Origin: an uncultured Verrucomicrobiae bacterium
Lineage (GTDB): Bacteria > Verrucomicrobiota > Verrucomicrobiia > Limisphaerales > UBA11358
Assembly: GCA_963762585.1 (NCBI GenBank)
Contig: CAVXLF010000023.1
Span: 85,035-149,034, forward strand
Direction: 5' to 3'
Length of the DNA stretch: 64,000 nucleotides
In this document: positions 1 through 64,000 of the stretch, piece after piece
How the letters are laid out: each line of letters opens with the position of its first letter
Numbering within the stretch: position 1 is the first letter of the stretch
Notes under the pieces: generated by a model
What the model was told of the DNA's origin: nothing
The model's database searches: none
The model's input: the letters and a program-made list of their open reading frames with translations, nothing else
Position numbers and translations under genes: made by a program

Positions 1-306
1 ATCGGCAAACAGGCTCGCGGCTTCGAACCTCAGAAAATAGCGTTTGCCGGGTTCCCGCTGGAGATCCAGTTCGCGCCGGTACCAGCCCGGCCCGCGGTAA
101 TAATCCTTTCCCTGTTGTGCCTCCACCCAGCCCCAGTTGTGGGGAATGGCAACCGTCTGCCAGTTGGTGTCACTGAAGCTTGCCGCTTCCGCGCCCAGGA
201 TGTCACCCGGTTTGAACCGCCAGTCCGAATCCAGCAACGTGTCCTCGCGCGCAAGCGCCGGGCAGCCCAGCGCGAGCAGGGAAAGGAAAATAAAAAATCT
301 GTGCAC
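1..306 (-). CDS. Glycoside hydrolase family 2-like protein, N-terminal fragment (continues beyond window start)
   Basis: Not in ORF track (no stop inside window). Minus-strand frame ending at nt 1, GTG at 306: (M)HRFFIFLSLLALGCPALA signal-like peptide, then DSDWRFKPGD..SDTNWQTVAIPHNWGW..YYRGPGWYRRELDL..GKRYFLRFEAASLFAD, resembling the GH2 sugar-binding N-terminal block. Confidence 0.5.
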   Translation of the reverse strand, partial: MHRFFIFLSLLALGCPALAREDTLLDSDWRFKPGDILGAEAASFSDTNWQTVAIPHNWGWVEAQQGKDYYRGPGWYRRELDLQREPGKRYFLRFEAASLFAD

Positions 307-380
307 GGCAGGAATCTTGCCGGGAATTCTTTTGAAGGCAAATGCAATGTTGACGCGGTTGGTCGGGGCCGCCGATTGGG

Positions 381-788
381 TCAACGCCGCCGTTGTTTCA
401 CTTTGAGCTGGGTGGACGCGTGCATAAGCGCCGCCTGAACGCGGGCGGCTTCTTCGTCGGTGATTTTTTCCGCCAGCCGCGCCTCGGCGCGGCGCAACGC
501 CTCCTCGGCCTTCGCCTCGTCAATGTTCTCGGCGTTGATGGCCATGTCCGTGAGAATGGCCACGCGGTCGCCGGTCACCTGCACAAACCCGTCGCCGACG
601 CAGATGTAAATGGTCTCCTTGCCCTTCTGCGCGATGATTTCGCCCGCCACCAGCTGCGTCATCAACGGCATGTGTTGCGGCAGGATGCCCATTTCGCCTT
701 CGGTGCCGGTGAGGGTGACCATGTCCACGTCGTCGGAGAAGGTTTTCGCTTCCGGCGTGACAATTTCAAGTTTTATGGTCGCAGCCAT
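381..788 (-). CDS. atpC: F1 ATP synthase epsilon subunit
   Basis: 135 aa; LEIVTPE...GILPQHMPLMTQL...GDGFVQV pattern typical of epsilon; last gene of atp operon after atpD. Confidence 0.9.
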   Translation of the reverse strand: MAATIKLEIVTPEAKTFSDDVDMVTLTGTEGEMGILPQHMPLMTQLVAGEIIAQKGKETIYICVGDGFVQVTGDRVAILTDMAINAENIDEAKAEEALRRAEARLAEKITDEEAARVQAALMHASTQLKVKQRRR

Positions 789-870
789 TTTAATTCACGT
801 TTTACGTTTCACGCTTCGCCCGCACGCCAGCCTTGGCTGAAACGTAAAGCGCGAAACGTGAATCCATCCT

Positions 871-3223
<2,353 letters not shown>

Positions 3224-3229
3224 GGCCAA

Positions 3230-3802
3230 TTATCTTTTGCGACAGGTTCTGACGCGATACCGCGGCGCGGTTTCCCGGACGTGAAAACCGATCTCGCGGC
3301 GGTTTTCCGGCTTCGGCGGTTCAACCAACTGCCGGATGGCCTCAAATAAACTGGTGATGGCTTCGTCATGGCCGCTGACGCGGGTTTCCAATTCCTTCAA
3401 TTTCTGTGCGAGTTCCTTGTTGGCCGTGATGTGTTCACGCATCCAGACAAACGCACGTACGACCCGGACACTGGCTTCGACGGCCACCGGGCTGTTCAAA
3501 ACACTGGCGAGCATCAACGCGCCATGTTCAGTGAAGGCCGTCGGCAAATGACGATGTCCGCCGTGCAGACTTGAGGTCGCAAATTGCGACCTCAAGTTTG
3601 CAAGCTCTTGATGGGCAAGCTCAAACGCAAAGTCATTGGGGAATCTTTCGGCATTCCGGCGGAATTGTTCTTTTAACCGTTTCGTGGTCACGCCATAAAC
3701 CCGCGCCAGATCAAAATCCAACATAACCCGCTGCCCGCGAATCAGATAAATCATATCTTCGATCCGCAGTACCTGAGCCGCGTTGTTTTTGTAACTGACC
3801 AT
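3230..3802 (-). CDS. ORF6N (KilA-N-like) domain DNA-binding protein inserted between atpA and atpG
   Basis: 190 aa; IRGQRVMLDFDLARVYGVTTKRLKEQFRRNAERFPNDFAF...LRSQFATSS...LPTAFTEHGALMLASVLNSP..A...RAF is the ORF6N family pattern; coiled-coil tail. Visibly more AT-rich than flanks. Confidence 0.75.
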   Translation of the reverse strand: MVSYKNNAAQVLRIEDMIYLIRGQRVMLDFDLARVYGVTTKRLKEQFRRNAERFPNDFAFELAHQELANLRSQFATSSLHGGHRHLPTAFTEHGALMLASVLNSPVAVEASVRVVRAFVWMREHITANKELAQKLKELETRVSGHDEAITSLFEAIRQLVEPPKPENRREIGFHVRETAPRYRVRTCRKR

Positions 3803-3810
3803 GAAATTGT

Positions 3811-5343
3811 TCAGTGATAGGTCTGCTTGAATTCCGTGACCGCCGCCTTCAGCTCGGCCGTGAGGGCGTCGTTGATCGCCTTTTCGACGCGAATCTTCGC
3901 CAGCAAATCCGCTTTGCGGGTGTTGAGGAAGTCCGTGAATTTGGCCTGGAAATCCTTGATCTTGTCCACCGGCACGTCGTCCATGAAATTATTCTGCACG
4001 GCCCACAACACCGCCACCTGCGATTCCACGGGAAGGGGATTGTATTGCTGCTGCTTGAACACTTCCACAATGCGCTTGCCGCGTTCGAGCTGCGCCTGCG
4101 TCCGCGCGTCGAGGTCCGAACCGAATTGCGCAAACGCCGCCAGTTCGCGGAACTGGGCCAGGTCGCCCTTGATGCGGCCGGCCACCTGTTTCATCGCCTT
4201 GACCTGCGCCGCCGAACCGACGCGGCTCACGGACAAGCCGACGGAAATTGCCGGGCGCACGCCCTGATAAAACAAATCCGTCTCCAGATAAATCTGCCCG
4301 TCGGTGATGGAAATCACGTTTGTGGGAATATAAGCCGAGACGTCGCCCGCCTGGGTTTCAATGATGGGCAGCGCCGTAAGCGAGCCATTGCCGTAACTTT
4401 CCGCCACCCGCGCGCTGCGTTCCAGCAAACGGCTGTGGAGATAAAACACGTCGCCCGGATAGGCTTCGCGGCCCGACGGACGCTTGAGCACGAGCGACAC
4501 CTGGCGGTAGGCCACGGCGTGCTTGGACAAATCGTCATAGATGATGAGCGCGTCCATGCCGTTGTCCATGAACCATTCGCCAATCGCCGCGCCGGCGAAC
4601 GGCGCCAGATATTGGTTCGTGGCCGAGTCGGAAGCCGCCGCCACCACGATAATCGTGTAAGGCAGGGCGCCCGCGGCTTCGAGCACGTTCAGCACCCGCG
4701 CGATGTTCGATTGTTTCTGGCCGATGGCGACGTAAATGGAGTACAGCGGGCGGTAACTTTTGTCACCGGCCTGCTCCGCCGCCTGATTCAGCCGCGCGTT
4801 GTTGATGATGGTGTCGATGCAAATGGTCGTTTTGCCGGTTGAACGGTCGCCGATGATCAATTCGCGCTGGCCGCGGCCGATGGGAATCATCGCGTCAATG
4901 GCCATGATGCCGGTCTGTACGGGCTGGCTGACCGATTTGCGTTTGATGATGCCGGGCGCGATTTTTTCCACCGGGTAAAAACCGCTTTCCTTGATGGCTC
5001 CCTTGCCGTCGAGCGGCTGGCCCAGGACATTGACGACGCGGCCCAGCAAACCCTTGCCCACGGGCACCTGCAACAGCCGGCCGGTGGTGCGGACTTCGCC
5101 GCCCTCCTTGATTTCGGTGTAATCGCCGAGGATGATGGCGCCGACCTCGGTTTCCTCCAGGTTCAGCGCGATGCCGGTGATGCCATTGCCGAAATCCAGC
5201 ATCTCGTTAAGCATCGCGTCGGTGAGGCCTTCGATCTTGGCCACGCCGTCACCGATTTCGCGGACCACCCCGACATTTTGTTTCACCGTCGCGAGCTTTA
5301 CGCCCGCGATCTGGGCTTCAATTTCCTGCAACAGGTTGCTCAT
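3811..5343 (-). CDS. atpA: F1 ATP synthase alpha subunit
   Basis: 510 aa; GDRSTGKT Walker [13 protein letters not shown], typical alpha C-terminus. Confidence 0.97.
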
Positions 5344-5352
5344 AAGATTTTT

Positions 5353-5745
5353 TCAAAAACTTTGTGCCAATTTATCCAGCCGCGTCCGCACACTGCCGTC
5401 GTAAAGGTCGCTGCCGACCTGGATGCGCAGTCCGCCCAGCAGCGCCGGATTCTGGCGGAACGTGATGTCGGCGCCGGCGCCGTAAATTTTTTTGATTCGA
5501 TCCGCCACGCCCGTCTGCAAATCCGCGGGCAGGGAGGTGGCGCTTTCAATGCGCGCGGCATGCTGTTCCAGATCCAGTTTCACCAGCCGGTGCAGGCGCG
5601 ACAAAATTTCAACGTAACCGCGCGGTTTTTTCGCCAGCAGCAAGGTCGTGGCCTGCCGGACGCGGCTTTCATCCAGCAAACCATTCGCCTGACAACTGCG
5701 GAACAGTTGCCGGGCTTCGCGTTGCGCCAGTTTGGAGATTTTCAT
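5353..5745 (-). CDS. atpH: F1 ATP synthase delta (OSCP) subunit, unusually short
   Basis: 130 aa; position between atpF and atpA; C-terminal LLGGLRIQVGSDLYDGSVRTRLDKL matches the OSCP C-terminus. Shorter than the ~180 aa typical of delta. Confidence 0.75.
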   Translation of the reverse strand: MKISKLAQREARQLFRSCQANGLLDESRVRQATTLLLAKKPRGYVEILSRLHRLVKLDLEQHAARIESATSLPADLQTGVADRIKKIYGAGADITFRQNPALLGGLRIQVGSDLYDGSVRTRLDKLAQSF

Positions 5746-5761
5746 TCCAATTCTTTTGAGA

Positions 5762-5811
5762 TAGGGACGCCGCGCCGCGGCGTCCGGTCAGCGCCGCGCG
5801 CTGACCCTACC
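5762..5811. repeat. 50-nt double-hairpin GC-rich REP-like element (TAGGG...CCCTACC) filling the atpF-atpH intercistronic gap
   Basis: TAGGGACGCCGCGCCGCGGCGTCCGGTCAGCGCCGCGCGCTGACCCTACC: two 9-bp stems with 3-nt loops; 45/50 identical to 21897-21946. Confidence 0.85.
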
Positions 5812-5814
5812 CAT

Positions 5815-6303
5815 CTAGGCCACCAGTTGTTTTTCGGTTTCCTCCGCCAATCGCCGCTGGTCTTCCGGCGTAAGGATCTTGCCGGTGACGGTGGTGGTGG
5901 TCTGCACGACCAGCCGCCCGACTTCCCGTTTCAATTCTTCGAGCATCCGCGCGTGATCCTGCGCGGCGGCTTCGCGCGCCTTGGTGATGATTTGTTCGGC
6001 GGCGGCAATGGCCTTTTGCGTTTCGACTTCGCGCACGTGGGCGGCGGCGGCCCGCGCCTCCTCGATCATCTTGTTGGCGAGGTCGCCGGCCTGGGCCAGA
6101 ACCGCCTGGCGGTCGGTCTCGGTCTTGGCCAGTTGCGTCTTGATTTTCTCGGCGTTGGCCAGGCCATCGGCGATTTTTTCACGGCGCACCTCCAGCATGG
6201 CGAAGATCGGCCGGTAGGCAAATCTCCACAGCACGAAAAAGACGATGGAAAAACTGATCGTCTGCGCGATCAGGATCTTCCACTGGATACCTAAAGCGTC
6301 CAT
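5815..6303 (-). CDS. atpF: Fo ATP synthase subunit b
   Basis: 162 aa; N-terminal TM helix then long charged helix (AEKIKTQLAKTE...), operon position. Confidence 0.8.
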   Translation of the reverse strand: MDALGIQWKILIAQTISFSIVFFVLWRFAYRPIFAMLEVRREKIADGLANAEKIKTQLAKTETDRQAVLAQAGDLANKMIEEARAAAAHVREVETQKAIAAAEQIITKAREAAAQDHARMLEELKREVGRLVVQTTTTVTGKILTPEDQRRLAEETEKQLVA

Positions 6304-6310
6304 GGCCGGA

Positions 6311-6529
6311 TTATTTGACGACCAGCCACGCGATGACGGCCCAGCCTTCGGCGAGCGCCATGCCGACGAACATGAACGTCAGGATTTTGCCAAACATTCC
6401 CGGGTTGCGGCTCATGGCGATGACGCCACCGGCCGTGGCGATGCCGATGCCGATGGCCGCGCCGCCAAAGGCGAGACCGATGTGGACGTTGCCCTGAATC
6501 ACAGGGGCTACTGTATCTGCTAGCATCAT
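6311..6529 (-). CDS. atpE: Fo ATP synthase subunit c
   Basis: Start moved to ATGATG at 6529: MMLADTV...GLAFGGAAIGIGIATAGG...SRNPG...FVGMALAEGWAV, a two-helix c subunit with conserved carboxylate (E). Confidence 0.85.
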   Translation of the reverse strand: MMLADTVAPVIQGNVHIGLAFGGAAIGIGIATAGGVIAMSRNPGMFGKILTFMFVGMALAEGWAVIAWLVVK

Positions 6530-6591
6530 AACTTTTCTTTCAGTTGGTTTTGGTTGTCGCCCCGGCGTCCCGTGCCGGGGCAAAAAATAAA

Positions 6592-7548
6592 TCAATGGCT
6601 GTGCTGTTCATCGTTGTGCGTGCAGAGCGTGCCGACGAACGCCACGACGAGCATCGCAAACACAAACGCCTGCACGATGCAGACGAAGGTTTCGTAAAAA
6701 TAGGTAAACGACGATAGCAGCAGCGACAGCAGGAAATGATTGTGGAACTCCATGTCCAATATGCTTTCGCCGGCATAAATATTCCCGTAAAGGCGCATCG
6801 CCAGCGCCACCGGCCGCGCAAATCCCACGGAAAGCAATTCCATCGCGCCGATGAACAGGAACAGCAGAAAGAACAGCGGATAGGTCCATTTGTTGGTGTC
6901 CATCTTCACGCCGAAGATGTGTTTGATCAGCCCCCAAAAACCGTTGTACCGCACCGCCCAGAACAGGCTCATCACCAGAAATATCCCGGCCATCACGATC
7001 GTCAGATTCGCGTCGGTTGTCGGCGGGCGGAAGAACGGTGTGAACTGTCCGTGATGATAAGACCCGATGCTGCCGACGCCCGGGACCAGATCCACCAGGT
7101 TCGACATGACGATGAAAATGAAAAACGTCGTGGCAAACGGAAAAACCCAGCGCGCCACACGCTCGTCCAGAATGTCGCCGATCAGGCCTTCCCACGCTTC
7201 CACCAGCGATTCCATCACGTTCTGCATTCCCGATGGGACTTCCTTGACGCCCTTCCACGTCGTCAGGCGGACAATGGTTAAAATGACGGCCGCGACAATC
7301 CAGGTGCAAATCATCGAGTTCGTCACCGGCAATCCCAAAACCGTGAACAGCGTCGGCGCGCCGGACGGAACCACTTCTGCCGCCGGTTCGGCGGTTGGCG
7401 CCGTGGCCGTCGTGTTTGCCGCGCTGGAAATGGCTCCTCCCGGCGGATGGCCGGGGGCGGATGGCGAAGAGGGCTGCGCGTCCACTGCCACCGCGAAAAT
7501 CGCGGCGAGGAACACACCGGCTAAAATAATTGTGCCGAATCGCTTCAC
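6592..7548 (-). CDS. atpB: Fo ATP synthase subunit a
   Basis: Conserved C-terminal LAMRLYGNIYAGE...FVFAMLV; likely GTG start at 7548 (AAGGAAG about 9 nt upstream) giving a signal-like N-terminus followed by a Pro/Ala/Ser-rich stretch; longest ORF runs to 7653. Confidence 0.85.
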   Translation of the reverse strand: MKRFGTIILAGVFLAAIFAVAVDAQPSSPSAPGHPPGGAISSAANTTATAPTAEPAAEVVPSGAPTLFTVLGLPVTNSMICTWIVAAVILTIVRLTTWKGVKEVPSGMQNVMESLVEAWEGLIGDILDERVARWVFPFATTFFIFIVMSNLVDLVPGVGSIGSYHHGQFTPFFRPPTTDANLTIVMAGIFLVMSLFWAVRYNGFWGLIKHIFGVKMDTNKWTYPLFFLLFLFIGAMELLSVGFARPVALAMRLYGNIYAGESILDMEFHNHFLLSLLLSSFTYFYETFVCIVQAFVFAMLVVAFVGTLCTHNDEQHSH

Positions 7549-8081
7549 GCAAATAACTTCCTTCAGTCCACACGGATTGCCTGTTTGGTCAAACCGGATT
7601 GCGGGCCTCAAAGTCAAAAAGAATGCCTCGTCGTGAAAAAATTCACAAGCCAATTTTGGCCATTTTTCGACAGCATTTTGGCTGGTTTGAGTGTTAAAAG
7701 CACTCCTGGCGCAGCGATTCCGGCGTTTTCCCGGCGGCGCGCAGTGTTCGCAGGCTCAAGGCATCGCGGTGTTTGCCCGATTGTATTGCCGGATTGAAGT
7801 TTGTGGCCAAGCTTTTGTCAGCCGCTTGCCGGCCTAATTATTAATCACGATCCCGGCCCTCCAATTAAGCCCAAAAGCCGCAATCGAATGTTCAGGGACT
7901 CAGTGAGTGTAGTGAGTGTCGCTTTGCCCCAATGGCGAAATTGCCGCCAGATTCGGAATGTGCTTCACCATACCCGTTCGCGAGGCCATAAATTCGCCTC
8001 CATTTTCCATGCTGCCTTTCCACCCCAAAAGTCCCTGCCGCGAAATTGAAGAAAGGCCACCCCCGTTTTTCATGCCGATCG

Positions 8082-9425
8082 TCATACCGTGGGTGCAGGA
8101 TGTTGCGGCTCCGCCGGTGCAAGTTGTGACTCTGCCGTTCCCGTCGGCTGCGGCAGGTGCCTTTTGATCAGGTGCATTACCGCCTTGACGGCCAATTCAA
8201 TCGGCAGGAACGGCTTGGCAATGAGATCGTCGCCGCCGCTCAAAACCCCCTTGGCGCGGCTTTCAAAATCATTGTGGACGGTGACGTAGATCACGGGGGT
8301 TTTCTCATAGCCGGGAATGGCCCGCAATTTCCGGCAAAACTCGTAACCGTTCATCAGCGGCATTTCGATATCGAGCAGAATCAGCTCGTAATTTGTTTCT
8401 TTCAGCAGCTTCAAGGCCTCCAGCGGATCTTTCACGCCGTTGGCCTGGAGATGTGCCCGCTGGAGCGCGAAGATGGCGACGCGATTGGTGACCGCGTCGT
8501 CGTCCACAATCATGACCTTGCTGACCAACGGCTCTTCGACCGATGGCTCGCGCGCCAGGGCAAAAAGCACTCCCATAAAATCCAGGGTCATGGCGATTGT
8601 GCGCAGGCTGGACGGCGTGATGAGGTCCGGCGTGCGTTGCAGCTCGAACAACAGGGCTTCGAATACACCACTGAGCAGTGCGATGTAATGGAACCTGGCC
8701 AGGCCGGTAATGGCGGTGACGAAGTGCACCTTGCGATAAAGAGCGTCGAGCCGCTCCCCGCGCGTCTTTAGGTCCGGACTCTTTCTGAACGCCCGATAAA
8801 GCTCGCGCAAATCCACAATGATGGAGGGCGCGTCCCTGAGAAAATCCTGGCGGCTCTTGATGCTGGAACTCATTTCCACGGCTTCCAGATCGTGCTCGGC
8901 CTGCTTCAACCCGGCGGGGGCCGTGGGCGACTCGATTTTTCTGGCGGCCGTCGGATCCTTGATCAGCAGGTCATTCGCGACGGCAATCAATTTGGCGGGG
9001 TTACACTCGGCCTTGATGACGGTTTGCTGGACGCCGATCTCAATGGCGGCTTGTGCCAGCTCATCCATGAACGCATTGGTGAAGATGGCGACCGGTATGG
9101 AGCGCAAACGGGCTTGTGAACGGAGGAATTTCAACACGTCCACTCCCGAAAGTTTCGGCATCATCAAATCCAACACCACGAGGTCAGGCTTGTCCGCCTG
9201 CAACAGTTCCAGCGCATTCAAGCCATCCGTGGCGGTGGCCACGCTGAAACCATATTGAGCGAGCCTTTTTCCATAAATGGCCCGGATCACTGCGTCATCA
9301 TCCACCAGAAGAATTTTTTTCGGCAGTTGCCCGGGAGGCCCTGCCTCGGGCGACTCCACCGGCGCAGCCGGCGGCGTGGTGGTTCGCGTCTCGTTCACCG
9401 GCGCTTTGTTTCTCATCGTTTTCAT
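8082..9425 (-). CDS. Dual-receiver response regulator with central helical (tentatively Hpt-like) domain
   Basis: REC1 KILLVDDD...DLVVLDLMMPKLSG...; REC2 KVMIVDDD...ELILLDIEMPLMNG...DDLIAKP; central segment RKVHFVTAITGLARF resembles the H-x-x-K-G-S-A Hpt helix. ATG 9425 (MKTMRNK) preferred over 9506. Confidence 0.8.
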   Translation of the reverse strand: MKTMRNKAPVNETRTTTPPAAPVESPEAGPPGQLPKKILLVDDDAVIRAIYGKRLAQYGFSVATATDGLNALELLQADKPDLVVLDLMMPKLSGVDVLKFLRSQARLRSIPVAIFTNAFMDELAQAAIEIGVQQTVIKAECNPAKLIAVANDLLIKDPTAARKIESPTAPAGLKQAEHDLEAVEMSSSIKSRQDFLRDAPSIIVDLRELYRAFRKSPDLKTRGERLDALYRKVHFVTAITGLARFHYIALLSGVFEALLFELQRTPDLITPSSLRTIAMTLDFMGVLFALAREPSVEEPLVSKVMIVDDDAVTNRVAIFALQRAHLQANGVKDPLEALKLLKETNYELILLDIEMPLMNGYEFCRKLRAIPGYEKTPVIYVTVHNDFESRAKGVLSGGDDLIAKPFLPIELAVKAVMHLIKRHLPQPTGTAESQLAPAEPQHPAPTV

Positions 9426-9870
9426 CGGCGATCTAGGGCTGTAATCTGAATTGTCCAAGAATCCAGCATGGAACATCGATGGGTGTAGCAAAAGATATGC
9501 CAGCAAAAATTACCGGTGACGGAGAGGTTGCCTGACGGATCCGATCCAATCCTCCGACCTGGAAATAATCCTAAATCCATCATCAAAACAACTTTGTCGC
9601 GCGGCCGCCCGGGCGCCTCAAAACTCCGCGGAGCTTCCAAGTTGCCGTTGGACCGCACAACCGCAGACAACGACTCCGGCAAATGCCGGTGTCTTGCGCA
9701 TCTTCGAGTCCCGCGATCCAATCCGGCGCAACGTCATTTTTATGGCCGCCGACACCCCGTGCACCCGCAATCGTTCCATTCGACGGAAGGCGGCTCCACT
9801 GGAAGATTTGCCTGTGGATTTCCTGGCAATGGGTCGGCATTGTGAATCATCTTTGTTTCGTCAGCGCGGC

Positions 9871-10710
9871 TCAAGCCCATTTTCGCCGCCAGGAGTCTGG
9901 GGTTTCGCCGTTGGCACGCAACGTCCGCAGACTCAAGGCATCGTGGCGCTTTGCCAGCCGCTCACCCGATTCGTCGCACAGCAGGGGGCAGTGAAAAAAC
10001 GCCGGAGGCTTGAGGCCGAGCGCGTGGTACAGCAAAATTTGTCGGGCCGTGCTGGCCAGCAGATCCGCGCCGCGCACCACCTCGGTGATCCCCATCGCCG
10101 CGTCGTCCACCACGCAGGCCAGTTGATACGCCGGAACGTCATCGTGCCGCCAGACGACAAAATCGCCGAAATGCGTGCCGGCGATGAACTGTTGCGGCCC
10201 CTGATTTCCGTCGGTGAACGAAATGGTTTTGCCGTCGGGAACCCGGAAACGCCAGGAGAATTTTCGATTCACGATTTCGGATTCGCGGTTTTGCCGGCAG
10301 GTCCCCGGATAAATTGATTCACCGTTTTCCAGGTGCGGGGCGGCCGCGGCCTGCTGGATGTCCTTGCGTGAACAGGTGCAGGGGTAAATGAACCCGCCCA
10401 GGCGCAATTTCTCCAGTGCGGCGCGATAGAGTTTCATCCGCTCGCTTTGGTTGTAAGGGGCAAAAGGTCCGCCGCAGTCCGGGCCTTCCTGCCATTCAAA
10501 ACCAAACCAGAGCAGGTCTTCAATCATGGCCGGGACGAATTCCATTTTGAAACGCGTGGAATCCAGATCTTCGTTTCGCAAAACCAGGGCGCCGCCGTTC
10601 GCCCGCGCGCGTTCTTGCGCCGTCCAAAACGTCCGCGCATGGCCCAGATGCAGATAACCCGTCGGCGACGGCGCGAGCCGGCCACGATACGATTTTTCAG
10701 AACGGTTCAT
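9871..10710 (-). CDS. gluQ: Glutamyl-Q tRNA(Asp) synthetase
   Basis: 279 aa truncated GluRS paralog: RGRLAPSPTGYLHLGHARTF, LRNEDLD, YPCTCSR, YPGTCR, no anticodon-binding domain. Confidence 0.85.
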   Translation of the reverse strand: MNRSEKSYRGRLAPSPTGYLHLGHARTFWTAQERARANGGALVLRNEDLDSTRFKMEFVPAMIEDLLWFGFEWQEGPDCGGPFAPYNQSERMKLYRAALEKLRLGGFIYPCTCSRKDIQQAAAAPHLENGESIYPGTCRQNRESEIVNRKFSWRFRVPDGKTISFTDGNQGPQQFIAGTHFGDFVVWRHDDVPAYQLACVVDDAAMGITEVVRGADLLASTARQILLYHALGLKPPAFFHCPLLCDESGERLAKRHDALSLRTLRANGETPDSWRRKWA

Positions 10711-11569
10711 GCGGATTCGCGGCCAGCCATCCGGTCAGGCCGGGAAGGGGCCGGGACAGAACATTTTGCGCCTTGGAAATGTTCAGGGACGTGTCCGGCG
10801 CGCGCGGTGGGCCGGCAAAATCCACGGCTGAGCCGGGCTCGATGTTCGCCTGCAATTCCGGCCAGCGCCGGGCCAGCAACTGCCCGATCTGCCAGCGCGA
10901 CAGTCTTTCCGCGCCCGCCACGTGATAAAGTCCGGCGCGGTTTGAGGCGGCCAGTTGCCACAGGGCGCGCGCCGTTTCGCCGGCGAAAATCGGGCAACGA
11001 AATTCGTCCGTGAACAGCTTCATTTTTTGTCCGGTTTTCCAGGCGAGCTTCAGTTGTTCGTTGAAGCCGCGCCTGCCGCCGGGTGAAATGCCGCCGTTGA
11101 TGGACGTGCGCACCACGAGGTGGCGCGGATTTTTCAAAACGATTTGTTCGGCGGCCACCTTGGTTTCGCCGTAGACATGAACCGGATTCACCGCGTCCGT
11201 CTCGACGTAATTTCCCTGGCGCCCGTCAAAAACCAGATCGGTCGATAGAAAAACGAACGGAATCTCCGCGGCCAGTTCCGCGAGCCGTTCGGTGACTTCG
11301 ACGTTTACCCGTCGCGCCTGCGCGGGATTGGCCTGGGCTTCAACCATCCCGGACATGGCCGCGCAGTGGATGACCAGTTGCGGCCGGTCTTTCTGGAATT
11401 CGCGGCGGACGGCGTTGAAATCAAGCAGATCGAGCCGGGCGCGCGCCAAGGCCCGCACCTGCCAGGCGGGGGCGAACATTGGCGCAATTTGGACCAGATA
11501 ATTTCCGATGAGTCCGCCCGCGCCGGTGATCCAGGCTAGCGGTTTGTTTTCTCCGGCAGAAGTCTTCAA
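10697..11569 (-). CDS. NAD(P)-dependent SDR, RmlD (dTDP-4-dehydrorhamnose reductase)-like
   Basis: 290 aa; WITGAGGLIGNYL Rossmann motif, STDLVFDG, YGETK catalytic Y-x3-K; TTG start overlapping relE stop (TTGA). Confidence 0.65.
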   Translation of the reverse strand: MKTSAGENKPLAWITGAGGLIGNYLVQIAPMFAPAWQVRALARARLDLLDFNAVRREFQKDRPQLVIHCAAMSGMVEAQANPAQARRVNVEVTERLAELAAEIPFVFLSTDLVFDGRQGNYVETDAVNPVHVYGETKVAAEQIVLKNPRHLVVRTSINGGISPGGRRGFNEQLKLAWKTGQKMKLFTDEFRCPIFAGETARALWQLAASNRAGLYHVAGAERLSRWQIGQLLARRWPELQANIEPGSAVDFAGPPRAPDTSLNISKAQNVLSRPLPGLTGWLAANPHEPF

Positions 11570-11829
11570 CGGTAGATTTCCTTGCGGTCACCGACAGCGA
11601 GAATCAGCACCAACAGAACTGTGTCATGAATTTCATAGACGATGCGATAGTTGCCGACGCGGAAGCGGTAGCGATTGCCGAAGCCGGACATTTTTTCCGC
11701 ACCGGGGCGCCGGGGGTTTTCGGCCAGCTTTTCAAAAGCGGCCTCCAGGCGTTGCTGAAGCTGGGCGTCGCGGATTTTCCGCAGGGTTTTCTCGACCGAA
11801 GGACGGATTTCGAGACGGTAACGGCTCAT
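11566..11829 (-). CDS. Type II toxin, RelE/ParE family
   Basis: 87 aa; ...RFRVGNYRIVYEIHDTVLLVLILAVGDRKEIY is the RelE/ParE C-terminal signature; ATGA overlap with upstream small ORF. Confidence 0.8.
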   Translation of the reverse strand: MSRYRLEIRPSVEKTLRKIRDAQLQQRLEAAFEKLAENPRRPGAEKMSGFGNRYRFRVGNYRIVYEIHDTVLLVLILAVGDRKEIYR

Positions 11830-12020
11830 GCCCAGCCGAGTTTTTTGCGGGCTTCATCCCAGGGAATATTTTTGCCCGGCTCCGCCAGCGCACGCTCGGC
11901 GGCAGCATTGTCAATGAGGTCTTCGGCGCGCCGCAAGTTTTCATCTACGAACCGGAAAATTTTCTTCTGCTGCGCCTGCGGCAGCTTCTTGATTTCCGAA
12001 ATGATTTCAGTTGCGCTCAT
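11826..12020 (-). CDS. Putative cognate antitoxin
   Basis: 64 aa, 4-nt overlap with the toxin gene; no family recognised by eye. Confidence 0.55.
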   Translation of the reverse strand: MSATEIISEIKKLPQAQQKKIFRFVDENLRRAEDLIDNAAAERALAEPGKNIPWDEARKKLGWA

Positions 12021-12302
12021 GCCTAAATCTTACGCCTGAATTTGGGCTTTGCCAAAAACAATTTGTTCTGAAACGTGCCTCGAAAGCTCGTTTCAAGATT
12101 GCCAAACTCTGCGAGTTTTTGTGAATGAACACCACTGATTCGCAAACATCTGGCGGCAAAAGGAGACGACGTCGAAGGACTCATTATCACACAACCATCC
12201 GATGGGAGTTTGTGTTATGCCATTGGCAAAGTCTCCAAAGTTAGATTTTGATTTACGAAGTTTCTTTCAGGCTTTGGGTAACCTCTTCACTGTCAGACTG
12301 AT

Positions 12303-13193
<891 letters not shown>

Positions 13194-14366
13194 TCATTTG
13201 GCGCGTTGCTTGAGCCGGGCGGATTCTTCGAGCATGGCGGTGCGGTTGCGTTTGTCCTCGGCGGCGCCGCGCGGAACAACCTGTTCAAAGAGTTCGCGGA
13301 TGAATTTGCCGAGCGTCTCGTTCGTGGGGCCGTAGCCGCTGTGGTAGATGTAATACTCGAGGTCGTACATCAATTCATCGGCGGTGGCGTAGCGGTGCTT
13401 CAGGTCGCGCGCGAGGCAGTGGTGCAGGATGTCATTCAGCCCGTCGTCAATGCGCGAATCGAGCGTGCGGAGATCGGGGATCGGCTGATTGATGATGCGC
13501 TGGCGGGATTCCTCGGGGGTGGCGCCCTTGAAAATATTCCGCCCCAGCAACAGGTGCGAGAGCACGACGCCGGCGGAAAACAGATCGGAGCGTTTGTCGG
13601 TCACCTGAAAATTGGCCTGCTCCGGGCTCATGTAATCGGCCTTGCCCGCCACCACTTCGCCTTCCTGGTCGGTCAAAAATCCGCGCGCCTTGGCGATGCC
13701 GAAATCGGTCAGTTTCACGTCGCCCTCAAACGCAATCATGATGTTTTTAAAGCTCACGTCGCGGTGAACAATGCCAAGCGGCTTGCCGTCCTTGTCGGTT
13801 TTGGTATGGGCGTAAGCCAGCCCGCGCGCGACGCGGCTGGTGATGAACACGGCGAGTTCCTTGGGCAGCACGCGCTTTTTTTCGGTCAGTTGACGGGTGA
13901 ATTGTTCCAGGTTCACGCCCCGGATCAATTCCATGCAAATGAAACAGGCGCCGTTGGCCTCGCCCAGATGATAGGTCTGGACGATGTTCGTATGGATCAA
14001 ATCGGCGACCAGCTTGGCCTCACCGATGAAGTTCTCAATGAACATCTTCTGACTGGCGAAACTGGGCCGGATGATCTTGATGGCCACGCGCTTGACGAAG
14101 TTGCGCGCCCCGTGCTGGTCGGCCTCATAAACCACGCCCATGCCGCCTTCGAAAATTTTGCGGACCACGTCGTAGCTGAAATCGCTTTGGATCGTGAACA
14201 GTGCCACGAGGCGGATGTTGGGAAAACCTTTCCCGAAGTCAAGCCCCGGTGCAGGGTAAAAAACCGTGATTTTTTTATGTTTTTTGCTTGCAGGCCGCGC
14301 GTGAAGGTTTTTAATTCGACGCGAGTCAAATGACTTTTTAACGAAACCAGACAACACAAACAACAA
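13194..14366 (-). CDS. Ser/Thr protein kinase (start uncertain)
   Basis: GGMGVVYEA, VAIKII, HRDVSFKNIM, DFGIAKA, YMSPEQ motifs. 14366 is a TTG only 18 nt from divergent hup, so the true start is probably downstream (e.g. GTG 14207). Stop abuts aguB ATG. Confidence 0.8.
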   Translation of the reverse strand: MLFVLSGFVKKSFDSRRIKNLHARPASKKHKKITVFYPAPGLDFGKGFPNIRLVALFTIQSDFSYDVVRKIFEGGMGVVYEADQHGARNFVKRVAIKIIRPSFASQKMFIENFIGEAKLVADLIHTNIVQTYHLGEANGACFICMELIRGVNLEQFTRQLTEKKRVLPKELAVFITSRVARGLAYAHTKTDKDGKPLGIVHRDVSFKNIMIAFEGDVKLTDFGIAKARGFLTDQEGEVVAGKADYMSPEQANFQVTDKRSDLFSAGVVLSHLLLGRNIFKGATPEESRQRIINQPIPDLRTLDSRIDDGLNDILHHCLARDLKHRYATADELMYDLEYYIYHSGYGPTNETLGKFIRELFEQVVPRGAAEDKRNRTAMLEESARLKQRAK

Positions 14367-14384
14367 CCGAAGGACACCGACGAT

Positions 14385-14672
14385 ATGTCAAAAGCTATCT
14401 CAAAATCCCAACTCGCCGCCGCCATTGCCGAAAAAGCTGCGCTTTCCAAGAAGCAAGCGGTGGAAATTCTCGATCACATTGCCGAACTCGCCTACAAGCA
14501 CGCGAAGGACACCTTCACGCTGCCCGGCATCGGCAAGCTGGTGCTGCGCAACCGCGCCGCCCGCCTCGGCCGCAACCCCAAGACCGGCGAAACCATCCAG
14601 ATTCCGGCCAAGCGCGTCGTGAAGTTCCGCGTCGCCAAGGCCGCGAAGGACGCCATCCTCGGCGCCAAGTAA
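14385..14672 (+). CDS. hup: HU/IHF-family nucleoid protein
   Basis: 95 aa; LPGIGKLVLRNRAARLGRNPKTGETIQIPAKRVVKFRVAK is the HU beta-arm signature. Confidence 0.9.
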   Translation: MSKAISKSQLAAAIAEKAALSKKQAVEILDHIAELAYKHAKDTFTLPGIGKLVLRNRAARLGRNPKTGETIQIPAKRVVKFRVAKAAKDAILGAK

Positions 14673-14688
14673 TTTGTTTCCTTTCCCG

Positions 14689-14726
14689 AAGGCGCTTCGA
14701 TTCGTCGAAGCGCCTTTTTTGTTTTT
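14689..14726 (+). terminator. Rho-independent terminator after hup
   Basis: GGCGCTTCGA-TTCG-TCGAAGCGCC perfect 10-bp stem (14691-14714) followed by TTTTTTGTTTTT. Confidence 0.8.
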
Positions 14727-14761
14727 ATCGACGCAACCTGAGGTTAACATGGATCGAATTT

Positions 14762-16108
14762 ATGAAACCCCGCGTTCGCTTTGCCCCGTCGCCGACCGGT
14801 TACCTGCACATCGGCGGCGCGCGCACGGCCGTGTTCAACTGGCTCTATGCCCGCCACACCGGCGGCACGTTCCTGCTTCGCATCGAGGACACCGACGCCG
14901 CGCGCAACTCGCAGGAGGCCGTGGACGTCATCCTGAACGGCCTGCGCTGGCTCGGCCTGGATTGGGACGAAGGCCCGCTCACCGGCGATGCCACCGGCCC
15001 CAGCAAGGGCGATCGCGGCCCGTATTTTCAAAGTCAGCGGAAGGAAAATTACCAGCGCCGCGTCGAGGCGCTCTTGTCGCGCGGCCTGGCGTATGAACAC
15101 GAAGGCGCGGTCAAATTCAAAATGCAACGCGAACCGGTCACCATCCACGACCTCGTGGTCGGCGAGGTCGTTCGCAAACTGACCGACCGCGAGGAGCAGG
15201 ACCCGGACTTCGTGATTCTGCGCTCGGACGGCCAGCCGGTGTTTCACCTGACGAACGTGGTGGACGATTTGGAGATGGGCATCACCCATGTCATTCGGGG
15301 CGAGGACCATTTGAGCAACACCGCCCGGCACCTGGCGCTGTTTCGCGCGTTCGATGTGCCGCCGCCGCATTACGCGCACATTCCGCTGATTCTAAATGCC
15401 GACGGCACGAAGATGAGCAAGCGCGACACCGGCGCGTCGTTGACGAATTATCTTGATGAGGGATTTTTGCCGGAAGCCGTCGTGAATTACCTGTGCCTGC
15501 TGGGCTGGTCGCCGAAGGGCAACCGCGAAAAAATGTCCCGGTCCGAAATCGTCGAAGCCTTCGATCTGCCGCAAATCCTCCGGCACAACGCGCGGTTCGA
15601 CCACGAAAAGCTCCTCTGGTTGCAGGGCGAATACGCGCGTGAGTTAAATGACGACCGTTTTTACGAACTGGCCGTCCATGCCTTTGCCAAGGCTGGCATT
15701 GACACGAACAAATTCCCGCTCGCCTACGTCAAAGCCGCCCTCGATACGTGCAAGGGTAAATTCAAACTCTTCAGTGAGCTGCCCGGATACGCCGGTTTTT
15801 ACTTCGCCGATCAGATTGAATACGACGCCGAGGCCGCGAAGAAGGATTTTGTGCCAGAGAACAGGCCGCGACTGGAAAAGCTCCGGGACGCCTTTGCCGC
15901 AGCGCCCGCGTTTAACGCCGCGGCGCTTGAAACTGCGCTCAAGGAAACCGCCAAAGTGCTGGGCGTGAAGGCTGGTGTGCTGGTGCATCCCTGCCGGCTC
16001 GCTGTTACCGGCAAAACCTCCGGCCCCAGCCTGTATCATCTGCTTGAAGTACTGGGTAAAGAAAAAGTAATGGCGCGGATTGAACGGGCGTTGGCACGAT
16101 TTAACTAA
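14762..16108 (+). CDS. gltX: Glutamyl-tRNA synthetase
   Basis: 448 aa; RFAPSPTGYLHIGGART (HIGH), KMSKRD (KMSKS), full-length with anticodon-binding domain. Confidence 0.95.
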   Translation: MKPRVRFAPSPTGYLHIGGARTAVFNWLYARHTGGTFLLRIEDTDAARNSQEAVDVILNGLRWLGLDWDEGPLTGDATGPSKGDRGPYFQSQRKENYQRRVEALLSRGLAYEHEGAVKFKMQREPVTIHDLVVGEVVRKLTDREEQDPDFVILRSDGQPVFHLTNVVDDLEMGITHVIRGEDHLSNTARHLALFRAFDVPPPHYAHIPLILNADGTKMSKRDTGASLTNYLDEGFLPEAVVNYLCLLGWSPKGNREKMSRSEIVEAFDLPQILRHNARFDHEKLLWLQGEYARELNDDRFYELAVHAFAKAGIDTNKFPLAYVKAALDTCKGKFKLFSELPGYAGFYFADQIEYDAEAAKKDFVPENRPRLEKLRDAFAAAPAFNAAALETALKETAKVLGVKAGVLVHPCRLAVTGKTSGPSLYHLLEVLGKEKVMARIERALARFN

Positions 16109-16199
16109 CGTTGTTGCGCTTTGTCCGAACCATCATCGAGAAGCCCACCACGGCGCAGACAAAATCGAAATGCGCAGGAAGTTTTTGACTCGTCTCGCT

Positions 16200-16441
16200 G
16201 GCTGAATCCGAGGAATCCCAACGGGATTCCATCATTCAGCCCAGGGTTGGCGCGCAGCGACTACCCTGGGTTAAACGCACCCAAAACCATCAACCCCAAC
16301 GGGGTTGCATCAATATTCACCCAAACGAATTCAACCCCGTCGGGGTTGTGTTTCATTTTTGATCCGTTACCCGGCGTAGGCCGATTTCTTCGGCCAACGC
16401 CGGGCTGAATGATGCAGCCCCTTTGGGGCTGAACCCTCAGC
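16200..16441. repeat. Cluster of six short GC-stem / 3-4-nt-loop hairpins, two nested in GGCTGA(AT)...(AT)TCAGCC outer stems
   Basis: GGAATCCC-AAC-GGGATTCC (16212-16230); CCCAGGGT...ACCCTGGG (16240-16270); CAACCCC-AAC-GGGGTTG (16291-16307); CAACCCC-GTC-GGGGTTG (16332-16348); GGCCGA-TTTCT-TCGGCC (16379-16395); CAGCCCC-TTT-GGGGCTG (16415-16431). Confidence 0.7.
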
Positions 16442-16541
16442 CAATCCGGTCGCACGACATTCCAAAACGCGGCGAATGATTCTCCCTCTCCTTGGGGAGA
16501 GGGCCGTGGCGAGGGAGGTCGTTATCACAAATTATTTTCCC

Positions 16542-16565
16542 AATCTGTGTTTCATCTGTGGCTAA
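16542..16565. repeat. ATCTGTG-type short tandem repeat
   Basis: AATCTGTGTTTCATCTGTGGCTAA; same core as 45448-45477. Confidence 0.6.
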
Positions 16566-16659
16566 TAAATCCTCCGCGGCCTTCGCGCGACATTTTACGA
16601 AAACCCGTCAATTCACAGGGTTGCGCGGCCGCCGGTTTTTATTAAGCTTACCGAAACTC

Positions 16660-17490
16660 ATGCCGCCCAAGACACGACGCGCACCCTCTTCCGAGGCACC
16701 AACCACCCTGTGGCTTCACTGGCTGCTGACCGTTCTGTGCGCCGCCGCTTTTGGACTCGTGGTGGTGATGCTGTTCAAACCCTTGAACCTTCCCGGCACG
16801 GCCGGCTGGCCGGAGGCATTGCTGCTGGTATCGGCGGTGGCCTGTAGCGTCACCGCGCTGGCGCGGCGGCTGCCGTTGCAAAATGTCCTGCTGGCAGTGT
16901 TCGTCATCGCCGTCCTGGGCGGCGCGGTGCATGCCTTGGGCGTCATCACCGGGATTCCTTTTGGCCCGTTCACCTTCGGGGAGAGCATCGGGTCGGAAAT
17001 TTTCAAAACGCTGCCGTGGGCCGTGCCGTTGATCTGGGTGCTGGCGGTTCTGAGTTCGCGCGGCGTGGCGCGGCTTATCCTGCGCCCGTGGCGAAAGATT
17101 GGCGCCTATGGCTTCTGGCTCATGGGGGTGACGGCGGTGCTGACGCTGCTCTTTGATTTCGCCCTGGAACCATTCGCGTCGCGGGTAAGTCACTACTGGC
17201 TGTGGACGCCGACGAAATTCCCGTTGACGTGGCAGGGCGTGCCTGTGTCGAATTTTTTAGGCTGGGCGGCGATGGCTGCGCTGATGGCAGTGGTGATTGC
17301 GCCCGCCTTGATCAACAAACAGCCGGGCAAGAGAAATTCGCCGGATTTCCATCCCTTCGCCATCTGGCTTGGAGCCATTTTGCTGTTCGGAACCGGCTGT
17401 GCGCAGCACGGACTTTTATCCGCGGCGGTGGCGGACGGAATTCTGGCGGCCCTCGTCACCATCTTCGCCATTCGCGGTGGAACCTGGTGA
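16660..17490 (+). CDS. Polytopic membrane protein, possibly DUF422/carotenoid-biosynthesis-protein family
   Basis: ATG 16660 (MPPKTRR); ~7 hydrophobic helices; GIPFGPFTFG...LPWAVPLIWV recalls the DUF422 motif (from memory, unverified). Confidence 0.45.
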   Translation: MPPKTRRAPSSEAPTTLWLHWLLTVLCAAAFGLVVVMLFKPLNLPGTAGWPEALLLVSAVACSVTALARRLPLQNVLLAVFVIAVLGGAVHALGVITGIPFGPFTFGESIGSEIFKTLPWAVPLIWVLAVLSSRGVARLILRPWRKIGAYGFWLMGVTAVLTLLFDFALEPFASRVSHYWLWTPTKFPLTWQGVPVSNFLGWAAMAALMAVVIAPALINKQPGKRNSPDFHPFAIWLGAILLFGTGCAQHGLLSAAVADGILAALVTIFAIRGGTW

Positions 17491-18834
17491 TTACGGCCCC
17501 GTTCCCGGTCGCTTCAGGAACTCGGTTTCAGCGGTGTGTTTGGTGATTTTCAAGCGCATCACGCGCGGGCCATCCATCTCCTCCACCCGCAACTCATGGG
17601 AACCGACCCTTACGATGTCGCCGGTTTTGGGAAAGCCGCTGAGTTTTCGTGTCATCCAGCCGCTGGCGGTGGCGATGCCTTCCTCGTGCGGTGTTTCCCC
17701 GATGATTTTCTCCAGGCCATGCAACGGCAGCGTGCCGGCGGCTTCCCAGACATTCTCATTCACGCGCACCAGCTCCGGTTTTTCCTGGTCGAATTCGTCC
17801 TGAATCTGGCCGACCAGTTCTTCGAGCACATTTTCCAGCGTGGCGATGCCCACGGTGCCGCCGTATTCATCCACCACCACGGCAACGTGCAGCTTCCGTT
17901 CGAGGAACAACTGCAGCAGTTTTTCCAGCCGCCCGGTTTCGGGCACGTAAACCAGCTTGCGCGCCAGGGGCAACAAATCCGCCGCCGTCCGCGCCTGACC
18001 CCGTGAGGCGGGATAAAGGTCCTTGATGTGCACCACGCCACGTGTCCGGTCCAGGTCGCCGTTGTCGCAGAGCGGGAAGCGCGAATAACGGGTTTCTTCC
18101 GCCAGGGCGAGGCATTCGGCCAGCGACGCGGCCGTGTTGAACGCGGTGATTTCGTGGCGCGGCCGCATGACTTCACGCACGACGCGGTGGCGGAGGTCCA
18201 GCGCATTCAGGATGAGATTGCGGCCGCCCACGGCGCTCCGGGTCGAGGCGAGCACCAGGCGCAATTCCTCCTCCGAAGGCGCGCTGCGAAGTTCTTCCGC
18301 CGAAAACCCCAGGCGCCGCACCACAAACTGGGACGAGCGGTGCAGCAGCCAGATGAACGGGTAGGACAAACGATAAAACCAGTTCAACGGCGCGGCGACC
18401 CACAAGGACGTCTGCAGCGTGCGCCGGATGGCAATCGCCTTGGGCACCAATTCACCGGCCACAATCAGCAGATAACAGTTCACGAAGAAACCCACGCCGA
18501 TGGCGATGCCGCGCTGGGCGTCCAGGGAAGTGATGTTGAGCAGGCCAAAAAGCGGGTTCAGCAGGTCCCGGAAGACCGGCTCAATCACCACACCCAGGGC
18601 CATGCTGGCGAGCGTGATGCCGAATTGGGTGGTGCTGATGTAGGTGTCAATGCGCGAGAGGATGTGTCGCGCCATTTTAGCGCGGCGATTGCCCTTGGCC
18701 GCCAGCGCCGCCAGTTGCGTGTCCCGGATGCGGACCAGGGCCAGTTCCGCCGCGACGAAAAAGGCATTCAGCAGGACGAGCAGGACCACCGCGAGCAGGT
18801 TCGCCCCGTTGTGAATGATTTTATCCCAGTTCAC
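17491..18834 (-). CDS. CNNM/CorC-HlyC family transporter (DUF21-CBS pair-CorC_HlyC), paralog 3
   Basis: GTG 18834 overlaps upstream stop (GTGA). LLNAFFVAAELALV (DUF21), CBS pair, C-terminal CorC domain (WEAAGTLPLHGL...RVEEMDGPRV). The 652-aa track ORF N-terminus is Arg/Gly-rich nonsense. Confidence 0.85.
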   Translation of the reverse strand: MNWDKIIHNGANLLAVVLLVLLNAFFVAAELALVRIRDTQLAALAAKGNRRAKMARHILSRIDTYISTTQFGITLASMALGVVIEPVFRDLLNPLFGLLNITSLDAQRGIAIGVGFFVNCYLLIVAGELVPKAIAIRRTLQTSLWVAAPLNWFYRLSYPFIWLLHRSSQFVVRRLGFSAEELRSAPSEEELRLVLASTRSAVGGRNLILNALDLRHRVVREVMRPRHEITAFNTAASLAECLALAEETRYSRFPLCDNGDLDRTRGVVHIKDLYPASRGQARTAADLLPLARKLVYVPETGRLEKLLQLFLERKLHVAVVVDEYGGTVGIATLENVLEELVGQIQDEFDQEKPELVRVNENVWEAAGTLPLHGLEKIIGETPHEEGIATASGWMTRKLSGFPKTGDIVRVGSHELRVEEMDGPRVMRLKITKHTAETEFLKRPGTGP

Positions 18835-19820
18835 AATTTCACCTCGCCAAACATGACTTTGAGCATGTCTTCCAGCGTCACCACGCCCGCTTCGCGGCGG
18901 TCGCGTCCCAGCACAATGGCCAGCCGTTCGCCGGCACGCTGCATCCGCCGCAGGGCCACCTCCAGGCGCGCCCCTTCGTCGATAAACAGCGCCGGCGTCA
19001 TCAGGGCGCTGGCGGGTTTTTGCAAATCCAGATCGTCGCGGAACAGCAGCGGACCCAGCGTCAGCAAGCCCGCGATGCGGCGCTGGCTGTCGCGCATTTC
19101 CCAGACCGGCAGGCGCGAAAAATTGCGGGAGCGCGCGAGCGTCAGGGCGGCGCTGATGGTCGTTTGCGTTTCGACCGTCACCACCTGCGCCAGAGGCGTG
19201 GCAATCTGCCGGACGGTGAGGTTTTGCAAATCGAGCACGCGATTGATCATGGCGCGTTCGCCGGTGGTGAACGCCTGCGCGGATTCCTGCATCACCGCGC
19301 GCATTTCCTCGCGGTTGCCGAAGGGGCGGCCGGTGAAAGCGTGTCCGCCCATCCACCGCAGCGTGCCCGCCGCCGAGGTTTCCACCAGCGCCACCAGCGG
19401 ACGCAGGGCGAAATGGACCGGCCGGAAGACCCTTGCCGCCGAGAGGCACAATTGGTTCGGATACGCGCGGAACAGCATTTTGGGCAACAGATCGAACAGC
19501 GCATAAAACAGGAAGACAATCCCGATGAAAATGCCGGTGATCAACACGTAACGTCCGGGAAACTGATTGTGCAGGCTGGCGACGACCCAGCCGAGGATGA
19601 TGAAATTGGCGAGGGTGTTGCCGACGAGAATCGTCCAGAGAAAATTTTCCGGGTGTTCGAGAAAGTCATGGAGCAATTTGGCCGAGGGCCGGCCCGCGCG
19701 CGCCAGTTGCCGCACGCGCAACCGGTTCAGCGCAAACACGCCCGCCTCCATGCCCGAGAGCAGAAATGACAAGGCCAGGCATGCCGTCAGAAAGAGCCAG
19801 GTTAGCACGTGGGTTTCCAT
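18831..19820 (-). CDS. CNNM family protein (DUF21 + CBS pair, no CorC_HlyC tail), paralog 2
   Basis: 329 aa; FLLSGMEAGVFAL, GNTLANF, CBS-like region; ends right after the CBS pair. Confidence 0.8.
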   Translation of the reverse strand: METHVLTWLFLTACLALSFLLSGMEAGVFALNRLRVRQLARAGRPSAKLLHDFLEHPENFLWTILVGNTLANFIILGWVVASLHNQFPGRYVLITGIFIGIVFLFYALFDLLPKMLFRAYPNQLCLSAARVFRPVHFALRPLVALVETSAAGTLRWMGGHAFTGRPFGNREEMRAVMQESAQAFTTGERAMINRVLDLQNLTVRQIATPLAQVVTVETQTTISAALTLARSRNFSRLPVWEMRDSQRRIAGLLTLGPLLFRDDLDLQKPASALMTPALFIDEGARLEVALRRMQRAGERLAIVLGRDRREAGVVTLEDMLKVMFGEVKL

Positions 19821-19822
19821 TT

Positions 19823-21058
19823 TTATTTCACCGCCTCCACCAGCAATTCCCGGACGCGCCGTTCGTCGGCCACCTGAGCCGTCAATTTCAAGCCGTTGAA
19901 CAATGCAGATTCGCCGGCGACGGGCACCACGCCCAGTAAATGCGCCAGCAAGCCGCCCATCGTTTCGACCTCGGCCACGTTGGCGAGCGTGGGAAATTCG
20001 CGGCGGAAATCGTCCAGCCGCATGGTGCCGTTCACGCGCCAGCGGCCCGGGGTCAGTTTCTCCATCACAAAACCCTCCGGCTGACGTGCCTCAGCGCGGA
20101 TTTTGCCGACGAGCAGTCCCAAAATGTCTTCCATGGTCACAATGCCGGCCGTGCCGCCGAATTCATCCAGCACGACCGCCATGCCGCGCTGCTGCTTTTG
20201 CAGGCTTTGAAACAACTGCAGCAGATTCATCGTCTCCGGCACAAACGACGGAAAATCAATCGCGTCGGCCAGGTCAATCCTGGGATCGAGCAGCAACGCG
20301 CGCGTGTTTAAAACGCCGACGATGGTGTCCGGTGTTTCGTCGTAAATCGGCAGGCGCCGATGCTTGAATTTTTTTGCCGCGGCAACCATTTCCTCGACCG
20401 TCGCGTCGTCCGAAATGCACGCCAGGCCGGCGCGCGGGCGCATCACGTCGCGCACCATGCGCTGGTCGAGGCTGACGATTTGCAGGATGATCTCCTTTTC
20501 CGTTTCGGCCAGCGTGCCCTGCTGGTAGGCCATTTCGAGCAGTTCGTGATATTCGCCGTCGGTGAGCGCGGCGGGCGGCCGGATCAATTGCGGCGCGGCC
20601 AGTTTCAGAATCGCCTCGTTCAATTTCTGCGCCACGTAACGCAACGGCGTGGTAAGCCTTTGAAACCACAACAGCGGCCAGCCGACCCACCGCGCCCAGT
20701 ATTCCGGCTGGCGCACGGCCAGGGTTTTTGGAAAAACCTCGCAGCCGATGAGGGTCAGCGCCAGCAGCACGGCCACCGTCCACACGAACGGCCACCGGCC
20801 GTCAAACACGAGCTGCAGCGCCACCGCGAGCATCGCGGCGTTGGCAAAGGTGTTGCCGAGCGCCATGGTCGCCAGCAAATCCTGCGGCTGTTCGAGCAGC
20901 CGGGCCACGACCGCGCCCGCGCGGGGATGGTGTTCGGCCAGCTGGCGGGCCTGCCATTTGCTGAGGGAAAGCAACGCCGCCTCGGCCAGCGCGAAAAAGA
21001 AACTCGCGCCGGCAGAAATCAAAATCAACGCCACTGCCGTCACCATCGCCGGCTCCAT
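19823..21058 (-). CDS. CNNM/CorC-HlyC family transporter, paralog 1
   Basis: 411 aa; FFALAEAALLSL, LGNTFANA, CBS pair, C-terminal WRVNGTMRLDDF...LKLTAQVADERRV CorC domain; 2-nt gap to paralog 2. Confidence 0.85.
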   Translation of the reverse strand: MEPAMVTAVALILISAGASFFFALAEAALLSLSKWQARQLAEHHPRAGAVVARLLEQPQDLLATMALGNTFANAAMLAVALQLVFDGRWPFVWTVAVLLALTLIGCEVFPKTLAVRQPEYWARWVGWPLLWFQRLTTPLRYVAQKLNEAILKLAAPQLIRPPAALTDGEYHELLEMAYQQGTLAETEKEIILQIVSLDQRMVRDVMRPRAGLACISDDATVEEMVAAAKKFKHRRLPIYDETPDTIVGVLNTRALLLDPRIDLADAIDFPSFVPETMNLLQLFQSLQKQQRGMAVVLDEFGGTAGIVTMEDILGLLVGKIRAEARQPEGFVMEKLTPGRWRVNGTMRLDDFRREFPTLANVAEVETMGGLLAHLLGVVPVAGESALFNGLKLTAQVADERRVRELLVEAVK

Positions 21059-21079
21059 GCGGACAGCCTAAATAAAAAA

Positions 21080-21107
21080 ACCAAAATCCAAAGCCCAAAG
21101 TCCAATG
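21080..21107. repeat. Tandem heptamer array CCAAA(A/G)N x4
   Basis: CCAAAAT CCAAAGC CCAAAGT CCAATGG, between acpS stop and CNNM-1 start. Confidence 0.7.
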
Positions 21108-21142
21108 GCGATTTAAATCCTTCGGCGGGGAGGTGGGATTCG

Positions 21143-21520
21143 TCAACCTGCCAACACCGCCGTGGCCGCCGCGTAGTTTTGGGTGTGGCTCAGGCTGATG
21201 AACAATTGTTTCGCGCGGCGTGACGCGAACAATGTCTCTCCCTTGCCGTGCAGCACCACGAACGGTTCGCCGGATTCCTTGCGCCGGATTTCCATGTCCT
21301 GCCAGCCCAGGGCTGCGCCGATGCCGGTGCCGAACGCCTTGGAAATCGCCTCCTTGGCCGCGAACCGTGCCGCGATGAACGGCGCCGGGTTTTTGTGCGA
21401 TTGGCAGTAGGCAATTTCATCCGGCAGCAAAATCCGGCTCACAAACCGCTCGCCGAACTTTTCGTAGGATGCGCCGATGCGCGTCACCTCGATGATGTCT
21501 ATGCCCGTGCCCAAAATCAT
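21143..21520 (-). CDS. acpS: Holo-ACP synthase (4'-phosphopantetheinyl transferase)
   Basis: 125 aa; GTGIDIIEV..., RFAAKEAISKAFGTG, ISLSHT motifs. Confidence 0.9.
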   Translation of the reverse strand: MILGTGIDIIEVTRIGASYEKFGERFVSRILLPDEIAYCQSHKNPAPFIAARFAAKEAISKAFGTGIGAALGWQDMEIRRKESGEPFVVLHGKGETLFASRRAKQLFISLSHTQNYAAATAVLAG

Positions 21521-21524
21521 TTAT

Positions 21525-21552
21525 GATTTACGATTTACGATTTACGATTGAC
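21525..21552. repeat. Tandem heptamer array GATTTAC x4
   Basis: GATTTAC GATTTAC GATTTAC GATTGAC, 5 nt upstream of acpS ATG. Confidence 0.8.
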
Positions 21553-21592
21553 GCGCAAGCAAACTCGGCTGGGCAAAGCGGCTGCGGTAAAA

Positions 21593-21657
21593 GGAGCGCG
21601 GACAACCGTCCTCGAGTTCCCGGTTTTACCATCACGCGGACAAGCCGTCCGCGCTCC
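21593..21657. repeat. 11-bp inverted repeat with internal hairpins in pdxJ-acpS spacer
   Basis: GGAGCGCGGAC (21593-21603) and GTCCGCGCTCC (21647-21657); the right arm also forms CGCGGAC-AAGCC-GTCCGCG. Confidence 0.55.
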
Positions 21658-21663
21658 GGCCGC

Positions 21664-22449
21664 TTACCCGCGACAATTTTTCATCAAGCGCAGCATCTCC
21701 TTGACCGCGGTTTTGAGGCCAGTCATGACCGCCCGGCTGACGATGCTGTGGCCGATGTTCAATTCCACCAGGTGCGGCACGCGATGGAGTAGCGGCAGGT
21801 TTTCGTAATTCAATCCGTGTCCCGCATTCACCCGCAGGCCGAGCGCGTGCGCCTGCTCCGCGGCGGCGATGAGGCGGTCGAGTTCTGATAAATCGGTAGG
21901 GACGGCGCGCTGCGCCGTCCGGTCATCGCCGCGCGATGACCCTACCTTTTTATAAAATTCCTCCGCAAACGCACCGGTGTGCAATTCGACAAACTGGCTT
22001 CCGACCCGCGCGCTGGCCTCAATCTGCTCTTTATCCGGTGCAATGAACAAACTCACCTCGATGCCGGCATCGTTCATTTTCTGGCGTGTTTTGGTCAGAG
22101 CTTTTTCACTCGCGGCCACGTCCAGTCCGCCCTCGGTGGTCACTTCCGACCGGCGTTCGGGCACGAGGCAGATGATATCCGGTTTTAATTTCAGCGCGAT
22201 GGCGATGATGTCCGGCAGGTTGGCCATTTCGAGGTTGAGCCGGGTTTTGACGGTTTTCCGCAATTTCCAGATATCGCGGTCCTGGATGTGCCGGCGGTCT
22301 TCGCGCAGGTGCGCGGTGATGCCGTGCGCGCCGGCGGCCTCGCAAATCCGCGCGGCCTCGACCGGGTCCGGTTCACCAAATCCACGGTTGCGATAACGCG
22401 CTTCGCGGATGGTCGCGACGTGGTCAATATTGACACCCAGTTTCAACAT
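21664..22449 (-). CDS. pdxJ: Pyridoxine 5'-phosphate synthase (carries in-frame repeat insertion)
   Basis: ATG 22449: [60 protein letters not shown]. Confidence 0.92.
21897..21946. repeat. 50-nt double-hairpin REP-like element inside pdxJ coding sequence
   Basis: TAGGGACGGCGCGCTGCGCCGTCCGGTCATCGCCGCGCGATGACCCTACC; translated on the minus strand as [18 protein letters not shown]. Confidence 0.85.
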
Positions 22450-22558
22450 GTAATCAACCTGCCAGCCTTGCGTCTGGCACAACAGAATATTTTCAAGAGG
22501 TGCATTTCGTGCCAAAAGAGTTCCCCTTTGGCAAATTCAATTACATTCGAATTGCCCG

Positions 22559-23044
22559 ATGGCCGCGAATCCGATTTTATTTGGCGTGCCCAGCATCCGC
22601 CCGTTTCTCAAATACTGGCTGCCGGTGGTAATCTGGATGGCGCTGATTTTCACGGCCTCCAGCGACGCGCATTCCTATGAGCGTTCATCGCGGCTCATCG
22701 CGCCGCTCTTGTACTGGCTGTTCCCGCACATTTCGGCCGGGACGGTTGACGAGATTGTTTTCATAGCCCGCAAATGCGCGCATCTGACCGAATACTCCGT
22801 GTTTGCGCTGTTGCTTTGGCGCGCCATCCGCCGGCCGCAAAAAAGCCGTCCGCGTCCGTGGAACTGGCGTGAAGCACGGCTCACACTGATGCTGGTGATG
22901 CTTTACGCGGCGAGCGACGAATTTCATCAGGTTTTTGTGCCGACGCGCACGCCGGCCGTGCATGACGTGGTGATTGACACCCTGGGCGGCGCGGCCGGTT
23001 TGTTGGCGCTTTGGCTGCTTGGCCGCTGGCAAAAACGTTGGTAA
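22559..23044 (+). CDS. VanZ-like family membrane protein
   Basis: 161 aa, 4 TM; ...KCAHLTEYSVFALL...ASDEFHQVFVPTRT....DVVIDTLG pattern of VanZ family. Confidence 0.75.
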   Translation: MAANPILFGVPSIRPFLKYWLPVVIWMALIFTASSDAHSYERSSRLIAPLLYWLFPHISAGTVDEIVFIARKCAHLTEYSVFALLLWRAIRRPQKSRPRPWNWREARLTLMLVMLYAASDEFHQVFVPTRTPAVHDVVIDTLGGAAGLLALWLLGRWQKRW

Positions 23045-23053
23045 GCTTGCCAG

Positions 23054-25510
23054 GTGAAACGTCCGCTGGTCGGTGTCGTTTCGTGCTATGTCATCGGATT
23101 GCTGCTGGCCGGAATTTATCAACCGGCACCCGCCGCGCTGTTTGCCTGCGCTTTGGTCGTCCTCGCTTCCGCCCTGGTGCTCAAGAAATTCCGTCCGTGG
23201 CTGATCTGGCCGCTCATCGCGCTGATCGGCTGGACGAATCTCGTCAGCCGCACCACCGTCGTTTCACCGGACGACCTGCGCGCTTTGCTGGGCAACGACG
23301 ACGCCATCGTGTCCGTGCGTGGCATTTTGCAGGAGACGCCACACGTCAAAATCGTCGAACGCGATGACCGGGCAACCGAACATTCCCTTGCCCGGGTCCG
23401 GGTGGCGGAATTGCGCCGGGGCGAAAACTGGCAGCCGGCAGCCGGCGAAATCATGGTCGCCACACCGGGCACGCTTTCCGATCGTTTCTTTGCCGGGCAA
23501 CCCGTGGAAATCACCGGCGTCATCGCCCGGCCGCCGGCGCCGCTGGCGGAAGGCCTTTTTGATTATCGTGATTACCTCCAGACGCGCGGAATTTATTACC
23601 AGCTCAAAACCGGTTCGACCAACGACTGGCAGCTCAGGGTGCCGTCCCTGGCGAATCCGCCCTTGACCGACCGGTTTTTGAACTGGGCGAGGAAAACACT
23701 CGCGTTGGGACTGCCGGTGGAGGATGAGCCGCTGCATCTGCTTTGGGCCATGACCCTCGGCTGGCGGACGGCGTTCACCGGCGATATCAGCGAGCCTTTC
23801 CTGCGTGCCGGCACGATGCATCTGTTTGCCATCGATGGACTGCGCATTGCGTTGATTGCCGCGATGCTTGTGGCGTTGCTCCGGGTGATACAGGTCTCGC
23901 GCGCCTGGTGCGGTGCCGTCGCCATTCCGGTCATCTGGTTTTACACCGCCGCCACCGGTTGGGAATCTTCCGCCCTCCGGGCCTCGGTGATGATGACCGT
24001 CATCCTCGGCGGCTGGGCTTTGAAACGGCCGGGTGACACCCTCAATTCGCTCGCCGCCGCCGCCTTCATCATCCTGCTGTGGGAACCGCGCCAGCTTTTT
24101 GAAACCAGTTTTCAACTTTCCTTTTTTGTCGTGCTCGTCATCGCGCTGATGTTGCCGGCGCTGAACCAGATCATTGACCGGCTGTTGCGGCACGACCCGT
24201 TGCTGCCGGAGGAACTGCTGCCGCGCTGGCGGCGGGCGCTCACCGCGACCCTGCGGATGCTCGGACGCTATTGCGCGCTTTCGTTTGCGGCGTGGGCCGG
24301 TTCCATCCCGCTCGCGGCAAAATTTTTTCATTTGTTCAGCCCGGTTTCGACGCCCGCCAACCTCATCGCCGTGCCGCTGGGCACACTCGCGCTGATGAGC
24401 AATTTTGGCGCGCTCATTTCTGGCACGTGGCTGCCGTGGGTGACGGAATTATTCAATCACAGCGCGTGGTTCTTCATGGTCGCGATGACATGGGTCAGTG
24501 AAGTTGCCACCAAAATTCCGGGCGCCTTCTTTTACGTCCCGGAACCGTCGTGGTTGGAAATCGGACTTTATTACGCCGTGCTGGTCGGCATTTTGAGCGG
24601 CTGGCTCTGGGCGCCCAAACGAAGAATCTGGAGCGCGGCGGCATTGATTTTGATCGCGGCCGGCGGCATCTGGCACTGGCAAACCTGGCGCACCGAAACC
24701 AAACTGACCGTTCTGCCGTTGAACGGCGGGCAGGCAGTCTGGGTGGACGCCGCCGGCCGGAAAAACGACTGGCTGGTGGATTGCGGCAATGACCGCGCCG
24801 TCGAGTTCACGCTCAAACCATTTCTCCGCGGGCAGGGCGTGAATTGGATTCCGCGTTTGATTTTGACCCACGGCGATTTGCGGAACGTGGGCGGGGCGGA
24901 GTCACTGGATGAACTCTTTGGCATCGGCGAAGTGGACACCAGTTCCGTTCCTTTCCGCTCAGCGGTGTATCGCCAGATCGTCGCGGAATTTGAACAACCA
25001 CCGGCGCGGCACAAAATCATCAATCGCGGCGGTACCACCGGCTGCTGGCGGGTGTTGCACCCCGAGGCCGCAAATAATTTTCCGCGCGCGGATGACAATG
25101 CGCTGGTGTTGCTAGGCAATTATTCCGGCACACGCGTGCTGCTGCTGTCGGACCTGGGGCGCGCCGGCCAGGACGCCTTGCTGGCGCGCACCAATGATTT
25201 GCGGGCGGACATAGTCGTTGCCGGCCTGCCGAATGCCGGCGAACCGCTTTGTGACGAACTGCTGGCGGCGATTGAACCGAAAGTCATTGTGGTGGCGGAT
25301 TCGGAGTTTCCCGCCACCCGCCGGGCGGGTTTTGAATTGAAGGCACGCCTGGCCGGGCAAAAAGCGCCGGTCATCTTTACGCGCACCGCGGGCGCGGTGA
25401 CCATCCGGGCGCGACCGGATTATTGGGAGCTGCGGACCATGGACGGGCAGAAATTCGAGTTCAAGGGTGGGGCGGATGTCGCGTCCGTTTCTATCACGAA
25501 GAAAGATTGA
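23054..25510 (+). CDS. comEC: ComEC/Rec2 DNA internalisation protein (DUF4131 + competence + metallo-beta-lactamase)
   Basis: 818 aa, GTG start; polytopic core (GTMHLFAIDGLRIA..), C-terminal LILTHGDLRNVGG beta-lactamase-fold block. Confidence 0.85.
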   Translation: MKRPLVGVVSCYVIGLLLAGIYQPAPAALFACALVVLASALVLKKFRPWLIWPLIALIGWTNLVSRTTVVSPDDLRALLGNDDAIVSVRGILQETPHVKIVERDDRATEHSLARVRVAELRRGENWQPAAGEIMVATPGTLSDRFFAGQPVEITGVIARPPAPLAEGLFDYRDYLQTRGIYYQLKTGSTNDWQLRVPSLANPPLTDRFLNWARKTLALGLPVEDEPLHLLWAMTLGWRTAFTGDISEPFLRAGTMHLFAIDGLRIALIAAMLVALLRVIQVSRAWCGAVAIPVIWFYTAATGWESSALRASVMMTVILGGWALKRPGDTLNSLAAAAFIILLWEPRQLFETSFQLSFFVVLVIALMLPALNQIIDRLLRHDPLLPEELLPRWRRALTATLRMLGRYCALSFAAWAGSIPLAAKFFHLFSPVSTPANLIAVPLGTLALMSNFGALISGTWLPWVTELFNHSAWFFMVAMTWVSEVATKIPGAFFYVPEPSWLEIGLYYAVLVGILSGWLWAPKRRIWSAAALILIAAGGIWHWQTWRTETKLTVLPLNGGQAVWVDAAGRKNDWLVDCGNDRAVEFTLKPFLRGQGVNWIPRLILTHGDLRNVGGAESLDELFGIGEVDTSSVPFRSAVYRQIVAEFEQPPARHKIINRGGTTGCWRVLHPEAANNFPRADDNALVLLGNYSGTRVLLLSDLGRAGQDALLARTNDLRADIVVAGLPNAGEPLCDELLAAIEPKVIVVADSEFPATRRAGFELKARLAGQKAPVIFTRTAGAVTIRARPDYWELRTMDGQKFEFKGGADVASVSITKKD

Positions 25511-25533
25511 GACGGGCAGGAAGCCTGTCCTAC
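25511..25533. repeat. GTAGG-headed small hairpin (head on minus strand) supplying the folB stop codon
   Basis: Minus strand GTAGGACAGGCTTCCTGCCCGTC; the TAG of the head is at 25530-25532, which is the folB stop. Confidence 0.6.
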
Positions 25534-25886
25534 GGCTTCCGGACTTCAACTGAAACGTGCCGCGCTTCCGGAACCGGGAATTTTTTGACCTCGACCGTGA
25601 CGCTTTGCGGTTTGAATTCAGCCAGAATGAGGTTGGCAATATCGGCGGCAAGTTTCTCGATGAGTTGCCACTCACGCCCATCGCCGAATTTCAACAACCG
25701 TTGTGAAACGGCGAAATAATCAATCGTGTCACGGATATTATCGCTCTCCTCCGCCGCCGAAAAATCAAAATCCATCTCCACCGTCAGCAACAAACGCTGC
25801 GGCTTGACGCGTTCCGCCGCCGGCACGCCGACGCGATGGAAAACTTCGAGGTCCACGATGGTGATTTTTGGCAATGAATTTTTCAT
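25530..25886 (-). CDS. folB: Dihydroneopterin aldolase
   Basis: 118 aa; GVPAAER...Q.L...V....D......SD.I.DTIDY...... pattern and size of FolB. Confidence 0.85.
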   Translation of the reverse strand: MKNSLPKITIVDLEVFHRVGVPAAERVKPQRLLLTVEMDFDFSAAEESDNIRDTIDYFAVSQRLLKFGDGREWQLIEKLAADIANLILAEFKPQSVTVEVKKFPVPEARHVSVEVRKP

Positions 25887-25900
25887 TTTTGAACCGCGGA

Positions 25901-27031
25901 TTACGCAGATTTCACAGGTTTGCTTTTTTTATCCGCGCCATCCGCGTGATCCGTGACAGGTTTTGTTTTCAAAACCGCTTCCAGCAGAATCCGCGTCGGT
26001 GTATTCAGCGGCATTTTCAGCGCCCCGGCGGTGGTGACCCAGCGGGATTCGCGCGCCTCGTCGTTGAGTGTCACGCGCGGTTTGCCGGCGCAACGGCAGG
26101 TGTAGTTCAGCAGGACAAAATGCGCGTCGCGATAAAATTCCCTGGAATGAATGCAATCCTGCACGAGCACGAACTCAATGTCGGTCACCTCGAGTCCGGT
26201 CTCCTCCTTGATTTCACGGCAAAGCGCGTCCACGGACGGCTCGCCCCATTTGATTTTGCCGCCGGGGATGCCCCAGAGATTCGACCATTTGTGGGTGCGA
26301 ATCATCAGCACTTCGCCGGCATCGTTGAAAATCAGCGCGCCGACGGTGGCCAGCGGCGGGTGAATTTCCTCGAATTTTTCCGTCTCCGGCTTCAGGCGCA
26401 AATCGTTCTGTTCCAAAATGCGGCGCAATTCGCCGAGATGTTCAACAATCAAATCCGGCCCGGCTTCGCGCAATTGTTCCAGCGTGTTGTAGCCGGTGAG
26501 CACGGCGCAGGAATGAATCCCGCCGTGCCGGGCCGTCTCGATGTCATGCTGCATGTCGCCGATGAACAGTGTTTCGTCCGGCGTGAGCTGGTTTTCGGCG
26601 AGGATTTCGTGGATTTTTTTCCGCTTGTCCAAAACGTCGGTATAAGGCCGGTCGAGAAAGGCGTCGAAGCCGGTCACCAGGCATTGCGCGTCAAAATGCG
26701 CGCGCTGAATCGTGCTCAACAGAAACGTGCGCATCCGGTGGGTGCGGCAAAATTCGAGAAAATTCCGCGCGTAGGGCAATTCGCAAACGGAATCCTGAAT
26801 CTGGCGGTAATGGGCATGGAACCAGTCTTCCAGTTGCGGCAGCGGCACGTGCGGCGTGTGGCGATCGTAAAAATCCGTGAACGGCAGGGAAAATTCGGCG
26901 CGAAACTGTTCCAGCGTCATTTCGGGGCGGTCGGCCTGGGCGAGGACAAAATTGGTCGCTTTCCAGACGGCGGGCAGATCATCCACCAGCGTGCCCGACC
27001 AGTCGAAGATGATATTGCGAATCACGCGCAA
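25901..27031 (-). CDS. HAD-superfamily hydrolase fused to Nudix hydrolase
   Basis: N-terminal HAD: IIFDWSGTLVDD (motif I with Ser at D+2), FLLST, GDMQHDIETA. C-terminal Nudix box GGKIKWGEPSVDALCREIKEETGL intact. TTG/GTG start. The last ~20 aa are encoded by a 9-mer repeat. Confidence 0.8.
   Translation of the reverse strand: MRVIRNIIFDWSGTLVDDLPAVWKATNFVLAQADRPEMTLEQFRAEFSLPFTDFYDRHTPHVPLPQLEDWFHAHYRQIQDSVCELPYARNFLEFCRTHRMRTFLLSTIQRAHFDAQCLVTGFDAFLDRPYTDVLDKRKKIHEILAENQLTPDETLFIGDMQHDIETARHGGIHSCAVLTGYNTLEQLREAGPDLIVEHLGELRRILEQNDLRLKPETEKFEEIHPPLATVGALIFNDAGEVLMIRTHKWSNLWGIPGGKIKWGEPSVDALCREIKEETGLEVTDIEFVLVQDCIHSREFYRDAHFVLLNYTCRCAGKPRVTLNDEARESRWVTTAGALKMPLNTPTRILLEAVLKTKPVTDHADGADKKSKPVKSA
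25931..25957. repeat. Tandem 9-mer ATCCG(C/T)GNN x3
   Basis: ATCCGCGCC ATCCGCGTG ATCCGTGAC, inside the 3' end of the HAD-Nudix ORF. Confidence 0.65.
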
Positions 27032-27044
27032 ATTTTAACCGCGC

Positions 27045-27062
27045 AAGACACGAAAGACACGA
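27045..27062. repeat. Tandem 9-mer AAGACACGA x2
   Basis: AAGACACGAAAGACACGA in the divergent HAD-Nudix / rluE spacer. Confidence 0.55.
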
Positions 27063-27124
27063 AAAGATTTTTCTCCGTTCCCGGTCCGCAAAGGAACGTG
27101 AAAATCGGGGGCAATGGCGGTTTT

Positions 27125-27159
27125 GAAAACTTGAAACTTGAAACCTGACACTGGAAACT
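27125..27159. repeat. Tandem heptamer array (T/G)GAAACT x5
   Basis: GAAAACT TGAAACT TGAAACC TGACACT GGAAACT, ends 7 nt before the rluE-like GTG. Confidence 0.75.
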
Positions 27160-27165
27160 CCCCAA

Positions 27166-27840
27166 GTGCTCATCGCATTCAACAAGCCGTTCGGCGTGCT
27201 GTCGCAGTTCACCGGGGATGGCCCGGCGAGTCGCACGCTGGCGGAATTCAATTTTTCCAAAGACGTTTACCCCATCGGCCGGCTGGACGCGGATTCCGAG
27301 GGGCTGTTGCTGTTGAGTGACGAGCCGGAGTGGAACGAACGCCTGCTGCATCCCCGTCAGGCGCATCAACGCGAGTATTGGGCGCAGGTGGAGCGCATCC
27401 CGGCGCCGGAAGCGTTGAAGAAATTGGAACGCGGGGTTTTGATTCAAGGCCGGAAAACCTTGCCGTGCCGCGCGTGGCTTCTGGAGCCGCAACCGGAGGT
27501 GGCTGCGACGCCTCGTCGCAGCAGCGTGGCAGCGACGCCCCCGTCGCAACCTGTTCCCGTCGTCGGGGCGACGACGACACCTTTCGGCGACGGGGCGTCG
27601 CCGCCACAAATTCCACCACGGAACCCTCCGATTCGTTTCCGCAAAAGCGTGCCCGATTGCTGGATCGGCCTGGAATTGATTGAAGGCAAAAATCGTCAGG
27701 TGCGGCGCATGACCGCCGCCATCGGCCATCCGACGTTGCGGCTGATTCGCGTTCGCATCGGCGGATTGAAACTTGGCACACTTGCTGCAGGCGAATGGAA
27801 GGTGCTCTCGATGGAAGAACGCCGGTCCCTGGCAAATTGA
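27166..27840 (+). CDS. rluE: Pseudouridine synthase, RsuA/RluE family (carries in-frame repeat insertion)
   Basis: GTG start; FNKPFGVLSQF, YPIGRLDADSEGLLLL (catalytic Asp), PRNPPIRFRKSVP, EGKNRQVRRMTAAIGHPTLRLIR. Confidence 0.85.
   Translation: MLIAFNKPFGVLSQFTGDGPASRTLAEFNFSKDVYPIGRLDADSEGLLLLSDEPEWNERLLHPRQAHQREYWAQVERIPAPEALKKLERGVLIQGRKTLPCRAWLLEPQPEVAATPRRSSVAATPPSQPVPVVGATTTPFGDGASPPQIPPRNPPIRFRKSVPDCWIGLELIEGKNRQVRRMTAAIGHPTLRLIRVRIGGLKLGTLAAGEWKVLSMEERRSLAN
27502..27602. repeat. Four consecutive CGACG/CGTCG-core hairpins inside the rluE-like ORF
   Basis: GCTGCGACG-CCT-CGTCGCAGC (27502-27522); GCGACG-CCCC-CGTCGC; CGTCGTCG-GGG-CGACGACG (27559-27577); GGCGACG-GGG-CGTCGCC (27586-27602). 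Confidence 0.75.
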
Positions 27841-27882
27841 TGGGGTAATGATTTAAGCTGCCATTTCCAAACCACGCGCGTC

Positions 27883-28929
27883 ATGTTCTTTTTCCTCGCG
27901 AACCTTGTTGTATTGACGCTTGCCGCCCTGGCGTCCTGGCGGCTGAGCGGCTATGACACGAAGCTGACGGGGGAAAATGAAACACGAGACCGCGTTCGCC
28001 GGGGCATCCGCTCTGGCATCACCTTGTTCCTGGTGGAATTGGGCTTTTGGAGTTTGTGGCGATACTGGCGTTACAATGATCAGACGAGTGGGATCGTGTA
28101 TTTGTTTGTTTTGCTGCCGCTGGTTGCCCTCTGGTGTGGCTGCCTCGGCGAAATGGTGGCGCACGGGTTTCACTGGCTCGTCGACCCCGGAGATCATCGC
28201 GAGTTTGACCCCCATAAGAGCCGCCGTGACCTGGATGCCATTGCCAGCCTGATCCGGCAGGGCCGGAAGGAGGAGGCCATTCAATTGTGCCAATCCCTCA
28301 AGGAATCCGGAGAGGTCAGCGTGGTGACCATGGAAACCATGTTGGAAAAACTCGGCGCCAAACCGGACCAGGTTCAAAAGTCCCGGCCTCTGGCTGAAGC
28401 TTATCGCCTGCGGGCGCAGGGAAAATCAAGTGAGGCTGAATCCATGCTCCATTCGTTGCTCCTGGAAAATCCATCCAACGTGGACGCGGCGCTCATGCTG
28501 ATGCGGCTTTATGCTGAAGATATGCATCGCAGCGACAAGGCTTACGAGGTGCTTCGGTCCTTCGAACAGCAATCTCATATTACCTCCGGCCATGTTGAAT
28601 TCGCCCGCCGTTCCATTGCTGGCTGGGCGAACCCCAGGCCGAAGGAAGCAGCCGTTGAAGTTCAACCCGAATCCGTTGACGAACTGATCGCCCACCGGTA
28701 TTTCGGCACCGCCATTGAAGTTTTGGAGCAAAAAATCAAGGCACAGCCGCAGGATTTTGATTCATGGCTGAAACTGGCCGGGACACACTGCCAACATTGC
28801 GGCAATTGGAGGCGGGCTGAAAAAATCATCCAACAAATCGAGGCCAATCCCGCCTTCCGCCCGGAACAAATCCAACTGGCCAAAACCAGGCTCAAGGCAT
28901 GGCGCGAAGCCAAATCGCAGATCGGTTAA
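27883..28929 (+). CDS. Membrane-anchored helical-repeat (TPR-like) protein, function unknown
   Basis: 348 aa; 3-4 N-terminal TM helices then alpha-helical repeats; no diagnostic motif recognised. Confidence 0.4.
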   Translation: MFFFLANLVVLTLAALASWRLSGYDTKLTGENETRDRVRRGIRSGITLFLVELGFWSLWRYWRYNDQTSGIVYLFVLLPLVALWCGCLGEMVAHGFHWLVDPGDHREFDPHKSRRDLDAIASLIRQGRKEEAIQLCQSLKESGEVSVVTMETMLEKLGAKPDQVQKSRPLAEAYRLRAQGKSSEAESMLHSLLLENPSNVDAALMLMRLYAEDMHRSDKAYEVLRSFEQQSHITSGHVEFARRSIAGWANPRPKEAAVEVQPESVDELIAHRYFGTAIEVLEQKIKAQPQDFDSWLKLAGTHCQHCGNWRRAEKIIQQIEANPAFRPEQIQLAKTRLKAWREAKSQIG

Positions 28930-28980
28930 TTGACAGGGTCATCGATTGACGGTGTGAAATGTTGGCGGTAACTTCTTTCC

Positions 28981-30003
28981 ATGATTGCTGTTGCTGACCA
29001 TTCCGCACCGGTCGTGGACGACCTGCAAGTCCGCCCGGCCATGGCCCCTTCGCGGTTCGAGCCGCTGGCCCGGGAGATTTTCGCGCTCAAAAAGCAGCTC
29101 AACGCCGTCATTCTCGCCCACAATTATCAGGTGCCGGAAATCCAGGACGTGGCGGATTACGTCGGCGACTCGCTCGGCCTGTCGCAACAGGCGGCCAAAA
29201 CGAGCGCGGATGTGATTGTGTTCTGCGGCGTGCATTTCATGGCTGAGACGGCGAAGATTTTGAACCCGAACAAGATTGTCGTGCTACCGGACAAGAACGC
29301 GGGCTGTTCGCTCGAGGAAAGTTGTCCCGCGGACAAACTGGCCGCGCTCCAGGCGACGAATCCCAATTTCTGGACCATCGCCTACATCAATTGCAGCGCG
29401 GCGGTAAAGGCCCTGACCGACGTGATCTGCACCAGCGGCAACGCGGTGAAAATCGTTCAGGCCGCGCCCAGGGACAAGGACATCCTGTTTGTGCCGGACG
29501 AAAACCTGGGTGCGTGGGTGATGGAACAGACCGGCCGCCCGATGACGTTGTGGCAGGGCAATTGTTACGCGCACGTCGAGTTCCGGCGCGAACAGGTGCT
29601 GAAATTGCGCGCGAAATATCCCGACGCCAAGGTTGTGGTGCATCCGGAAAGTTTGCGCGAAGTGCGTGATCTGGCCGACGCGGTTTGCTCGACGGAGCGA
29701 ATGATTTCCTACTGCAAATCGGACCCGGCCAAACGATTCGTCGTGGTGACGGAATCGGGCATAATCCACCGGATGCAGAAGGAATGTCCGGGCAAGGAAT
29801 TTCTATGCGCGCCGGTGTTCGACGTGATGCGGCTGCCGTCGGATCATTGCCGTTGCAGTGAGTGCAAGTACATGAAGCTGAACACGCTGGAAAAGGTGCG
29901 CGACTGCATGAAACAGCTCGCGCCGCGCGTTGAATTACCGGCGGAAATCTTGAAGCGCGCCCGGTTGCCCATTGAGCGGATGCTGGAAATTTCAGCGCGG
30001 TAG
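28981..30003 (+). CDS. nadA: Quinolinate synthase
   Basis: 340 aa; ILAHNYQVPEIQDVAD.VGDS, FCGVHFMAETAKIL, AYINCSA, VVHPES, TESGI; start could be the later Met at 29041. Confidence 0.93.
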   Translation: MIAVADHSAPVVDDLQVRPAMAPSRFEPLAREIFALKKQLNAVILAHNYQVPEIQDVADYVGDSLGLSQQAAKTSADVIVFCGVHFMAETAKILNPNKIVVLPDKNAGCSLEESCPADKLAALQATNPNFWTIAYINCSAAVKALTDVICTSGNAVKIVQAAPRDKDILFVPDENLGAWVMEQTGRPMTLWQGNCYAHVEFRREQVLKLRAKYPDAKVVVHPESLREVRDLADAVCSTERMISYCKSDPAKRFVVVTESGIIHRMQKECPGKEFLCAPVFDVMRLPSDHCRCSECKYMKLNTLEKVRDCMKQLAPRVELPAEILKRARLPIERMLEISAR

Positions 30004-30023
30004 GGCGGCGCTGCCGCGCCGCC
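30000..30023. repeat. GTAGGG-headed hairpin supplying the nadA stop codon
   Basis: GTAGGGCGGCGCTGCCGCGCCGCC: GGCGGCGC-TGCC-GCGCCGCC stem; TAG at 30001-30003 is the nadA stop. Confidence 0.7.
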
Positions 30024-30105
30024 GAGGCCGGGCAGCAGCCTGGCCCTGCCAAAAGTTGGAGACAGGCGCGACGCCGGTTCTACAGCGTAGGTTTGGCCCG
30101 CTGAC

Positions 30106-31200
30106 TTATTGAATCCAGCCGGCGATCTGCGCAAGGCACACCAGCAAATAAGCCACGCCGCCACTCGCGGGCAGCGTCATGACCCAGGCCCACAGGATGC
30201 GTTCAACCACGTCGAACTTGAGGTGATTGAATCCTTTGGCGCAGCCGACGCCCATGATGGAGGTGGTGACCGCATGGGTGGTCGAGACGGGCATGCCGAA
30301 ATGCGCAGCGGTGACCAGGATGGTGGCGGCGGTGGTTTCGGCGGCAAAACCATGAACGGGATGCAGCCGCACCATTTTATGACCGAGGGTTTTGATGATG
30401 CGCCAGCCACCCACGGCGGTGCCGGCGCACATGGTCAGCGCGCAAAGGACTTTGATCCAGGCGGCAATTTCCAGTGCGTGTCCCGGCACCGGTTCAGCGG
30501 TGCGCAAAAATGACAGCCAGCCGGGAAGCTGGTCAAATGAACCGGCGCTGGTGCCGGTCAACAATGCCAGCGCGATGATGCCCATGGTTTTTTGCGCATC
30601 GTTCGTGCCATGACTGAAACCCATGTAGGCCGAGCTGAGCAGTTGCAGTTTGCCGAAGGTCTTGTTGACGGTGGCCGTGCGCCAGTTGCGCAGCAGAAAA
30701 TACAGCGAGCCCATGAGCAGAAAGCCGAAAACCAATCCGCAGATGGGCGAGGAAATCATCGGCACGACGACTTTCCAGAGCAGGCCTTTGCTCAGCCACC
30801 AGTGCTCATGATTGGGGACCGACCAGACCAGGGCGTGCCAGTTGTTGTGGGCGGCGGCCAGGCACGCGCCGCACAAGCCCCCGACGAGCGCGTGCGACGA
30901 GCTGGACGGCATCCCGAACCACCACGTCAGCAGGTTCCAGAGGATGGCGGCGATCAGGGCGCAGATCAAAACCTCGGACGTGGCGATTTTGGGGTCCACC
31001 AGTCCCGAAGCGATGGTGGTGGCGACGGCGGTGCCGGCGAACGCCCCGACCAGATTGGTGACGGCGGCCAGCATCACGGCCTGACGCGGGGTCAACACCT
31101 TGGTGGCGACGACGGTGGCAATGGAATTGGCCGTGTCGTGGAAGCCATTGATGTAGGTAAACACCAGCGCCGCGAGGATGACGGTGAAGATGAGGATCAT
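30106..31200 (-). CDS. pit: Inorganic phosphate transporter, PiT family
   Basis: 364 aa; YINGFHDTANSIATVV and second GTNDAQKTMGII PiT signature. Confidence 0.9.
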   Translation of the reverse strand: MILIFTVILAALVFTYINGFHDTANSIATVVATKVLTPRQAVMLAAVTNLVGAFAGTAVATTIASGLVDPKIATSEVLICALIAAILWNLLTWWFGMPSSSSHALVGGLCGACLAAAHNNWHALVWSVPNHEHWWLSKGLLWKVVVPMISSPICGLVFGFLLMGSLYFLLRNWRTATVNKTFGKLQLLSSAYMGFSHGTNDAQKTMGIIALALLTGTSAGSFDQLPGWLSFLRTAEPVPGHALEIAAWIKVLCALTMCAGTAVGGWRIIKTLGHKMVRLHPVHGFAAETTAATILVTAAHFGMPVSTTHAVTTSIMGVGCAKGFNHLKFDVVERILWAWVMTLPASGGVAYLLVCLAQIAGWIQ

Positions 31201-31208
31201 CGGGCGGC

Positions 31209-31838
31209 TCAGGAATTTTTCAGCAGGATGTGCATGACCACATTGCCGGCGTCGCGACAGCGGTCAATGGCCTTCTCCATCAGTTCATAAAGATCGCGTA
31301 TGACCATGGCTTTCACCGCGTCGTGGCGCCCGCTGTAGAGATCCTTCAACAGGTCCAACATCAATTTGTCCGCCTCGCCTTCGAGATACTGCAGCTTGGT
31401 GTTCAGCTCGTGGATTTTTTCCAGGTGCTTCAGGTCGCGAAGCTGTTTCACCATGGCCAGCACCACGTCGGTGGACTGTTCCAGGATTTCAATCTGGCGG
31501 GTGAAATCCACGCCTTGCAGGTGCTGGCGGCCGAGATTGATGCGTTCGGCCAGTTTCTCGATGGTCTTGGGAATTTTTCGCAACGCCAGCGCCAGCGCCT
31601 CAATATCCTCGCGTTCCAATCCGGTCACAAAGGTCTTCACCAGTTCGGCGGTGATTTGCTCCCCGATTTTTTTCTCCTTGCGCCGCGAGAGCGCCAGGTC
31701 ATCGAGGGTTTTGGCGGGAGCCGGCGCTTTGAGCATTTCGATGACCAGCCGGACGCTGGCGTGGGCTTCCTGTGCGGCGTCCTCCAGCAGTTGATAAAAC
31801 CGGTCGGCCTTGCCGAAGAGCATTTGGAGTGAAAACAT
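31209..31838 (-). CDS. DUF47 (PhoU-like) protein associated with PiT
   Basis: 209 aa all-helical; conserved pairing upstream of the PiT gene; E.EAD.....L...L motif. Confidence 0.8.
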   Translation of the reverse strand: MFSLQMLFGKADRFYQLLEDAAQEAHASVRLVIEMLKAPAPAKTLDDLALSRRKEKKIGEQITAELVKTFVTGLEREDIEALALALRKIPKTIEKLAERINLGRQHLQGVDFTRQIEILEQSTDVVLAMVKQLRDLKHLEKIHELNTKLQYLEGEADKLMLDLLKDLYSGRHDAVKAMVIRDLYELMEKAIDRCRDAGNVVMHILLKNS

Positions 31839-31991
31839 GAGTGGAAACAGGGTCGTAAATATGTGTCAAAAGTCCATTCAATTTTATCATGAAGACTAAT
31901 CGGCCGGGATCCGCCGGCGGCGGTCCGGCGGGTTGAGCGGGGCAAAATTGATTCGCTCCGGGGATGCCGCCGATGTAAGGTTCGCGCCACT

Positions 31992-32690
31992 ATGGGTGTG
32001 GCGGACATCAGACGGGAATATGCACAGGCCAGCTTGCGGCGCGCGGATTTGGAGGCCAATCCGGTGGCGCAATTCAATGCCTGGTTTGCACAGGCGTCGG
32101 CCGGCGGCCGGTGGCGGAAGATCGGCATCGCCCTCTACAAACTCTGGCACGCGGTCCTTGGCCATTCCCCGGCGGATGTGAATGCCATGGTGCTGGCCAC
32201 GGTGGACCGATCCGGCCGGCCCTCGGCGCGCGCGGTGCTGCTCAAGGGCGTGGACGAGCGCGGCTTCACTTTTTTTACGAACTACGACAGCCGCAAAGGC
32301 CGCGAACTGGCTGACAATCCCAACGCGGCGCTGACGTTTTACTGGCCGGATTTGGAGCGGCAGGTATGCGTTGGAGGCGTGGTGAGCAGATTGTCACGCG
32401 AAGATTCGGAGGCGTATTTCAAATCCCGCCCGCGCGGCAGCCGGCTGGCCGCGTGGGCGTCAAATCAATACGACGTGGTGGCCGGCCGCGCCGCGCTGGA
32501 TGACAAATGGAACGAAATGGCGGCGCGCTTTCCCGGTGAGGAGGTGCCGTTGCCGGCGAACTGGGGCGGTTTTGTTTTGAAACCGGAATGGATTGAATTT
32601 TGGCAGGGCCGGCCCAGCCGGTTGCACGACCGTTTCCGCTACTCGCGGCAGCCCGACCATTCGTGGAAGCTGGAGCGGGTCGCGCCTTAA
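31992..32690 (+). CDS. pdxH: Pyridoxamine 5'-phosphate oxidase
   Basis: 232 aa; RAVLLKGVDERGFTFFTNYDSRKG, RQV, FKSRPRGSRL.AW, VPLP..WGGF, IEFWQGRPSRLHDRF.Y. Confidence 0.9.
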   Translation: MGVADIRREYAQASLRRADLEANPVAQFNAWFAQASAGGRWRKIGIALYKLWHAVLGHSPADVNAMVLATVDRSGRPSARAVLLKGVDERGFTFFTNYDSRKGRELADNPNAALTFYWPDLERQVCVGGVVSRLSREDSEAYFKSRPRGSRLAAWASNQYDVVAGRAALDDKWNEMAARFPGEEVPLPANWGGFVLKPEWIEFWQGRPSRLHDRFRYSRQPDHSWKLERVAP

Positions 32691-33535
32691 AATTTCAAAG
32701 CCAGGGCGCTGACCAGTTTTACGTCGTTGGCCTTGAATCCCGGCGCGGGCTGGTTGGCGTAATCATCCTGCACGTAAGTTTGCAGGTCGAGTCGCCGGGT
32801 GAGGGTGGTCTCGACGCCGATCACGGCGTTGACGAGAAAATTCCGCGGACTGTTGGCCGGAGGCAGAAGCTCCACATTTTGCCAGATCCGGGCATGATCA
32901 TCGAATTTATGTTCGTAGCGTTCCGCGACGCGCAGGATCGGGTAGGTGTGATATTCATCGTCCAGTTTTTCATGCAGGATCGCCGGGCCGCATTCACCGG
33001 CCAGTGACGTTTGCTTGTCTTTGATGAAGTAATAGCCGGCGCCGGTGCTGAACGTAATCCGGTAAACGACATCGGCTATGCCATCATGCAACCCATCGGT
33101 GCGCAGGTAGCCGTACCAGCCTTGGTTGAACAGGCGGTTGTATTGGGCAAAGGCATGCAGGGTTTCGTTGTTCTTGACGGAAGCCACTTCGCCGTAGGCT
33201 GCGTCTGAGCCCAAAGCCCATTCGTCCTCAGGCGTTTTTCTATGGGTTTGAAAATTGCCGGTGACCAGCGCGCTGTCGCTGTTGCCCGAAGTGGCGGTGA
33301 GGCCGAAGGCAACGGTGCTTTCCCAGACCGGCTGATGGATTGAAACGTTGGTCAAAACCAAGGAACCCGGGGTACCGGCACTGGCCACTTCTGCCGTTGC
33401 CTGCAGCGTCAAGGCCTCTTTGCTGTCGGCAAACAGGCTGCTGTCCGGCACCACCACGGTTTGACCCGTCTCACTGGCGTGACCAAACGCGGTCAAAACG
33501 ACCAGAACCAATACAATCAGGATCTGTTTTTTCAT
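32687..33535 (-). CDS. Outer-membrane beta-barrel protein, possibly DUF481 family
   Basis: ATG 33535: MKKQILIVLVLVVLTAFGHA signal peptide; alternating beta-strand pattern; C-terminal ...LVSALALKF (terminal Phe). Confidence 0.55.
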   Translation of the reverse strand: MKKQILIVLVLVVLTAFGHASETGQTVVVPDSSLFADSKEALTLQATAEVASAGTPGSLVLTNVSIHQPVWESTVAFGLTATSGNSDSALVTGNFQTHRKTPEDEWALGSDAAYGEVASVKNNETLHAFAQYNRLFNQGWYGYLRTDGLHDGIADVVYRITFSTGAGYYFIKDKQTSLAGECGPAILHEKLDDEYHTYPILRVAERYEHKFDDHARIWQNVELLPPANSPRNFLVNAVIGVETTLTRRLDLQTYVQDDYANQPAPGFKANDVKLVSALALKF

Positions 33536-33668
33536 TGTTCTTCTTGCCGACAATTTGCATCGAACGAGGAACCGATCGGCAGAAGGCACGACTTCTTGCA
33601 ACCCCCGAAACAAATCGGAGGCAGTCAGCTTAACCGAAAAATACGGGCTGGCAAGCGGCGTTCAGAAA

Positions 33669-36311
33669 TTATTTTTCCGGTTCCGCTTCGCTGGCGGCGT
33701 CTTCCTTGTCTTCGCCAATCACCGAGGCGATGGCCTGTAATTTGTCGCCGGAGTCCAGTTCAATCAGCTTCACGCCCTGCGTATTCCGTCCGGCTTCGCG
33801 GATGTCCTTCACCGACGTGCGCACCATCTGGCCTTTGACGGTGATGAGCATGATTTCATCCGCGTCGCGCACGGTCAATGCGCCGACCACCGCGCCGGTT
33901 TTCTCGGTGGTCTTCATCGTGATGATGCCCTTGCCGCCGCGGGATTGCTGGCGGTATTCCTCGAAGTCCGTGCGTTTGCCGATGCCATGCTCGCCGGCGA
34001 CCAGCAGTTTGGCGTCCGGCACGACAATGGCCAGCGCGACGACTTCGTCGCCCTTCGACAAATTGATGCCACGCACACCGGCGGCGGGCCGGCCCATGGG
34101 CCGGGCGTCCTCCTCGTTGAAGCGGATGCTCATGCCGTCGTGGGTGATGAGCACCACTTCGTTCTGGCCGGTCGTCAGCTTGACATCAATCAAGGTGTCG
34201 CCCGGGTCGATGCCGATGGCAATGATGCCGCCCTTGCGGACGTTGGCGAAATCGGCGAGCGCGGTTTTCTTGACCGTGCCCTGTTTGGTGGAGAAGAACA
34301 CAAAGCCCGGCTGTTCCCACGTCACGTCTTCCTTGGCCGTGTTGGTCTTGGACAGAACCCGGATCAATGCGGCAATGGTTTCGCCCGCCTTCAATTCCAG
34401 CAAATTGGCAATGCTCCGGCCCTTGGCGGCCCGGCCCATGTCGGGAATTTCATGCACGCGCTCAACATAAACGCGGCCGGTGTTCGTGAAGAACATCAGG
34501 TAATCGTGCGTGCTGGCGGTGAACAGATGCTCGATGAAATCCTTGTCCTCGTCGGTGGCGCCTTCCCGGGTTGTCATGCCGATGACCCCCTTGCCGCCGC
34601 GCCGCTGAGCGCGATAGCTCGAAACGTTGGTGCGCTTGATGAGGCCGGTGTGCGTGAGCGTGATGATGACGCCTTCGTTGGCAATCAGGTCTTCGATGTT
34701 GATTTCGCCCTCGTCGGGTTTGAGGTCGGTCAGGCGCGGGGTGGCGTACTTTTCCTTGATGACCTTCAACTCGGCCTTGATGATGGCCAGGACGCGGGTT
34801 TCCTTGGCCAGGATATCCATCAAATCCTTGATGCGCTCGAGCAGTTCCTTGTATTCGCCTTCGACCTTGTCAATTTCCAGGCCGGTCAATTGATACAAAC
34901 GCAGTTCCAGAATCGCGTCCACCTGCCGTTCCGTCAGTGTGTAACGGCCCTTGGTCAGGCGTTCGTCGTTGCGGATCAAAATGCCCCAGCGTTCGACCTG
35001 CTTTTGCGTCCATTCGAACGCGAGCAGCTTGATGCGGGCTTCGTCGCGGTTTTTGCTGCCGCGGATGATGCGGATGAATTCGTCGAGGTTCGCCAGCGCG
35101 CAAAGATAGCCTTCCAGGATTTCCGCGCGTTCCTCGGCCTTTTGCAACTGGAACCGCGTGCGGCGCAACACCACCTCGCGCCGATGCTCGATGTAGCAAT
35201 TGATGAGCTCCTTGAGCCCCAGCGTCTTGGGCCGGCCGTGGTCAATGGCCAGCATGTTGACCGCAAAACTGGATTCCAGCGAGGTCTGCTTGTACAGATT
35301 GTTGATGACCACCTTCGCGATGGCGTCGCGCTTGAGTTCGACCACCACGCGCGTGTTCTCATCCGATTCGTCGCGGATGGCGGTGATGTCGGTGAAACCC
35401 ACCGTTTTCTCGTTCACGAGTTCGGCCACGCGTTCGACGAGCACGGCGCGGTTGACGTTGTAGGGGATTTCCGTGATGACGATTTGCTCGCGCCCGCCCT
35501 TGAGTTGTTCCACCCCCACCTTGCCGCGGACCTTGACGCTGCCGCGACCGGTCGTGAAATATTCCTTGATGACCTCCAGCCCGCACACCATGCAGCCGGT
35601 CGGAAAGTCCGGGCCTTTGACGAACTTCATCAGACCCTTGACGGTGATGTCCGGGTCGTCAATCTGCGCGCAGATGCCGTCCACGATTTCACCGAGATTG
35701 TGGGGCGCAATGTTCGTGGCCATGCCGACGGCGATGCCGGTGCCCCCATTGACGAGCAGGTTCGGAAAGGCGGCGGGAAAAACGGTGGGCTCGGTGCGGG
35801 TCTCGTCGTAGTTGGGGACAAAATCCACCGTGTCCTGGTCCATGTCCTCCATCAACGCGGCGCCGAGATGGGTCATGCGCGCCTCGGTATAACGCATGGC
35901 GGCGGGCGGATCACCTTCCACCGAGCCGAAGTTTCCCTGGCCGTCCACGAGCCGTTCGCGCATCGCCCAGGGCTGCGCCATGTGCACGAGCGTCGGATAA
36001 ATCACCGCCTCGCCGTGCGGATGATAATTGCCGCTGGTGTCGCCGCAGATTTTGGCGCATTTGCGGTGCTGGCGGTTGGGAAACAACGAGAGATCGTGCA
36101 TGGCCAGCAGGATGCGGCGTTGCGAAGGTTTGAGGCCGTCGCGCGCATCGGGCAGGGCGCGGGAGATGATCACGGACATCGAGTAATCCAGGAACGAATT
36201 CTTGATTTCCTCGGCGACGTTGACCTTGGCGATTTTTTCACCCGAGGCAAACAAAGGGGTGTTGGTGATCGGCAGATCGTTTGACTCTTTGGATTTCTTT
36301 TCGTCAGGCAT
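33669..36311 (-). CDS. gyrA: DNA gyrase subunit A
   Basis: ATG 36311 (MPDEKKSK...); [41 protein letters not shown] (QRDR), C-terminal beta-pinwheel repeats. Confidence 0.97.
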
Positions 36312-36316
36312 AAAAA

Positions 36317-36772
36317 TTATTTGGCTACCGTGATGTCTGTGATTTCTTTTGGCACCAAGGCAATGCCCAATTGTTTGCACGCGGCGCGAATCCTTTTGTC
36401 CGTGGCTGCCATCGTGCCGCCGTGGCGCAAATCGCAAGCCGCCACGTGCAGGGCGTCGAGTGTCCGCAGCGGAATGTGTGGATGACATGCAAATTGAACC
36501 ATCCGCGCGCGCTCCAGCATCCTGCGTTCGAGTGGCAACAGCACAATCAATTCGTTTTCGAGCATCGGAAAAAACTTTCCCGTGGCGCGATCACGCTCCT
36601 GCGGCGTGATTTCGTGGTTGCGCTCTTTGAAAAGCAACGCAGCGCAAACTTCTACCAAGGACAGTTCGGACGATTCAAAACTGTGCCCTGACAGATTTTG
36701 TTCGAACCACTCGCTGCCGGCTTCGCGCACAAGCAGTTTGACGATGATGGCGGAGTCCAGATACATCACCAT
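36317..36772 (-). CDS. vapC: PIN-domain toxin (VapC-like)
   Basis: MVMYLDSAIIVKLL (first acidic residue), SELSLVE, TLDALHVAAC, GGTMAATDKRI; overlaps the upstream antitoxin stop. Confidence 0.8.
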   Translation of the reverse strand: MVMYLDSAIIVKLLVREAGSEWFEQNLSGHSFESSELSLVEVCAALLFKERNHEITPQERDRATGKFFPMLENELIVLLPLERRMLERARMVQFACHPHIPLRTLDALHVAACDLRHGGTMAATDKRIRAACKQLGIALVPKEITDITVAK

Positions 36773-37083
36773 TCTCCACGGGTCCAACTCACTGCCTCAT
36801 CTGCTGACCCGCCATGGATCGGCTGCTTCGACAGGTAATCACCCATGCCCTGAAAAACTTTTCGGGGTTTGATGGCTTCGACGTTGACCAGTTTGGCCTT
36901 CGGCCTGCCGTCGCTGGTGATGATGATTTCGCGCCCGCCCGCCACCAGTTCCAGCAACGCCGACAAGTGCGCCTTGGCCGAACGGACGCTGATCACTTCG
37001 CCGATGCCCGGCGCAACCGCGACTTCTTTCAGCACGGCCGCCCCCGGCTTGTGTGGCGGGTATTTTATGGTTCTTGTTTTCAT
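36766..37083 (-). CDS. Phd/YefM-type antitoxin
   Basis: 105 aa; VISVRSAKAHLSALLELVAGGREIIITSDGRPKAKLV matches the Phd/YefM N-terminal fold pattern. Confidence 0.65.
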   Translation of the reverse strand: MKTRTIKYPPHKPGAAVLKEVAVAPGIGEVISVRSAKAHLSALLELVAGGREIIITSDGRPKAKLVNVEAIKPRKVFQGMGDYLSKQPIHGGSADEAVSWTRGEW

Positions 37084-37129
37084 GCGCTCAATGTAGTCTC
37101 ATGTGACTACATGCGTCAACTGAATTCTT

Positions 37130-39793
<2,664 letters not shown>

Positions 39794-39947
39794 TTATCGC
39801 CAGACCGGATATGTTGTGGTGCGTAAAAAGCCTCCAAAACCACTTTTCCCGGGCGGAGGAAATGCTTGGAACCAAGGTGGGCGGCCACCTGGTTGGGCAG
39901 CAAAACTTCCGCTTTTCAGTCGCGATGCGGCGTCATATTCTCGGCTG

Positions 39948-42224
39948 GTGAGTCTTCACCGCGACCAACTTTTCGCGCCACTGAAACAATTCTTCGGCTT
40001 CAGTTCCTTCCGTCCGTTGCAGGAGGAAATCATTCGCGACGCGCTCGCGGGCAAGGACGTTTTCGCCGTGCTGCCCACCGGCGGCGGCAAATCGCTCTGC
40101 TTCCAGCTTCCCGCGCTCGTGCAACCCGGACTCACCGTTGTCGTCTCGCCGCTCATCGCGCTGATGAAGGACCAGGTGGACGCGCTACAGGCGGCGGGCG
40201 TGGCGGCGACATTTTTGAATTCATCGCTCGCCGCCGGCGAATCGCGTCCGCGCCTGCGCGGCTTGCACCAGGGCGAGTTCCGGTTGCTCTACGTCGCGCC
40301 GGAGCGGTTAATGTTGTCCGGTTTTCTTGACGACCTGAAGAAATGGAACGTGAACCTGTTCGCGATTGACGAGGCGCATTGCATCAGCGAGTGGGGACAC
40401 GATTTCCGCCCGGAATACCGGCAATTGCAGACGATGCGCGGAATTTTTCCAACCGTGCCGATGATGGCGCTCACGGCCACGGCCACCGAACGCGTGCGCG
40501 GCGACATTGTCCGGCAGCTGCATCTGAAGGATCCCGCGTGCTACGTCGCCAGTTTCAACCGCCCGAACCTGACTTACCGCGTCGCGGCGAAGTCAGGCGC
40601 TTATGACCAGATTCTTTCGTACGTGCAGGCGCGGCCGAACGAAAGCGGCATCATTTACGTGCAGGCGCGCAAAACGGCGGACAGCCTGGCGGCCAAACTT
40701 TCCGCCGACGGCGTGAAGGCGCTGCCGTATCACGCGGGCATGACCCCCGGTGACCGGACGAAAAGCCAGGAGGCATTTCTTCGCGACGAGGCGCGCGTGA
40801 TTTGCGCGACCATCGCCTTTGGCATGGGCATCAACAAGCCGAACGTGCGTTTCGTGATTCACTACGACCTGCCGAAGAACATCGAAGGCTATTATCAGGA
40901 AACGGGCCGCGCCGGCCGTGACGGTCTGCCCGGCGAATGTCTGCTGTTGTTCAGCCCCGGCGACCGGGTCAAGCAGATGCGGTTCATTGACGAAAAACCA
41001 AGTCCGCAGGAGCGCGAAATCGCCCGCGCCCAACTGGAACAGATGATTCACTACGCCGAGATCGCCACCTGCCGCCGTGAATTTCTGCTGGGATATTTCG
41101 GGGAGAAATTTAATCCAAATGAGGTTGTCGGACAAGGTGGGGCGCGTCACTCCGTGCGCGCCGACTTTGCAACATTGGACAACGGCGCGCACGGAGTGAC
41201 GCGCCCGACCGAACCCGTGAATTGTGCCGGCTGCGACAACTGCCTCTCGCCGCGCGCGACCTGGGACGGCACGCTGGCGGCGCAAAAATTTCTTTCGTGT
41301 GTCTATCGCATCCGTGAGAAAAGCGGTTTCGGCGTCGGCATTCAGCACGTGGTCGAGGTGCTCTGCGGTGCGGAAACGGAAAAAGTCCGCAAGTTCGGCC
41401 ACCACACACTTTCGACCTACAACATTGGCGACGGACATGCGCGCGCCGAGTGGAGCGCGATTGGACGTGAACTGGTGCGGCTCGGTTTGCTGTTTCAAAA
41501 CGCGGAGAAGTTCAACATCGTCGAGCTGACCGACGCCGGTCACACGGCGCTGAAATCGCGGCAGAAAATCACGTTGACCAAACCGGTCGCTCCGACCGAA
41601 CCGGCGAAGCATCGCGCCGGCGAAATTGCCTGTGACGAGGCGTTGTTCGAGAAATTGCGCGCGCTGCGGAAACAGCTTGCCGACGCGCGCGCCGTGCCGC
41701 CTTACATTATTTTCTCCGACGTGTCGCTGCGGCAGATGGCGCGGTTTTATCCCGCGAACGAAAAGGATTTTTCGCGCATCAGCGGCGTGGGTGAAAGGAA
41801 GCTGCGCGAATTCGGCGAAGCTTTCCTGGGTGAAATTGCGGCGCATGTGCAGACGAACCCGCGCCAGGTTTTTGCGGATGATTTCCCGGCGGATGGAATG
41901 CCGTCCGCGCCGGTGCCGCGCCGGTCACGGCTGACCGACAGCGTGCGCGAGACGCTGCATTTTTTCCAGCAAGGCCGGGCGGTTTCCGAAATTGCAAAAA
42001 TTCGCGGCTTCAAAGACAGCACGATTTACAGTCATCTTGAAGAAGCCATGCTCGCGGGCGAATCGGTTGATGTGCATTCATTGGTTTCAGCCGAAGCCAG
42101 GCGCGACATCGCCGCAGCCTTCGTCCGGCACGGTTTCGGCAACCTCACCGGCGTGGTCGAATCGCTCGGCGGGAAATACGGTTACGGCGAATGCCGCGTC
42201 GTCCGCGCCGCGTTGCAAAGGTAG
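39948..42224 (+). CDS. recQ: ATP-dependent DNA helicase RecQ (helicase-RQC-HRDC plus C-terminal HTH-like tail)
   Basis: [91 protein letters not shown], CxxCDNC, HRDC ([15 protein letters not shown]). No in-frame ATG; GTG 39948 proposed. The track ORF start 39540 overlaps gyrB. Confidence 0.92.
41136..41210. mobile_element. REPIN (inverted REP doublet, 28+19+28 nt) inserted in frame in recQ
   Basis: GGTGGGGCGCGTCACTCCGTGCGCGCCG (41136-41163) and CGGCGCGCACGGAGTGACGCGCCCGACC (41183-41210); each is 27/28 identical to the arms flanking the RAYT gene at 59.3-59.9 kb. Confidence 0.85.
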
Positions 42225-42268
42225 GGACGCCGCGCTGCGGCGTCACCGCCCGCGAAATAGCGGGCGGA
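42221..42268. repeat. GTAGGG-headed hairpin pair supplying the recQ stop codon
   Basis: GTAGGGACGCCGC-GCT-GCGGCGTC then CCGCCCGC-GAAATA-GCGGGCGG; TAG at 42222-42224 is the recQ stop. Confidence 0.75.
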
Positions 42269-42378
42269 ACGTGTGTCGTACACGATTTATTGCGCCGCTG
42301 CGGCGCCGCGCTCCATCCCTGCCGCATTTGAATCCAAATCAACTCGCTTTTTGGAGCGGTGAACCTTATTTTCACCAA

Positions 42379-45234
<2,856 letters not shown>

Positions 45235-45342
45235 ACCGCAGAGACGCAGAGGTGGGGTTGGCGCGCTGCGCCGACCGCGCCGCGTGCAGCGGCGCAAGCG
45301 AGATGGATTGTGACTGAGTGACGCGAGAGGAGCGTCCGGTTC

Positions 45343-45387
45343 CGGCCCTGAACGGGCCGGAGGTCATCGCAGCGCGATGACCCTACC
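45343..45387. repeat. Hairpin pair ending in CCCTACC tail
   Basis: CCGGCCC-TGAAC-GGGCCGG then GGTCATCGC-AGC-GCGATGACCCTACC; the second stem is identical to hairpin 2 of the pdxJ element. Confidence 0.7.
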
Positions 45388-45447
45388 AAGGCGTATTCGG
45401 GTCACTTTGTGTCACAAGTTCGGGACTCGTGCAACTCGTCCGTCCGA

Positions 45448-45477
45448 ATCTGTGTTCATCTGTGTGAATCTGTGGCC
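45448..45477. repeat. Tandem 10-mer ATCTGTGNNN x3
   Basis: ATCTGTGTTC ATCTGTGTGA ATCTGTGGCC, just downstream of the 1106-aa gene stop. Confidence 0.65.
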
Positions 45478-45491
45478 AAATCCGGGGTTGA

Positions 45492-48812
<3,321 letters not shown>

Positions 48813-48841
48813 GGCTTAAACGTGGAGAGGCTGCGATGGAA

Positions 48842-48935
48842 AACATCCAACATCCAACATCCAACATCCAATTCCCAATGCCGGCGGTGCAGGCATCATT
48901 GGATGTTCGGCGTTCGATGTTGGATGTTGGATGTT
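48842..48935. repeat. Inverted pair of heptamer arrays (AACATCC xN ... GGATGTT xN)
   Basis: AACATCC x4 perfect plus 2 degenerate (48842-48883); GGATGTT-type x5, 3 perfect (48901-48935); the arms are reverse complements. Confidence 0.85.
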
Positions 48936-48959
48936 CACTTGGCGGTAGGAAACCGTTCC

Positions 48960-49874
48960 TCACGTTTGCGCCAGCAGTTCGACGAGCAGCGTGAGGACCT
49001 CGTCCCGGTCTTTGCCGTTCAGCGCCAGCGCCAGTTGCGCCGTGAGCAGGCCGTATTGAACGCCGATGTCGTAACGGCGGCCCTGCAATTCGCACGCGAG
49101 ATAGCGTTCGCTTTCGGCCACCCTGGCCAGGGCATCGGCAAGATGCACGCCGCCGGTGTTGCCCGCAGCCGTCACGAGTTGTTGCAGAATGTCCATCACG
49201 CCGGACGTCAAAACATGCATGCCGAAAAAACACAGGTAATGGCCGGCGCGCAGGCCGGGCACGATGAGTTTTTGTTCGGCCACCGTCGGCGTGGGTTTTT
49301 CCACGACGCGATCCACCTGATACAAACCGGCCCGGCCCGGCAGCCGCCGCGCGCCCACCGCGCCGTAGTAGGGCAGCTTGCTTTCGTGTGTGGGTTGCAC
49401 CGCGGAAACCGCGCAGGCTTCGGCGGAGGCCAGCTCCAGCAATTGCCGGGCGCAGGAATTTTTATTTTTGCTGACGTACAGGTGGTCGCCCACCAAAAGC
49501 ATGAACGATTCGTCGCCGGTAAAGTTCCGCGCACAGGCCACGGCATGGCCGTAGCCCAACGGCGCGGGTTGCTCGATGAATTGGACGCGATTGGCGTGCG
49601 GCCCGGCGGCGGCGGCAAAGGCGCCCTCGTCACCGGGGGAAATCACCAGCCCGATTTCCTCAATGCCGGCCTGCAACACCTCCTCGAGCAGGATGGTGAG
49701 GGCCGATTTGGACTGGCCGTCGCGGTCCATCAACGATTGCAACGGCAGGTTTCGCTGATTGCGACCGGCGGCGGTAATGACAGCTTTGCGGATTTTCACG
49801 GCTGGACGCCCGGCGGGGCAGGTGGTGTTTTCTTCATGACTGGCAAAACGCGAGCATAAGGGCCGCGCGGCCAT
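48960..49874 (-). CDS. GalU-like sugar-1-phosphate nucleotidyltransferase with degenerate N-terminal motif
   Basis: [18 protein letters not shown] (in place of GalU-type AAGLGTRFLP), [12 protein letters not shown]. Start is ATG 49874 or GTG 49799. Confidence 0.65.
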
Positions 49875-50101
49875 ATTTCAAGCGCTGGCTGGCGGCCAGA
49901 AAAAATGCGCTCTACAAAATAGATGGGGGGTTATCCGAAGTCGGCTGGCTTGCTCGTAATGCCGATGACGAAGCGGTCATAAACCGATGTGCCATCCGCG
50001 GTTGTTGGTTTTCTGGTTAAAAGAAAGCCAAGAAAGGGTTTGTGCTCCGGTGGCGCCGGTGGGATTTTAGGGTGCGGACGAAAAACAACCCGGTCACAGC
50101 C

Positions 50102-50545
50102 ATGAAAATCACGGAAATTTTGGTGGCGGAACACGTGGTGTTCCACAACCTGTTCGATCACCTCGAGCAGACCGTGCCGCGTCTCAAATCGCTGGCGGAG
50201 GTCAAGGCGCTTTCCGCCGTGCTGGAGGCGCTCATGCGCGCGCATGCCCGGACGGAGGATGATTTGCTGGTGGAACCGCTGGAACATTGTCTGGCGCAGA
50301 TCGGGCAGAACGAGACGTTTCACGAGGAGCACGACGAAATTGACGCCCGGCTGGCGGAGGTGCAGAAGGCGCGTGGCGCGAAATCGGCGCGCGAGCTGTT
50401 GCTGCGGGCCGTCCTGCGTTCGCGCGAACATTTCGACAAGGAAGAACGCGTCGTCTTTCCGCTCGCGGAACGGGTGTTAAAGGCCAAAACGCTTTCCGGT
50501 CTGGGCGACGAATGGATGAAACGGCGCGAAGCGGTGCTCAGTTAA
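50102..50545 (+). CDS. Hemerythrin (HHE cation-binding) domain protein
   Basis: ATG 50102; paired H/E-rich helices (AEHVVFHNLFDH..., HEEHDEID, REHFDKEE). Confidence 0.7.
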   Translation: MKITEILVAEHVVFHNLFDHLEQTVPRLKSLAEVKALSAVLEALMRAHARTEDDLLVEPLEHCLAQIGQNETFHEEHDEIDARLAEVQKARGAKSARELLLRAVLRSREHFDKEERVVFPLAERVLKAKTLSGLGDEWMKRREAVLS

Positions 50546-51780
50546 GATTGCGCCGGTTGCCGTTCCGGCGTGGACCGGACTCTCAATACCAGCAGTGCCC
50601 CCGCGGCGAACAGTACCGCACTGTAACCAAACGCCACCGTCGTGCCCGCCACCGTCCAGAGCACGCCGACGATGATGCTCGACAGCAAATCACCCACGCC
50701 GTTCACGGTCGCCAGCACGCCGAACGCCATGCCGTGCTGTTTCTCGCCCACCAGTTCGGCACATAACGAATCTTCGAGGGTTTCGGCGATGCCGATGAAC
50801 GTTCCGGCCAGCAGGAACACGAGTCCCAGCGTCCAGACGGTCACCGGCAAAACCATGACGCACCCGGCCGTGACGGCCGCCAGGGCGTAAGCCGCCGCCA
50901 GCACGAGATGTTTTTTGAAATGGTCGGCCAGCCAGCCGGCCATCGGTGCGCAGCCCGCGTAGAAAACATTGTGCAGCAGATAAAATCCCATGGCGATGCC
51001 GGCCGCCCGGGGTGCGCCAAACGCCGGCGTCAATTTTTGCGCAGCAAGCAGAATCAGCATGGAGTGAGCGAAATCACCGGCGCCGAAAAGGCCGACGCCG
51101 GTCAAAAACCGGCGATAGGGTGTCGGCAGCGCGCGCAGCCGTTCGCCAAAGGAAACGTGCGAGACCGGCCGGCGCTCCTTTTCTTTGACCAGAAATACAA
51201 TGAACAGGCCGGCCAGCAGACCCGGAATCAGCGTGACGGCGAACAGGGGCGGATACCGGTGATGAAACACCGGCAGCAGCAGGAACGCCGTGGCCGGCCC
51301 GGCAATCGCGCCGCACGTGTCCATCATGCGCTCGAAACCGAAGGCGCGTCCGTAGGTTTCGCGCGTGACGGCGGCGGCCAGCAGCGCCTTGCGCACCGGC
51401 GTGCGCACGCCGCGTCCCAGCCACGCGCAGGAACGCGAAATCAAAACCTGCCACGCTGCCGTTGCCAGGCCAAATGACGCGGTGCTCAGGGCGGTGACCA
51501 GGTAACCGGCCACGGCGATGGGTTTGCGGCGCGGTAATTTGTCCGTGTAAAAGCCGGACGCCATTTTCGCAAAGCTCGACAGGCCGTCCGCGACGCCTTC
51601 AATGACACCGAGCCACGCCGCCGCCGCGCCGAACGTGGCGATGAAGGCGGGCAAAACCGTGGTGGCGATTTCGTGCGACCAATCGCTGAAGAGCGAGGCC
51701 AGCCCGATGCCCAGCACGGTGCGGTTGAGCCAGCGGAATTTTTTCGGCGGCGCGACCGCCGGATTAGCCGGGACTGACAT
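50542..51780 (-). CDS. MFS transporter
   Basis: ~12 TM helices; D-K-L-P-R-R-K loop between TM2 and TM3 (YTDKLPRRKP). ATG 51780 preferred over TTG 51789. Confidence 0.8.
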   Translation of the reverse strand: MSVPANPAVAPPKKFRWLNRTVLGIGLASLFSDWSHEIATTVLPAFIATFGAAAAWLGVIEGVADGLSSFAKMASGFYTDKLPRRKPIAVAGYLVTALSTASFGLATAAWQVLISRSCAWLGRGVRTPVRKALLAAAVTRETYGRAFGFERMMDTCGAIAGPATAFLLLPVFHHRYPPLFAVTLIPGLLAGLFIVFLVKEKERRPVSHVSFGERLRALPTPYRRFLTGVGLFGAGDFAHSMLILLAAQKLTPAFGAPRAAGIAMGFYLLHNVFYAGCAPMAGWLADHFKKHLVLAAAYALAAVTAGCVMVLPVTVWTLGLVFLLAGTFIGIAETLEDSLCAELVGEKQHGMAFGVLATVNGVGDLLSSIIVGVLWTVAGTTVAFGYSAVLFAAGALLVLRVRSTPERQPAQS

Positions 51781-52252
51781 AGGCCCCAATCAATCGGCCA
51801 ATTTCCTCCAAAAGTCGAGTTTCGTCCGGGGTGTATTCGTATTCGCGCCGGGTGCCGATGCCGAGGGTGCCGACGATTTTGTCGCCGTTGCGCAAGGGCA
51901 CGCACAACACGCCGCCGACGCCGGTTTGCCGCGCGCCGGGCCGGGCCACGCCGCTGGTGTCGGTTTGCAGATTGCAGAGGGTGACCGGTCCGCCCCGCGC
52001 GACGACCTGTCCGGCGATGCCTTTGCCCACGGGAACCGTTTTCACGACCTCCAGCATTTGCGGAGGCAAACCGGTTTGGGCCACGAGCTGAAGCAATTGT
52101 TTTCCGGCATCAAGCCGGTGAATCGTGCCGGTCTCGGAACGAAAATGCCCGAGCACCACGTTCAAGGCCGCTGTCAAAGCGGGCGCGGGCTGGCCGCCGC
52201 CTTTGAGGAGCGCTGTAATTTGTTCGTTCAGTTCGGTCATGCCGAAATGCAT
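51764..52252 (-). CDS. GAF domain protein
   Basis: ~160 aa; VPVGKGIAGQVV...L.VPL..G.K.VGTLGIG is a typical GAF core. Confidence 0.7.
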   Translation of the reverse strand: MHFGMTELNEQITALLKGGGQPAPALTAALNVVLGHFRSETGTIHRLDAGKQLLQLVAQTGLPPQMLEVVKTVPVGKGIAGQVVARGGPVTLCNLQTDTSGVARPGARQTGVGGVLCVPLRNGDKIVGTLGIGTRREYEYTPDETRLLEEIGRLIGAYVSPG

Positions 52253-52334
52253 CAATTAATATCGGGTGTCTGTTGGATTCGCCGGTAGCGATGGCGTTCA
52301 ATGGTGATTGCTTTTGTTGAGTCCGGCAGGCGAA

Positions 52335-53312
52335 TCACATTGTCGGCAGCACGCCCGGTTGCTGTGGCGGTTCCGGCGGGAACACGTCGTAGTCCCGGCC
52401 AAACTGGGCCAGGAAATAGAGCGAGTAGCAGCGTTTGAACATCAAGACCGGCAGCAGCACGACCGTCCCCAGATAGGGGAGCATCATCAGGCATCCGGCG
52501 AGGCAACACGTGATAATCACCGCGCCGAAGACAATGACGCCGATGGCCATCGCCAGCACAATCTGGAACAGGAAATAGAGGACGAAAGCCCCCGCGTGGC
52601 CTGAAAGCAACGTCCATAATTCTTTCCACGCGGACAGACAGTGCTGGCGGCGCAGAAACATGATGGGCACGGCGAAATCCAAGGTCAGCTTTTGGACGAT
52701 GGCAAACACAATGGCCAGGCCCAAAAACAAGAGTCCCAAACCAACCGCGCCGAGGATGTTATTCAGCAAAAATTGGCCGTTAAGAAACATCTTGCAGACG
52801 ATGACGACGTCAAGAATGAGCAACGGCAGAGTGCAGATCATGGCCACCAGCCCCAGTCCGAGCCGGAACAGAAAGAGGCTGTTGCCTTCGGCGGCAAATT
52901 GATGCCAGGGTTCCACCACTTCGGCTTTGTCGAGGGCGACACAGTGCAGGAACATGAATTTGCCCCGGCTGTTGAGCCATAAAAAGAGCAGCCCCAGCGC
53001 GAGCAGAATCACGATCAGCCCGGCGGCCAGCGGCACAATCCAGTTCAGATTATCCAGGACATAGTCCCGGGCCCGGCCAAAACTTTGACGAAAAGTGTCT
53101 CCGTAATTGGTCCCGTGGTGCGGGCTGAAATTGTAGTTTCCATGAAACCCGCCTTCGCCCAGTTGGGCCAGCCATGCGCAAAAGCCGATGACAAACCATT
53201 TGCCGAGGTCGAAGGGCCGGAACAGGACCAGCTTGACCCGTTCCAACGCCGGGCTGACCGGTTCGGCCACGCTGATTTCCCGGGGTGGAGTGGTGACGGG
53301 TCCGATGGGCAT
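52335..53312 (-). CDS. Polytopic membrane protein, unknown function
   Basis: 325 aa, about 6 hydrophobic helices, no recognised motif. Confidence 0.45.
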   Translation of the reverse strand: MPIGPVTTPPREISVAEPVSPALERVKLVLFRPFDLGKWFVIGFCAWLAQLGEGGFHGNYNFSPHHGTNYGDTFRQSFGRARDYVLDNLNWIVPLAAGLIVILLALGLLFLWLNSRGKFMFLHCVALDKAEVVEPWHQFAAEGNSLFLFRLGLGLVAMICTLPLLILDVVIVCKMFLNGQFLLNNILGAVGLGLLFLGLAIVFAIVQKLTLDFAVPIMFLRRQHCLSAWKELWTLLSGHAGAFVLYFLFQIVLAMAIGVIVFGAVIITCCLAGCLMMLPYLGTVVLLPVLMFKRCYSLYFLAQFGRDYDVFPPEPPQQPGVLPTM

Positions 53313-53381
53313 AACCTGAATGTCCGATTCTTATGAAATCAGAATCCCGGCTGCAATCAGAAACGTCAGCAAACGCATTCC

Positions 53382-53409
53382 TTGACTCGTCGGTTCCGGG
53401 TTCTATTAT
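53382..53409 (+). promoter_or_regulatory. Sigma70-like promoter candidate for eno
   Basis: TTGACT (53382-53387), 16-nt spacer, TATTAT (53404-53409); AT-rich leader and AAGGA before ATG 53464. Confidence 0.45.
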
Positions 53410-53436
53410 TTATCCCAAGTCAGGTTTTATTAATAA

Positions 53437-54753
<1,317 letters not shown>

Positions 54754-54759
54754 ATTGCT

Positions 54760-54783
54760 GTAGCGGCGGTCTGCGACCGCCGC
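54760..54783. repeat. GTAG-headed hairpin after eno
   Basis: GTAGCGGCGGTC-TGC-GACCGCCGC. Confidence 0.6.
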
Positions 54784-54821
54784 AAAATGGCACACTCACC
54801 GAGGGCCGTTGTAGAATTCAG

Positions 54822-54854
54822 ACCGGAAGTCAGCAGCTGACTTCCGGTTTTTTG
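54822..54854 (+). terminator. Rho-independent terminator after eno
   Basis: ACCGGAAGTCAGC-A-GCTGACTTCCGGT followed by TTTTTTGTTT. Confidence 0.8.
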
Positions 54855-54874
54855 TTTGAACCATGGGAAAATCA

Positions 54875-55162
54875 CTATCCCCGTTTTGCCAGCCAATAAA
54901 CTCCCACCATCGTGACGATGCAGATCAGCGACATCGACAGCGCGGGCATGAAACAGGAAACCAGCATCATCACGGCGCCGCCGGCCAGGGGCAGGGCGGC
55001 TTTCTGGCGCCAGCCATAAATCAGGTAGCCGCTGGCAACCGAACCCCAAATCAATGAGGCGATCAGAAAATCTTCGCTAAACCAATTCACAACGGTCCGA
55101 TTATGGCGCAACTGGCTGTGGCTGGCCAGTGTCCCGTGCAATGACTTGTTTTTTCGGCACAC
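54875..55162 (-). CDS. Small hydrophobic protein (2-3 TM), hypothetical
   Basis: ORF only; the hydrophobic C-terminal two-thirds could start at GTG 55090. Confidence 0.3.
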   Translation of the reverse strand: MCRKNKSLHGTLASHSQLRHNRTVVNWFSEDFLIASLIWGSVASGYLIYGWRQKAALPLAGGAVMMLVSCFMPALSMSLICIVTMVGVYWLAKRG

Positions 55163-55182
55163 CTTGTGCTAGATTCCCGCCT

Positions 55183-55392
55183 GTGAATCGCTTTTTTCAT
55201 CCCAATCTCGGTCACCATGGGCGACTGGCGCGCGGGGTGATTGGTGCGCTGTGCCTCATCGCGGGCATCATTGTTGCGGGCGATTACACCTTGTGGGGGC
55301 TGATTTTGGTGGTGGCGGGCCTGTTCGCCATTTTTGAATCCATTCGCGGCTGGTGTCTCCTGCGCGCGTGCGGCATCAAAACCAAATTTTGA
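55183..55392 (+). CDS. DUF2892 (YgaP-like) small membrane protein
   Basis: GTG 55183; NLG..GRLARGVIG....AG.......W.L.L...GL.AIFES..GWC....ACG matches the DUF2892 pattern. Confidence 0.55.
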   Translation: MNRFFHPNLGHHGRLARGVIGALCLIAGIIVAGDYTLWGLILVVAGLFAIFESIRGWCLLRACGIKTKF

Positions 55393-56864
55393 TCGTGCAA
55401 GAACCAACGGCTACAGGGACTTCCGGTTTTCAACGCTACTGGGTTTTGCTGGTCTGGATGGTTGTCCTCTCGACCTTGTTTTTGATTCCGCTGAGAATTT
55501 TAAGCTACGGTTTCGTGCCGGGCGGCGATGCCCGGCGGCACATCGCCAAGGCGTCCACGGACAGAGCCGACAGTCAAATCGTCCTGCTGCGGCCGGGTTT
55601 CACCCTGGACCACAACCCGGGCTGGGAATGGGTGCTGCGGCACGTGCAAAAAGCCACCGGCTGGAACATCGGGCAAATCACAGTCTTCGCCGTCATCGCC
55701 CTGTTGCTGGGTTTTTTCTTTTCCGCCCTGCCATGGCTGTCCCGGCCCGAAGCCTGGCTGGCTGCGCTGCTGGCCGAATTGATTGCGCTGCCCTATTTGA
55801 TGAACCGGCTGGTGCAATGCCGGCCGCTGTTGATTCCTGAAAGCATCCTGATTGCCCTGTTGTTTGTCTGGTCGAAAACCGATGCCAAGGGGCCATCGTG
55901 GCGAAAACTCATCCTGACCGCCGCCGCTTTTGGTCTGGCTACCTGGATGGATGGCGCGTGGTTTTTGTGGGGATTTCTGCTCGCCGCATTTGCCCTGGCC
56001 CGCGAATGGCGCAAGCTCCTGTGGTTGCTGGCCTGCTGGTTGGTGGGAACCGTTGTGGCCGCCGCCCTGACCGGCAGCCCGGTTCAGTTCCTCGAACAAA
56101 CCATCCGGCTGGCGGCCACGGTCGCGCAGGAACACGTTCCGTCGTGGGTGCTGGTTGGGGAAATGACCCCCAGCCGCGGCGAATTTGAGACGCTCGTGCT
56201 GCTGGCCATCGTGTTTCTCTGGCGGCGACAACAAGGCCGGACCGCGTCCGCTCTCCTGGATACCCCGGTGTTCTGGCTCATTGTCCTTTGTTGGATGCTC
56301 GGATTTAAGGCGGACCGTTGTTGGGCGGACTGGGGCATGCCCGCCGTGCTCGTCTGGCTGACGCTGCAATTTCAAGAGGCGTTCACAACTTTTTGCGACG
56401 CCGCATCGCCAAAGCGGTTGCTGCTCTGCGCGTTCATGGCCTTCCCGCTTTTCCTCCAAACCACCAATGATCTGGATCGGCGCTACTCCCATTCGGCAGC
56501 GGAACAATTTGTGGACGCCCAGGATCCCGGTTTGCAGGGCTGGCTGCCGGGCCCGGATGGTATTTTTTACTGTGACCAAATGGCTTTTTATTACGACACC
56601 TTCTATACAAATCCCCAGGCCGACTGGCACTACATTCTGGGTTATGAACCCGCGGTCATGCCGGAGGCAGACCTGAAAATCCTGCGCTCGATCCAATTGA
56701 GCCAGGGAGCGCCCGAAGCTTACGAACCGTGGATCAAAAAAATGCGGCCCATTGACCGGCTGGTGATTTACAGTCCGGCCCAGCCCGATCTGCCTCAATT
56801 GGAATGGCACCATGCCGTGGGTGACATCTGGCTGGGAAGATTGCCCGAAACCAAATCGCATTAA
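55353..56864 (+). CDS. Large polytopic membrane protein, unknown function (start uncertain)
   Basis: ~10 TM helices then a soluble C-terminal ~130 aa; overlaps the DUF2892 3' end, so the true start is probably near 55392-55440. Confidence 0.5.
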   Translation: MSPARVRHQNQILIVQEPTATGTSGFQRYWVLLVWMVVLSTLFLIPLRILSYGFVPGGDARRHIAKASTDRADSQIVLLRPGFTLDHNPGWEWVLRHVQKATGWNIGQITVFAVIALLLGFFFSALPWLSRPEAWLAALLAELIALPYLMNRLVQCRPLLIPESILIALLFVWSKTDAKGPSWRKLILTAAAFGLATWMDGAWFLWGFLLAAFALAREWRKLLWLLACWLVGTVVAAALTGSPVQFLEQTIRLAATVAQEHVPSWVLVGEMTPSRGEFETLVLLAIVFLWRRQQGRTASALLDTPVFWLIVLCWMLGFKADRCWADWGMPAVLVWLTLQFQEAFTTFCDAASPKRLLLCAFMAFPLFLQTTNDLDRRYSHSAAEQFVDAQDPGLQGWLPGPDGIFYCDQMAFYYDTFYTNPQADWHYILGYEPAVMPEADLKILRSIQLSQGAPEAYEPWIKKMRPIDRLVIYSPAQPDLPQLEWHHAVGDIWLGRLPETKSH

Positions 56865-56958
56865 TCCAACTGGTCCGCTCCCGGTATTTGCAGGAAATCC
56901 CGGCTAACGCCGGCGCTTTTGCCTTTTTCCTCCGTCCGATTTCCGCCACTTTACAGTC

Positions 56959-58686
56959 ATGAATTTGTTGCCATTCGGAAAATTGCCCGCGCACCGGCCG
57001 AGAAAATTTGTTCCCGCGGAGCTTGCTCTCGGTGACTGGCCGCAAATTGCGCCGCTGTTCGATCAACTGGAAGCGCGTGCGGCGGATGGCAAGACCGCCG
57101 CAGACCTGGAGCGCTGGCTGCTCGACTGGAGCGAACTCAGCGCCGCGCTCGACGAGGAATCCTCCCGCCGTTATATCGCCATGACCTGCCACACGGACAG
57201 TCCGGACGCGGAGAAGGCGTATCTGCATTTCGTGGAACACGTCGAGCCGCAGCTCAAACCGCGCCAGTTCGCGCTCGAAAAAATTTACGTCACCCATCTG
57301 CTGCGTGAAAACTTGCCGCAGACGCGCTATCAGGTCTTTGACCGTGACGTAAAAAGCCACGTCGAGCTGTTCCGACCCGAAAACGTTCCGTTGGAGACCG
57401 AAGAGGCCAAGCTTTGCCAGCAGTACCAAAAATTAAGCGGTTCGCTGACGGTGAATTTTCGCGGTGAGGAAAAGACGCTTGTTCAGATGGGCCGTTACCT
57501 CGAAGAACCGGACCGTCCGCTGCGGCAGGACGCGTGGCAGACCGTGGCCCGGCGCCGTTTGCAGGAGGCGGAAAAGTGTGACGGCCTCTTCGATGAAATG
57601 TTGAAGCTCCGCGCGCAAATTGCGAAAAATGCTGGTTTTGAGAATTACCGCGACTACGCCTTTCACCGGTCCGGCCGGTTTGACTATGCGCCGGAGGACT
57701 GCGAAAAATTTCACGACGCGGTCGAAAGACATGTGATGCCAGTCGTGCGCGAATTACAGGCGGAACGGCGCGCGGCATTGAAATTGGAAAAGCTGCGTCC
57801 GTGGGATCTGGCGGTTGACCCATTGAACCGTCCGCCGCTGAAACCCTTTGACAAGGTGAGTGAGATGGTTTCGCGTACGCAGAAGATTTTCGACCGTCTG
57901 GACGGCGAACTGGCGGCTGGATTCCGGCAGATGCAGGATTTGCACCTGCTGGACCTCGACAATCGCAAGGGCAAGGCGCCGGGCGGCTATCAGGACACGC
58001 TCAACGAGGCGCGGTTGCCGTTCATTTTCATGAACGCCGTCGGGGTGCAGCGCGATGTGGAGACGATTTTGCACGAAGCCGGCCATGCCTTTCATGCGCT
58101 CGCCACCCGGGACGAGGATTTGCGCGCCTACCGCCACGCGCCGATTGAGTTTTGCGAGGTCGCCTCGATGAGCATGGAACTGCTCGGCAACGAATTCATC
58201 GAGGAATTTTATTCCGCCGCCGACGCAAAACGCGCGCGGCGCGTTCACCTCGAAGGCATTGTCGGGGTTTTTCCGTGGATTGCCACGGTGGACGCGTTCC
58301 AGCACTGGGTTTACACGCATCCGAATCACACGCGCGACGAGCGCGCGGCGGCGTGGCTGGCGTTGATGGACCGTTTTGGCGGCGACGTGGATTGGAGCGG
58401 GCACGAGGCCGCGCGCGCCCATCTGTGGCACCGGCAGCTCCATATTTTTCTGCACCCGTTTTACTACATTGAATACGGCATCGCGCAATTGGGCGCGTTG
58501 CAGGTCTGGGCCAATTCAAGGCGCGACCGGGCGAAGGCGTTGAATGATTACAAAAAGTCGCTGGCGCTGGGCGGTTCACGGCCGCTGCCGGAACTGTTTT
58601 CAGCAGCGGGCTGCCGGTTTGAATTCAGTTCGCGGACGATTGAGCCGCTGACGAAATTGTTGCGGGAAGAATTGGGAAAAGTTTGA
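56959..58686 (+). CDS. pepF: M3-family oligoendopeptidase F
   Basis: 575 aa; HEAGHAFH zinc motif with downstream E (IEFCEVASM), PepF-size. Confidence 0.88.
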   Translation: MNLLPFGKLPAHRPRKFVPAELALGDWPQIAPLFDQLEARAADGKTAADLERWLLDWSELSAALDEESSRRYIAMTCHTDSPDAEKAYLHFVEHVEPQLKPRQFALEKIYVTHLLRENLPQTRYQVFDRDVKSHVELFRPENVPLETEEAKLCQQYQKLSGSLTVNFRGEEKTLVQMGRYLEEPDRPLRQDAWQTVARRRLQEAEKCDGLFDEMLKLRAQIAKNAGFENYRDYAFHRSGRFDYAPEDCEKFHDAVERHVMPVVRELQAERRAALKLEKLRPWDLAVDPLNRPPLKPFDKVSEMVSRTQKIFDRLDGELAAGFRQMQDLHLLDLDNRKGKAPGGYQDTLNEARLPFIFMNAVGVQRDVETILHEAGHAFHALATRDEDLRAYRHAPIEFCEVASMSMELLGNEFIEEFYSAADAKRARRVHLEGIVGVFPWIATVDAFQHWVYTHPNHTRDERAAAWLALMDRFGGDVDWSGHEAARAHLWHRQLHIFLHPFYYIEYGIAQLGALQVWANSRRDRAKALNDYKKSLALGGSRPLPELFSAAGCRFEFSSRTIEPLTKLLREELGKV

Positions 58687-58721
58687 ACCGGCTTGGGAAG
58701 CGGTTGCAGCCTAATCTGATA

Positions 58722-59147
58722 TTAGACATCAGGAGTCTTCTGGAGCATCCTCTGCGCTTGCTCCGACTGCTCCTGGTTGGAGGCGTCGGTGCGAGGAAAG
58801 CGGCGCCGATAATCGCGAATATCGCGGAAAGTGCGTGTCACCACCTCCAAAAACTTCCCCTCCAACTTGGGAATAACTCTGCCCAGGAGCATCACATTCC
58901 GGTCGAGGCTCAACTCCAATGACTCTCGCTTCAATCGTCGTCCGCCACCATTCAAAACCATCAACTCAAACAATGTCTGCTGCGCGTTGGTCAAAGCCGT
59001 CACCATCTCTACCAGAGGATAATCTTCGGGCGGTGGGCCGCCGAACTCGTCCATCAAATCCAACGTAACTTTTGTCGGCGGCTTGGGTGGCCCATCTATC
59101 CGCTTTAGCTTGGGCTTCGACTGCTTCCTTGACGCGTCGTCACTCAT
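58722..59147 (-). CDS. Hypothetical protein in AT-richer islet next to RAYT
   Basis: 141 aa, Lys/Pro-rich N-terminus, no recognised motif. Confidence 0.35.
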   Translation of the reverse strand: MSDDASRKQSKPKLKRIDGPPKPPTKVTLDLMDEFGGPPPEDYPLVEMVTALTNAQQTLFELMVLNGGGRRLKRESLELSLDRNVMLLGRVIPKLEGKFLEVVTRTFRDIRDYRRRFPRTDASNQEQSEQAQRMLQKTPDV

Positions 59148-59293
59148 GTGTGTGATGAGGTCTAACAGACAAACGACAGCTTCTCTTGCAGCCTATCCAG
59201 TTTCATGTTCCAACAGTATTTTCGGTGTAACTTTCTGTCCAGCATTTTAGCAGGCGCGGCGATTGGGGGCGATTTTACGCACCCTACGCGGAT

Positions 59294-59930
59294 GGTAGGG
59301 CGCGTCACTCCGTGCGCGCCGTCGTTGTTCGTGCGGCGGGCAGGGGACTGCCCGCCCTACCCAAACGTGGGTGACGGTCGGTTATTCGGGCGATAGACCC
59401 ATGCCCAGTCTTCCGCGCGCTCGCACAATCCTTTACGGACAGGATTCATCAGAATGTAGCTGGTCTTCTCCGCCAATTCATTATGATCGCGCAGACGGTG
59501 ATCGAAGAAATCGCGTTGCCAATGCACATCGTGTTTTAAAGCCACATATTTCTTCCAATTTTTCATCACCGTTTCAATTCCTGGTTCGCGCGGGAACGCG
59601 AGGAGGGCATGCAAATGATCCGGCATGAGCAGGCACAGCCGACAATGCCAGATAAGTTTCTCATGGTTGTATTTCATCGCCGCCAACACAGCATCGCCGG
59701 TTCCGGCCTGGCATAAGTGATTTCTTCCCGGCGGCATGCATTTGATCGTGATGAAGAACCAACTTCCCTCAGCCACCCACTGCGGAATTGTGTGCGGCAG
59801 CTTTTTGCGGACAGGCAAGTCCATTAAGTGAAACGCAACCGAGGCCAACCGTGAAAGTTGGGCTCCGTAAGTCGTCTATGCGCCTTTAGTATTTTCGAAC
59901 AACGGCGCGCACGGAGTGACGCGCCCTACC
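59294..59930 (-). mobile_element. RAYT unit: tyrosine transposase gene bracketed by perfect 28-bp inverted REPs
   Basis: GGTAGGGCGCGTCACTCCGTGCGCGCCG at 59294-59321 and its exact reverse complement at 59903-59930. An additional GTAGGG-headed hairpin (59335-59362, minus orientation) supplies the RAYT stop. Confidence 0.85.
59357..59824 (-). CDS. REP-associated tyrosine transposase (IS200/IS605 Y1 superfamily)
   Basis: GSWFFITIKC, LLMPDHLHALL (HUH), WQRDFFDHRLRD, YILMNPVRKGL (catalytic Tyr), collinear with E. coli-type RAYT. ATG 59824 preferred over TTG 59848. Confidence 0.85.
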   Translation of the reverse strand: MDLPVRKKLPHTIPQWVAEGSWFFITIKCMPPGRNHLCQAGTGDAVLAAMKYNHEKLIWHCRLCLLMPDHLHALLAFPREPGIETVMKNWKKYVALKHDVHWQRDFFDHRLRDHNELAEKTSYILMNPVRKGLCERAEDWAWVYRPNNRPSPTFG

Positions 59931-59943
59931 TGCACAAATCACA

Positions 59944-61287
59944 TCACGTTTCGATGCCGTAGGCCTTGATTTTATTGTAGAGCGTCTGGCGGCCGATGCC
60001 GAGGCGTTTGGCGGCTTCGAGCTTGTTGCCTTCGGTTTCCTTGAGCATCTGGATGATGGCATTGCGCTCGACGCCTTCCAGGAGGGTGAAATTTGTGTCG
60101 TTCCCGTCGGTCGGGCCCGCCTTGACGTTGGTGATGGAAAGGTCGGAGCCCTCCACTTCGTTGCCTTCGCTTAGCAGCACGGCGCGTTGGACCTCGTTTT
60201 GCAACTGGCGCACATTGCCCGGCCAGTCGAACGCGGTAAACCGCTCGGCGGCTTCCGCGCTGAAGCCGCGAATGTCGCGATTGGCCTGCGCCGAGAACCG
60301 TTTCAAAAAGGCGTTGGCCAGCGGCATGATGTCATCGCGCCGTTCGCGCAGCGGCGGCAAATGAATGGAAATGGCGCTGACGCGGTAATACAAATCTTCG
60401 CGCAGTTTGCCGTCCCGGATGGCTTCCTCGGGCACGCGGTTGGTCGCGGCAACGATCCGGCAGTTGGTTTTGTAGCTGGTCTTGCCGCCCACGGGCCGGA
60501 CTTCCTGGTCCTGCAACACGCGCAGCAGCTTGCTCTGCGTGTCGATGGGCATCTCGGAAATTTCATCGAGAAACAGTGTGCCGCCCTCGGCCTGGCGGAA
60601 AAGGCCTTCGCGGTCGGAATGCGCCCCGGTGAACGCGCCCTTGACCGAGCCGAACAGTTCGCTCTCGATCAATTCCCGCGGAAGCGCGGCGCAATTGATT
60701 TTGATGATCCGGCTTTTGTTGCGCGTGCTGCGCGCGTGAATCAGGTCGGCGATGACCTCCTTGCCCGAGCCGCTTTCGCCGGTGATGAGGATGGTGACGT
60801 CGCTCGGGGCGATGCGTTCGGCGGTGCGGACCACTTCGCGCATGAGTGAGCTGCGATAAATGGGCGAGGCCACGCCGCTCATGGTTTCGAGGGCGCGGCG
60901 CAGCGTGGTGTTTTCCTGGTTTTGCTCCTTGCGCTCCACGGCGCATTTCACGTCGGCGAGCAGTTTTTCGTTCTCGAACGGCTTCGACAAAAAGTTATAC
61001 GCACCGCGCCTTCCGGCCTCGACGGCCATCGTAATGGTTCCATGACCGGTGAGCACGATGACCTCCGTCTCGGGCCAGCGTTTTTTGACCTGGGGCAGGA
61101 GATCGAGACCGTCGGCGTCCGGCAATTTCACGTCGAGGAGCACGACATCCGGGGGGTCCTGGGGAAAACATTTTTGCAGGGCGGCTCCGCTGCTGGCCTG
61201 GGCCACGTCATAGTTGTCCTCCAGCACCGAGCGGAGCAGCTCCCGCACGTCGGCCTGGTCGTCCACGATGAGAACTTTCGATTTCAT
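59944..61287 (-). CDS. Sigma54-dependent response regulator (REC-AAA+-Fis HTH), NtrC family
   Basis: KVLIVDDQ...[12 protein letters not shown]; GESGSGKE Walker A; GAFTGA; FLDEI; C-terminal [21 protein letters not shown] overlap with the upstream gene. Confidence 0.9.
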
Positions 61288-61952
61288 GTTTTGGATTTTT
61301 TCACACACGCCCGGACAAACCGCGAAAAAATCGCCCGGTGTCCGGCGTGCCGTTGGGCCAGCCGTTCGGGGTGAAATTGCACGCTCAACAAAAACGGCAT
61401 TCGCTGCGGCGCATCTGATTTTAATTCCATTGCTTCCACAATTCCATCACGCGCTCGCGCCACGGCCACCAAGGGTTCCGCCGGTTGCAGGACGGCCTGA
61501 TGATGCGAGCTGTTAACGCTCAAAACCCGCTGGCGAGCGATACTGGCAAGCAGTGAACCGCTTGTCAACGACACTTCATGCACTAATTCATTTGCCTTGT
61601 CCAGACGCTGATGGTTGAGCGCGCCCGGCACCTGGCGCCGGATGTCGGCGATCAATCCGCCCCCGAACGCGATGTTCAATAATTGATGCCCGCGGCAGAT
61701 GGCCAGCAACGGCTTGCGCTGGCGTAACGTCTCGTCAATCAACATCAACTCGCGCAGGTCGCGTCCGCCGCTGTCCGGGGTCATGCTGACCGTTTTGCGG
61801 ACCGCCCGCGGCAGGTTTCGGGTGTAAAGATCGGGATTGATATCGTCGCCGCCGGTCAACAGCACGCCGTCCACGCGTCGCACCGTTTCCGCCAGCACCC
61901 GGCGGTCGGTCGTCGTCGGCACCGTCACCGGAATGCCGCCGGCCCGGAGCAC
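61284..61952 (-). CDS. Class-I glutamine amidotransferase / peptidase C26 (PuuD-like); N-terminus apparently disrupted by a frameshift
   Basis: GVLLTGGDDINP, LLAICRGHQLLNIAFGG (nucleophile Cys), SSHHQAV, VQFHPE. The track ORF begins at a GTG and lacks the first beta-strand, which is found in another frame at 62053-62021. Confidence 0.7.
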   Translation of the reverse strand: MLRAGGIPVTVPTTTDRRVLAETVRRVDGVLLTGGDDINPDLYTRNLPRAVRKTVSMTPDSGGRDLRELMLIDETLRQRKPLLAICRGHQLLNIAFGGGLIADIRRQVPGALNHQRLDKANELVHEVSLTSGSLLASIARQRVLSVNSSHHQAVLQPAEPLVAVARARDGIVEAMELKSDAPQRMPFLLSVQFHPERLAQRHAGHRAIFSRFVRACVKKSKT

Positions 61953-62387
61953 GGCGTTGTCGTATTTGACCGAAAGGCTGACGGAAAGATCGTGGAACTC
62001 GACCCCGCGCTTTTCGATGCTGGCGAGACGAGAATCAAGGGCATTGCGGCCATGCCGGCAGGGTAGCGCCGCTTGGGCAGATTGTCAGTGGCAAAATCGA
62101 CGATCAGCGGCCGCAACCCTTTGGGGGTGTTCCGTTTTGTACCTTCCGGCTTGGCCTGATTTGTGCTGGATGAGAGGCGTGAAGTTTGTCGTACGTAAGA
62201 TCAATCGAAGCAACATCTATCATTTGTTGAACACCATCATTCCCATCAATCACAAACAGAAAGCCGAATCCGATGCCTTGGGCATTGTGATTATCGTTGG
62301 ATTGATTGTTGGGTTGGTGTGCCTGGTCCGCCTGGTTTTGAATTGCACACACTGATTTCAGGACACTGAATTAGTGAGTGGACACAA

Positions 62388-62657
62388 TCAAATCCCCGTT
62401 TCGGGAAACCGTTCCCGAATGCGGCGGCGCACGTGTTCCTCGTCATCCGGGTGATAACGGCGGCGGGGGATAAAGCGGCGAACCGCGTCCAGCAATTCCA
62501 GCCAGTCTTCCAGCGGCGGTTCCTCCACCCGCTGCCACTGGTCGTAGCGCTTCTCGCGCTGGAAGAAAATCCACTCCCGCCCGACCCGTTGCGCGTAAAC
62601 CTGCAGCTTGACTCCGTCGTCGGTGACCCGCTTCCAACTGATTTCGGCTTTTGGCAT
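62388..62657 (-). CDS. Hypothetical 89-aa charged protein
   Basis: ORF with ATG start 9 nt from the heptamer array; no recognised motif. Confidence 0.35.
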   Translation of the reverse strand: MPKAEISWKRVTDDGVKLQVYAQRVGREWIFFQREKRYDQWQRVEEPPLEDWLELLDAVRRFIPRRRYHPDDEEHVRRRIRERFPETGI

Positions 62658-62665
62658 GGTTCAGG

Positions 62666-62754
62666 GTGACATGTGACGCGTGACACGTGACATGATTTCG
62701 CGTTCGCCCGTCCACCGGGTTTTCCTGTCACCCGTCACTTGTCACCCGTCACTT
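62666..62754. repeat. Inverted pair of heptamer arrays (GTGACNN x4 ... GTCACNN x4)
   Basis: GTGACAT GTGACGC GTGACAC GTGACAT (62666-62693), 33-nt spacer, GTCACCC GTCACTT GTCACCC GTCACTT (62727-62754). Confidence 0.85.
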
Positions 62755-63232
62755 TTTCAGGCAGGTCCACGCCGGCCACGGCCATGGCAGCAATGCCTTC
62801 CTCGCGGCCAATGAACCCCAGCTTCTCATTCGTCGTGGCTTTGATGCCGATTTGTTGTTCCGGGATGCCGAGCGCGGCGGCGATGCGCTTTTTCATCTCC
62901 GCAACGTGCGGATAAAGTTTCGGCTCCTGCGCGATGAGGGTCGCGTCCACGTTCACAATCCTGCCTTTGCGCCTGGCGATTTGCTTCGCGGCCTCCTCCA
63001 GGAAAATTTTGCTGGGAGCATTTTTCCAGCGCGGGTCGGTGTTCGGGAAAAAATGGCCGATGTCCGGTTCGCCGAGCGCGCCCAGCAGCGCATCGCAAAT
63101 GGCGTGCATCAGCGCGTCGGCGTCTGAATGGCCGTCGAGGCCTTTGGGGTGCGGAATCTCGACGCCGCCGAGAATGAGTTTGCGTCCCGCGACCAGCGCG
63201 TGGATGTCGTAGCCAATGCCAACGTGAACCAT
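62735..63232 (-). CDS. ispF: 2-C-methyl-D-erythritol 2,4-cyclodiphosphate synthase
   Basis: 165 aa; GIGYDIHAL, GHSDADALMHAICDALLGA, DIGHFFP, ATTNEKLGFIGR. Confidence 0.93.
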   Translation of the reverse strand: MVHVGIGYDIHALVAGRKLILGGVEIPHPKGLDGHSDADALMHAICDALLGALGEPDIGHFFPNTDPRWKNAPSKIFLEEAAKQIARRKGRIVNVDATLIAQEPKLYPHVAEMKKRIAAALGIPEQQIGIKATTNEKLGFIGREEGIAAMAVAGVDLPEKVTGDK

Positions 63233-63269
63233 GGCCGGACTATAAAACCTGCGCGTTCGCCCACCAAGA

Positions 63270-64000
63270 TTATTTCTGACCTTGTGGCAGCGTGAAGAAA
63301 AACGTGGCGCCCTTGCCCGGTTCGCTTTTTGCCCAGACCTCGCCGCCGTGGTTTTGAACGATGTGCTTTACGATGGACAGCCCCAAACCGGTGCCGCCCT
63401 GCTCGCGCGAGCGCGCCTTGTCCACGCGATAAAACCGTTCGAAAATGCGGTCAAGCGCCTCGGGCGGAATCCCCGGCCCGTCGTCCTGCACAAACACCTC
63501 GATCTTGCCGGCCTCGGTTTTTCGGCCGCCGACAATGACCGAGCCCTGCGCGCGGCCATACTTGATGGCATTGTCCACGAGGTTGGCAAAAACCTGTTCG
63601 AGGCGGTGCGCATCTGCCAGGGCGGTCAAATCGGCCAGTTCGTTGGCGAGTTTCATGCCCTTCTGCTCGGCGCGCGTTTTTAAATCGGTGAAGACCTTGT
63701 CGGCGAGCGGTCGCAACTCCACCGGCTGCAGGTTCAATTTGATCCGGCCGGATTCCAGCGCGGAAATCGTGAGCAGATCCTGGATGAGCAGGTCCAGCCG
63801 CTGGGTGTTGCGCTCGATGATTTTGAGGAAACGTTGCGCCACTTCCGGCTGGCTGTGCGCGCCATCGAGCAGGGTTTCGACGTAGCCTTTGATGAGCGAG
63901 AGCGGCGTGCGCAACTCGTGGCTGACGTTGGCGACAAACTCCTCGCGCGTGCGCTCGAGCTGCTTGAGGCGGGTCAGGTCGTGAAAAACGAGAATGGTGC
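63270..64000 (-). CDS. Sensor histidine kinase, C-terminal part (HisKA + HATPase_c; continues beyond window end)
   Basis: Frame is open to nt 64000: ...FVANVSHELRTPLSLIKGY (H-box), NLVDNAIKY (N-box), DDGPGI, GGTGLGLSIV. Confidence 0.88.
   Translation of the reverse strand, partial: TILVFHDLTRLKQLERTREEFVANVSHELRTPLSLIKGYVETLLDGAHSQPEVAQRFLKIIERNTQRLDLLIQDLLTISALESGRIKLNLQPVELRPLADKVFTDLKTRAEQKGMKLANELADLTALADAHRLEQVFANLVDNAIKYGRAQGSVIVGGRKTEAGKIEVFVQDDGPGIPPEALDRIFERFYRVDKARSREQGGTGLGLSIVKHIVQNHGGEVWAKSEPGKGATFFFTLPQGQK

Follow-up and report, generated by a model that had tools for sequence, protein, structure and literature searches.

An ORF6N-family gene resident in the ATP synthase operon of Verrucomicrobiota and its intragenic palindrome

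Gene content of the locus and features of the encoded protein

The window, by which the whole analysed stretch of 64,000 nucleotides (64 kb) is meant, carries on its minus strand an F1Fo ATP synthase operon in the order atpB-E-F-H-A-ORF6N-G-D-C, where all eight F1Fo genes and the ORF6N gene are confirmed by Pfam. The upstream part of the operon (5353-7653) includes atpB (6592-7653), atpE (6311-6595), atpF (5815-6303), and atpH (5353-5745) and is followed by atpA (F1 alpha subunit; 3811-5343) with the ATP-synt_ab_N, ATP-synt_ab, and ATP-synt_ab_C domains, by the ORF6N-family gene (3230-3802; an open reading frame of 190 aa with ATG at 3802 and TAA at 3232-3230), by atpG (F1 gamma subunit; 2339-3223; ATP-synt, E=2e-89), and, in the last part (381-2325), by atpD (871-2325) and atpC (381-788). 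On the coding strand the atpA stop codon TGA is followed by the 8-nt spacer ACAATTTC (3803-3810) and the ATG of the ORF6N gene, and its TAA is followed by the 6-nt spacer TTGGCC (3224-3229) and the atpG ATG at 3223, which is the start conserved across homologues (80 loci). The tightly packed position between atpA and atpG, indicated in the preliminary description of this DNA, is read directly from these spacers. No promoter-like or terminator-like site was detected at either ORF6N junction by a promoter/terminator scan, and spacers of 8 and 6 nt would leave no room for a promoter of the gene's own; the gene is therefore probably read from the atp transcript, with its translation probably coupled to atpA, in agreement with the co-transcription and possible translational coupling proposed earlier.

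The composition of the gene differs from that of its surroundings. Its GC content is 53.8% compared with 60.4 ± 2.6% in size-matched coding chunks of the window, none of 500 such chunks being as low, and its GC3 is 0.62 compared with 0.70–0.81 in the atp genes, so that the AT-richness previously judged by eye holds for both total GC and third codon positions. Independent assemblies of JGI and ENA contain at least 23 contigs with a 99%-identical protein in the same atpA-ORF6N-atpG arrangement, and therefore the insertion is not an assembly artefact, the possibility that had been named as able to overturn the description. The lineage is represented by Verrucomicrobiota MAGs of soil or peat metagenomes. 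In related atp operons the next junction is occupied by ParE toxin genes.

The domain assignment made earlier is well supported: the Pfam ORF6N profile (PF10543) scores 118.5 bits (E=1.6e-34) where the cut-off is 27.8, covers profile positions 2–86 of 86, and spans residues 17–101 (3500-3754, minus strand). The protein contains the conserved motifs RGxxVMLDxDLAxxYG, RFPxDFxF, and FTExG, and in the alignments A1, A3, and A5 it shows the motifs, the length of about 170–200 aa, and the C-terminal helices of the ORF6N family. The I-G-F motif (residues 171–173; 3284-3292, minus strand), which precedes a basic tail, is invariant among the atp-embedded proteins (alignment A1) and conserved in the diverse alignment A3. 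No homology to the a, c, b, delta, alpha, gamma, beta, or epsilon subunits or to the assembly factors AtpI/AtpZ was found, Pfam and NCBIfam giving ORF6N only; below threshold, NCBIfam gave only a coiled-coil match. A link to the short delta subunit was also considered and rejected, since the 130-aa atpH product occurs both with and without the ORF6N gene.

An AlphaFold2 model built on 105 diverse homologues reached a mean pLDDT of 76 and values of 82–93 over most of the domain, compared with a pLDDT of 42 when only 50 close homologues were used. In this model a beta-hairpin (residues 18–28) and two helix-turn-helix-like helices (29–49) are followed by strands 59–61 and 88–90, which flank a helix (64–74) and a low-confidence loop (75–87), and then by long helices within residues 105–160 (105–142 and 147–160; 3323-3490, minus strand), a probable coiled-coil dimerization region, and by a disordered basic tail. 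Foldseek comparison with viral models (BFVD) returned KilA-N, antirepressor, and Bro-N proteins at E=1e-5 to 1e-3, the best match being to KilA-N DNA-binding domain proteins (E=1.3e-5, probability 1.0). Among solved structures (PDB) no significant match was obtained by sequence, profile, or fold (best fold match E=0.96), and the profile matches of the C-terminal helices were to designed coiled coils only. The ORF6N domain is reportedly a member of the KilA-N/Bro-N/antirepressor superfamily, and the model indeed predicts the alpha+beta DNA-binding fold which KilA-N and Bro-N proteins share; judged by its motifs and profile matches the protein can be assigned to the conserved, putatively DNA-binding ORF6N proteins of the KilA-N superfamily.

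The family is typical of mobile and defence contexts, as the preliminary description stated in part. In PHROG the protein matches phrog_4792 (E=4.8e-25) and nine further families labelled anti-repressor or transcriptional regulator, while relatives are found in plasmids, ICEs, and type I restriction-modification operons. Outside the atp operon they are often tightly packed into other operons, being located between hsdM and hsdS of type I restriction-modification systems (L127, L137, L140, and a Treponema plasmid), beside integrases in a Bacteroides element, or adjoining ETF-QO. Three PADLOC models of the candidate system PDC-S05 also match the protein (PDLC04869, 9.6e-52; PDLC04856, 3.6e-51; PDLC04849, 6.6e-35), the best of them nearly at full length on a 177-position model. 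The assayed PDC-S05 representative, described as a Virulence_RhuM-domain protein, cut the plating of phages T7 and T5 about 1000-fold in E. coli B (bioRxiv 10.1101/2024.09.26.614923). In the window no ORF6N paralogue was found elsewhere, and the gene is flanked by atp genes and lies in no prophage or phage module.

The gene as a long-inherited resident of the atp operon

A scan of species-representative genomes with atpG gave 80 Verrucomicrobiota atp loci, and 75 of them have an intact atpA-atpG junction. An ORF6N homologue occupies this junction in seven (L007, L008, L018, L025, L029, L053, and L074) and is missing in the 68 others, a patchy pattern; the sites are empty in the atp loci L001–L006, of which L001 is the nearest sister. 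Wherever homologues with 58–99% identity were found, they stand at the atpA-atpG junction: this applies to all 20 of the best 20 metagenome matches (58–82% identity) and to four homologues checked directly (P0003, P0017, P0097, and P0136; 66–89% identity). The 8-nt and 6-nt spacers are exactly retained in the directly checked homologues at 73–89% identity, the length of the atpA-ORF6N spacer is equal in L081–L090 and L259–L264, and that of the ORF6N-atpG spacer is equal in homologous loci.

A neighbour-joining tree of atpA+atpG from 79 loci includes 17 with the gene, which are scattered through both deep clades, one Limisphaerales-like and one Chthoniobacterales-like. Two major clades are common to the ORF6N tree and the atp tree, and ORF6N distances correlate with atpA+atpG distances (Mantel r=0.76, p=2e-4). 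Between the window and L081 the synonymous divergence of the ORF6N gene (dS 0.60) is close to that of atpA (0.57) and atpG (0.58), and its dN/dS of 0.09–0.21 is comparable to that of atpG. The GC3 of atp-embedded ORF6N genes is below that of the flanking genes in all 31 copies, with a mean deficit of 0.15, and since this deficit is constant the low GC is not a scar of transfer.

The atpA-atpG spacers of several ORF6N-less operons (L068, L027, L012, and L039) contain relics of the gene. The spacer of L068 still codes for ELQNLRSQFATSNNVGA (E=7e-4); that of L027 has kept solely the palindrome which stands upstream of the ORF6N gene in L018; and in L012 a weak match is represented by a 19-codon mini-ORF, the end of which, KTAPPHLIKAQKRL*, aligns with the ORF6N C-terminus and is separated from atpG by the same stop-to-atpG spacer as in ORF6N loci. 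These decay relics suggest that the gene was present ancestrally and was then lost repeatedly. There was also some recombination, as the ORF6N protein of L083 is a mosaic, though the L083 atp genes are nearly identical to those of L081. No repeats bracketing the gene, and no recombinase, transposase, or integrase ORF, were found in the window; empty sites exist in L001–L006, but the dS of the gene equals that of its flanks and the gene co-diverges with them. GenBank phage records matching the ORF6N protein number four, all of them weak.

According to these data the gene is a long-inherited resident of the atp operon under purifying selection and not a fresh insertion. The sequence comparisons indicate that its arrival at the atpA-atpG junction dates from early Verrucomicrobiota evolution, and the simplest history would be one ancient acquisition with vertical descent and repeated loss. 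The earlier suggestion of a recent mobile insertion is not sustained, given the same junction in many Verrucomicrobiota, co-divergence with the atp genes, matching dS, purifying selection, and the absence of flanking repeats or a recombinase. The opposite view, an ancient member of the operon conserved across the phylum with host-like composition, holds for age and inheritance, while the distribution is patchy instead of phylum-wide and the composition is not host-like.

A palindrome inside the coding region and its copies elsewhere

The window gene contains a perfect 14+1+14 palindrome, ACTTGAGGTCGCAA-A-TTGCGACCTCAAGT (3569-3597, strandless), centred at 3583 on the first base of codon F74 and extending to 3564-3602 with one mismatch. 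It encodes N-LRSQFATSS-L, of which LRSQFATSS is a conserved motif of the protein, and none of 300 synonymous shuffles of the gene matched it. The predicted hairpin has a free energy of -18.7 kcal/mol as DNA (z -5.7) and -31.1 kcal/mol as RNA (z -6.6). The palindrome lies outside terminator-like sites and is followed by GTCTGCAC with no U tract, and no Rfam match was found within 200-8200. It is single-copy in the 64-kb window, where no further palindromes or half-sites that might define a regulon were found above chance, including near the atp promoter. In the model the palindrome-encoded residues belong to the helix end and loop, where confidence is low and length varies, and such a placement would suit a DNA element accommodated at a permissive site of the protein.

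The homologous position was located in 180 ORF6N genes, taken from contigs of genomes, metagenomes, and viruses, and a palindrome spanning 27–39 bp is present at the codon-74 position in all 180, in genes of at least six phyla. Perfect arms of 11–19 nt occur in 81 genes, and the other alignable genes have the same arms with one or two mismatches. The mean perfect arm is 10.0 nt compared with 3.7 nt in synonymous-codon shuffles, and for 69 of the 125 unique genes none of 300 shuffles gives an arm as long as the observed one; as the arms are far above the synonymous-codon expectation, protein coding does not explain the palindrome. At arm positions 1–12 Watson-Crick pairs make up 95%, and the 1332 cells include 11 sense G·U pairs, 20 antisense ones, and 36 other mismatches. 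A comparison of 104 unique 35-nt regions shows changes on both sides for 14 of the 16 arm pairs; the double-change cells number 220 compared with 81 ± 13 in shuffles (reached in none of 500), and the covariation score is 0.35 compared with 0.07–0.12 for slid controls. The most variable pair is G:C in 74 and A:T in 28 of these 104 sequences with no intermediates, and G·U is missing there although S (TCG) with V (GTG) would be acceptable as protein. Since G·T is no better tolerated than other mismatches, the pattern points to symmetry of DNA and not to a sense-strand RNA hairpin.

The encoded residues follow the arms. Amino acids covary in the combinations S-A, S-V, F-G, C-G, Y-G, and L-A, and a count of the residue-72/75 pair in 350 proteins, noisy because of mis-anchoring, is usable only for the clean classes S-A, S-V, F-G, C-G, and Y-G. 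Another reading frame runs over the same core GGTCGCAAATTGCGACC in the subfamily of L151, L156, L162, and P0255, where it gives EVVANCDHLS, and a gene of Treponema has K in place of the Q that is invariant elsewhere, with a compensating base change GGTCGAAAATTTCGACC. Plasmid genes of Legionella, Sulfuricurvum, and Bacteroides likewise carry the palindrome, in tandem in the last of these, and in Butyrivibrio (plasmid) it stands upstream of the ORF6N gene. Taken from the alignments, this evidence indicates that the palindrome is conserved as nucleotide sequence, whatever peptide it encodes, and it appears to be a functional cis-acting DNA site, whose putative ligand is most likely the ORF6N dimer itself.

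At least 22 distinct loci have a solo palindrome 5–35 nt ahead of the start codon, at a distance of about 240–260 bp from the internal copy. Such atp-embedded loci include L008, L018, L025, L029, L093, L095, and L109, whereas the clade of the window gene has the internal palindrome only. Upstream and internal copies of one locus are no more alike than shuffled pairings (0.79 vs 0.77, p=0.19). Tandem in-frame duplicates 27–60 nt apart are present in several genes, including L074, L098, and L253. Related atp neighbourhoods, about 0.9 Mb in all, contain no copies away from the ORF6N gene or junction, so that neither there nor in the 64-kb window does the palindrome behave as a dispersed repeat of the REP/BIME or RPE-like kind.

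In IMG/VR 70 sites match a 21-nt core pattern. ORF6N genes contain 20 of them, and three more have an ORF6N gene elsewhere in the locus. Another 13 are solo sites of the TTGA..TCAA type with no ORF6N gene in the fetched stretch; most are intergenic, some lie in frame within a helicase-like 412-aa ORF, and one lies within a 347-aa ORF that reads the other frame. A and T tracts flank 28 sites, which resemble bidirectional terminators, and the remaining six have neither flank type and no ORF6N gene in the fetched stretch. The palindrome is associated with ORF6N genes and is not exclusive to them.

Proposed role, alternatives, and relation to known systems

The preferred explanation, which as a whole is given a probability of roughly 0.55, is that the gene is an old resident kept by selection, that the palindrome serves as an operator for the gene's own product, and that the cell gains protection against phages. 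The protein would dimerize via its C-terminal helices, and the dimer would bind the internal palindrome as well as the solo copies upstream of the start codon in other loci; a portable self-operator of this kind may let a promoter-less cassette limit its own expression in any host operon. The benefit to the cell may be an antiphage or anti-mobile-element activity, which is suggested by the match to PDC-S05, the protective effect of one PDC-S05 representative, and the presence of these palindromes in viral contigs. Against this, the protective representative has the RhuM domain and another architecture; upstream and internal copies of one locus resemble each other no more than shuffled pairings do; the palindrome also occurs away from ORF6N genes; the window clade lacks an upstream copy, and an internal roadblock seems costly, as it would be polar on atpG, atpD, and atpC; and the symmetry could be kept by template-switch correction instead of selection. 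A broader idea, put forward only tentatively, is that ORF6N genes are self-recognizing cassettes: each would carry an in-frame palindrome bound by its own product, the site would be kept as DNA despite a shift of frame, autoregulation would be independent of context, and the host copy would bind matching sites of invaders in a defence of PDC-S05 type. Such context-independent autoregulation would explain how ORF6N genes live inside essential or defence operons (atp, hsd).

The alternative ranked highest, still an unlikely one, takes the palindrome as an RNA hairpin with a role in mRNA processing, stability, translation pacing, or as a translational operator, and not as a DNA site. The very stable predicted RNA fold (-31.1 kcal/mol, z = -6.6), the solo copies adjoining the ribosome-binding region, and the same core between A and T tracts in the terminator-like, bidirectional sites of viral contigs all agree with it, while the intolerance of G·U, with none at the most variable pair in 104 sequences, is not what a hairpin in mRNA would give, and neither an Rfam match nor a U tract after the hairpin in ORF6N genes was found. 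Improbable as well is a selfish or recombinogenic DNA, either an RPE-like insert or a recombination site, kept perfect by template-switch correction with no role for the protein. Tandem in-frame duplicates (L074, L098, L253, and others), in-frame copies in unrelated ORFs (the helicase-like 412-aa ORF, and the 347-aa ORF in the other frame), solo intergenic copies, and the L083 mosaic would all be expected of such an element; however, it would hardly keep the same codon position in at least six phyla, remain single in the 64-kb window without dispersed copies in atp neighbourhoods, lack an associated recombinase, and keep its upstream solo copies at a consistent spacing from the start codon.

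Little weight is likewise given to a protein co-opted for the ATP synthase, either regulating transcription of the atp genes or setting the ratio of upstream to downstream subunits. Long retention, purifying selection, tight coupling to atpA and atpG, and the gene's own palindrome inside the transcription unit are consistent with this role. However, the gene does not show the conserved presence of an operon component (7 of 75 loci; 17 of 79 in the tree), it is missing in the nearest sister L001 and in 68 of 75 species genomes with repeated loss, no other palindrome or half-site was found near the atp promoter, in the 64-kb window, or in about 0.9 Mb of related atp neighbourhoods, and relatives occupy unrelated operons (hsdM-hsdS; adjoining ETF-QO). 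Ranked last and essentially excluded is recent insertion of the gene by a phage or other mobile element: GC and GC3 below the flanking genes and a family typical of mobile elements and defence islands would suit it, yet the dS equal to that of the flanks and the co-divergence with them, the identical spacers in diverged relatives, the lack of flanking repeats, integrase, or transposase, the GC3 deficit in 31 of 31 atp-embedded copies, and no more than four matching GenBank phage records stand against it.

The old selected resident with a putative self-operator can be compared with several known systems. With Pfam ORF6N (PF10543) proteins it has in common the full-length domain match, the family motifs, the C-terminal helices, the IGF motif, and the viral KilA-N-like predicted fold; unlike the usual members, it is chromosomal, lies within an F1Fo ATP synthase operon without nearby phage or mobile genes, and has been inherited vertically for long. 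It resembles PDC-S05 by the match to three models (best E=1e-51) and by the hsdM-hsdS placement of relatives, typical of defence-island genes; in contrast to the assayed RhuM-type representative the window gene has no defence neighbours, and a defence role of the present architecture is only a candidate. Auxiliary operators inside coding regions are represented by lac O2 in lacZ and gal OI in galE. The ORF6N loci (at least 22) likewise combine an upstream palindrome with a second site about 240–260 bp downstream in the coding sequence, but here the internal site lies in the putative regulator's own gene and encodes a conserved peptide, and in the window clade the internal site stands alone.

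Type I restriction-modification operons have embedded accessory genes such as PrrC, Fic, and RhuM. The ORF6N gene is likewise small, promoter-less, and tightly packed in a host operon with presumed read-through expression, whereas the host operon of the window gene is core bioenergetic and not defence. Rickettsia palindromic elements are in-frame palindromic inserts, and the ORF6N palindrome is similarly translated in frame, tolerates duplication, and is found also in unrelated ORFs; it differs by not being dispersed in the window, by its fixed family-wide position, and by a core conserved across phyla. The ORF6N family itself and PDC-S05 as a candidate system were already known. A search on ORF6N, on KilA-N with palindromes, and on the Verrucomicrobia atp operon found no prior description in searchable papers, and relative to this literature the stable residence of an ORF6N gene within a bacterial lineage's ATP synthase operon and the family-wide intragenic palindrome read in two frames are new.

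If the proposed explanation is true, one of the most strongly conserved operons in biology would have accommodated a DNA-binding gene of foreign origin over very long times and throughout a bacterial lineage, and such residence would bear on how selfish or defence genes obtain constitutive expression. As a nucleotide element that is conserved between phyla, lies within coding DNA, and is read in two frames, the palindrome would be a striking example of dual coding, where covariation of amino acids would arise from base pairing and not from protein contacts and could mislead contact prediction or annotation. For a large Pfam family that is abundant in metagenomes and listed as the defence candidate PDC-S05, the conserved and easily synthesized 27-bp palindrome would provide a direct candidate ligand.

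A possible remnant and a mosaic form of the ORF6N cassette

The atpA-atpG spacer of one comparison locus (L012:5927-6000) contains a mini-ORF of 19 codons, MPNDQTKTAPPHLIKAQKRL*, which looks like an internally deleted ORF6N gene, although the match is weak. It retains both ends of ORF6N (the start and the C-terminus) and the spacer between the stop and atpG, as though translation were still handed on to atpG although the protein itself has been lost. In another pair of atp loci, L083 and L081, atpA and atpG are nearly identical (atpA dN 0.009), and the ORF6N proteins (5001-5570 and 5001-5573, respectively) are 26% different. The similarity of the middle part of the L083 ORF6N to L008 indicates that the cassette has undergone internal recombination or gene conversion.

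ORF6N genes were also found in other settings. In locus L158 the ORF6N gene (4001-4516) has a solo palindrome upstream, and an atpD-atpC pair (6942-8171) lies in the opposite orientation approximately 2.4 kb from it. In locus L258 (4001-5802) two ORF6N genes are located near each other among HigB/HTH toxin-antitoxin pairs and adjoin umuD/umuC-like genes, and this is a further case of the ORF6N family within a selfish-gene cluster.

The palindrome in viral contigs

Within the IMG/VR viral-contig loci L265-L333 the 21-nt palindrome core GAGGTCRCAAWTTGYGACCTC is flanked by A and T tracts at 28 sites (for example, L266:10343-10363 and L283:5416-5436), many of them from mutually related contigs. 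These sites resemble bidirectional intrinsic terminators, and no ORF6N gene was found in the stretch examined around them. Unrelated viral ORFs also hold the palindrome in frame (L312 at ~6511, L317 at ~250, L319 at ~1732, and L321 at ~1739); it is translated to FLKSQFATSK in a helicase-like protein of 412 aa and, in the other frame, to EVTNCDLK in a viral protein of 347 aa.

The atp operons and foreign genes after atpG

The delta/OSCP subunit encoded by atpH of the window (5353-5745) has just 130 aa and is likewise short in all related loci, with and without ORF6N. Its Pfam match is limited to positions 52-171 of the 172-position profile; thus, the usual N-terminal part is missing. In L031, L032, L042, L044, L049, L057, and L080 atpD was not detected within the ~3.6-6 kb examined downstream of atpG, and a split or an interruption of the operon seems to follow atpG in these genomes.

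The next junction along, atpG-atpD, holds small foreign genes in other Verrucomicrobiota atp operons. ParE toxin genes (PF05016, E values from 1e-16 to 5e-20) are present there in L027 (1262-1567), L030 (1209-1514), and L056 (4028-4524), the last with an antitoxin-like ORF upstream, while in L029 an antitoxin-like ORF stands alone (6926-7189) in an operon which also carries ORF6N. The Verrucomicrobiota atp operon appears to be a repeated landing place for selfish genes. In L014 atpG and atpD are separated by a SAM-methyltransferase-like gene of 210 aa (3732-4364; Methyltransf_11, E=1e-8).

Follow-up and report, generated by a model that had tools for sequence, protein, structure and literature searches.

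The atp element and its setting

The 64-kb window examined here (the whole stretch of DNA that was analysed) carries an ATP synthase operon on its minus strand, in which the genes follow one another in the order atpB, atpE, atpF, element, atpH and atpA. The element in this series is a short palindromic repeat in the spacer between the genes for the b and delta subunits. The calls of these two genes in a first-pass annotation of the sequence proved correct in Pfam searches; both genes lie on the minus strand. The features of this region are as follows.

5815 to 6303, minus strand: atpF, ATP synthase b subunit (PF00430, E 7.8e-22), with its stop codon TAG at 5817-5815
5760 to 5811, unstranded: REP doublet, a tail-to-tail heterodimer consisting of a degenerate head GATAGGG, hairpin 1, hairpin 2 and head CCCTACC
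5765 to 5785, unstranded: hairpin 1, GGACGCCGC-GCC-GCGGCGTCC, with the C-G allele at pair 9/19
5786 to 5806, unstranded: hairpin 2, GGTCAGCGC-CGC-GCGCTGACC, with the G-C allele at pair 30/40
5353 to 5745, minus strand: atpH, delta subunit, 130 aa (Pfam)

The doublet starts 4 nt past the atpF stop codon and ends 14 nt ahead of the atpH ATG, the stem of the second hairpin ending 19 nt ahead of the same ATG. Its 50 nt at 5762-5811 read TAGGG-ACGCCGCGCCGCGGCGT-CCGG-TCAGCGCCGCGCGCTGA-CCCTACC. Inverted heads, GGTAGGG and CCCTACC, form the two ends of a doublet with the overall structure GGTAGGG-hairpin 1-hairpin 2-CCCTACC, and in the atp copy one of these heads is degenerate (GATAGGG instead of GGTAGGG). 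Neither the inverted heads nor the degenerate one had been noted in the first-pass annotation. Read outward from its head, each half is composed of GTAG-GG, four variable stem bases, CGC, a GCT loop, GCG, the complement and CC; hairpins 1 and 2 have in common their head, the top of the stem (CGC/GCG) and a GCT loop. Each hairpin has a 9-bp stem and a 3-nt loop, and the same design is found on either strand. Since both halves follow one design when they are read from the inverted heads, the atp element is a spacerless tail-to-tail dimer of two related REPs with GTAG heads.

The first-pass annotation had proposed two stable hairpins, and thermodynamic folding did return them for the doublets of the window: the predicted RNA folds reach -36 to -40 kcal/mol (z -4.5 to -6.3), and none of 200 shuffled sequences folded as well. 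As single-stranded DNA the doublet folds at -23.6 kcal/mol on either strand. The minimum-energy fold consists of two adjacent hairpins with different stems and without a spacer between them. A scan of the whole window against Rfam 15 gave no match at the gathering score.

Two further observations concern the operon itself. We suspected that atpH had been truncated by the element, as its Pfam match is limited to OSCP positions 52-171; this was rejected because all of 80 relatives match residues 1-130, and a short delta subunit of 130 aa is normal for the clade. Between atpA and atpG, inside the operon, lies an ORF6N-domain gene (PF10543, E 1.6e-34; 190 aa, 3230-3802, minus strand) in the same frame as atpG and with one stop codon between the two, which is an unusual passenger for an atp operon.

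A repeat family with constrained hairpins

A second full copy of the doublet is found elsewhere in the window.

21895 to 21946, unstranded: twin doublet with intact GGTAGGG/CCCTACC heads, inside pdxJ, where the minus strand reads a 17-residue peptide
21664 to 22449, minus strand: pdxJ, 261 aa from the start that matches its homologues, host of the in-frame twin

This twin was placed by the first-pass annotation within the pdxJ open reading frame, and it does lie there in frame. The repeat finder aligned 5762-5811 with 21897-21946 at 45 of 50 positions (90%), and a search of the window allowing up to 3 mismatches to the 50-nt element returned nothing else, the chance expectation being 0. The five differences between the twins are those that had been listed: C-G to G-C at positions 9/19, G-C to T-A at positions 30/40, and a base in the hairpin-1 loop (position 15). 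All stem differences thus preserve pairing and amount to two compensated base pairs, the remaining difference being one loop base. If four stem differences were placed at random, the chance of their forming two complementary pairs would be about 3e-4 (153/58905 x 1/9). The two partial recurrences named in the same annotation are also real, with hairpin 2 at 45362-45387 and a hairpin-1 variant at 42220-42246.

To place the doublet in a family, one genome per species was scanned with a pattern in which the outer stems were fixed and the inner four pairs and the loops were left free. The scan yielded 70 further loci, nearly all of them from Verrucomicrobiota MAGs; the genome of the window itself was not among them. 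Because the outer stems were fixed during the selection of these 70 loci, the inner pairs alone are informative. No more than 3 exact-pattern copies were found in any genome (one genome per species being scanned), far below the numbers of classical REPs. Across 72 copies 98.3% of stem cells are paired, compared with 95.0 +/- 0.4 in shuffled controls, of which none in 500 reached the observed value. Covariation occurs at exactly two pairs, 9/19 and 30/40, the very pairs that differ between the twins of the window. Among 30 distinct sequences, pair 9/19 is G-C in 18, C-G in 9, U-G in 1 and unpaired in 2, and pair 30/40 is U-A in 24, G-C in 5 and A-U in 1; these cells count sequences and not events, and few events are common to many copies. 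G-C and C-G at 9/19 and T-A, G-C and A-T at 30/40 are standing alleles across the copies. A second sample, picked by AtpH homology and blind to the element, added one more compensated pair in hairpin 2, A-T to G-C. The loop bases vary freely and the stems do not, and with some 98% of stem cells paired this argues that the hairpin stems are constrained.

The earlier claim that the folded form is under constraint is borne out by these numbers, and the compensatory changes on which it was built are real. What does not stand is the idea that the twins diverged from each other by compensation in situ: they carry sub-family alleles that pre-exist in dozens of species. The twins would descend from different sub-family alleles, and for that reason would differ only by compensated pairs. 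An RNA-specific signature was sought in single changes on the sense strand (G.U versus A.C) and abandoned, the counts being small and balanced and so uninformative.

The heads GGTAGGG/CCCTACC are present in 70 of the 72 copies, and in the window this heptamer head occurs 9 times versus 1.3 expected. With GTAG at the end of the palindrome and a stable stem-loop kept by complementary changes, the doublet has two of the properties by which GTAG-type REPs are recognised. A scan defined by the heads gave 117 doublets of several stem classes, 113 of which fold at -20 kcal/mol or better, and homodimeric relatives exist among them. The 64 kb of the window hold two full copies and two to three partial copies of the family, in addition to other REP classes.

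The taxonomic labels of some doublet-carrying contigs (L006, L007, L011, L020, L031, L035, L063 and others) are Acidoferrum, Sulfopaludibacter, Methylomirabilota, Pseudomonadales or Bifidobacteriaceae. Since the genes that host the doublet and the sites of insertion agree with those in Verrucomicrobiota, errors of binning or labelling in the MAGs seem more likely than horizontal spread.

Copies within protein-coding genes

The doublet is a 51-nt unit of 17 codons, and the copy in pdxJ is read through in frame. Around 38 of the 72 copies lie in a frame that runs without a stop codon for 40 codons or more in either direction; 32 of these are in orientation A (VGSS...) and 6 real ones in orientation B. 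The extragenic location that is expected of GTAG-type REPs therefore does not hold for the family as a whole, and the atp copy itself is extragenic. When host open reading frames were tested, 19 of 20 turned out to be conserved enzymes. The hosts include MqnC/CofH, GlnRS, MiaA, an RluB-like synthase, GlmS, ComB, HemA, RecN and HsdM as well as RibD, FolP, HisC, SpoU, PanC, LysRS, PabB/TrpE, FadB and others. Across Verrucomicrobiota MAGs more than 20 different housekeeping enzymes carry the insert. Often the same position is occupied in several species, as is the case in PdxJ, GlmS, MiaA, GlnRS, HisC, the RluB-like synthase and LysRS. In an alignment of PdxJ of the window with E. coli PdxJ (PDB 1M5W) a gap of 16 residues falls at the insert. 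The AlphaFold model of PdxJ (mean pLDDT 76) renders the insert as a low-confidence surface coil between two barrel helices.

The orientation of intragenic copies is strongly biased, the sense strand encoding VGSS at about 20 distinct sites and VGTA at about 3. This could reflect either tolerance for the peptide or a strand bias of insertion.

A RAYT gene and other repeats in the window

The window also encodes a RAYT (REP-associated tyrosine transposase), and it holds REPs of several classes at further positions.

59357 to 59848, minus strand: RAYT gene, 163 aa (NF047646, REP_Tyr_transpos, 86.2 bits at a cutoff of 80; PDB 4ER8, E 7e-6)
59294 to 59361, unstranded: doublet at the 3' end of the RAYT gene, made of REPs of another class, GGTAGGGCGCGTCACTCCGTGCGCGCC ... 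CGGCGGGCAGGGGACTGCCCGCCCTACC
59898 to 59930, unstranded: inverted single REP of the same class as the 3' doublet, upstream of the RAYT gene
41136 to 41210, plus strand: 75-nt in-frame REPIN of the RAYT-flanking class, inside recQ
42220 to 42246, plus strand: single REP of the hairpin-1 type, whose GTAG head gives the recQ stop codon (TAG 42222-42224)
45251 to 45387, unstranded: composite element between convergent genes, in which a REP with a GGTGGGG head (45251-45277) is combined with a CCCTACC-headed hairpin-2 REP (45362-45387)
29999 to 30052, unstranded: degenerate GTAG doublet over the nadA stop codon

The structure matched by the RAYT, PDB 4ER8, is E. coli TnpA-REP. The RAYT gene is flanked by inverted GGTAGGG-headed REPs, as is characteristic of REP-RAYT genomes. 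The stem of the flanking REPs, CGCGTCAC-TCC-GTGCGCG, differs from those of the doublet. At the window locus and at five distinct orthologous loci (L151-L153, L155, L156) the flanks are of the GGTAGGGCGCG(T)CAC... type and never hairpin 1 or hairpin 2, only the head being common to both. We therefore rejected the RAYT of the window as the cognate transposase of the hairpin 1/2 class, and no RAYT flanked by that class was found at these loci. Roughly 1 Mb of fetched loci contained one further, weak RAYT-like match only. RAYT homologues are numerous in metagenomes (more than 2000, typically 155 aa and on short contigs), and several orthologues take their stop codon from the TAG in a GTAG head.

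Stop codons of this kind occur in other genes of the window. The recQ gene (39540-42224), which contains the in-frame 75-nt REPIN as a 25-residue peptide in its Zn-binding domain, ends on the TAG of a GTAG head, and nadA likewise stops at the TAG within the GGTAGGG head of the degenerate doublet between convergent genes. Other repeats include inverted arrays of the heptamer AACATCC / GGATGTT at 48842-48935 (39-nt arms, 82% complementary), just upstream of a long open reading frame at 45492-48812 on the minus strand, and a 35-nt inverted repeat at 16217-16251 and 16393-16427 (83% complementary), with its arms 141 nt apart.

Relation to known palindromic repeats

The closest described elements are the GTAG REPs of the verrucomicrobium Opitutus terrae (Di Nocera, De Gregorio and Rocco 2013, PMC3733652). 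GTAG REPs, their tail-to-tail dimers with spacers of 1-2 bp and intragenic dimers in O. terrae, where such dimers are most abundant, have already been described, and sub-families with alternative complementary stem residues are a known property of this class (PMC3733652). Like the doublet, O. terrae GTAG REPs have a terminal GTAG next to a GC-rich stem of 6-9 bp and a short loop; they form tail-to-tail dimers with spacers of 0-2 bp and occasional G-T pairs, many of them intragenic and in frame, and they flank RAYT genes in a member of the same phylum, Verrucomicrobia. The stems differ, however, and the O. terrae inserts encode peptides such as VGPALAAG (PMC3733652). In contrast to the O. terrae dimers, the doublet is a fixed 51-nt, 17-codon unit that is nearly unchanged in dozens of species, at no more than three exact-pattern copies per scanned species genome. 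Replacement at fixed sites and conservation in excess of the flanks are seen here and were not reported for O. terrae (PMC3733652).

With the REPIN-RAYT systems (Bertels and Rainey 2011, PMC3116915) the doublet shares two inverted REPs per unit, a single-copy RAYT flanked by REPs, long persistence with mostly vertical descent, and populations around a master sequence. A classical REPIN, however, contains the same REP twice with a spacer and folds into one long hairpin, whereas the doublet is a spacerless heterodimer of two side-by-side hairpins closed by the heads and in this sense is not a REPIN. The doublet family further differs in being mostly intragenic and in that no RAYT flanked by its hairpin class was found.

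Similarities also exist to the BIMEs of E. coli, mosaics of Y and Z REPs, which likewise combine two REP types in alternating orientation and occur inside operons. BIMEs have known effects on mRNA stability, defined linker motifs and binding of IHF and gyrase, whereas the doublet is without a linker. A further resemblance is that among E. coli strains the same intergenic sites are polymorphically occupied by BIMEs.

Palindromic repeats within genes have precedents as well. Rickettsia palindromic elements (RPEs) lie in frame in functional protein-coding genes, to which they add a surface peptide (cited in PMC3733652). They are longer or of the CGTC class, belong to another phylum and, unlike the doublet, are without a GTAG head or RAYT association. 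The mobile GC clusters of yeast mitochondria ('byps') are short GC-rich hairpin inserts in coding sequence that are bypassed in translation. The doublet, in contrast, always keeps the frame of its host and contains no stop codon in it, which favours plain translation over bypassing.

The same sites in related genomes

We compared 80 atp loci whose AtpH is 73-100% identical to that of the window (one of them, L071, being from the same organism), with gene boundaries anchored by tblastn. Of the 80 relatives, 77 have at least 30 nt between atpF and atpH, with a median spacer length of 63 nt. Spacers of at least 30 nt are found in 0 of 26 cases at the atpB-atpE junction, in 2 of 74 at atpE-atpF and in 10 of 77 at atpH-atpA. 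This preference for atpF-atpH could be functional, or the other junctions, with overlaps or spacers of 7-9 nt, could be too tightly coupled for inserts. In 55 of the 80 relatives the atpF-atpH spacer folds at -15 kcal/mol or better, with at least seven unrelated doublet families among the occupants, and in the other 25 (about 30%) the hairpin is weak or missing. Copies of the family lie at the atp site in opposite orientation at L072, L084, L096, L125 and L145. Other spacers hold AT-rich palindromes (about 12) or an unstructured stretch of 33-35 nt (about 12), and three have only 9-10 nt. The distance from the atpF stop codon varies among the occupants. Five copies of the same family at the atp site are 95% identical over 52 nt, compared with 77% for the adjacent atpH coding sequence and 62% for its third codon positions. 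At L121 and L122 the spacer carries an insert of 437 nt.

A similar turnover is apparent in the PdxJ loop. Among the 120 best PdxJ homologues there is no truly empty site; each has some insert, of at least five types, and internally deleted (AGSSRRAVPA) and expanded forms occur as well. The type of insert tracks the rest of the protein poorly: the nearest neighbour by insert-free PdxJ shares the insert type in 61 of 118 cases, versus 34 by chance, and different inserts are found in PdxJ genes with 96-97% identity over the remaining sequence. An example is the pair L157 and L158, where pdxJ flanks of about 97% identity enclose a decayed copy of this doublet in one and an unrelated GTGG-headed element in the other, with the right-hand junction lying exactly between ...CC and GAT.

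Protein loops, in frame, and one operon spacer accommodate the doublet. Among relatives it is found exchanged or inverted at the same position, and it is far more uniform than neutral sequence.

Proposed explanation and alternatives

We consider it probable, at roughly 80%, that the element is a tail-to-tail dimer of related GTAG REP hairpins, similar to BIMEs and REPINs and part of a superfamily of the RAYT (Y1/HUH)-linked kind in Verrucomicrobiota (Limisphaerales and relatives), and that it travels in the atp mRNA as a passenger. In such a scheme the stems would be conserved as the GTAG-adjacent hairpin that is recognised by a maintenance machinery, presumably a RAYT acting on single-stranded DNA, and the copies would be kept uniform by replacement or homogenisation in place at sites already occupied. 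Counting against this reading are the different REP class at the flanks of the RAYT loci compared, the low number of exact-pattern copies per scanned genome and the mostly non-extragenic location of the copies. Movement of the elements is indicated here by replaced states and not by direct observation. The strong conservation could alternatively be read as a function for the host. In the atp transcript the doublet would place two stable hairpins just past the atpF stop codon without having been built for regulation; as a side effect they may shield the mRNA upstream of them or loosen the coupling to atpH.

A different reading follows the suggestion of the first-pass annotation that the hairpins set differential mRNA stability or translation between b and delta. 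The doublet would then be a selected cis-regulatory RNA in the polycistronic atp mRNA, possibly an exapted REP, which acts as a barrier to 3'-exonucleases or as a decoupler and sets the b:delta ratio. REPs are known to influence the stability of mRNAs from E. coli operons (summarised in PMC3733652). In the sense RNA the hairpins form stably in context (-48 kcal/mol over 120 nt), start 4-9 nt past the atpF stop codon and do not cover the GGA-ATG region of atpH, and atpF-atpH is the preferred junction of the operon for hairpin inserts, with most of its spacers folding well. Nevertheless we regard this reading as possible but rather unlikely. Of the 80 relatives, 25 have weak or no structure at this junction and three have spacers of 9-10 nt, and the occupants are from unrelated families, in both orientations and at variable distances from the stop codon. 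The same pattern of replacement is seen inside pdxJ, where an intercistronic role is impossible, and most copies of the family are intragenic. By analogy with E. coli, moreover, a REP so near the stop codon would be expected to lower and not to raise expression of the upstream gene: an E. coli REP close to a stop codon reportedly has this effect (Liang, Rudd and Deutscher, in 2015). Given that some 30% of relatives are poor in hairpins, that occupants are interchangeable and that pdxJ shows the same dynamics, any effect on atp expression is probably incidental. As judged from sequence comparison, the doublet is a copy of a repeat family, and an atp-specific regulatory role for its hairpins is a hypothesis.

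The compensated differences might also be mutational and unselected: intrastrand template switching would copy a change from one arm to the other, or gene conversion would spread it from copy to copy, and the elements would be neutral junk. In a palindrome, template switching guided by the hairpin can produce a compensated double change in a single event, so that such changes are weaker evidence of selection than they appear. In agreement with this, only two or three pairs covary and many copies have the same two or three alleles at each of them, which points to few events, and single-sided changes are roughly balanced between G.T and A.C on either strand, with no sign of RNA-specific wobble tolerance. 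Neutral junk at a fixed site should, however, have fallen to about 62% identity, the level of third codon positions, and the element stands at 95%. It is also the loops that vary and not the stems. Decayed copies do exist (at L157 and in several PdxJ peptides), which indicates that decay happens once maintenance lapses. On balance we consider a purely mutational origin unlikely.

It is very unlikely that the 17-codon insert is a selected peptide module of enzymes, of which the atp copy would be a stray. A single frame is always used, and the same 17-residue peptide recurs in more than 20 different enzymes. The other two frames, however, hold TAG and TGA in both orientations, so that the use of a single frame amounts to a survival filter. 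The residues that vary in the peptide (C/R/G/Y at residue 6, Q/R/P at residue 12) are encoded by loop bases, whose changes alter amino acids, so that what is constrained is the nucleic acid and not the peptide. Both orientations occur in genes and give different peptides, as in HisC and SpoU, where the insert is in opposite orientation and encodes a different 17-residue peptide. Unrelated peptides replace one another at the same position of PdxJ, and the insert is modelled there as a low-confidence coil at the surface. An intrinsic terminator or attenuator between atpF and atpH, which the GC-rich hairpins might bring to mind, is scarcely credible, as neither hairpin is followed by a T/U run on either strand, a terminator scan reported no site at 5760-5811, and the element is also read in frame within essential genes, whose premature termination would kill the cell.

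Returning to the REP dimer as the preferred reading, the data bring up a more specific and still tentative idea, which we consider possible but doubtful: that GTAG-bounded doublets hold fixed genomic slots, in enzyme loops and in the atp spacer, whose content is exchanged, inverted or refreshed in place and in frame, either by RAYT-type cutting at both heads or by very short-tract recombination. If true, such an exchange would explain why unrelated families and both orientations are met at the same nucleotide position in close relatives, why the element retains about 95% identity next to neutral flanks at about 62%, and why near-identical pdxJ genes carry different inserts. It would also provide the first natural before-and-after record of the movement of a REP doublet.

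Implications

For the annotation of verrucomicrobial genomes these results mean that the 51-nt units should be masked as REP doublets and not treated as regulatory RNAs, and that the 17-residue loops in PdxJ, GlmS, MiaA, GlnRS, HisC and other enzymes are derived from repeats. The atpF-atpH site offers a simple test bed for the effects of passenger hairpins on operon expression. In a wider context, how REP and REPIN elements are moved in vivo by RAYTs is a standing question, on which these fixed sites bear: the swapped, inverted, decayed and short states (with a spacer of 9-10 nt) among close relatives provide exact junctions for comparison. Tail-to-tail dimers of GTAG REPs were already known, and it is their exchange in place at fixed, often coding, sites that is the part worth following.

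What the first reader, a model, noticed from the sequence alone, without database searches (positions are those of the whole stretch)
21897..21946. Double-hairpin repeat element embedded in frame in pdxJ
TAGGGACGGCGC-GCT-GCGCCGTCC GGTCATCGC-CGC-GCGATGACCCTACC lies within the pdxJ ORF and is translated (minus strand) as [18 protein letters not shown]. The segment between the conserved HTG and LGL.VNAGHGL blocks is 43 aa here, versus 27 aa in E. coli PdxJ as I recall it. The excess of 16-17 aa matches the ~50-nt element. An almost identical element is intergenic at 5762-5811, so this is a repeat that landed in a gene, not native pdxJ sequence.
Basis: partly seen in the sequence, partly recalled or inferred. 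Interest (0 to 1): 0.75.

Follow-up and report, generated by a model that had tools for sequence, protein, structure and literature searches.

The report
Mobile hairpin repeat translated inside pdxJ
A 52-base pair of DNA hairpins from a mobile repeat family (REP elements, copied by a dedicated transposase) sits in frame inside the vitamin-B6 gene pdxJ and is translated as a 17-residue surface loop; this kind of event is already known, but here related species carry different repeat families at the same spot.

Summary
Window 21895-21946 is a 52-nt element made of two 9-bp/3-nt-loop hairpins closed by GGTAG/CTACC. It lies in frame in pdxJ (minus strand, 21664-22449) and adds 16 aa relative to E. 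coli PdxJ. A 2nd copy lies in the atpF-atpH spacer (5760-5811); its stem differences are compensatory.

It is a tail-to-tail dimer of two GTAG-headed REP units. Related metagenome contigs show REP-associated tyrosine transposase (RAYT) genes flanked by these same units. The window encodes a RAYT of another clade (59357-59824), flanked by its own REP type.

The insert is not strain-specific. A 99.6%-identical strain and species with 83-86% identical PdxJ carry it. More distant Verrucomicrobiota have an empty 45-aa segment. Other close relatives hold unrelated palindromic repeats in the same loop.

The dimer occurs at least 121 times in metagenomes, in about 61-68 contexts. More than half are in frame in housekeeping genes (RibD, PanC, GlmS, HemA, MiaA, LigA, FolP, RluE and others). 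In this window recQ and rluE also carry in-frame REP elements.

Intragenic GTAG REPs in Verrucomicrobia and in-frame Rickettsia palindromic elements are published. This is a new member of a known kind. The unexplained extras are site reuse and conservation above the synonymous rate.

The parts
21895..21920 (+). REP-b unit of the pdxJ element: GGTAG head, then GGACGGCGC-GCT-GCGCCGTCC hairpin
21921..21946 (-). REP-a unit of the pdxJ element, read on the minus strand: GGTAG head, then GGTCATCGC-GCG-GCGATGACC hairpin. Its tail abuts the tail of REP-b with no spacer (tail-to-tail dimer).
21664..22449 (-). pdxJ coding sequence (261 aa plus stop). The dimer encodes residues V169-T185.
5760..5811 (.). 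Second full a/b dimer, intergenic within the ATP synthase operon (atpF-atpH spacer). Its head is degenerate on one side (GATAGGG).
42220..42246 (+). Single REP-b-like unit just after recQ, followed by another hairpin. The TAG of its GGTAGGG head (42222-42224) is the recQ stop codon.
45251..45387 (.). Composite intergenic cluster (gcvP side): REP-b-like unit 45251-45277 (GGTGGGG head), inner hairpins, and REP-a unit 45362-45387 on the minus strand
29999..30050 (.). Related GTAG-headed two-hairpin element just after nadA. The TAG of its head (30001-30003) is the nadA stop codon. Its fold z-score is weak (-1.6).
59357..59824 (-). RAYT (REP-associated tyrosine transposase) gene with an HUH motif (DHLHALL) and a Tyr motif (YILMNPVRKGL)
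59294..59361 (.). REP units downstream of the RAYT: GGTAGGGCGCGTCACTCCGTGCGCGCC (59294-59326) and an inverted GGTAGGGCGGGCAG unit (59335-59360)
59898..59930 (-). REP unit upstream of the RAYT. It is 97% complementary to 59294-59326, so the gene is bracketed by inverted REPs.
   Evidence: (I3)
41136..41210 (.). 75-nt REPIN of the RAYT-flanking REP type, in frame inside recQ within the Zn-finger loop
27498..27608 (.). 111-nt cluster of four hairpins bounded by GGTGG..CCACA, in frame inside the rluE-like gene (27166..27840 +)

Best explanation
The element is a non-autonomous mobile REP element. It is a tail-to-tail heterodimer of two different GTAG-headed hairpin units: REP-a (GGTAGGGTCATCGC-NNN-GCGATGACC) and REP-b (GGTAGGGACGGCGC-NNN-GCGCCGTCC). 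The family is dispersed in Limisphaerales (Verrucomicrobiota). It is most likely copied in trans by a RAYT, a Y1/HUH single-strand DNA transposase that recognises the GTAG head plus hairpin. One copy entered the loop after strand beta-6 of the PdxJ TIM barrel. The dimer has only one frame without a stop codon in each orientation (GTA-GGG-...), and the net addition is a multiple of three, so the surviving copy is translated as [17 protein letters not shown]. This is a hydrophilic segment predicted to be disordered, and the enzyme tolerates it. It is best read as a passenger rather than a functional part of PdxJ. Shown here: the repeat family, hairpins kept by compensatory changes, empty ancestral sites, an intact host gene, RAYT genes flanked by these exact units in related contigs, and an A-rich flank preference. 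Inferred: that a RAYT mobilises the dimer, that the protein is active, and the reason for the element's slow divergence.
For: Repeat and structure: there are two copies in the window against 0 expected, and the folds have z of -5 to -6. Across 9 variant copies 96.6% of cells pair. Four pairs show changes on both sides (11 cells). No shuffle of 500 reaches the observed score, and slid controls give at most 1 such cell. REP identity: the units have a GTAG head and a 9-bp stem, and single units and mixed clusters occur in the window. RAYT link: the L167 RAYT (NF047646, 93.5 bits against a cut-off of 80) is followed after about 30 nt by a full a/b dimer and preceded by a partial REP-a. The L173 RAYT (93.8 bits) is bracketed by arrays of REP-b-like and REP-a-like units. 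The window's own RAYT (86.4 bits; PDB 4er8 at E 6e-6) is bracketed by inverted REPs of another type. Insertion: the segment is 45 aa in about 31 more distant species and 60 aa here. Dispersal: at least 121 copies in about 61-68 contexts. Seventy copies have a spanning ORF with at least 40 aa on both sides. Pfam confirms the hosts RibD, a class I/II aminotransferase, PanC, GlmS, HemA, MiaA, LigA, PabB/TrpE, a SpoU methylase and FolP. Frame filter: one open frame of three per orientation, and all intragenic copies read VGSSR.. or VGTAR... Tolerance: the PdxJ profile is matched end to end, and all residues I recall as catalytic in E. coli PdxJ are invariant. The AF2 model has pLDDT 87 overall, with residues 174-179 below 50 and no secondary structure from 170 to 187. 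Passenger status: sister species carry unrelated peptides, internally deleted versions (L004, L009) or an A/B chimera (L014) at the same place. Target preference: A at -1 in 40 of 68 contexts and A at +1 in 39 of 68, in DNA of 59% G+C. Precedent: PMC3733652.
Against: No RAYT of the L167/L173 clade is in the window; the local RAYT is only 42-45% identical to it and has a different REP type, so the cognate enzyme is not shown for this genome. Transposition of REPs by RAYTs has not, to my knowledge, been demonstrated in vivo for any system. The element is far more conserved than a neutral passenger should be: 92-98% nt identity between species whose pdxJ third codon positions are 64-75% identical. 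The peptide is 85.6% identical among 58 proteins, against 56% for the adjoining loop residues. Some insertions of other families at the rluE and pdxJ sites look as if they duplicated 7-9 nt of target, which Y1/HUH transposition should not do. PdxJ activity with the insert was not tested.
Confidence: 0.8

Rival explanations
1. The hairpins were retained because they act in cis on the pdxJ-acpS transcript or on the DNA, for example as an mRNA stabiliser, a processing or pause site, or a protein-binding site. On this view the nucleotide sequence in pdxJ is under direct selection.
For: The element evolves more slowly than synonymous sites of the same gene: third codon positions are 94-100% identical inside it and 64-75% outside. 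Variation is confined to the loops. Stems are kept by compensatory changes. pdxJ copies of different species differ by 1-3 nt, whereas the atp-operon copy of the same genome differs by 7 of 52. REPs are reported to stabilise upstream mRNA (background in PMC3733652).
Against: The same near-invariant master sequence occurs in about 61-68 unrelated contexts, in both orientations, so the constraint belongs to the family and not to pdxJ. Close relatives replace it with unrelated palindromes, heptamer repeats or internally deleted stumps. Rfam finds no known RNA family. No T-run follows the hairpins in the sense direction.
Confidence: 0.1
2. The 17-residue peptide has been exapted: it gives PdxJ, and the other host enzymes, a useful loop such as an interaction or regulatory motif.
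For: The peptide is as conserved as the enzyme core: 85.6% against 86.3% among 58 proteins, and 56% for the neighbouring loop residues. The same peptide appears in many enzymes.
Against: Conservation extends to synonymous positions, so it operates at the nucleotide level. The antisense frame gives a different peptide ([17 protein letters not shown]) in 16 of the 70 intragenic copies. Sister species carry unrelated sequences or 7-aa deletions at the site. The model predicts a disordered coil. The most variable residue (C/R/G) corresponds to a hairpin loop base.
Confidence: 0.04
3. The dimer is a repeat that landed in pdxJ, but it spreads by a route other than RAYT. Candidates are homologous or illegitimate recombination and gene conversion between repeat copies, or a DDE-type transposase acting on it as a MITE. 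The RAYT association would then be coincidental or serve another role.
For: There is an A/B chimera in pdxJ of L014 and composite or adjacent elements at rluE (L024, L033, L037). Two metagenome contigs join different host genes exactly at the element (L143, L148). Other families show possible 7-9 nt target duplications. Arms of other REP families lie within 45 nt of 5 of 121 type-A copies, against 0.4% of control positions. The literature describes RAYTs as single-copy, vertically inherited genes whose activity on REPINs is inferred (10.1101/2021.07.10.451892).
Against: RAYT genes bracketed by exactly these units are the defining signature of REP-RAYT systems. There is no clear target duplication at type-A junctions, only an A|A preference. 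The strict-hairpin adjacency test is not significant: 6.2% against 3.7%. No DDE transposase with matching ends was seen.
Confidence: 0.15
4. The extra segment is native: a lineage-specific PdxJ loop expansion from which the intergenic copies derive, or an assembly artefact.
For: All 41 crown-clade sequences examined have some insert at this loop.
Against: Outgroup species have a 45-aa segment with an unrelated native loop. The inserts are members of dispersed families found in dozens of genes and next to RAYTs. Independent assemblies from several projects agree.
Confidence: 0.02

Closest known systems
GTAG-tagged REPs and their intragenic copies, especially in Opitutus terrae (Verrucomicrobia); Di Nocera, De Gregorio & Rocco 2013, PMC3733652
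   Same: A short hairpin with a GTAG (sometimes GTGG) head. Tail-to-tail and head-to-head dimers with spacers of 0-2 bp. Several families per genome. The TAG of the head supplies stop codons to neighbouring ORFs. REP dimers lie inside known genes, encode about 20-30 aa, and are frequent in DNA repair and RNA-modification genes. RAYT association is present. All of these features are seen here.
   Different: The host order (Limisphaerales) and the stem sequences differ; I did not compare them with the paper's families 17-20. More than half of the copies of this one dimer are intragenic. The same loops are reused by different families across species, and the element is conserved above the synonymous rate. 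I did not find these last points in the passages I read.
REPIN-RAYT systems (Bertels & Rainey 2011, PMC3116915; 10.1101/2021.07.10.451892) and E. coli TnpA-REP (PDB 4er8)
   Same: Two inverted REPs behave as one unit. A master sequence stays constant across strains and species. A RAYT gene is flanked by its own REPs. The window's RAYT matches NF047646 and 4er8.
   Different: REPINs are described as residing almost exclusively in extragenic space, whereas this family is not excluded from genes. A REPIN's two arms pair with each other into one long hairpin. Here the two units are different and each folds on its own, with only the 5-bp heads pairing.
Rickettsia palindromic elements (RPE; Ogata et al. 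2000, cited from memory and via PMC3733652)
   Same: Palindromic repeats inserted in frame in many housekeeping genes that stay functional. The added peptides lie in tolerated surface positions.
   Different: RPE-1 elements are longer (about 100-150 bp) and AT-rich (from memory). RPE-4 and RPE-6 are CGTC-tagged and lack a dedicated transposase according to PMC3733652. The hosts here are free-living, GC-rich soil and peat bacteria, not reduced intracellular genomes.
BIMEs of E. coli and double-hairpin elements (DHE) of Allomyces mitochondrial DNA (both recalled from memory, not tested)
   Same: Mosaic clusters of different hairpin units in alternating orientation (window 45251-45387 and 27498-27608). 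Small two-hairpin mobile elements that can lie inside genes.
   Different: BIMEs are extragenic. DHEs are mitochondrial, have no GTAG head and have no RAYT.

Membership tests
GTAG-type REP / REP-RAYT system | Short (20-40 nt) imperfect palindrome that folds as a hairpin in single-stranded nucleic acid | tested here: met
   Two 26-nt units, each with a 9-bp stem and a 3-nt loop; z = -5.2 and -6.2
GTAG-type REP / REP-RAYT system | Conserved GTAG (or GTGG) tetranucleotide at one end of the hairpin | tested here: met
   A GGTAGGG head on both units. Heads are conserved in the 29 variants found, with GTGG, GCAG and ATAG as rare variants.
GTAG-type REP / REP-RAYT system | Many dispersed copies in the genome | tested here: inconclusive
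   Only 64 kb of this genome is available. It holds 2 full dimers plus 3 single or partial a/b-like units.
GTAG-type REP / REP-RAYT system | A RAYT gene (Y1/HUH, NF047646) flanked by REPs of the same type | tested here: met
   Met in related contigs L167 and L173 for the a/b units. In the window it is met only for another REP type. Whether this genome has the cognate RAYT cannot be tested from the window.
GTAG-type REP / REP-RAYT system | Extragenic location | tested here: not met
   This copy and at least 70 of 121 others lie inside ORFs. Published exceptions exist for GTAG REPs (PMC3733652), so this is a descriptive feature and not a mechanistic one.
GTAG-type REP / REP-RAYT system | Mobilisation by the RAYT (binding and cleavage at the GTAG hairpin) | not testable with these tools
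   Inferred from E. coli TnpA-REP biochemistry (from memory) and from gene-repeat linkage
REPIN sensu Bertels & Rainey | Two inverted copies of the same REP whose arms pair into a single long hairpin | tested here: not met
   The units differ (TCATCGC against ACGGCGC stems) and fold separately; only the GGTAG/CTACC heads pair. The recQ element 41136-41210 does meet this feature.
Rickettsia palindromic elements | In-frame insertion in genes that remain intact | tested here: met
Rickettsia palindromic elements | Sequence family (RPE-1..; CGTC tag for RPE-4/6) | tested here: not met
   The head is GTAG, not CGTC. No sequence comparison with RPEs was run.
MITE derived from a DDE insertion sequence | Terminal inverted repeats plus a fixed-length target-site duplication | tested here: not met
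   The 7-nt heads are inverted repeats, but no duplication is seen at type-A junctions, only A at -1 and A at +1. Possible duplications for other families remain unresolved.
PdxJ (pyridoxine 5'-phosphate synthase) | Full-length match to PF03740 and to solved PdxJ structures, with the conserved motifs intact | tested here: met
   E 1.7e-94 over profile 1-234/234. 1ho1 at E 9e-76. Invariant N7, D9, H10, H47, R49, E74, T104, T105, E155, H211, G233 and H234. A TIM-barrel model with pLDDT 87.

The most novel reading that the evidence does not exclude
In Limisphaerales, REP-RAYT systems may use particular loops of housekeeping genes (PdxJ beta6-alpha6, RluE EPQPE|IPPR, Zn-finger loops of RecQ and LigA) as reusable landing pads. 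Resident elements would be serially replaced or re-copied by whichever REP family is active. That would explain three things together: why different families occupy the same site in sister species, why no crown-clade pdxJ is empty, and why each resident copy stays closer to its family master sequence than synonymous divergence allows. It would amount to site-preferential, ongoing REP transposition inside coding DNA, which generates cassette-like peptide variation in essential enzymes.
Probability: 0.25. Interest if true: 0.7.

Novelty: new member of a known kind. Interest (0 to 1): 0.45.

Why it matters
How REPs and REPINs move is still inferred and not demonstrated. Intergenic insertion sites are hard to align between species. 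Copies inside conserved genes come with alignable empty and filled alleles: pdxJ and rluE here, and a dozen more hosts in metagenomes. Targets (A|A flanks), junctions, replacements and decay can therefore be read at nucleotide resolution.

The data also show that a RAYT-linked REP family in free-living, GC-rich soil and peat bacteria is not excluded from genes, contrary to the usual description of these elements as extragenic. Such elements can also inflate or confuse annotation. They produce repeated peptides across unrelated proteins, stop codons supplied by repeat heads, and assembly chimeras at repeats.

For PdxJ itself the finding is ordinary: a tolerated surface-loop insertion.

Tried and rejected
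- **Rfam:** a scan of the whole window at gathering thresholds found nothing.
- **PdxJ tree:** a neighbour-joining tree with the loop masked separates empty outgroups from an always-occupied crown clade. Within the crown clade the insert types are interspersed. The tree rests on about 240 residues and is not reliable enough to count gains and replacements, so I do not use it for that.
- **REPs attracting REPs:** a strict test (a perfect inverted repeat of at least 9 bp in 60-nt flanks, or flanks complementary to each other) gave 6.2% against 3.7% in controls, which is not convincing. A motif-based test gave 5 of 121 against 0.4%, but the five copies come from only two or three distinct sites.
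- **Target-site duplication at type-A junctions:** none was found. At rluE the type-A element replaces the native IPP codons, a net gain of 42 nt.
- **Within-genome homogenisation as the cause of conservation:** not supported by the one paralogue available. It differs from the pdxJ copy by 7 of 52 nt, while orthologous pdxJ copies in other species differ by 1-3 nt.
- **A second insertion elsewhere in pdxJ:** L024, L025, L029 and L037 have matches of about 1000 nt. The extra length is a duplicated 3' end of the gene downstream of the stop codon, not a second intragenic insert.
- **Window RAYT as the cognate enzyme:** rejected. Its flanking REPs are of the recQ type.
- **Not run:** a fold search of the model, because it was not needed, and a peptide search of the 5.8-billion-protein database, because the metagenome scan already gave the census.
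Full report
**1. The observation**

With its flanking bases the element spans 21895-21946: GGTAG-GGACGGCGC-GCT-GCGCCGTCC-GGTCATCGC-CGC-GCGATGACC-CTACC. As single-stranded DNA either strand folds into a three-way structure. A 5-bp closing stem formed by the GGTAG/CTACC ends carries two 9-bp hairpins with 3-nt loops. The energies are -24.4 and -24.8 kcal/mol, with z = -5.2 and -6.2, and no shuffle of 200 folds as well. A pattern that fixes the structure but leaves the variable positions free finds two matches in the 64-kb window, against 0.00 expected.

The surrounding ORF on the minus strand is PdxJ. Pfam PF03740 matches end to end at E 1.7e-94, and E. coli PdxJ structures match at E 9e-76. The likely start is the ATG at 22449. 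The element is read as [17 protein letters not shown], residues 169-185. The alignment to E. coli shows a net excess of 16 residues at exactly this place.

The second copy (5760-5811) lies in the 69-nt spacer between atpF and atpH of the ATP synthase operon.

**2. What the element is**

Each half is a unit of the form GGTAG + 9-bp stem + 3-nt loop. I call the two units REP-b (GGTAGGGACGGCGC..GCGCCGTCC, plus strand) and REP-a (GGTAGGGTCATCGC..GCGATGACC, minus strand). Their tails abut with no spacer and the GTAG heads face outwards.

Both units also occur on their own or in other combinations in the window:
- 42220-42246 is a REP-b-like unit followed by another hairpin.
- 45251-45387 is a REP-b-like unit, inner hairpins and a REP-a unit.
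- 29999-30050 is a related two-hairpin element.

A GTAG head on a short hairpin is the signature of REP elements associated with RAYT transposases.

The window does encode a RAYT at 59357-59824(-). It matches NCBIfam NF047646 (REP-associated tyrosine transposase) at 86.4 bits against a cut-off of 80 and E. coli TnpA-REP (4er8) at E 6e-6. The HUH and catalytic-Tyr motifs are visible in its translation. It is bracketed by inverted REPs that are 97% complementary (59294-59326 and 59898-59930). Those REPs are of a different type (GGTAGGGCGCGTCACTCCGTGCGCGCC).

The link between RAYTs and the pdxJ-type units comes from related DNA. In metagenome contig L167 a RAYT (93.5 bits) is followed after about 30 nt by a complete a/b dimer and preceded by a partial REP-a. 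In L173 a RAYT (93.8 bits) is bracketed by arrays of REP-b-like and REP-a-like units. These two RAYTs are 42-45% identical to the window's RAYT.

Across nine variant copies, 96.6% of stem cells pair. Four pairs show changes on both sides. No shuffle of 500 reaches the observed covariation, and slid controls give essentially none. Rfam has no match.

**3. Is it foreign to pdxJ, and how old is it?**

I retrieved pdxJ loci from 80 species-level genomes, all Verrucomicrobiota and mostly Limisphaerales MAGs from soil and peat. The segment from [IV]ELHTG to NAGHGL is 44-46 aa in 31 of them, which are the more distant ones. They carry an ordinary loop such as AEHFHDAAKREVELQRL, the same length as in E. 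coli. The extra segment is therefore an insertion.

It is not strain-specific:
- A metagenome contig 99.64% identical to the window over 7.2 kb carries it (L120).
- Four other species with PdxJ 83-86% identical carry it at the same position and in the same codon phase (L001, L002, L003, L005).
- 58 of the 120 closest proteins in the large database carry it.

**4. The same loop holds other repeats in other species**

All 41 crown-clade sequences have some insert in this loop, but the inserts belong to several unrelated families. Named by their peptides, these include:
- WGEATDEP..AREDARPT
- WGESLSSP..GSTESRPT
- ..SLLTSAAT/SAPT
- GDLSPLSKAPTRRRSP

At the DNA level nearly all are strong palindromes, most with GTAG or GTGG heads and CTAC or CCAC tails. 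Each family also occurs elsewhere in these genomes. The heads sit in three different codon phases (GTA-GGG, G-GTG-GGG read as CGG-TGG-GGC, and xGT-AGC). The families therefore cannot be diverged versions of a single insertion.

Signs of turnover are present:
- internally deleted type-A stumps (L004, L009);
- an A/B chimera (L014);
- heptamer tandem repeats in eight species.

The same pattern holds for a second gene, rluE. One site (EPQPE|IPPR) is empty in six species. In the others it carries type A (giving the same peptide, [17 protein letters not shown]), types B, C and D, the RAYT-flanking type, composites, or, in this window, a 111-nt four-hairpin cluster.

A rough calculation of my own suggests that random insertion cannot account for this. 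With a few hundred REPs per genome and at least 0.5 Mb of permissive DNA, about 0.01 hits are expected per 15-nt window per lineage. I therefore infer a site preference, but its basis is not established. Tests for attraction by resident REPs were weak.

**5. Spread of the type-A dimer**

These hold 121 copies in about 61-68 distinct flank contexts. Seventy copies have a spanning ORF with at least 40 aa on each side, and 38 have at least 100 aa on each side.

Pfam confirms these hosts: RibD, a class I/II aminotransferase, PanC, GlmS, HemA, MiaA, LigA (inside its Zn finger), PabB/TrpE, a SpoU methylase and FolP. By eye I also recognise GlnS, LysS, RluE and PdxJ.

Every intragenic copy is read as [17 protein letters not shown] (54 copies) or, in the other orientation, [17 protein letters not shown] (16 copies). 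The other two frames of each orientation contain TAG or TGA. That is the filter which makes the surviving copies in-frame.

The flanks show a preference. A occupies position -1 in 40 of 68 contexts and position +1 in 39 of 68, in DNA of 59% G+C. A taste for A-rich patches (Lys, Glu and Asn codons) would bias insertions toward hydrophilic surface loops. That link is my inference.

**6. Effect on PdxJ**

The ORF is intact. The residues I recall as catalytic or phosphate-binding in E. coli PdxJ are N9, D11, H12, H45, R47, E72, T102, T103, E153, H193, G215 and H216. Their counterparts are invariant in the alignment.

The AlphaFold2 model is a confident TIM barrel (pLDDT 87.2, pTM 0.85). The insert is a coil between helix 159-169 and helix 188-202. 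The 171-180 block has mean pLDDT 50, and residues 174-179 are below 50. I conclude that the insert is a tolerated surface loop. Activity was not tested.

**7. What remains odd**

The pdxJ copy is 92-98% identical between species whose pdxJ is 81-88% identical overall. Third codon positions are 94-100% identical inside the element and 64-75% outside it. Among 58 proteins the peptide is 85.6% identical, against 56% for the nine adjoining loop residues. Differences fall in the hairpin loops.

Copies in other genes and genomes are equally close to the same master sequence. The constraint is therefore family-wide and is not specific to pdxJ. Candidate causes are:
- purifying selection on the hairpin or on a RAYT recognition site;
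- re-copying from a master copy;
- recent replacement at reusable sites.

The REPIN literature reports master sequences that stay unchanged across a species (10.1101/2021.07.10.451892).

**8. Comparison with what is known**

Di Nocera et al. 2013 (PMC3733652) describe:
- GTAG-tagged REPs in many phyla, including the PVC group;
- dimers with 1-2 bp spacers in Opitutus terrae, and GTGG heads there;
- stop codons supplied by the TAG of the head;
- an excess of such inserts in DNA repair and RNA-modification genes.

The same paper recalls that Rickettsia palindromic elements are inserted in frame in functional genes. All of this matches the present case, including recQ, rluE and LigA as hosts and the nadA and recQ stop codons in this window.

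The element is therefore a new member of a known kind. It is not a REPIN in the strict sense, because its two units do not pair with each other. It also does not share the CGTC tag of RPE-4 and RPE-6.

The aspects I did not find in the passages I read are:
- reuse of identical loops by different families;
- the high intragenic share of a single dimer;
- conservation beyond the synonymous rate.

**9. Verdict**

The best explanation is a RAYT-linked GTAG REP dimer carried as an in-frame passenger in a PdxJ surface loop (confidence about 0.8).

Interest is moderate (0.45). The kind is published. The site reuse and the alignable empty and filled alleles could make the REP insertion mechanism tractable.

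Noticed in passing
window 41136-41210 (within ORF 39540..42224 +): recQ (E. coli RecQ 1oyw, E 4e-155) carries an in-frame 75-nt REPIN of the type that flanks the window's RAYT. It lies in the Zn-finger loop between YFGE and CxxCDxC, where this protein has 39 aa and E. coli has 5. The true recQ start codon is uncertain.
   Followed up: partly
window 27498-27608 (within 27166..27840 +): The rluE-like pseudouridine synthase (2oml, E 1e-41) carries an in-frame 111-nt cluster of four hairpins bounded by GGTGG..CCACA. In other species the same site is empty or holds types A, B, C or D, the RAYT-type REP, or composite elements.
   Followed up: yes
window 30001-30003 and 42222-42224; L167 9222-9224; L173 3745-3747: The stop codons of nadA, recQ and two RAYT genes are the TAG inside a GGTAGGG REP head. 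The repeats therefore abut or trim the 3' ends of these genes, as reported for GTAG REPs in PMC3733652.
   Followed up: partly
window 21520-21555, 48842-48935, and inside gcvP (ORF 41992..45234 +, peptide [14 protein letters not shown]): Tandem heptamer repeats occur at three places: ATTTACG x4 in the pdxJ-acpS spacer, AACATCC x4 facing its inverse as a hairpin, and an apparently in-frame heptamer-derived peptide repeat in gcvP. Similar heptamer arrays (GAAATCC, GAAAGCG) occupy the pdxJ loop in L030, L031, L035, L036, L041, L061, L073 and L075, and the loop of the type-D REPIN in L021.
   Followed up: no
L024, L025, L029, L037 (about 200 nt downstream of the pdxJ stop): The last ~20 codons of pdxJ are duplicated downstream of the stop codon, on the far side of another inserted repeat. 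This looks like a long target duplication or a repaired 3'-end insertion.
   Followed up: partly
L143 and L148 (metagenome contigs): The left half of one host gene (PdxJ; PanC) is joined to the right half of another host gene exactly at the type-A element. These are either assembly chimeras at the repeat or real recombination between copies.
   Followed up: no
L006, L012 (rluE site); L011, L017, L029 (pdxJ site): Some insertions of other REP families are flanked by imperfect direct repeats of 5-9 nt, for example GGAAATCC..GGAATTCC and ATCCCCGC..CTCCCGCC. These resemble target-site duplications, which HUH/Y1 transposition is not expected to produce.
   Followed up: partly
L093 (metagenome), LigA ORF: NAD-dependent DNA ligase carries the type-A dimer (antisense frame) next to another repeat-derived peptide inside its C4 zinc finger. 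This parallels the Zn-finger insertion in recQ of this window.
   Followed up: partly

Follow-up and report, generated by a model that had tools for sequence, protein, structure and literature searches.

The four GC-rich hairpins that lie in frame within the rluE gene of a Limisphaerales bacterium are very probably one translated copy of a composite REP/REPIN-type element, here called family a, housed in a permissive loop of the RluE protein. The gene is located in a 64-kb stretch of DNA, the whole of which was analyzed and is referred to below as the window. Judging from alignments, the hairpin region is clearly an insertion relative to both E. coli RluE and those orthologs in which the site is empty, and sequence comparison points just as clearly to family a as a dispersed family, members of which, again as doublets or four-unit composites, are found at many further loci. 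In the scenario that we propose, a RAYT (a HUH/Y1 single-strand transposase) would have moved the element into the rluE site, and among the copies that land in genes only those that are free of stop codons and have a length divisible by three would survive. A GTGG head in place of GTAG would leave family a open in all six frames, the approximately 37 extra residues would form a tolerated and probably disordered surface loop without a function of its own, and the site itself would act as a lasting “slot” for REPs, in which members of other families take the place of the occupant in the course of time. Since intragenic translated REPs have already been described, the finding enlarges a known phenomenon by one family and one host gene; it brings no new mechanism, and the unexplained turnover of occupants at this single site is its more interesting part. 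The features of the window that are discussed here are collected in Table 1.

Table 1. Positions of rluE, the inserted element and its units, and other REP-related features in the window.
Feature	Position	Strand	Description
rluE host ORF	27166-27840	+	Intact, 224 aa; predicted RluE-type 23S rRNA pseudouridine synthase, RsuA/RluE type
Composite REP element	27499-27607	+	109 nt (GTGG...CCAC); four 27-nt units, two forward and two reverse; in frame, translation predicted from the ORF
Unit 1, forward	27499-27525	+	GTGG head; hairpin H1 27502-27522, 9 bp, loop CCT
Unit 2, forward	27526-27552	+	GTGG head; hairpin H2 27532-27547, 6 bp, loop CCCC; long-range pairing with unit 4
Unit 3, reverse	27553-27580	+	Most diverged unit; hairpin H3 27558-27576, 8 bp, loop GGG
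Unit 4, reverse	27581-27607	+	Hairpin H4 27585-27603, 8 bp, loop GGG; ends ...GCCGCCAC, the best-conserved arm
GTAG-type REP doublet	21897-21947	-	In frame in pdxJ (21664-22536, -), approximately residues 196-213
Type-d REPIN	41136-41211	+	In frame in recQ (39507-42224, +), inside the Zn-binding domain
REP doublet beside RAYT	59296-59362		With type-d arm GGTAGGGCGCGTCACTCCGTGCGCGCC
REP-associated tyrosine transposase (RAYT)	59357-59875	-	NCBIfam NF047646 REP_Tyr_transpos, 85.9 bits against a cutoff of 80, E = 2.4e-24
Inverted type-d REP on the other side of RAYT	59905-59931		GGCGCGCACGGAGTGACGCGCCCTACC, reverse complement of 59296-59322; REPtron arrangement

The rluE gene and its insertion point

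The predicted product of the gene is an RluE-type protein by three lines of comparison: its PseudoU_synth_2 domain (PF00849, E = 5e-17), its GRLD motif (G38-R39-L40-D41, with D41 as the catalytic Asp), which is invariant among the relatives aligned, and its closest similarity in the PDB, where the E. coli RluE structures 2OML and 2OLW are the top matches (E ~1e-41). The alignment with E. coli RluE falls into two stretches, residues 2-107 of the query corresponding to 41-145 of the chain and residues 146-213 to 147-214. At the insertion point 38 query residues thus stand against one residue of the E. coli protein. The statement in the earlier note that the two conserved blocks are nearly adjacent in characterized RluE agrees with the E. 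coli protein, and in 18 orthologs the site is empty as well. The NCBIfam RluE equivalog also matches in two stretches that flank the insert; because the insert splits the profile match, the score reaches 150 bits, under the cutoff of 284, and the specificity for position 2457, where the enzyme would form pseudouridine, is therefore a putative one. The additional peptide (about 37 residues of the 224-aa ORF) reads ...VAATPRRSSVAATPPSQPVPVVGATTTPFGDGASPP... and is rich in Ala, Pro, Thr, and Ser in the manner of a disordered linker. An AlphaFold2 model based on a 51-sequence alignment of close relatives only had a mean pLDDT of 36.8 and is unusable.

Architecture and folding of the insert

The insert has a period of 27 nt and an outer inverted repeat of 43 nt with 77% complementarity. 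Its forward units 1 and 2 begin with GTGGCTGCGACGCC... and GTGGCAGCGACGCC..., the reversed unit 4 ends with ...GGCGTCGCCGCCAC, and the GTGG head is found in units 1, 2, and, in reversed form, 4. Since two forward units are followed by two reversed units and the whole runs from GTGG to CCAC, the natural boundaries are 27499-27607, slightly outside the interval of 27502-27602 to which four tandem hairpins had been assigned in the earlier note. All four hairpins are indeed present in frame between the conserved RluE blocks, with the loops as first read, and the stems measure 9, 6, 8, and 8 bp, only the last of which had been taken for one base pair shorter (7 bp). With units of 27 nt, which fall in the 20-40 nt class, these stems, a GTRG head, and inverted pairing, the insert carries the recognized marks of a REP, and it is arranged in the way of REP doublets, or REPINs.

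Folding of the region is far better than that of shuffled sequences. The 115-nt insert stretch has an MFE of -73.5 kcal/mol as RNA (z = -5.9) and of -46.3 kcal/mol as DNA (z = -7.2), and in each case none of 200 shuffles folded as well; within the 64 kb it is the second most stable 110-nt window. The predicted MFE structure consists of H1 and a long stem between units 2 and 4 that encloses H3, rather than the four independent hairpins of the first description. Nothing near threshold was found for the insert in Rfam, the best score being 29 bits against 89 with a generic long-hairpin miRNA model.

The 21-nt unit GTGGCAGCGACGCCCCGTCGC has two matches with at most three mismatches in the 64-kb window, where zero are expected, and none of them is outside the insert. 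The short pattern CGACG-N3-5-CGTCG alone is not convincingly enriched across the window: there are four matches against 1.05 expected, three of them inside the 100-nt stretch of the hairpins, and 3 of 100 shuffles reach this count. The insert is also devoid of stop codons in all six frames, as are 64 of 2000 composition-matched shuffles, and the GTAG-headed elements of the window are open in just two to five frames; the change of A to G that turns the head from GTAG into GTGG removes a TAG.

Occupants of the rluE site in Limisphaerales

The site was compared in 81 orthologs, comprising the window and 80 loci from species-representative genomes, all of them Limisphaerales (Verrucomicrobia subdivision 3) MAGs and often sharing neighboring genes with the rluE of the window. 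In 18 orthologs the site is empty and reads ...CTG GAR CCG CAR CCG / GAA ATT CCG CCG / CGC..., that is LEPQP-EIPP-R. The remaining 63 are filled at the same codon, with inserts that add 42-156 nt to the 12-nt empty site and always a multiple of three, and the reading frame is intact in every one of the 81. Most inserts are predicted to form strong hairpins, while a few singletons fold weakly. The occupants belong to at least nine unrelated sequence families (b and c with 11 inserts each, d and i with 6, a and e with 5, j with 4, h with 3, and f with 2) in addition to ten singletons, and most of them have GTAG/GTGG...CTAC/CCAC termini. Some occupants are chimeric, joining family h to half of b or e (L024 and L017) or half of d to e (L028 and L053), and the insert of L033 is nested. 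Family a itself is present at rluE as a simple two-arm hairpin of 54 nt (L008 and L036) and as the expanded form (L007, L035, and closer relatives of the window); in L091 and L093 unit 1 has a GTAG head instead of GTGG.

Comparison of filled and empty junctions gave no readable target-site duplication or defined insertion signature for the element in the window, and a possible AAAT duplication flanking the inserts of family c. An 11-nt palindrome at the empty site, CGGAA-A-TTCCG, was considered as a target signal and rejected, as it is not kept in all empty orthologs.

Dispersal of family a outside rluE

Family a is built from the unit GTGGCnGCGACGCCCCCGTCGC. Metagenomes were scanned with the exact 22-mer GGCGACGRGGCGTCGCCGCCAC, an arm of unit 4, which was found in at least 120 contigs; 83 matches in 80 loci were listed, and among these 80 matches are outside rluE and 3 at the rluE site. 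The suggestion in the earlier note that the hairpin represents a repeated family is therefore borne out, the motif recurring in other genomes. There is no second copy of family a within the 64-kb window, so that its dispersal in this genome is deduced from related genomes and metagenomes. The doublet form is GTGGCTGCGACGCCCCCGTCGCAG-(5-10 nt)-GGCGACGAGGCGTCGCCGCCAC. The four-unit form was found at unrelated loci such as L104, L156, L114, L121, L130, and L153; it has there the layout of the copy in the window and shares its “...CCACCTTTC-GGCGACG...” joint, and it is therefore a standard form of the element that was not built inside rluE. Some copies outside rluE have GTAG heads (L094, L104, and L156), and further copies were found in L015, L081, and L086, that of L015 being intergenic and just after nadA. 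Several of the other families that occupy rluE are also present outside this gene in the loci that were fetched, and family c, a textbook REPIN, has extragenic copies in genomes with other families at rluE.

Pfam-supported genes correspond to the ORFs that span family a at 18 of the 20 sites checked, which were the ten longest frames and ten arbitrary picks, so that the intragenic fraction is to be taken as indicative only. The hosts include HemB, AcrB, ClpB, ValRS, AspRS, aconitase, and PurD as well as a MiaB-like radical-SAM enzyme, glycoside hydrolases, and a sigma-70-family (ECF-like) factor, and where the position of the copy was worked out (e.g., L104, L142, L099, and L159) it lies within or between the domains of the gene. 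Whether an open frame spans the element was rejected as a measure of coding or intergenic location and Pfam was used instead, as this measure does not discriminate in GC-rich DNA: the value is 92% for random windows and ranges from 0% (family b, single copy) to 100% for other families. In the sample examined, family a is mostly inside genes, and the copy in rluE does not agree with the original definition of REPs as extragenic elements, although REPs inside genes are counted as members by Di Nocera et al. (2013).

RAYTs and other REPs in the window

The window contains a RAYT (Table 1), to which E. coli RayT is matched by tblastn at E = 2e-5; a Pfam search of the same protein gave no match. 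Type-d REPs are located on both sides of it, and this RAYT would be cognate to the type-d REPs and not to the family found in rluE. A REPIN of type d is also carried by recQ, where it coincides with the most stable 110-nt fold of the window (-70.5 kcal/mol) and the RecQ_Zn_bind match takes 97 residues for a profile of 66 positions. The REP doublet of pdxJ lies inside a PdxJ domain that spans residues 32-285 for 234 profile positions, and its family also fills the rluE site in four orthologs (L013, L043, L065, and L080). With pdxJ and recQ, rluE is the third gene of the window to carry an in-frame repeat insertion, in agreement with the earlier count.

A RAYT-like segment associated with family a is found on the contig L120. 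It has the HUH motif “PNHVHVLV” and the Tyr motif “SYIQNHP” and is matched by Pfam Y1_Tnp (E = 3e-9), with 63 bits in NCBIfam, below the cutoff of 80 bits. Family a REPs are on both sides of the segment, one of them interrupts it, and the whole unit is in frame within clpB. We infer that family a is mobilized by a RAYT, a step that is well motivated.

Sequence constraint and alternative explanations

Codon positions were compared for six orthologs that have the four-unit insert and whose proteins are 76-82% identical to that of the window. Identity at codon positions 1 and 2 is 0.88 in the core and 0.79 in the insert, identity at position 3 is 0.59 in the core and 0.72 in the insert, and amino-acid identity is 0.83 and 0.65, respectively. 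The third-position identity of the insert was reached by 9 of 20,000 random subsets of the core. Since the third positions are more conserved and the peptide less conserved than in the core, the constraint is on the nucleic acid: the insert shows no trace of the codon periodicity that selection on the protein leaves. Across seven orthologs 93% of the stem cells are paired, mostly through invariance. The hairpin of unit 2 pairs in 97.6% of cells and that of unit 3 in 89%, 7 of the 8 pairs of unit 4 are invariant, and in unit 1 there is one compensatory change, from T-A to G-C, in L090. Covariation in the stems is not significant, as the two compensatory pairs are matched by 76 of 500 shuffles and the changes are too few. 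This pattern of conservation fits a REP that is kept recognizable, or homogenized, as DNA or RNA, and it argues against a functional peptide.

The conserved stems and third positions would also suit an explanation that we consider unlikely, although it survives better than the other alternatives, namely that selection keeps the hairpins for a regulatory effect in cis on rluE, exerted by their RNA or DNA structure through ribosome pausing, through stabilization or processing of the mRNA, or through pausing of transcription or replication, any strong hairpin being sufficient. Some strong hairpin is kept at the exact codon in 63 of 81 orthologs even though the family changes, and REPs do affect mRNA stability (Di Nocera et al., 2013). 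Yet such a role would have to be dispensable in the 18 orthologs with an empty site, the same elements are present in many unrelated genes and in intergenic slots with an equal variety of occupants, the covariation in the stems is not significant, and the conservation may equally well reflect recognition by the transposase or gene conversion among REP copies.

A lineage-specific functional segment of the protein, either a flexible linker or an RluE interaction loop in which the palindromes are incidental, is distinctly less probable. The insert is not conserved at the protein level in orthologs, so that neither this nor the other finding named in the earlier note as refuting its reading, a hairpin motif that is not repeated elsewhere, was made. 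Relatives with approximately 95% core identity carry unrelated peptides or none, and in other genes the same DNA is read in other frames or from the other strand, as in the case of GGDASSP in ClpB. These observations, together with the codon-position results above, outweigh the retention of the frame in 81 of 81 orthologs and the resemblance of the Ala/Pro/Thr/Ser-rich sequence to a disordered linker. An origin of the repeat on the spot, as a low-complexity expansion through slippage or local duplication and without mobility, is hardly credible: the 27-nt period at which unit 2 directly repeats unit 1 could on its own be read as a local duplication, but Tandem Repeats Finder reports no array at the insert, the element is cleanly absent from the empty-site orthologs, and both the exact 22-mer arm and the full four-unit layout recur at many unrelated loci, with just 3 of the 83 listed matches at rluE. 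An assembly or binning artefact can practically be dismissed even though the window comes from a metagenome-assembled genome and assemblers can be misled by palindromes, because the identical 224-aa protein was found on 15 contigs from independent ENA, Logan, and JGI samples, with the same neighboring genes throughout, and variants at 96-99% identity retain the insert.

Turnover of REP occupants

The intergenic slot downstream of nadA has the same variety of occupants, which puts rluE on a par with the other REP slots of these genomes. The type of insert at rluE is at most weakly tied to phylogeny. The nearest neighbor on the rluE core shares the insert type in 18 of the 81 orthologs, against a mean of 8.1 and a maximum of 18 in permutations, and 24 parsimony changes were counted on a tree of 35 taxa (1,067-aa concatenation of three syntenic neighbors), against 24.9 for permuted labels. 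Unrelated inserts are found even in pairs of orthologs at 93-95% identity. Within a family, the inserts at rluE have loops and junctions in common that the extragenic copies do not have, which implies one origin per family at this site. When orthologs of the same and of different insert types were compared for the identity of their flanks, the difference was approximately zero in every 100-nt bin out to 900 nt, and no type-specific flank variants were seen at rluE. The flank test supports neither simple vertical inheritance nor recombination with detectable tracts, and simple repeated transposition does not explain the combination of shared junctions and unlinked flanks. Old alleles may have been reassorted through conversion tracts of very short length, occupants may have been replaced repeatedly in a site-directed manner, or the apparent turnover may reflect the limits of tree resolution.

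A bolder version of the slot, which we put forward as speculative and rather doubtful, is that the rluE loop is a persistent “docking slot” for REPs within a coding sequence, where at least nine families would be swapped in a site-directed manner, by RAYT excision and re-insertion or by hairpin-templated conversion, faster than the species diverge and without linkage to the flanks. In that case family a would represent a REP lineage adapted to coding sequence, with a GTGG head that lacks TAG, six open frames, a mainly intragenic habit, and, in one related contig, its own RAYT in frame within clpB.

The in-frame REP copies described here explain a recurrent oddity in the annotation of Verrucomicrobiota, in which low-complexity inserts rich in Ala, Pro, Thr, and Arg interrupt housekeeping enzymes and split their profile matches. 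Work on selfish palindromes that are translated is scarce, and rluE adds to it a well-documented case with empty, filled, and chimeric alleles in 81 species. As a natural experiment, the site could help to show how REPs choose and re-use a site, how proteins tolerate arbitrary insertions into loops, and whether REPs can seed new protein sequence.

Comparison with known REP systems

The closest precedent is the survey of Di Nocera, De Gregorio and Rocco (2013, BMC Genomics 14:522; PMC3733652), which defines the GTAG- and CGTC-tagged REP superfamilies. In this survey intragenic REPs encode 20-30 and up to 43-82 residues, the count of GTAG elements is highest in the verrucomicrobium Opitutus terrae, most O. 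terrae GTAG-20 elements have GTGG heads, and truA and truB, which encode the pseudouridine synthases TruA and TruB, are among the intragenic hosts (Di Nocera et al., 2013). Family a has much in common with the REPs of O. terrae: both are found in Verrucomicrobia and are made of short palindromes whose head is of the GTAG type, and both lie in frame inside known genes, alone, as dimers, or in groups. RAYT genes flanked by REPs accompany the O. terrae elements, and the RAYT-like segment of L120 may be their counterpart for family a. REP ends that donate TAG stops are reported in the same survey (Di Nocera et al., 2013) and are seen here for nadA. The peptides encoded by O. terrae REPs (GTGVPPV, VGPALAAG, and others in the supplement of PMC3733652) do not match the VAATPPSQ or GDGASPP of family a. 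Neither rluE as a host nor the order Limisphaerales is covered in that work, and it describes neither a four-unit composite nor a single codon held by at least nine families across approximately 80 species.

The Rickettsia palindromic elements (RPEs), which Ogata and colleagues are said to have described in 2000, are reportedly mobile palindromes with in-frame copies in housekeeping genes, where they are translated and accommodated by surface loops; they are the classic functional analogue of family a. They are assigned to the CGTC-tagged superfamily, are found in Rickettsiales, have no known dedicated transposase, and in R. conorii have truB as a host (Di Nocera et al., 2013). Their likeness to family a is functional only, as the head here is GTGG/GTAG and not CGTC and the host is a member of Verrucomicrobiota and not of Rickettsiales. 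The REPIN-RAYT system of Pseudomonas and E. coli (RayT b0228) resembles the present one in the inverted REP pairs that form a long hairpin, in the single-copy HUH/Y1 transposase flanked by its own REPs, and in the persistence of REPINs at orthologous sites (Bertels and Rainey, 2011; PMC3116915). Classical REPINs are overwhelmingly extragenic, whereas family a is mostly intragenic in the sample examined and open in six frames.

A coding site that is held by different REPs in related species has a parallel in Xanthomonas, where “about the same site” of recB is occupied by different REPs in X. campestris and X. oryzae (Di Nocera et al., 2013). The recB case is an anecdote of two species, whereas rluE offers 81 orthologs, 18 of them empty, at least nine families, chimeras, and a test against phylogeny. 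What goes beyond the survey of 2013 is that multiple families occupy one codon, that family a resides mainly inside genes, and that clpB carries a RAYT in frame.

REP elements within and next to genes

The genes pdxJ and recQ of the window each carry an in-frame REP insertion. The pdxJ doublet (GGTAGGGACGGCGCGC.../...GATGACCCTACC) is located in the interior of the PdxJ domain at approximately residues 196-213, and its REP family also occupies the rluE site, a single codon in the RluE-type pseudouridine synthase gene, in four related loci (L013, L043, L065, and L080). The recQ REPIN, a pair of inverted REPs, forms the region with the most stable 110-nt fold of the window (-70.5 kcal/mol). At the 3' end of nadA the doublet begins at the stop codon of the gene, and thus the TAG stop belongs to the REP head; in other species this slot either is empty or contains a REP of family d, c, e, a or i. 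Other hairpins of the window include the hairpin of CCAACAT heptamer repeats, which folds at approximately -75 kcal/mol for 171 nt, and several small clustered ones (CAACCCC-NNN-GGGGTTG, GGAATCCC-AAC-GGGATTCC, and CAGCCCC-TTT-GGGGCTG).

Coordinates of REP elements, related insertions and other hairpins
Feature	Location	Strand	Gene or setting
Perfect 13-bp hairpin, ACTTGAGGTCGCA-AAT-TGCGACCTCAAGT	window 3569-3597		inside ORF6N-domain ORF (3230-3988, -)
Small-hairpin cluster	window 16171-16475		upstream of carotenoid-synthesis-domain ORF (16480-17490)
GTAG-type REP doublet, 51 nt, in frame	window 21897-21947		pdxJ (21664-22536, -)
GTAG-headed REP doublet	window 29999-30050		3' end of nadA (28972-30003)
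Type-d REPIN, in frame	window 41136-41211		recQ (39507-42224, +), inside RecQ zinc-binding domain
CCAACAT-repeat hairpin, long, near-perfect	window 48826-48965		between two nucleotidyl-transferase-like ORFs
REPtron	window 59296-59931		RAYT gene (59357-59875, -; NCBIfam 85.9 bits, cutoff 80) between inverted type-d REPs
clpB frame with in-frame insertion of ~295 aa (residues ~531-825)	L120 3959-7426	-	orthologous in L106
Direct tandem family-a arrays, period 26-28 nt	L086 16566-16640; L081 7234-7310		

REP families at the rluE site

Among loci L007-L086, the REP family at the rluE site shows at most a weak relation to species phylogeny and no linkage to flanking variants, despite the private loops and junctions that inserts of one family have in common. 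Several contigs whose rluE loci are typical of Limisphaerales (L010, L033, L043, L046, L072, and L075) come from MAG records labelled Pseudomonadales, Bifidobacteriaceae, Acidoferrum, Sulfopaludibacter or Aquilonibacter, which are probably mislabelled or contaminated bins.

Family-a elements in other genes

Family a, that of the window rluE insert, is also found in other coding regions. Its arrays in L086 and L081 are translated as AATPPSQK-like repeats; these make up the C-terminal tail of an ORF of 226 aa, for which no Pfam match was found. The clpB insertion of contig L120 encodes a RAYT-like protein; REPs of family a lie on both sides of it and also interrupt it. Since the frame lacks a stop codon, a whole REPtron appears to be fused into ClpB. 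Family-a doublets at identical positions in apparently orthologous genes are shared across different metagenomes by L148 and L159 (hemB), and further same-position groups are L096/L101/L122/L157, L111/L160, L139/L142, and L125/L149, which indicates that individual intragenic copies are likely to persist for long.

Follow-up and report, generated by a model that had tools for sequence, protein, structure and literature searches.

A recQ gene with a REPIN (two inverted REPs and a spacer) inside its coding sequence was located in the window, the whole 64-kb stretch of DNA that was analyzed, together with a gene for a REP-associated tyrosine transposase (RAYT) that lies ~18 kb from the REPIN and is flanked by REPs of the same family (Table 1). 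The host is a soil/peat verrucomicrobium. The start of recQ was placed from the gene call of a 99%-identical protein (P0001) and the GTG codon at 39948. The open reading frame (ORF) was assigned to RecQ by a profile score above the cutoff (TIGR01389, 719 bits; cutoff, 640), by the full set of Pfam domains (DEAD, Helicase_C, RecQ_Zn_bind, RQC, HRDC, and HTH_40), and by the four zinc-ligand cysteines (C365, C416, C419, and C422, numbered as in the 748-aa query), which were invariant in 42 orthologs. The reading frame stays open across the insert and all helicase motifs are kept, in agreement with the original prediction of an open and conserved gene; the insert breaks the TIGR01389 alignment to the window RecQ into two pieces.

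Table 1. Positions of the recQ gene, its inserted REPIN, and the RAYT gene with its flanking REPs in the window
Feature	Coordinates	Strand	Remarks
recQ coding sequence	39948..42224	+	758 aa; GTG start at 39948 probable
Enlarged Zn-subdomain loop	41106..41222	+	39 codons, YFGE to CAGCDNC; canonical 5-6
REPIN, 75 nt: two inverted REPs and spacer	41136..41210	+	In-frame, 25 codons
Left REP arm GGTGGGGCGCGTCACTCCGTGCGCGCCG, head GTGG	41136..41163	+	27/28 identical to RAYT-flanking REP
Spacer ACTTTGCAACATTGGACAA, 19 nt	41164..41182	+	Between REP arms
Right REP arm, reverse complement GGTCGGGCGCGTCACTCCGTGCGCGCCG, head GTCG	41183..41210	-	27/28 identical to RAYT-flanking REP
REP, GTAG head	59294..59321	+	3' side of RAYT gene
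RAYT gene	59357..59848	-	163 aa from TTG or 155 aa from ATG 59824
REP, GTAG head	59903..59930	-	5' side of RAYT gene; inverted relative to 59294..59321

The insert had been placed inside the zinc-binding subdomain, between YFGE and the CxxCDNC cysteines, and alignment to Escherichia coli RecQ (1OYW) bore this out, with YFGE at residue 391 and the following Cys at C397, the second zinc cysteine. The E. coli subdomain (PDB 1OYW/1OYY) shares the domain order and the four Cys ligands and differs in its connection, which has 5 residues (392 to 396), in keeping with the short loop of the original prediction, versus 39 in the window RecQ. The REPIN accounts for 25 of the ~33 surplus loop residues. 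The remaining 8 (NPNEVVGQ.. and ..EPV) are non-REP and are partly common to orthologs with a different element. An AlphaFold2 prediction of RecQ with 42 close orthologs was too poor for placement of the loop (mean pLDDT, 58; pTM, 0.31).

The element begins at codon phase 0, and its coordinates and phase agree with the earlier description of two inverted 28-nt arms around a 19-nt spacer read as 25 codons. The arms are 96% complementary, and four of the six frames of the element are free of stop codons. Minimum free energies (MFE) were -44.4 kcal/mol when folded as DNA (z = -9.6) and -69.3 kcal/mol when folded as RNA (z = -9.9), a stability matched by none of 200 shuffles. Four exact copies of a 23-nt core, GGGCGCGTCACTCCGTGCGCGCC, were found in the window at 41140(+), 41184(-), 59298(+), and 59904(-), with 0.00 expected (100 shuffles). 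The RAYT-flanking copies read GGTAGGGCGCG(TCACTCCGTG)CGCGCC, and the sole mismatch between each recQ arm and the RAYT-flanking 28-mer, GGTAGGGCGCGTCACTCCGTGCGCGCCG, lies at position 3 of the GTAG head, which upholds the predicted identity of 27/28. Copies of this family, type A, were also found elsewhere than in recQ (L087:50-79, L108:157-184, and L163:8816-8846, as well as contigs L169 and L170). These features of GTAG REPs and REPINs are present: a short headed palindrome, an inverted pair with a spacer, dispersed copies, and a RAYT flanked by the same REP. The original REP criterion was an extragenic location, whereas this element lies within the recQ ORF; intragenic members and degenerate heads (GTRG/GTMG) have since been accepted as REPs (Di Nocera, De Gregorio & Rocco 2013, BMC Genomics 14:522; PMC3733652). 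A single match, P0121, was obtained in a protein search with the 39-aa loop, and it was rejected as a spurious second host, being a 2017-aa repetitive protein that does not contain the peptide.

A probable cognate transposase had been proposed in the window, and the ORF in question matched NCBIfam NF047646 (REP-associated tyrosine transposase) with 86.2 bits (cutoff, 80) over profile positions 5 to 145 of 146. Its translation contains the HLH (HUH-type) and YILMNP motifs that, with the profile match, place it among the RAYTs. Pfam gave no match to this ORF at an E value of ≤0.001. Homologs numbered 2197, many of them with the JGI name RayT, and the protein from either possible start had no exact database record. 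The pairing of a RAYT with type-A REPs was seen again in two other genomes (L169 and L170), with RAYTs 79% and 75% identical to that of the window. A search of the clade recQ loci (1.03 Mb) yielded no RAYT homolog, and among the palindrome families a RAYT was seen alongside A only.

The zinc-subdomain loop in RecQ orthologs

The insert was compared with the corresponding loop of distant and close RecQ orthologs. Approximately 70 distant RecQs had a loop of about 6 aa (5 to 6 aa) and no segment homologous to the 25 residues, the presence of which would have argued against a mobile origin. Close orthologs either had no 25-aa segment or carried other palindromes. A scan of genome contigs with full-length RecQ returned at least two clade members among the matches listed, and the other 78 loci were outgroup. 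A long loop insert (19 to 71 aa) was present at 79 of 91 orthologous loci (87%), and the loop exceeded 10 aa at 84 of them (92%). Empty sites with 6-aa loops were also found inside the clade (L084, L154, L161, L162, and L168). The reading frame through the loop was intact at all 91 loci.

The long loops contained palindromes that fell into 10 multi-member DNA families, unrelated to each other, and singletons. Hairpin potential was strong (z ≤ -3) in 53 of the 79 long loops (median z, -5.6) and gone (z > -2) in 19, about a quarter; many of the hairpins were near-perfect (-40 to -58 kcal/mol). Copies elsewhere in the loci were found for families A, C, D, E, G, I, and N, and possibly for D2 (one borderline match). 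The heads of families D, D2, and H are GGAG-type, not GTAG. Within recQ, hairpin inserts were limited to the zinc-subdomain loop and one linker. Among 29 gyrB orthologs no hairpin insert was found, and gcvP had three sporadic hairpin sites. The RecQ loop is therefore a clade-wide palindrome hotspot, occupied by at least 10 unrelated families in a Limisphaerales-like clade; the original prediction, made from the window sequence, could not have included this.

Type-A REPINs occurred at one codon position, give or take a single codon, in orthologs 83 to 100% identical to the window RecQ in the core. An ortholog comparison had been proposed to tell whether the 25 aa are lineage- or strain-specific; they are not strain-specific, and the element reaches orthologs at ~83% core identity. 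In these orthologs the spacer length was constant (19 nt), and the spacer sequence was largely unrelated. The arms were much more conserved than the spacers, and the flanks diverged too.

Different families occupied the loop in genomes only 2 to 6% diverged in the recQ flanks, and family switches were also seen at 95 to 96% core protein identity. Nested elements were found, with N within D or D2 and H within D2. No convincing common target motif or target-site duplication was found at the junctions. Families D, D2, and H all begin after AAGTTYGG. [quoted passage not shown]

Origin and persistence of the insert

It is likely that the recQ element is a head-out dimer of GTAG-type REPs of the RAYT-flanking family, fixed in-frame in recQ. 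The IS200/IS605 family is the basis for inferring RAYT-driven transposition of REPINs; by analogy with its substrates, the RAYT would presumably cut and rejoin REP hairpins as single-stranded DNA. The orthologous sites, some filled, some empty, and some with a different element, are indirect evidence for such mobility. One copy would have landed in the codons of a short surface loop ahead of the second zinc cysteine. RecQ would stay functional because the copy is 75 nt long and stop-free and leaves the loop anchors (YFGE and CxxCDNC) and the four Cys intact, and the 25 residues may be carried as an extra, probably disordered, loop. Because both of its GTAG heads are mutated, the recQ copy is probably immobile. 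Palindromes of many families would have been inserted, nested, replaced, or lost at the same codon position, probably because the loop is unusually permissive and because resident hairpins attract or seed further insertion or exchange of palindromes. More tentatively, and with less than even probability, the codon position before the second zinc cysteine may be a recurrent REP/REPIN landing pad, at which at least 10 families would be inserted, nested, replaced, and excised within a few percent nucleotide divergence.

A possible alternative, toward which we do not lean, is that there were few ancient insertions and that the families are old loop alleles, maintained in the population and shuffled between close lineages by homologous recombination through the highly conserved recQ flanks. 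Element type was scattered over the core tree, with ~72 changes among 120 taxa, a count that is indicative only, the tree being a crude one (UPGMA on p-distances). The 240-bp near flanks were more diverged than the far flanks in several pairs of very close loci (0.092 versus 0.021 for L133/L141 and 0.081 versus 0.039 for L128/L148), a pattern that imported segments would give. The nearly fixed position and constant spacer length of type A in orthologs 83 to 100% identical also fit shuffling. However, with far-flank distance controlled, a shared element type added almost nothing to near-flank similarity (coefficient, -0.006). Nested and composite elements show new insertion at the loop, and the near-perfect hairpins suggest recent origin or homogenization. 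Shuffling would cover the distribution of the elements but not their origin, and it is partly compatible with the preferred reading of REPIN insertion in a permissive loop.

The hairpin or the peptide could instead be functional and selected, whether through an mRNA or DNA structure that regulates expression of recQ or through a loop that alters the activity of RecQ, which we consider improbable. Retention of a long insert in 79 of 91 clade orthologs (>10 aa in 84), even though its sequence is replaceable, is consistent with selection, as are the conserved arms between diverging spacers and flanks, the very stable RNA hairpin (-69 kcal/mol), and the published finding that intragenic REPs are overrepresented among replication and repair genes (PMC3733652). 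Yet neither sequence nor length is conserved between families (6 to 81 aa), hairpin potential is lost in 19 of the 79 long loops, and empty sites exist within the clade. Gene conversion by copies elsewhere in the genome can also keep arms conserved, and a search of the entire window against Rfam matched no family. The loop peptide is most probably a neutral passenger. That arms are far better conserved than spacers in type-A orthologs is not expected under pure neutrality, and the hairpin or the extra loop might be kept for modulating RecQ or its expression.

REPs often break or confuse assemblies, and in one 99%-identical ortholog (L085) the left arm is unusual, being rich in G and shorter by 3 nt; an assembly artifact, or an inactivated recQ pseudogene, is nevertheless highly improbable. 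An artifact was rejected because at least five independent assemblies from different samples share the insert (L089, L085, L081, L090, and L091), one of them (L089) with 100% identity to the window RecQ over a 136-aa query fragment. A pseudogene is at odds with the intact ORF, the invariant helicase motifs and zinc cysteines, and the frame preserved through the loop at every one of the 91 loci. A local origin of the palindrome, by slippage or duplication-inversion in the loop, to which a quasi-repeat in the L154 empty site (TTCGGTGAA AAG TTCGGTGAA) might point, is even harder to credit and was rejected because the recQ arms match distant REPs, with 27/28 identity to those beside the RAYT 18 kb away and matches on other contigs and at other RAYT loci.

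The recQ insert is best read as a REPIN that is tolerated and probably neutral, lying in a permissive surface loop where palindromes are gained, nested, or swapped again and again. In-frame REPs are selfish palindromes that lengthen proteins without destroying them, as is already established, and here they occupy a well-defined permissive site adjoining a zinc ligand in a structurally characterized enzyme. The loops, empty or variously filled, constitute a natural experiment that could expose REPIN target choice, nesting, replacement, and excision, and we know of no direct observation of any of these so far. Should the landing-pad reading be true, the filled, empty, and replaced loops would form the first natural series that could be read for REPIN mobility and target choice. 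In addition, recQ becomes another repair gene in the unexplained link of intragenic REPs with genome-maintenance proteins. Inserts of this kind split profile alignments, as TIGR01389 is split here, and annotation pipelines should anticipate such cases.

Comparison with known palindromic repeats

REPIN/RAYT systems of Pseudomonas and E. coli have reportedly been described by Bertels & Rainey, by Nunvar et al., and by Ton-Hoang/Messing et al. The recQ element shares with them an inverted REP pair with a short spacer, a conserved GTAG head, and a RAYT gene of the IS200/IS605 HUH-Y1 family between the same REPs (a REPtron). It differs in lying within a coding frame, classical REPINs being extragenic, in its degenerate heads (GTGG and GTCG), and in its host, a Verrucomicrobiota MAG lineage. 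Rickettsia palindromic elements (RPEs), said to have been reported by Ogata et al. in 2000, are likewise palindromic repeats that conserved proteins carry in-frame and tolerate as peptides on their surface. REPIN/RAYT systems are also treated in PMC8049555.

The resemblance to RPEs that had been suggested at the outset holds for the in-frame, tolerated palindrome, but the nearest precedent is the intragenic GTAG REPs and REP dimers (PMC3733652). RPEs are CGTC-tagged, have no dedicated transposase, and are confined to Rickettsia (PMC3733652). The recQ REPIN, with its GTAG-type head, Verrucomicrobiota host, and RAYT, is not a member of that group and works in an RPE-like manner.

Insertion elements such as IS1397 and ISKpn1 target REP hairpins. 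So does ISPpu9 of Pseudomonas putida (PMC8450116). These elements set a precedent for palindromes as landing sites of mobile DNA, which would account for nesting and replacement in the RecQ loop. They are, however, complete insertion sequences that encode transposases and enter extragenic REPs, whereas the palindromes of the RecQ loop are small, lie within a gene, and nest in or take the place of each other.

The closest system is that of Di Nocera et al., who described RAYT-associated, GTAG-headed REPs in-frame in known proteins as singles and as dimers, the latter encoding 20 to 30 aa (PMC3733652). Because such intragenic REPs and dimers had been published, the phenomenon is less novel than the original prediction implied. 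Their greatest number was found in the verrucomicrobium Opitutus terrae, they were overrepresented in genes for replication, repair, and helicases, different REPs occupied about one site in Xanthomonas recB, and a mutator or regulatory role was raised for REP-tagged repair genes (PMC3733652). The O. terrae GTAG-19 peptides VARASRP, TGGTPVP, and GTGVPPV (PMC3733652) correspond to type E and to the recQ linker insert found here. RecQ is not mentioned as a target in the text or the text-format supplements of that study (PMC3733652). An in-frame palindrome in a gene is thus of a kind already published, and what is new is the multifamily hotspot in the RecQ loop: one codon position with at least 10 families, filled in 87% of clade orthologs and turning over within a few percent divergence, was not among the cases of Di Nocera et al. 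and is present here.

Palindrome, host gene, and transposase

The ORF holding the palindrome is, from its sequence matches, a bona fide recQ; it scored 719 bits against TIGR01389, matched the Pfam families DEAD, Helicase_C, RecQ_Zn_bind, RQC, HRDC, and HTH_40, and probably starts with the GTG at 39948. The original prediction of two inverted 28-nt arms around a 19-nt spacer, read through as 25 recQ codons, was confirmed in its coordinates and lengths. The element, a REPIN (two inverted REPs and a spacer; type A), spans 75 nt, begins at codon phase 0, and reads without a stop as 25 residues (4 of 6 frames are open). Its arms are 96% complementary and folding is very strong, with minimum free energies of -44.4 kcal/mol as DNA (z = -9.6) and -69.3 kcal/mol as RNA (z = -9.9). 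A 23-nt core, GGGCGCGTCACTCCGTGCGCGCC, occurred exactly 4 times in the 64-kb window (0.00 expected), with two copies making up the REPIN and two lying inverted around a REP-associated tyrosine transposase (RAYT) ORF. Each recQ arm matched the RAYT-flanking 28-mer at 27 of 28 positions, as had been claimed, and in each arm the sole mismatch was at position 3 of the GTAG head (GTGG and GTCG).

Coordinates of features in the window and in related loci (L numbers)
Feature	Position	Strand or length	Remarks
REPIN left arm	41136-41163	28 nt	inverted-repeat search
REPIN right arm	41183-41210	28 nt	inverted-repeat search
Inverted core copies	59294-59321, 59903-59930
RAYT ORF	59357-59848	minus; 163 aa	between the inverted REP copies
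Second REP-like hairpin, GGCGGGCAGGGGACTGCCCGCCCTACC	59336-59362		GTAG head on minus strand
REP of another family, GGTAGGGCGGCGCTGCCGCGCCGCC	30000-30026		GTAG head
Linker insert site	~41870-41900		empty in window
Heptanucleotide repeat in gcvP	43741-43775		perfect (GGCAATC)x5, in frame, 12 residues
Inverted heptamer arrays	48842-48935, 793-863		AACATCC units; TTTCACG-like units
gcvP REP/REPIN inserts	L090:12562-12585, L101:3601-3621, L144:12569-12596, L138:12878-12925; also L128, L133	up to 55 aa	in frame
Type-I REPIN	L102:3360-3470, L119:4062-4172, L131:11230-11343, L144:11322-11370		at or just past recQ stop, recQ-gcvP spacer
Type-N palindrome	L169:6550-6605		in called poly(A) polymerase/CCA-adding enzyme gene (466 aa)
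Altered left arm, GGGGCGGGGGGGGTGCGCGCCG	L085:1328-1350	3 nt shorter	frame kept
PIN/PhdYeFM pair	L081:6406-7187, L084:6314-7093		between gyrA and gyrB

Alignment to Escherichia coli RecQ (1OYW) broke at YFGE (residue 391) and restarted at C397, so that the zinc loop, between YFGE and the second zinc cysteine (CAGCDNC), has 5 residues in E. coli and 39 in the window RecQ, bearing out the predicted placement in a loop that is short in E. coli. Approximately 70 distant RecQs from many phyla, including other Verrucomicrobiota, have 5 to 6 residues there and no homologous 25-residue segment. Of the ~33 extra residues, 25 come from the REPIN; the others are non-REP (including ..EPVN) and are partly common to orthologs with a different element. 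All helicase motifs and the four zinc cysteines were invariant in 42 close orthologs, in agreement with the claim that recQ stays open and conserved around the insert. An AF2 model of RecQ was poor and did not confirm loop exposure.

The RAYT ORF exceeded the cutoff of the NCBIfam REP-associated tyrosine transposase equivalog (86.2 bits; cutoff, 80) and is flanked by the same REPs, which upholds its designation as the probable cognate transposase. The best 120 of its 2197 homologs were mostly 72 to 87% identical, and many of these carry the JGI label "REP element-mobilizing transposase RayT." Because type-A REPs also flank the homologs in two other genomes (L169 and L170; 79% and 75% identical), the RAYT-REP-A association holds in three genomes; a sister REP, GGTAGGGCGCGCAGTCCTCTGCGCGCCG, flanks the same two homologs. 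No RAYT was found for families other than A in 1.03 Mb of clade recQ loci. At the RAYT 3' end, the second REP-like hairpin directly adjoins REP-A, the pair forming a heterodimer. ORF 28981-30003 takes its stop codon from the TAG in the head of the REP at 30000, a use of GTAG REPs described previously (PMC3733652).

Occupancy and turnover of the zinc loop

Conserved gene order (gyrA-gyrB/recQ-gcvP) identified the related recQ loci as orthologs. The same insert was found in L089 (Ga0182016_10000085; 100% identical over a 136-aa query fragment) and in L085, L081, L090, and L091; these independent assemblies rule out an assembly artefact. More diverged type-A versions occurred in L086 and L092, and the insert is not strain-specific. 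Type-A orthologs had nearly invariant 24-nt arm cores and heads that varied (GTAG, GTGG, and GTCG), and their spacer kept its 19-nt length with largely unrelated sequences in the window, L086, and L092. For conservation to be so much greater in arms than in spacers, either the hairpin would have to be under selection or gene conversion by other copies would have to act. In L085, a 99%-identical strain, the hairpin was weakened to -27.9 kcal/mol, and its odd left arm is either true REPIN decay or a consensus error.

In the 120 closest RecQ proteins (77 to 99% identical, from Verrucomicrobiota MAGs; nearest named, Limisphaerales bacterium), the loop spanned 6 to 81 residues of unrelated peptide classes. 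Among 91 loci of the clade (1.03 Mb of DNA), loops of 19 to 71 aa were found in 79, loops of 11 to 18 aa in 5, and loops of ≤10 aa in 7, including 5 with the canonical 6 aa (e.g., KFGEEN). Values of z were ≤-3 in 53 of the 79 long loops (median, -5.6), and energies reached -58 kcal/mol. By DNA similarity, the long loops formed 10 multimember families and 15 singletons, many visibly decayed. Most families start with a GTAG-type head (A, GGTAGGGCGCG; B, GGTAGGGACGCG; C, GTAGCAGCCG; E, GTAGTGGCAC; G, GTAGGGCAGGCTTTC; I, GTAGGGCAGGCGTC), and D, D2, and H start with GGAG. Composites included N within D and D2, H within D2, and an extra unit within B. Arms of A, C, D, E, G, I, and N recurred elsewhere in the loci, identifying these families as dispersed repeats, as possibly is D2 (one borderline 22-nt match). 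Type-I REPINs also occurred at or just past the recQ stop codon, and type N, the family nested in recQ loops of other loci, lay within another gene in L169.

When a tree was built from the RecQ core (loop omitted; 120 taxa), element types were scattered over it, with ~72 parsimony changes. The nearest relatives of the window RecQ with other families were P0004 (95.7% core identity; E), P0005 (95.3%; B), and P0011 (92.9%; C). Loop content differed between loci with far-flank divergence of 2.1% (L133, D; L141, D2+N), 2.9% (L095, B; L131, I), 5.9% (L093, B; window, A), and 6.8% (L137, C; L165, near-empty). Family turnover, as read from these sequences, is rapid, a pattern that recurrent insertion and replacement would produce. 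A reshuffling of old alleles by recombination in place of repeated insertion is consistent with it too; the greater divergence of near than far flanks in some close pairs hints at recombination, although sharing a type added almost no near-flank similarity (coefficient, -0.006).

Palindromes in other genes

Hairpin inserts were absent from gyrB in 29 orthologs from the same loci, and gcvP (glycine dehydrogenase) had three sporadic insert sites, each filled in 2 to 5 of 28 orthologs (e.g., L144, 55 aa, -52 kcal/mol; L128, 37 aa, -46 kcal/mol). In-frame palindromes are thus general in these genomes, but a single loop filled in 87% of the loci stands out as exceptional. Within recQ, the one other site was a short HRDC-HTH_40 linker insert, GTGVPPVRTGK (carried by 17 of 120 orthologs; +9 aa), a single in-frame type-E/GTAG-19-like REP, AGTGGCACAGGCGTCCCGCCTGTTCGA, in L088, L102, L123, L124, L143, L144, and L147.

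Gain or loss of one unit of the gcvP heptanucleotide repeat would shift the frame; orthologs encode other peptides at this site (PKSSNFELRTSNF and DHASRITHHASRTT), whose make-up suggests a 7-nt periodicity. The heptamer arrays appear to be a repeat class separate from REPs. The toxin-antitoxin pair was absent in, e.g., L082 and L083.

Proposed mechanism and precedents

The identity of the element with the RAYT-flanking REPs, its in-frame stop-free reading, the intact RecQ motifs, and orthologous sites that are filled, empty, or replaced were observed directly, and the original interpretation is supported. RAYT may move the REPIN as a single strand into loop codons, where the insert would be tolerated because the loop is exposed; the head mutations (GTGG and GTCG) may have cost mobility. 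The hotspot could reflect a permissive loop together with hairpin-seeded nesting or exchange.

This kind of phenomenon is already published. The GTAG REP superfamily was defined by Di Nocera et al. (2013; PMC3733652), who described intragenic REPs and dimers encoding 20 to 30 aa, commonest in Opitutus terrae, a verrucomicrobium, and overrepresented among replication/repair genes and helicases, with different REPs at about one site in Xanthomonas recB. The O. terrae GTAG-19 peptides (VARASRP, TGGTPVP, and GTGVPPV; PMC3733652) are those of type E and the recQ linker insert. RecQ is absent from the text and text-format supplementary files of PMC3733652, and a literature search returned nothing on palindromes in the RecQ zinc loop; what is new and useful is the detail that a zinc-finger loop is a hotspot across the clade. 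The suggested resemblance to Rickettsia palindromic elements holds for the way of working, but the recQ REPIN is not one of them, since those elements are CGTC-tagged and without a transposase (PMC3733652).
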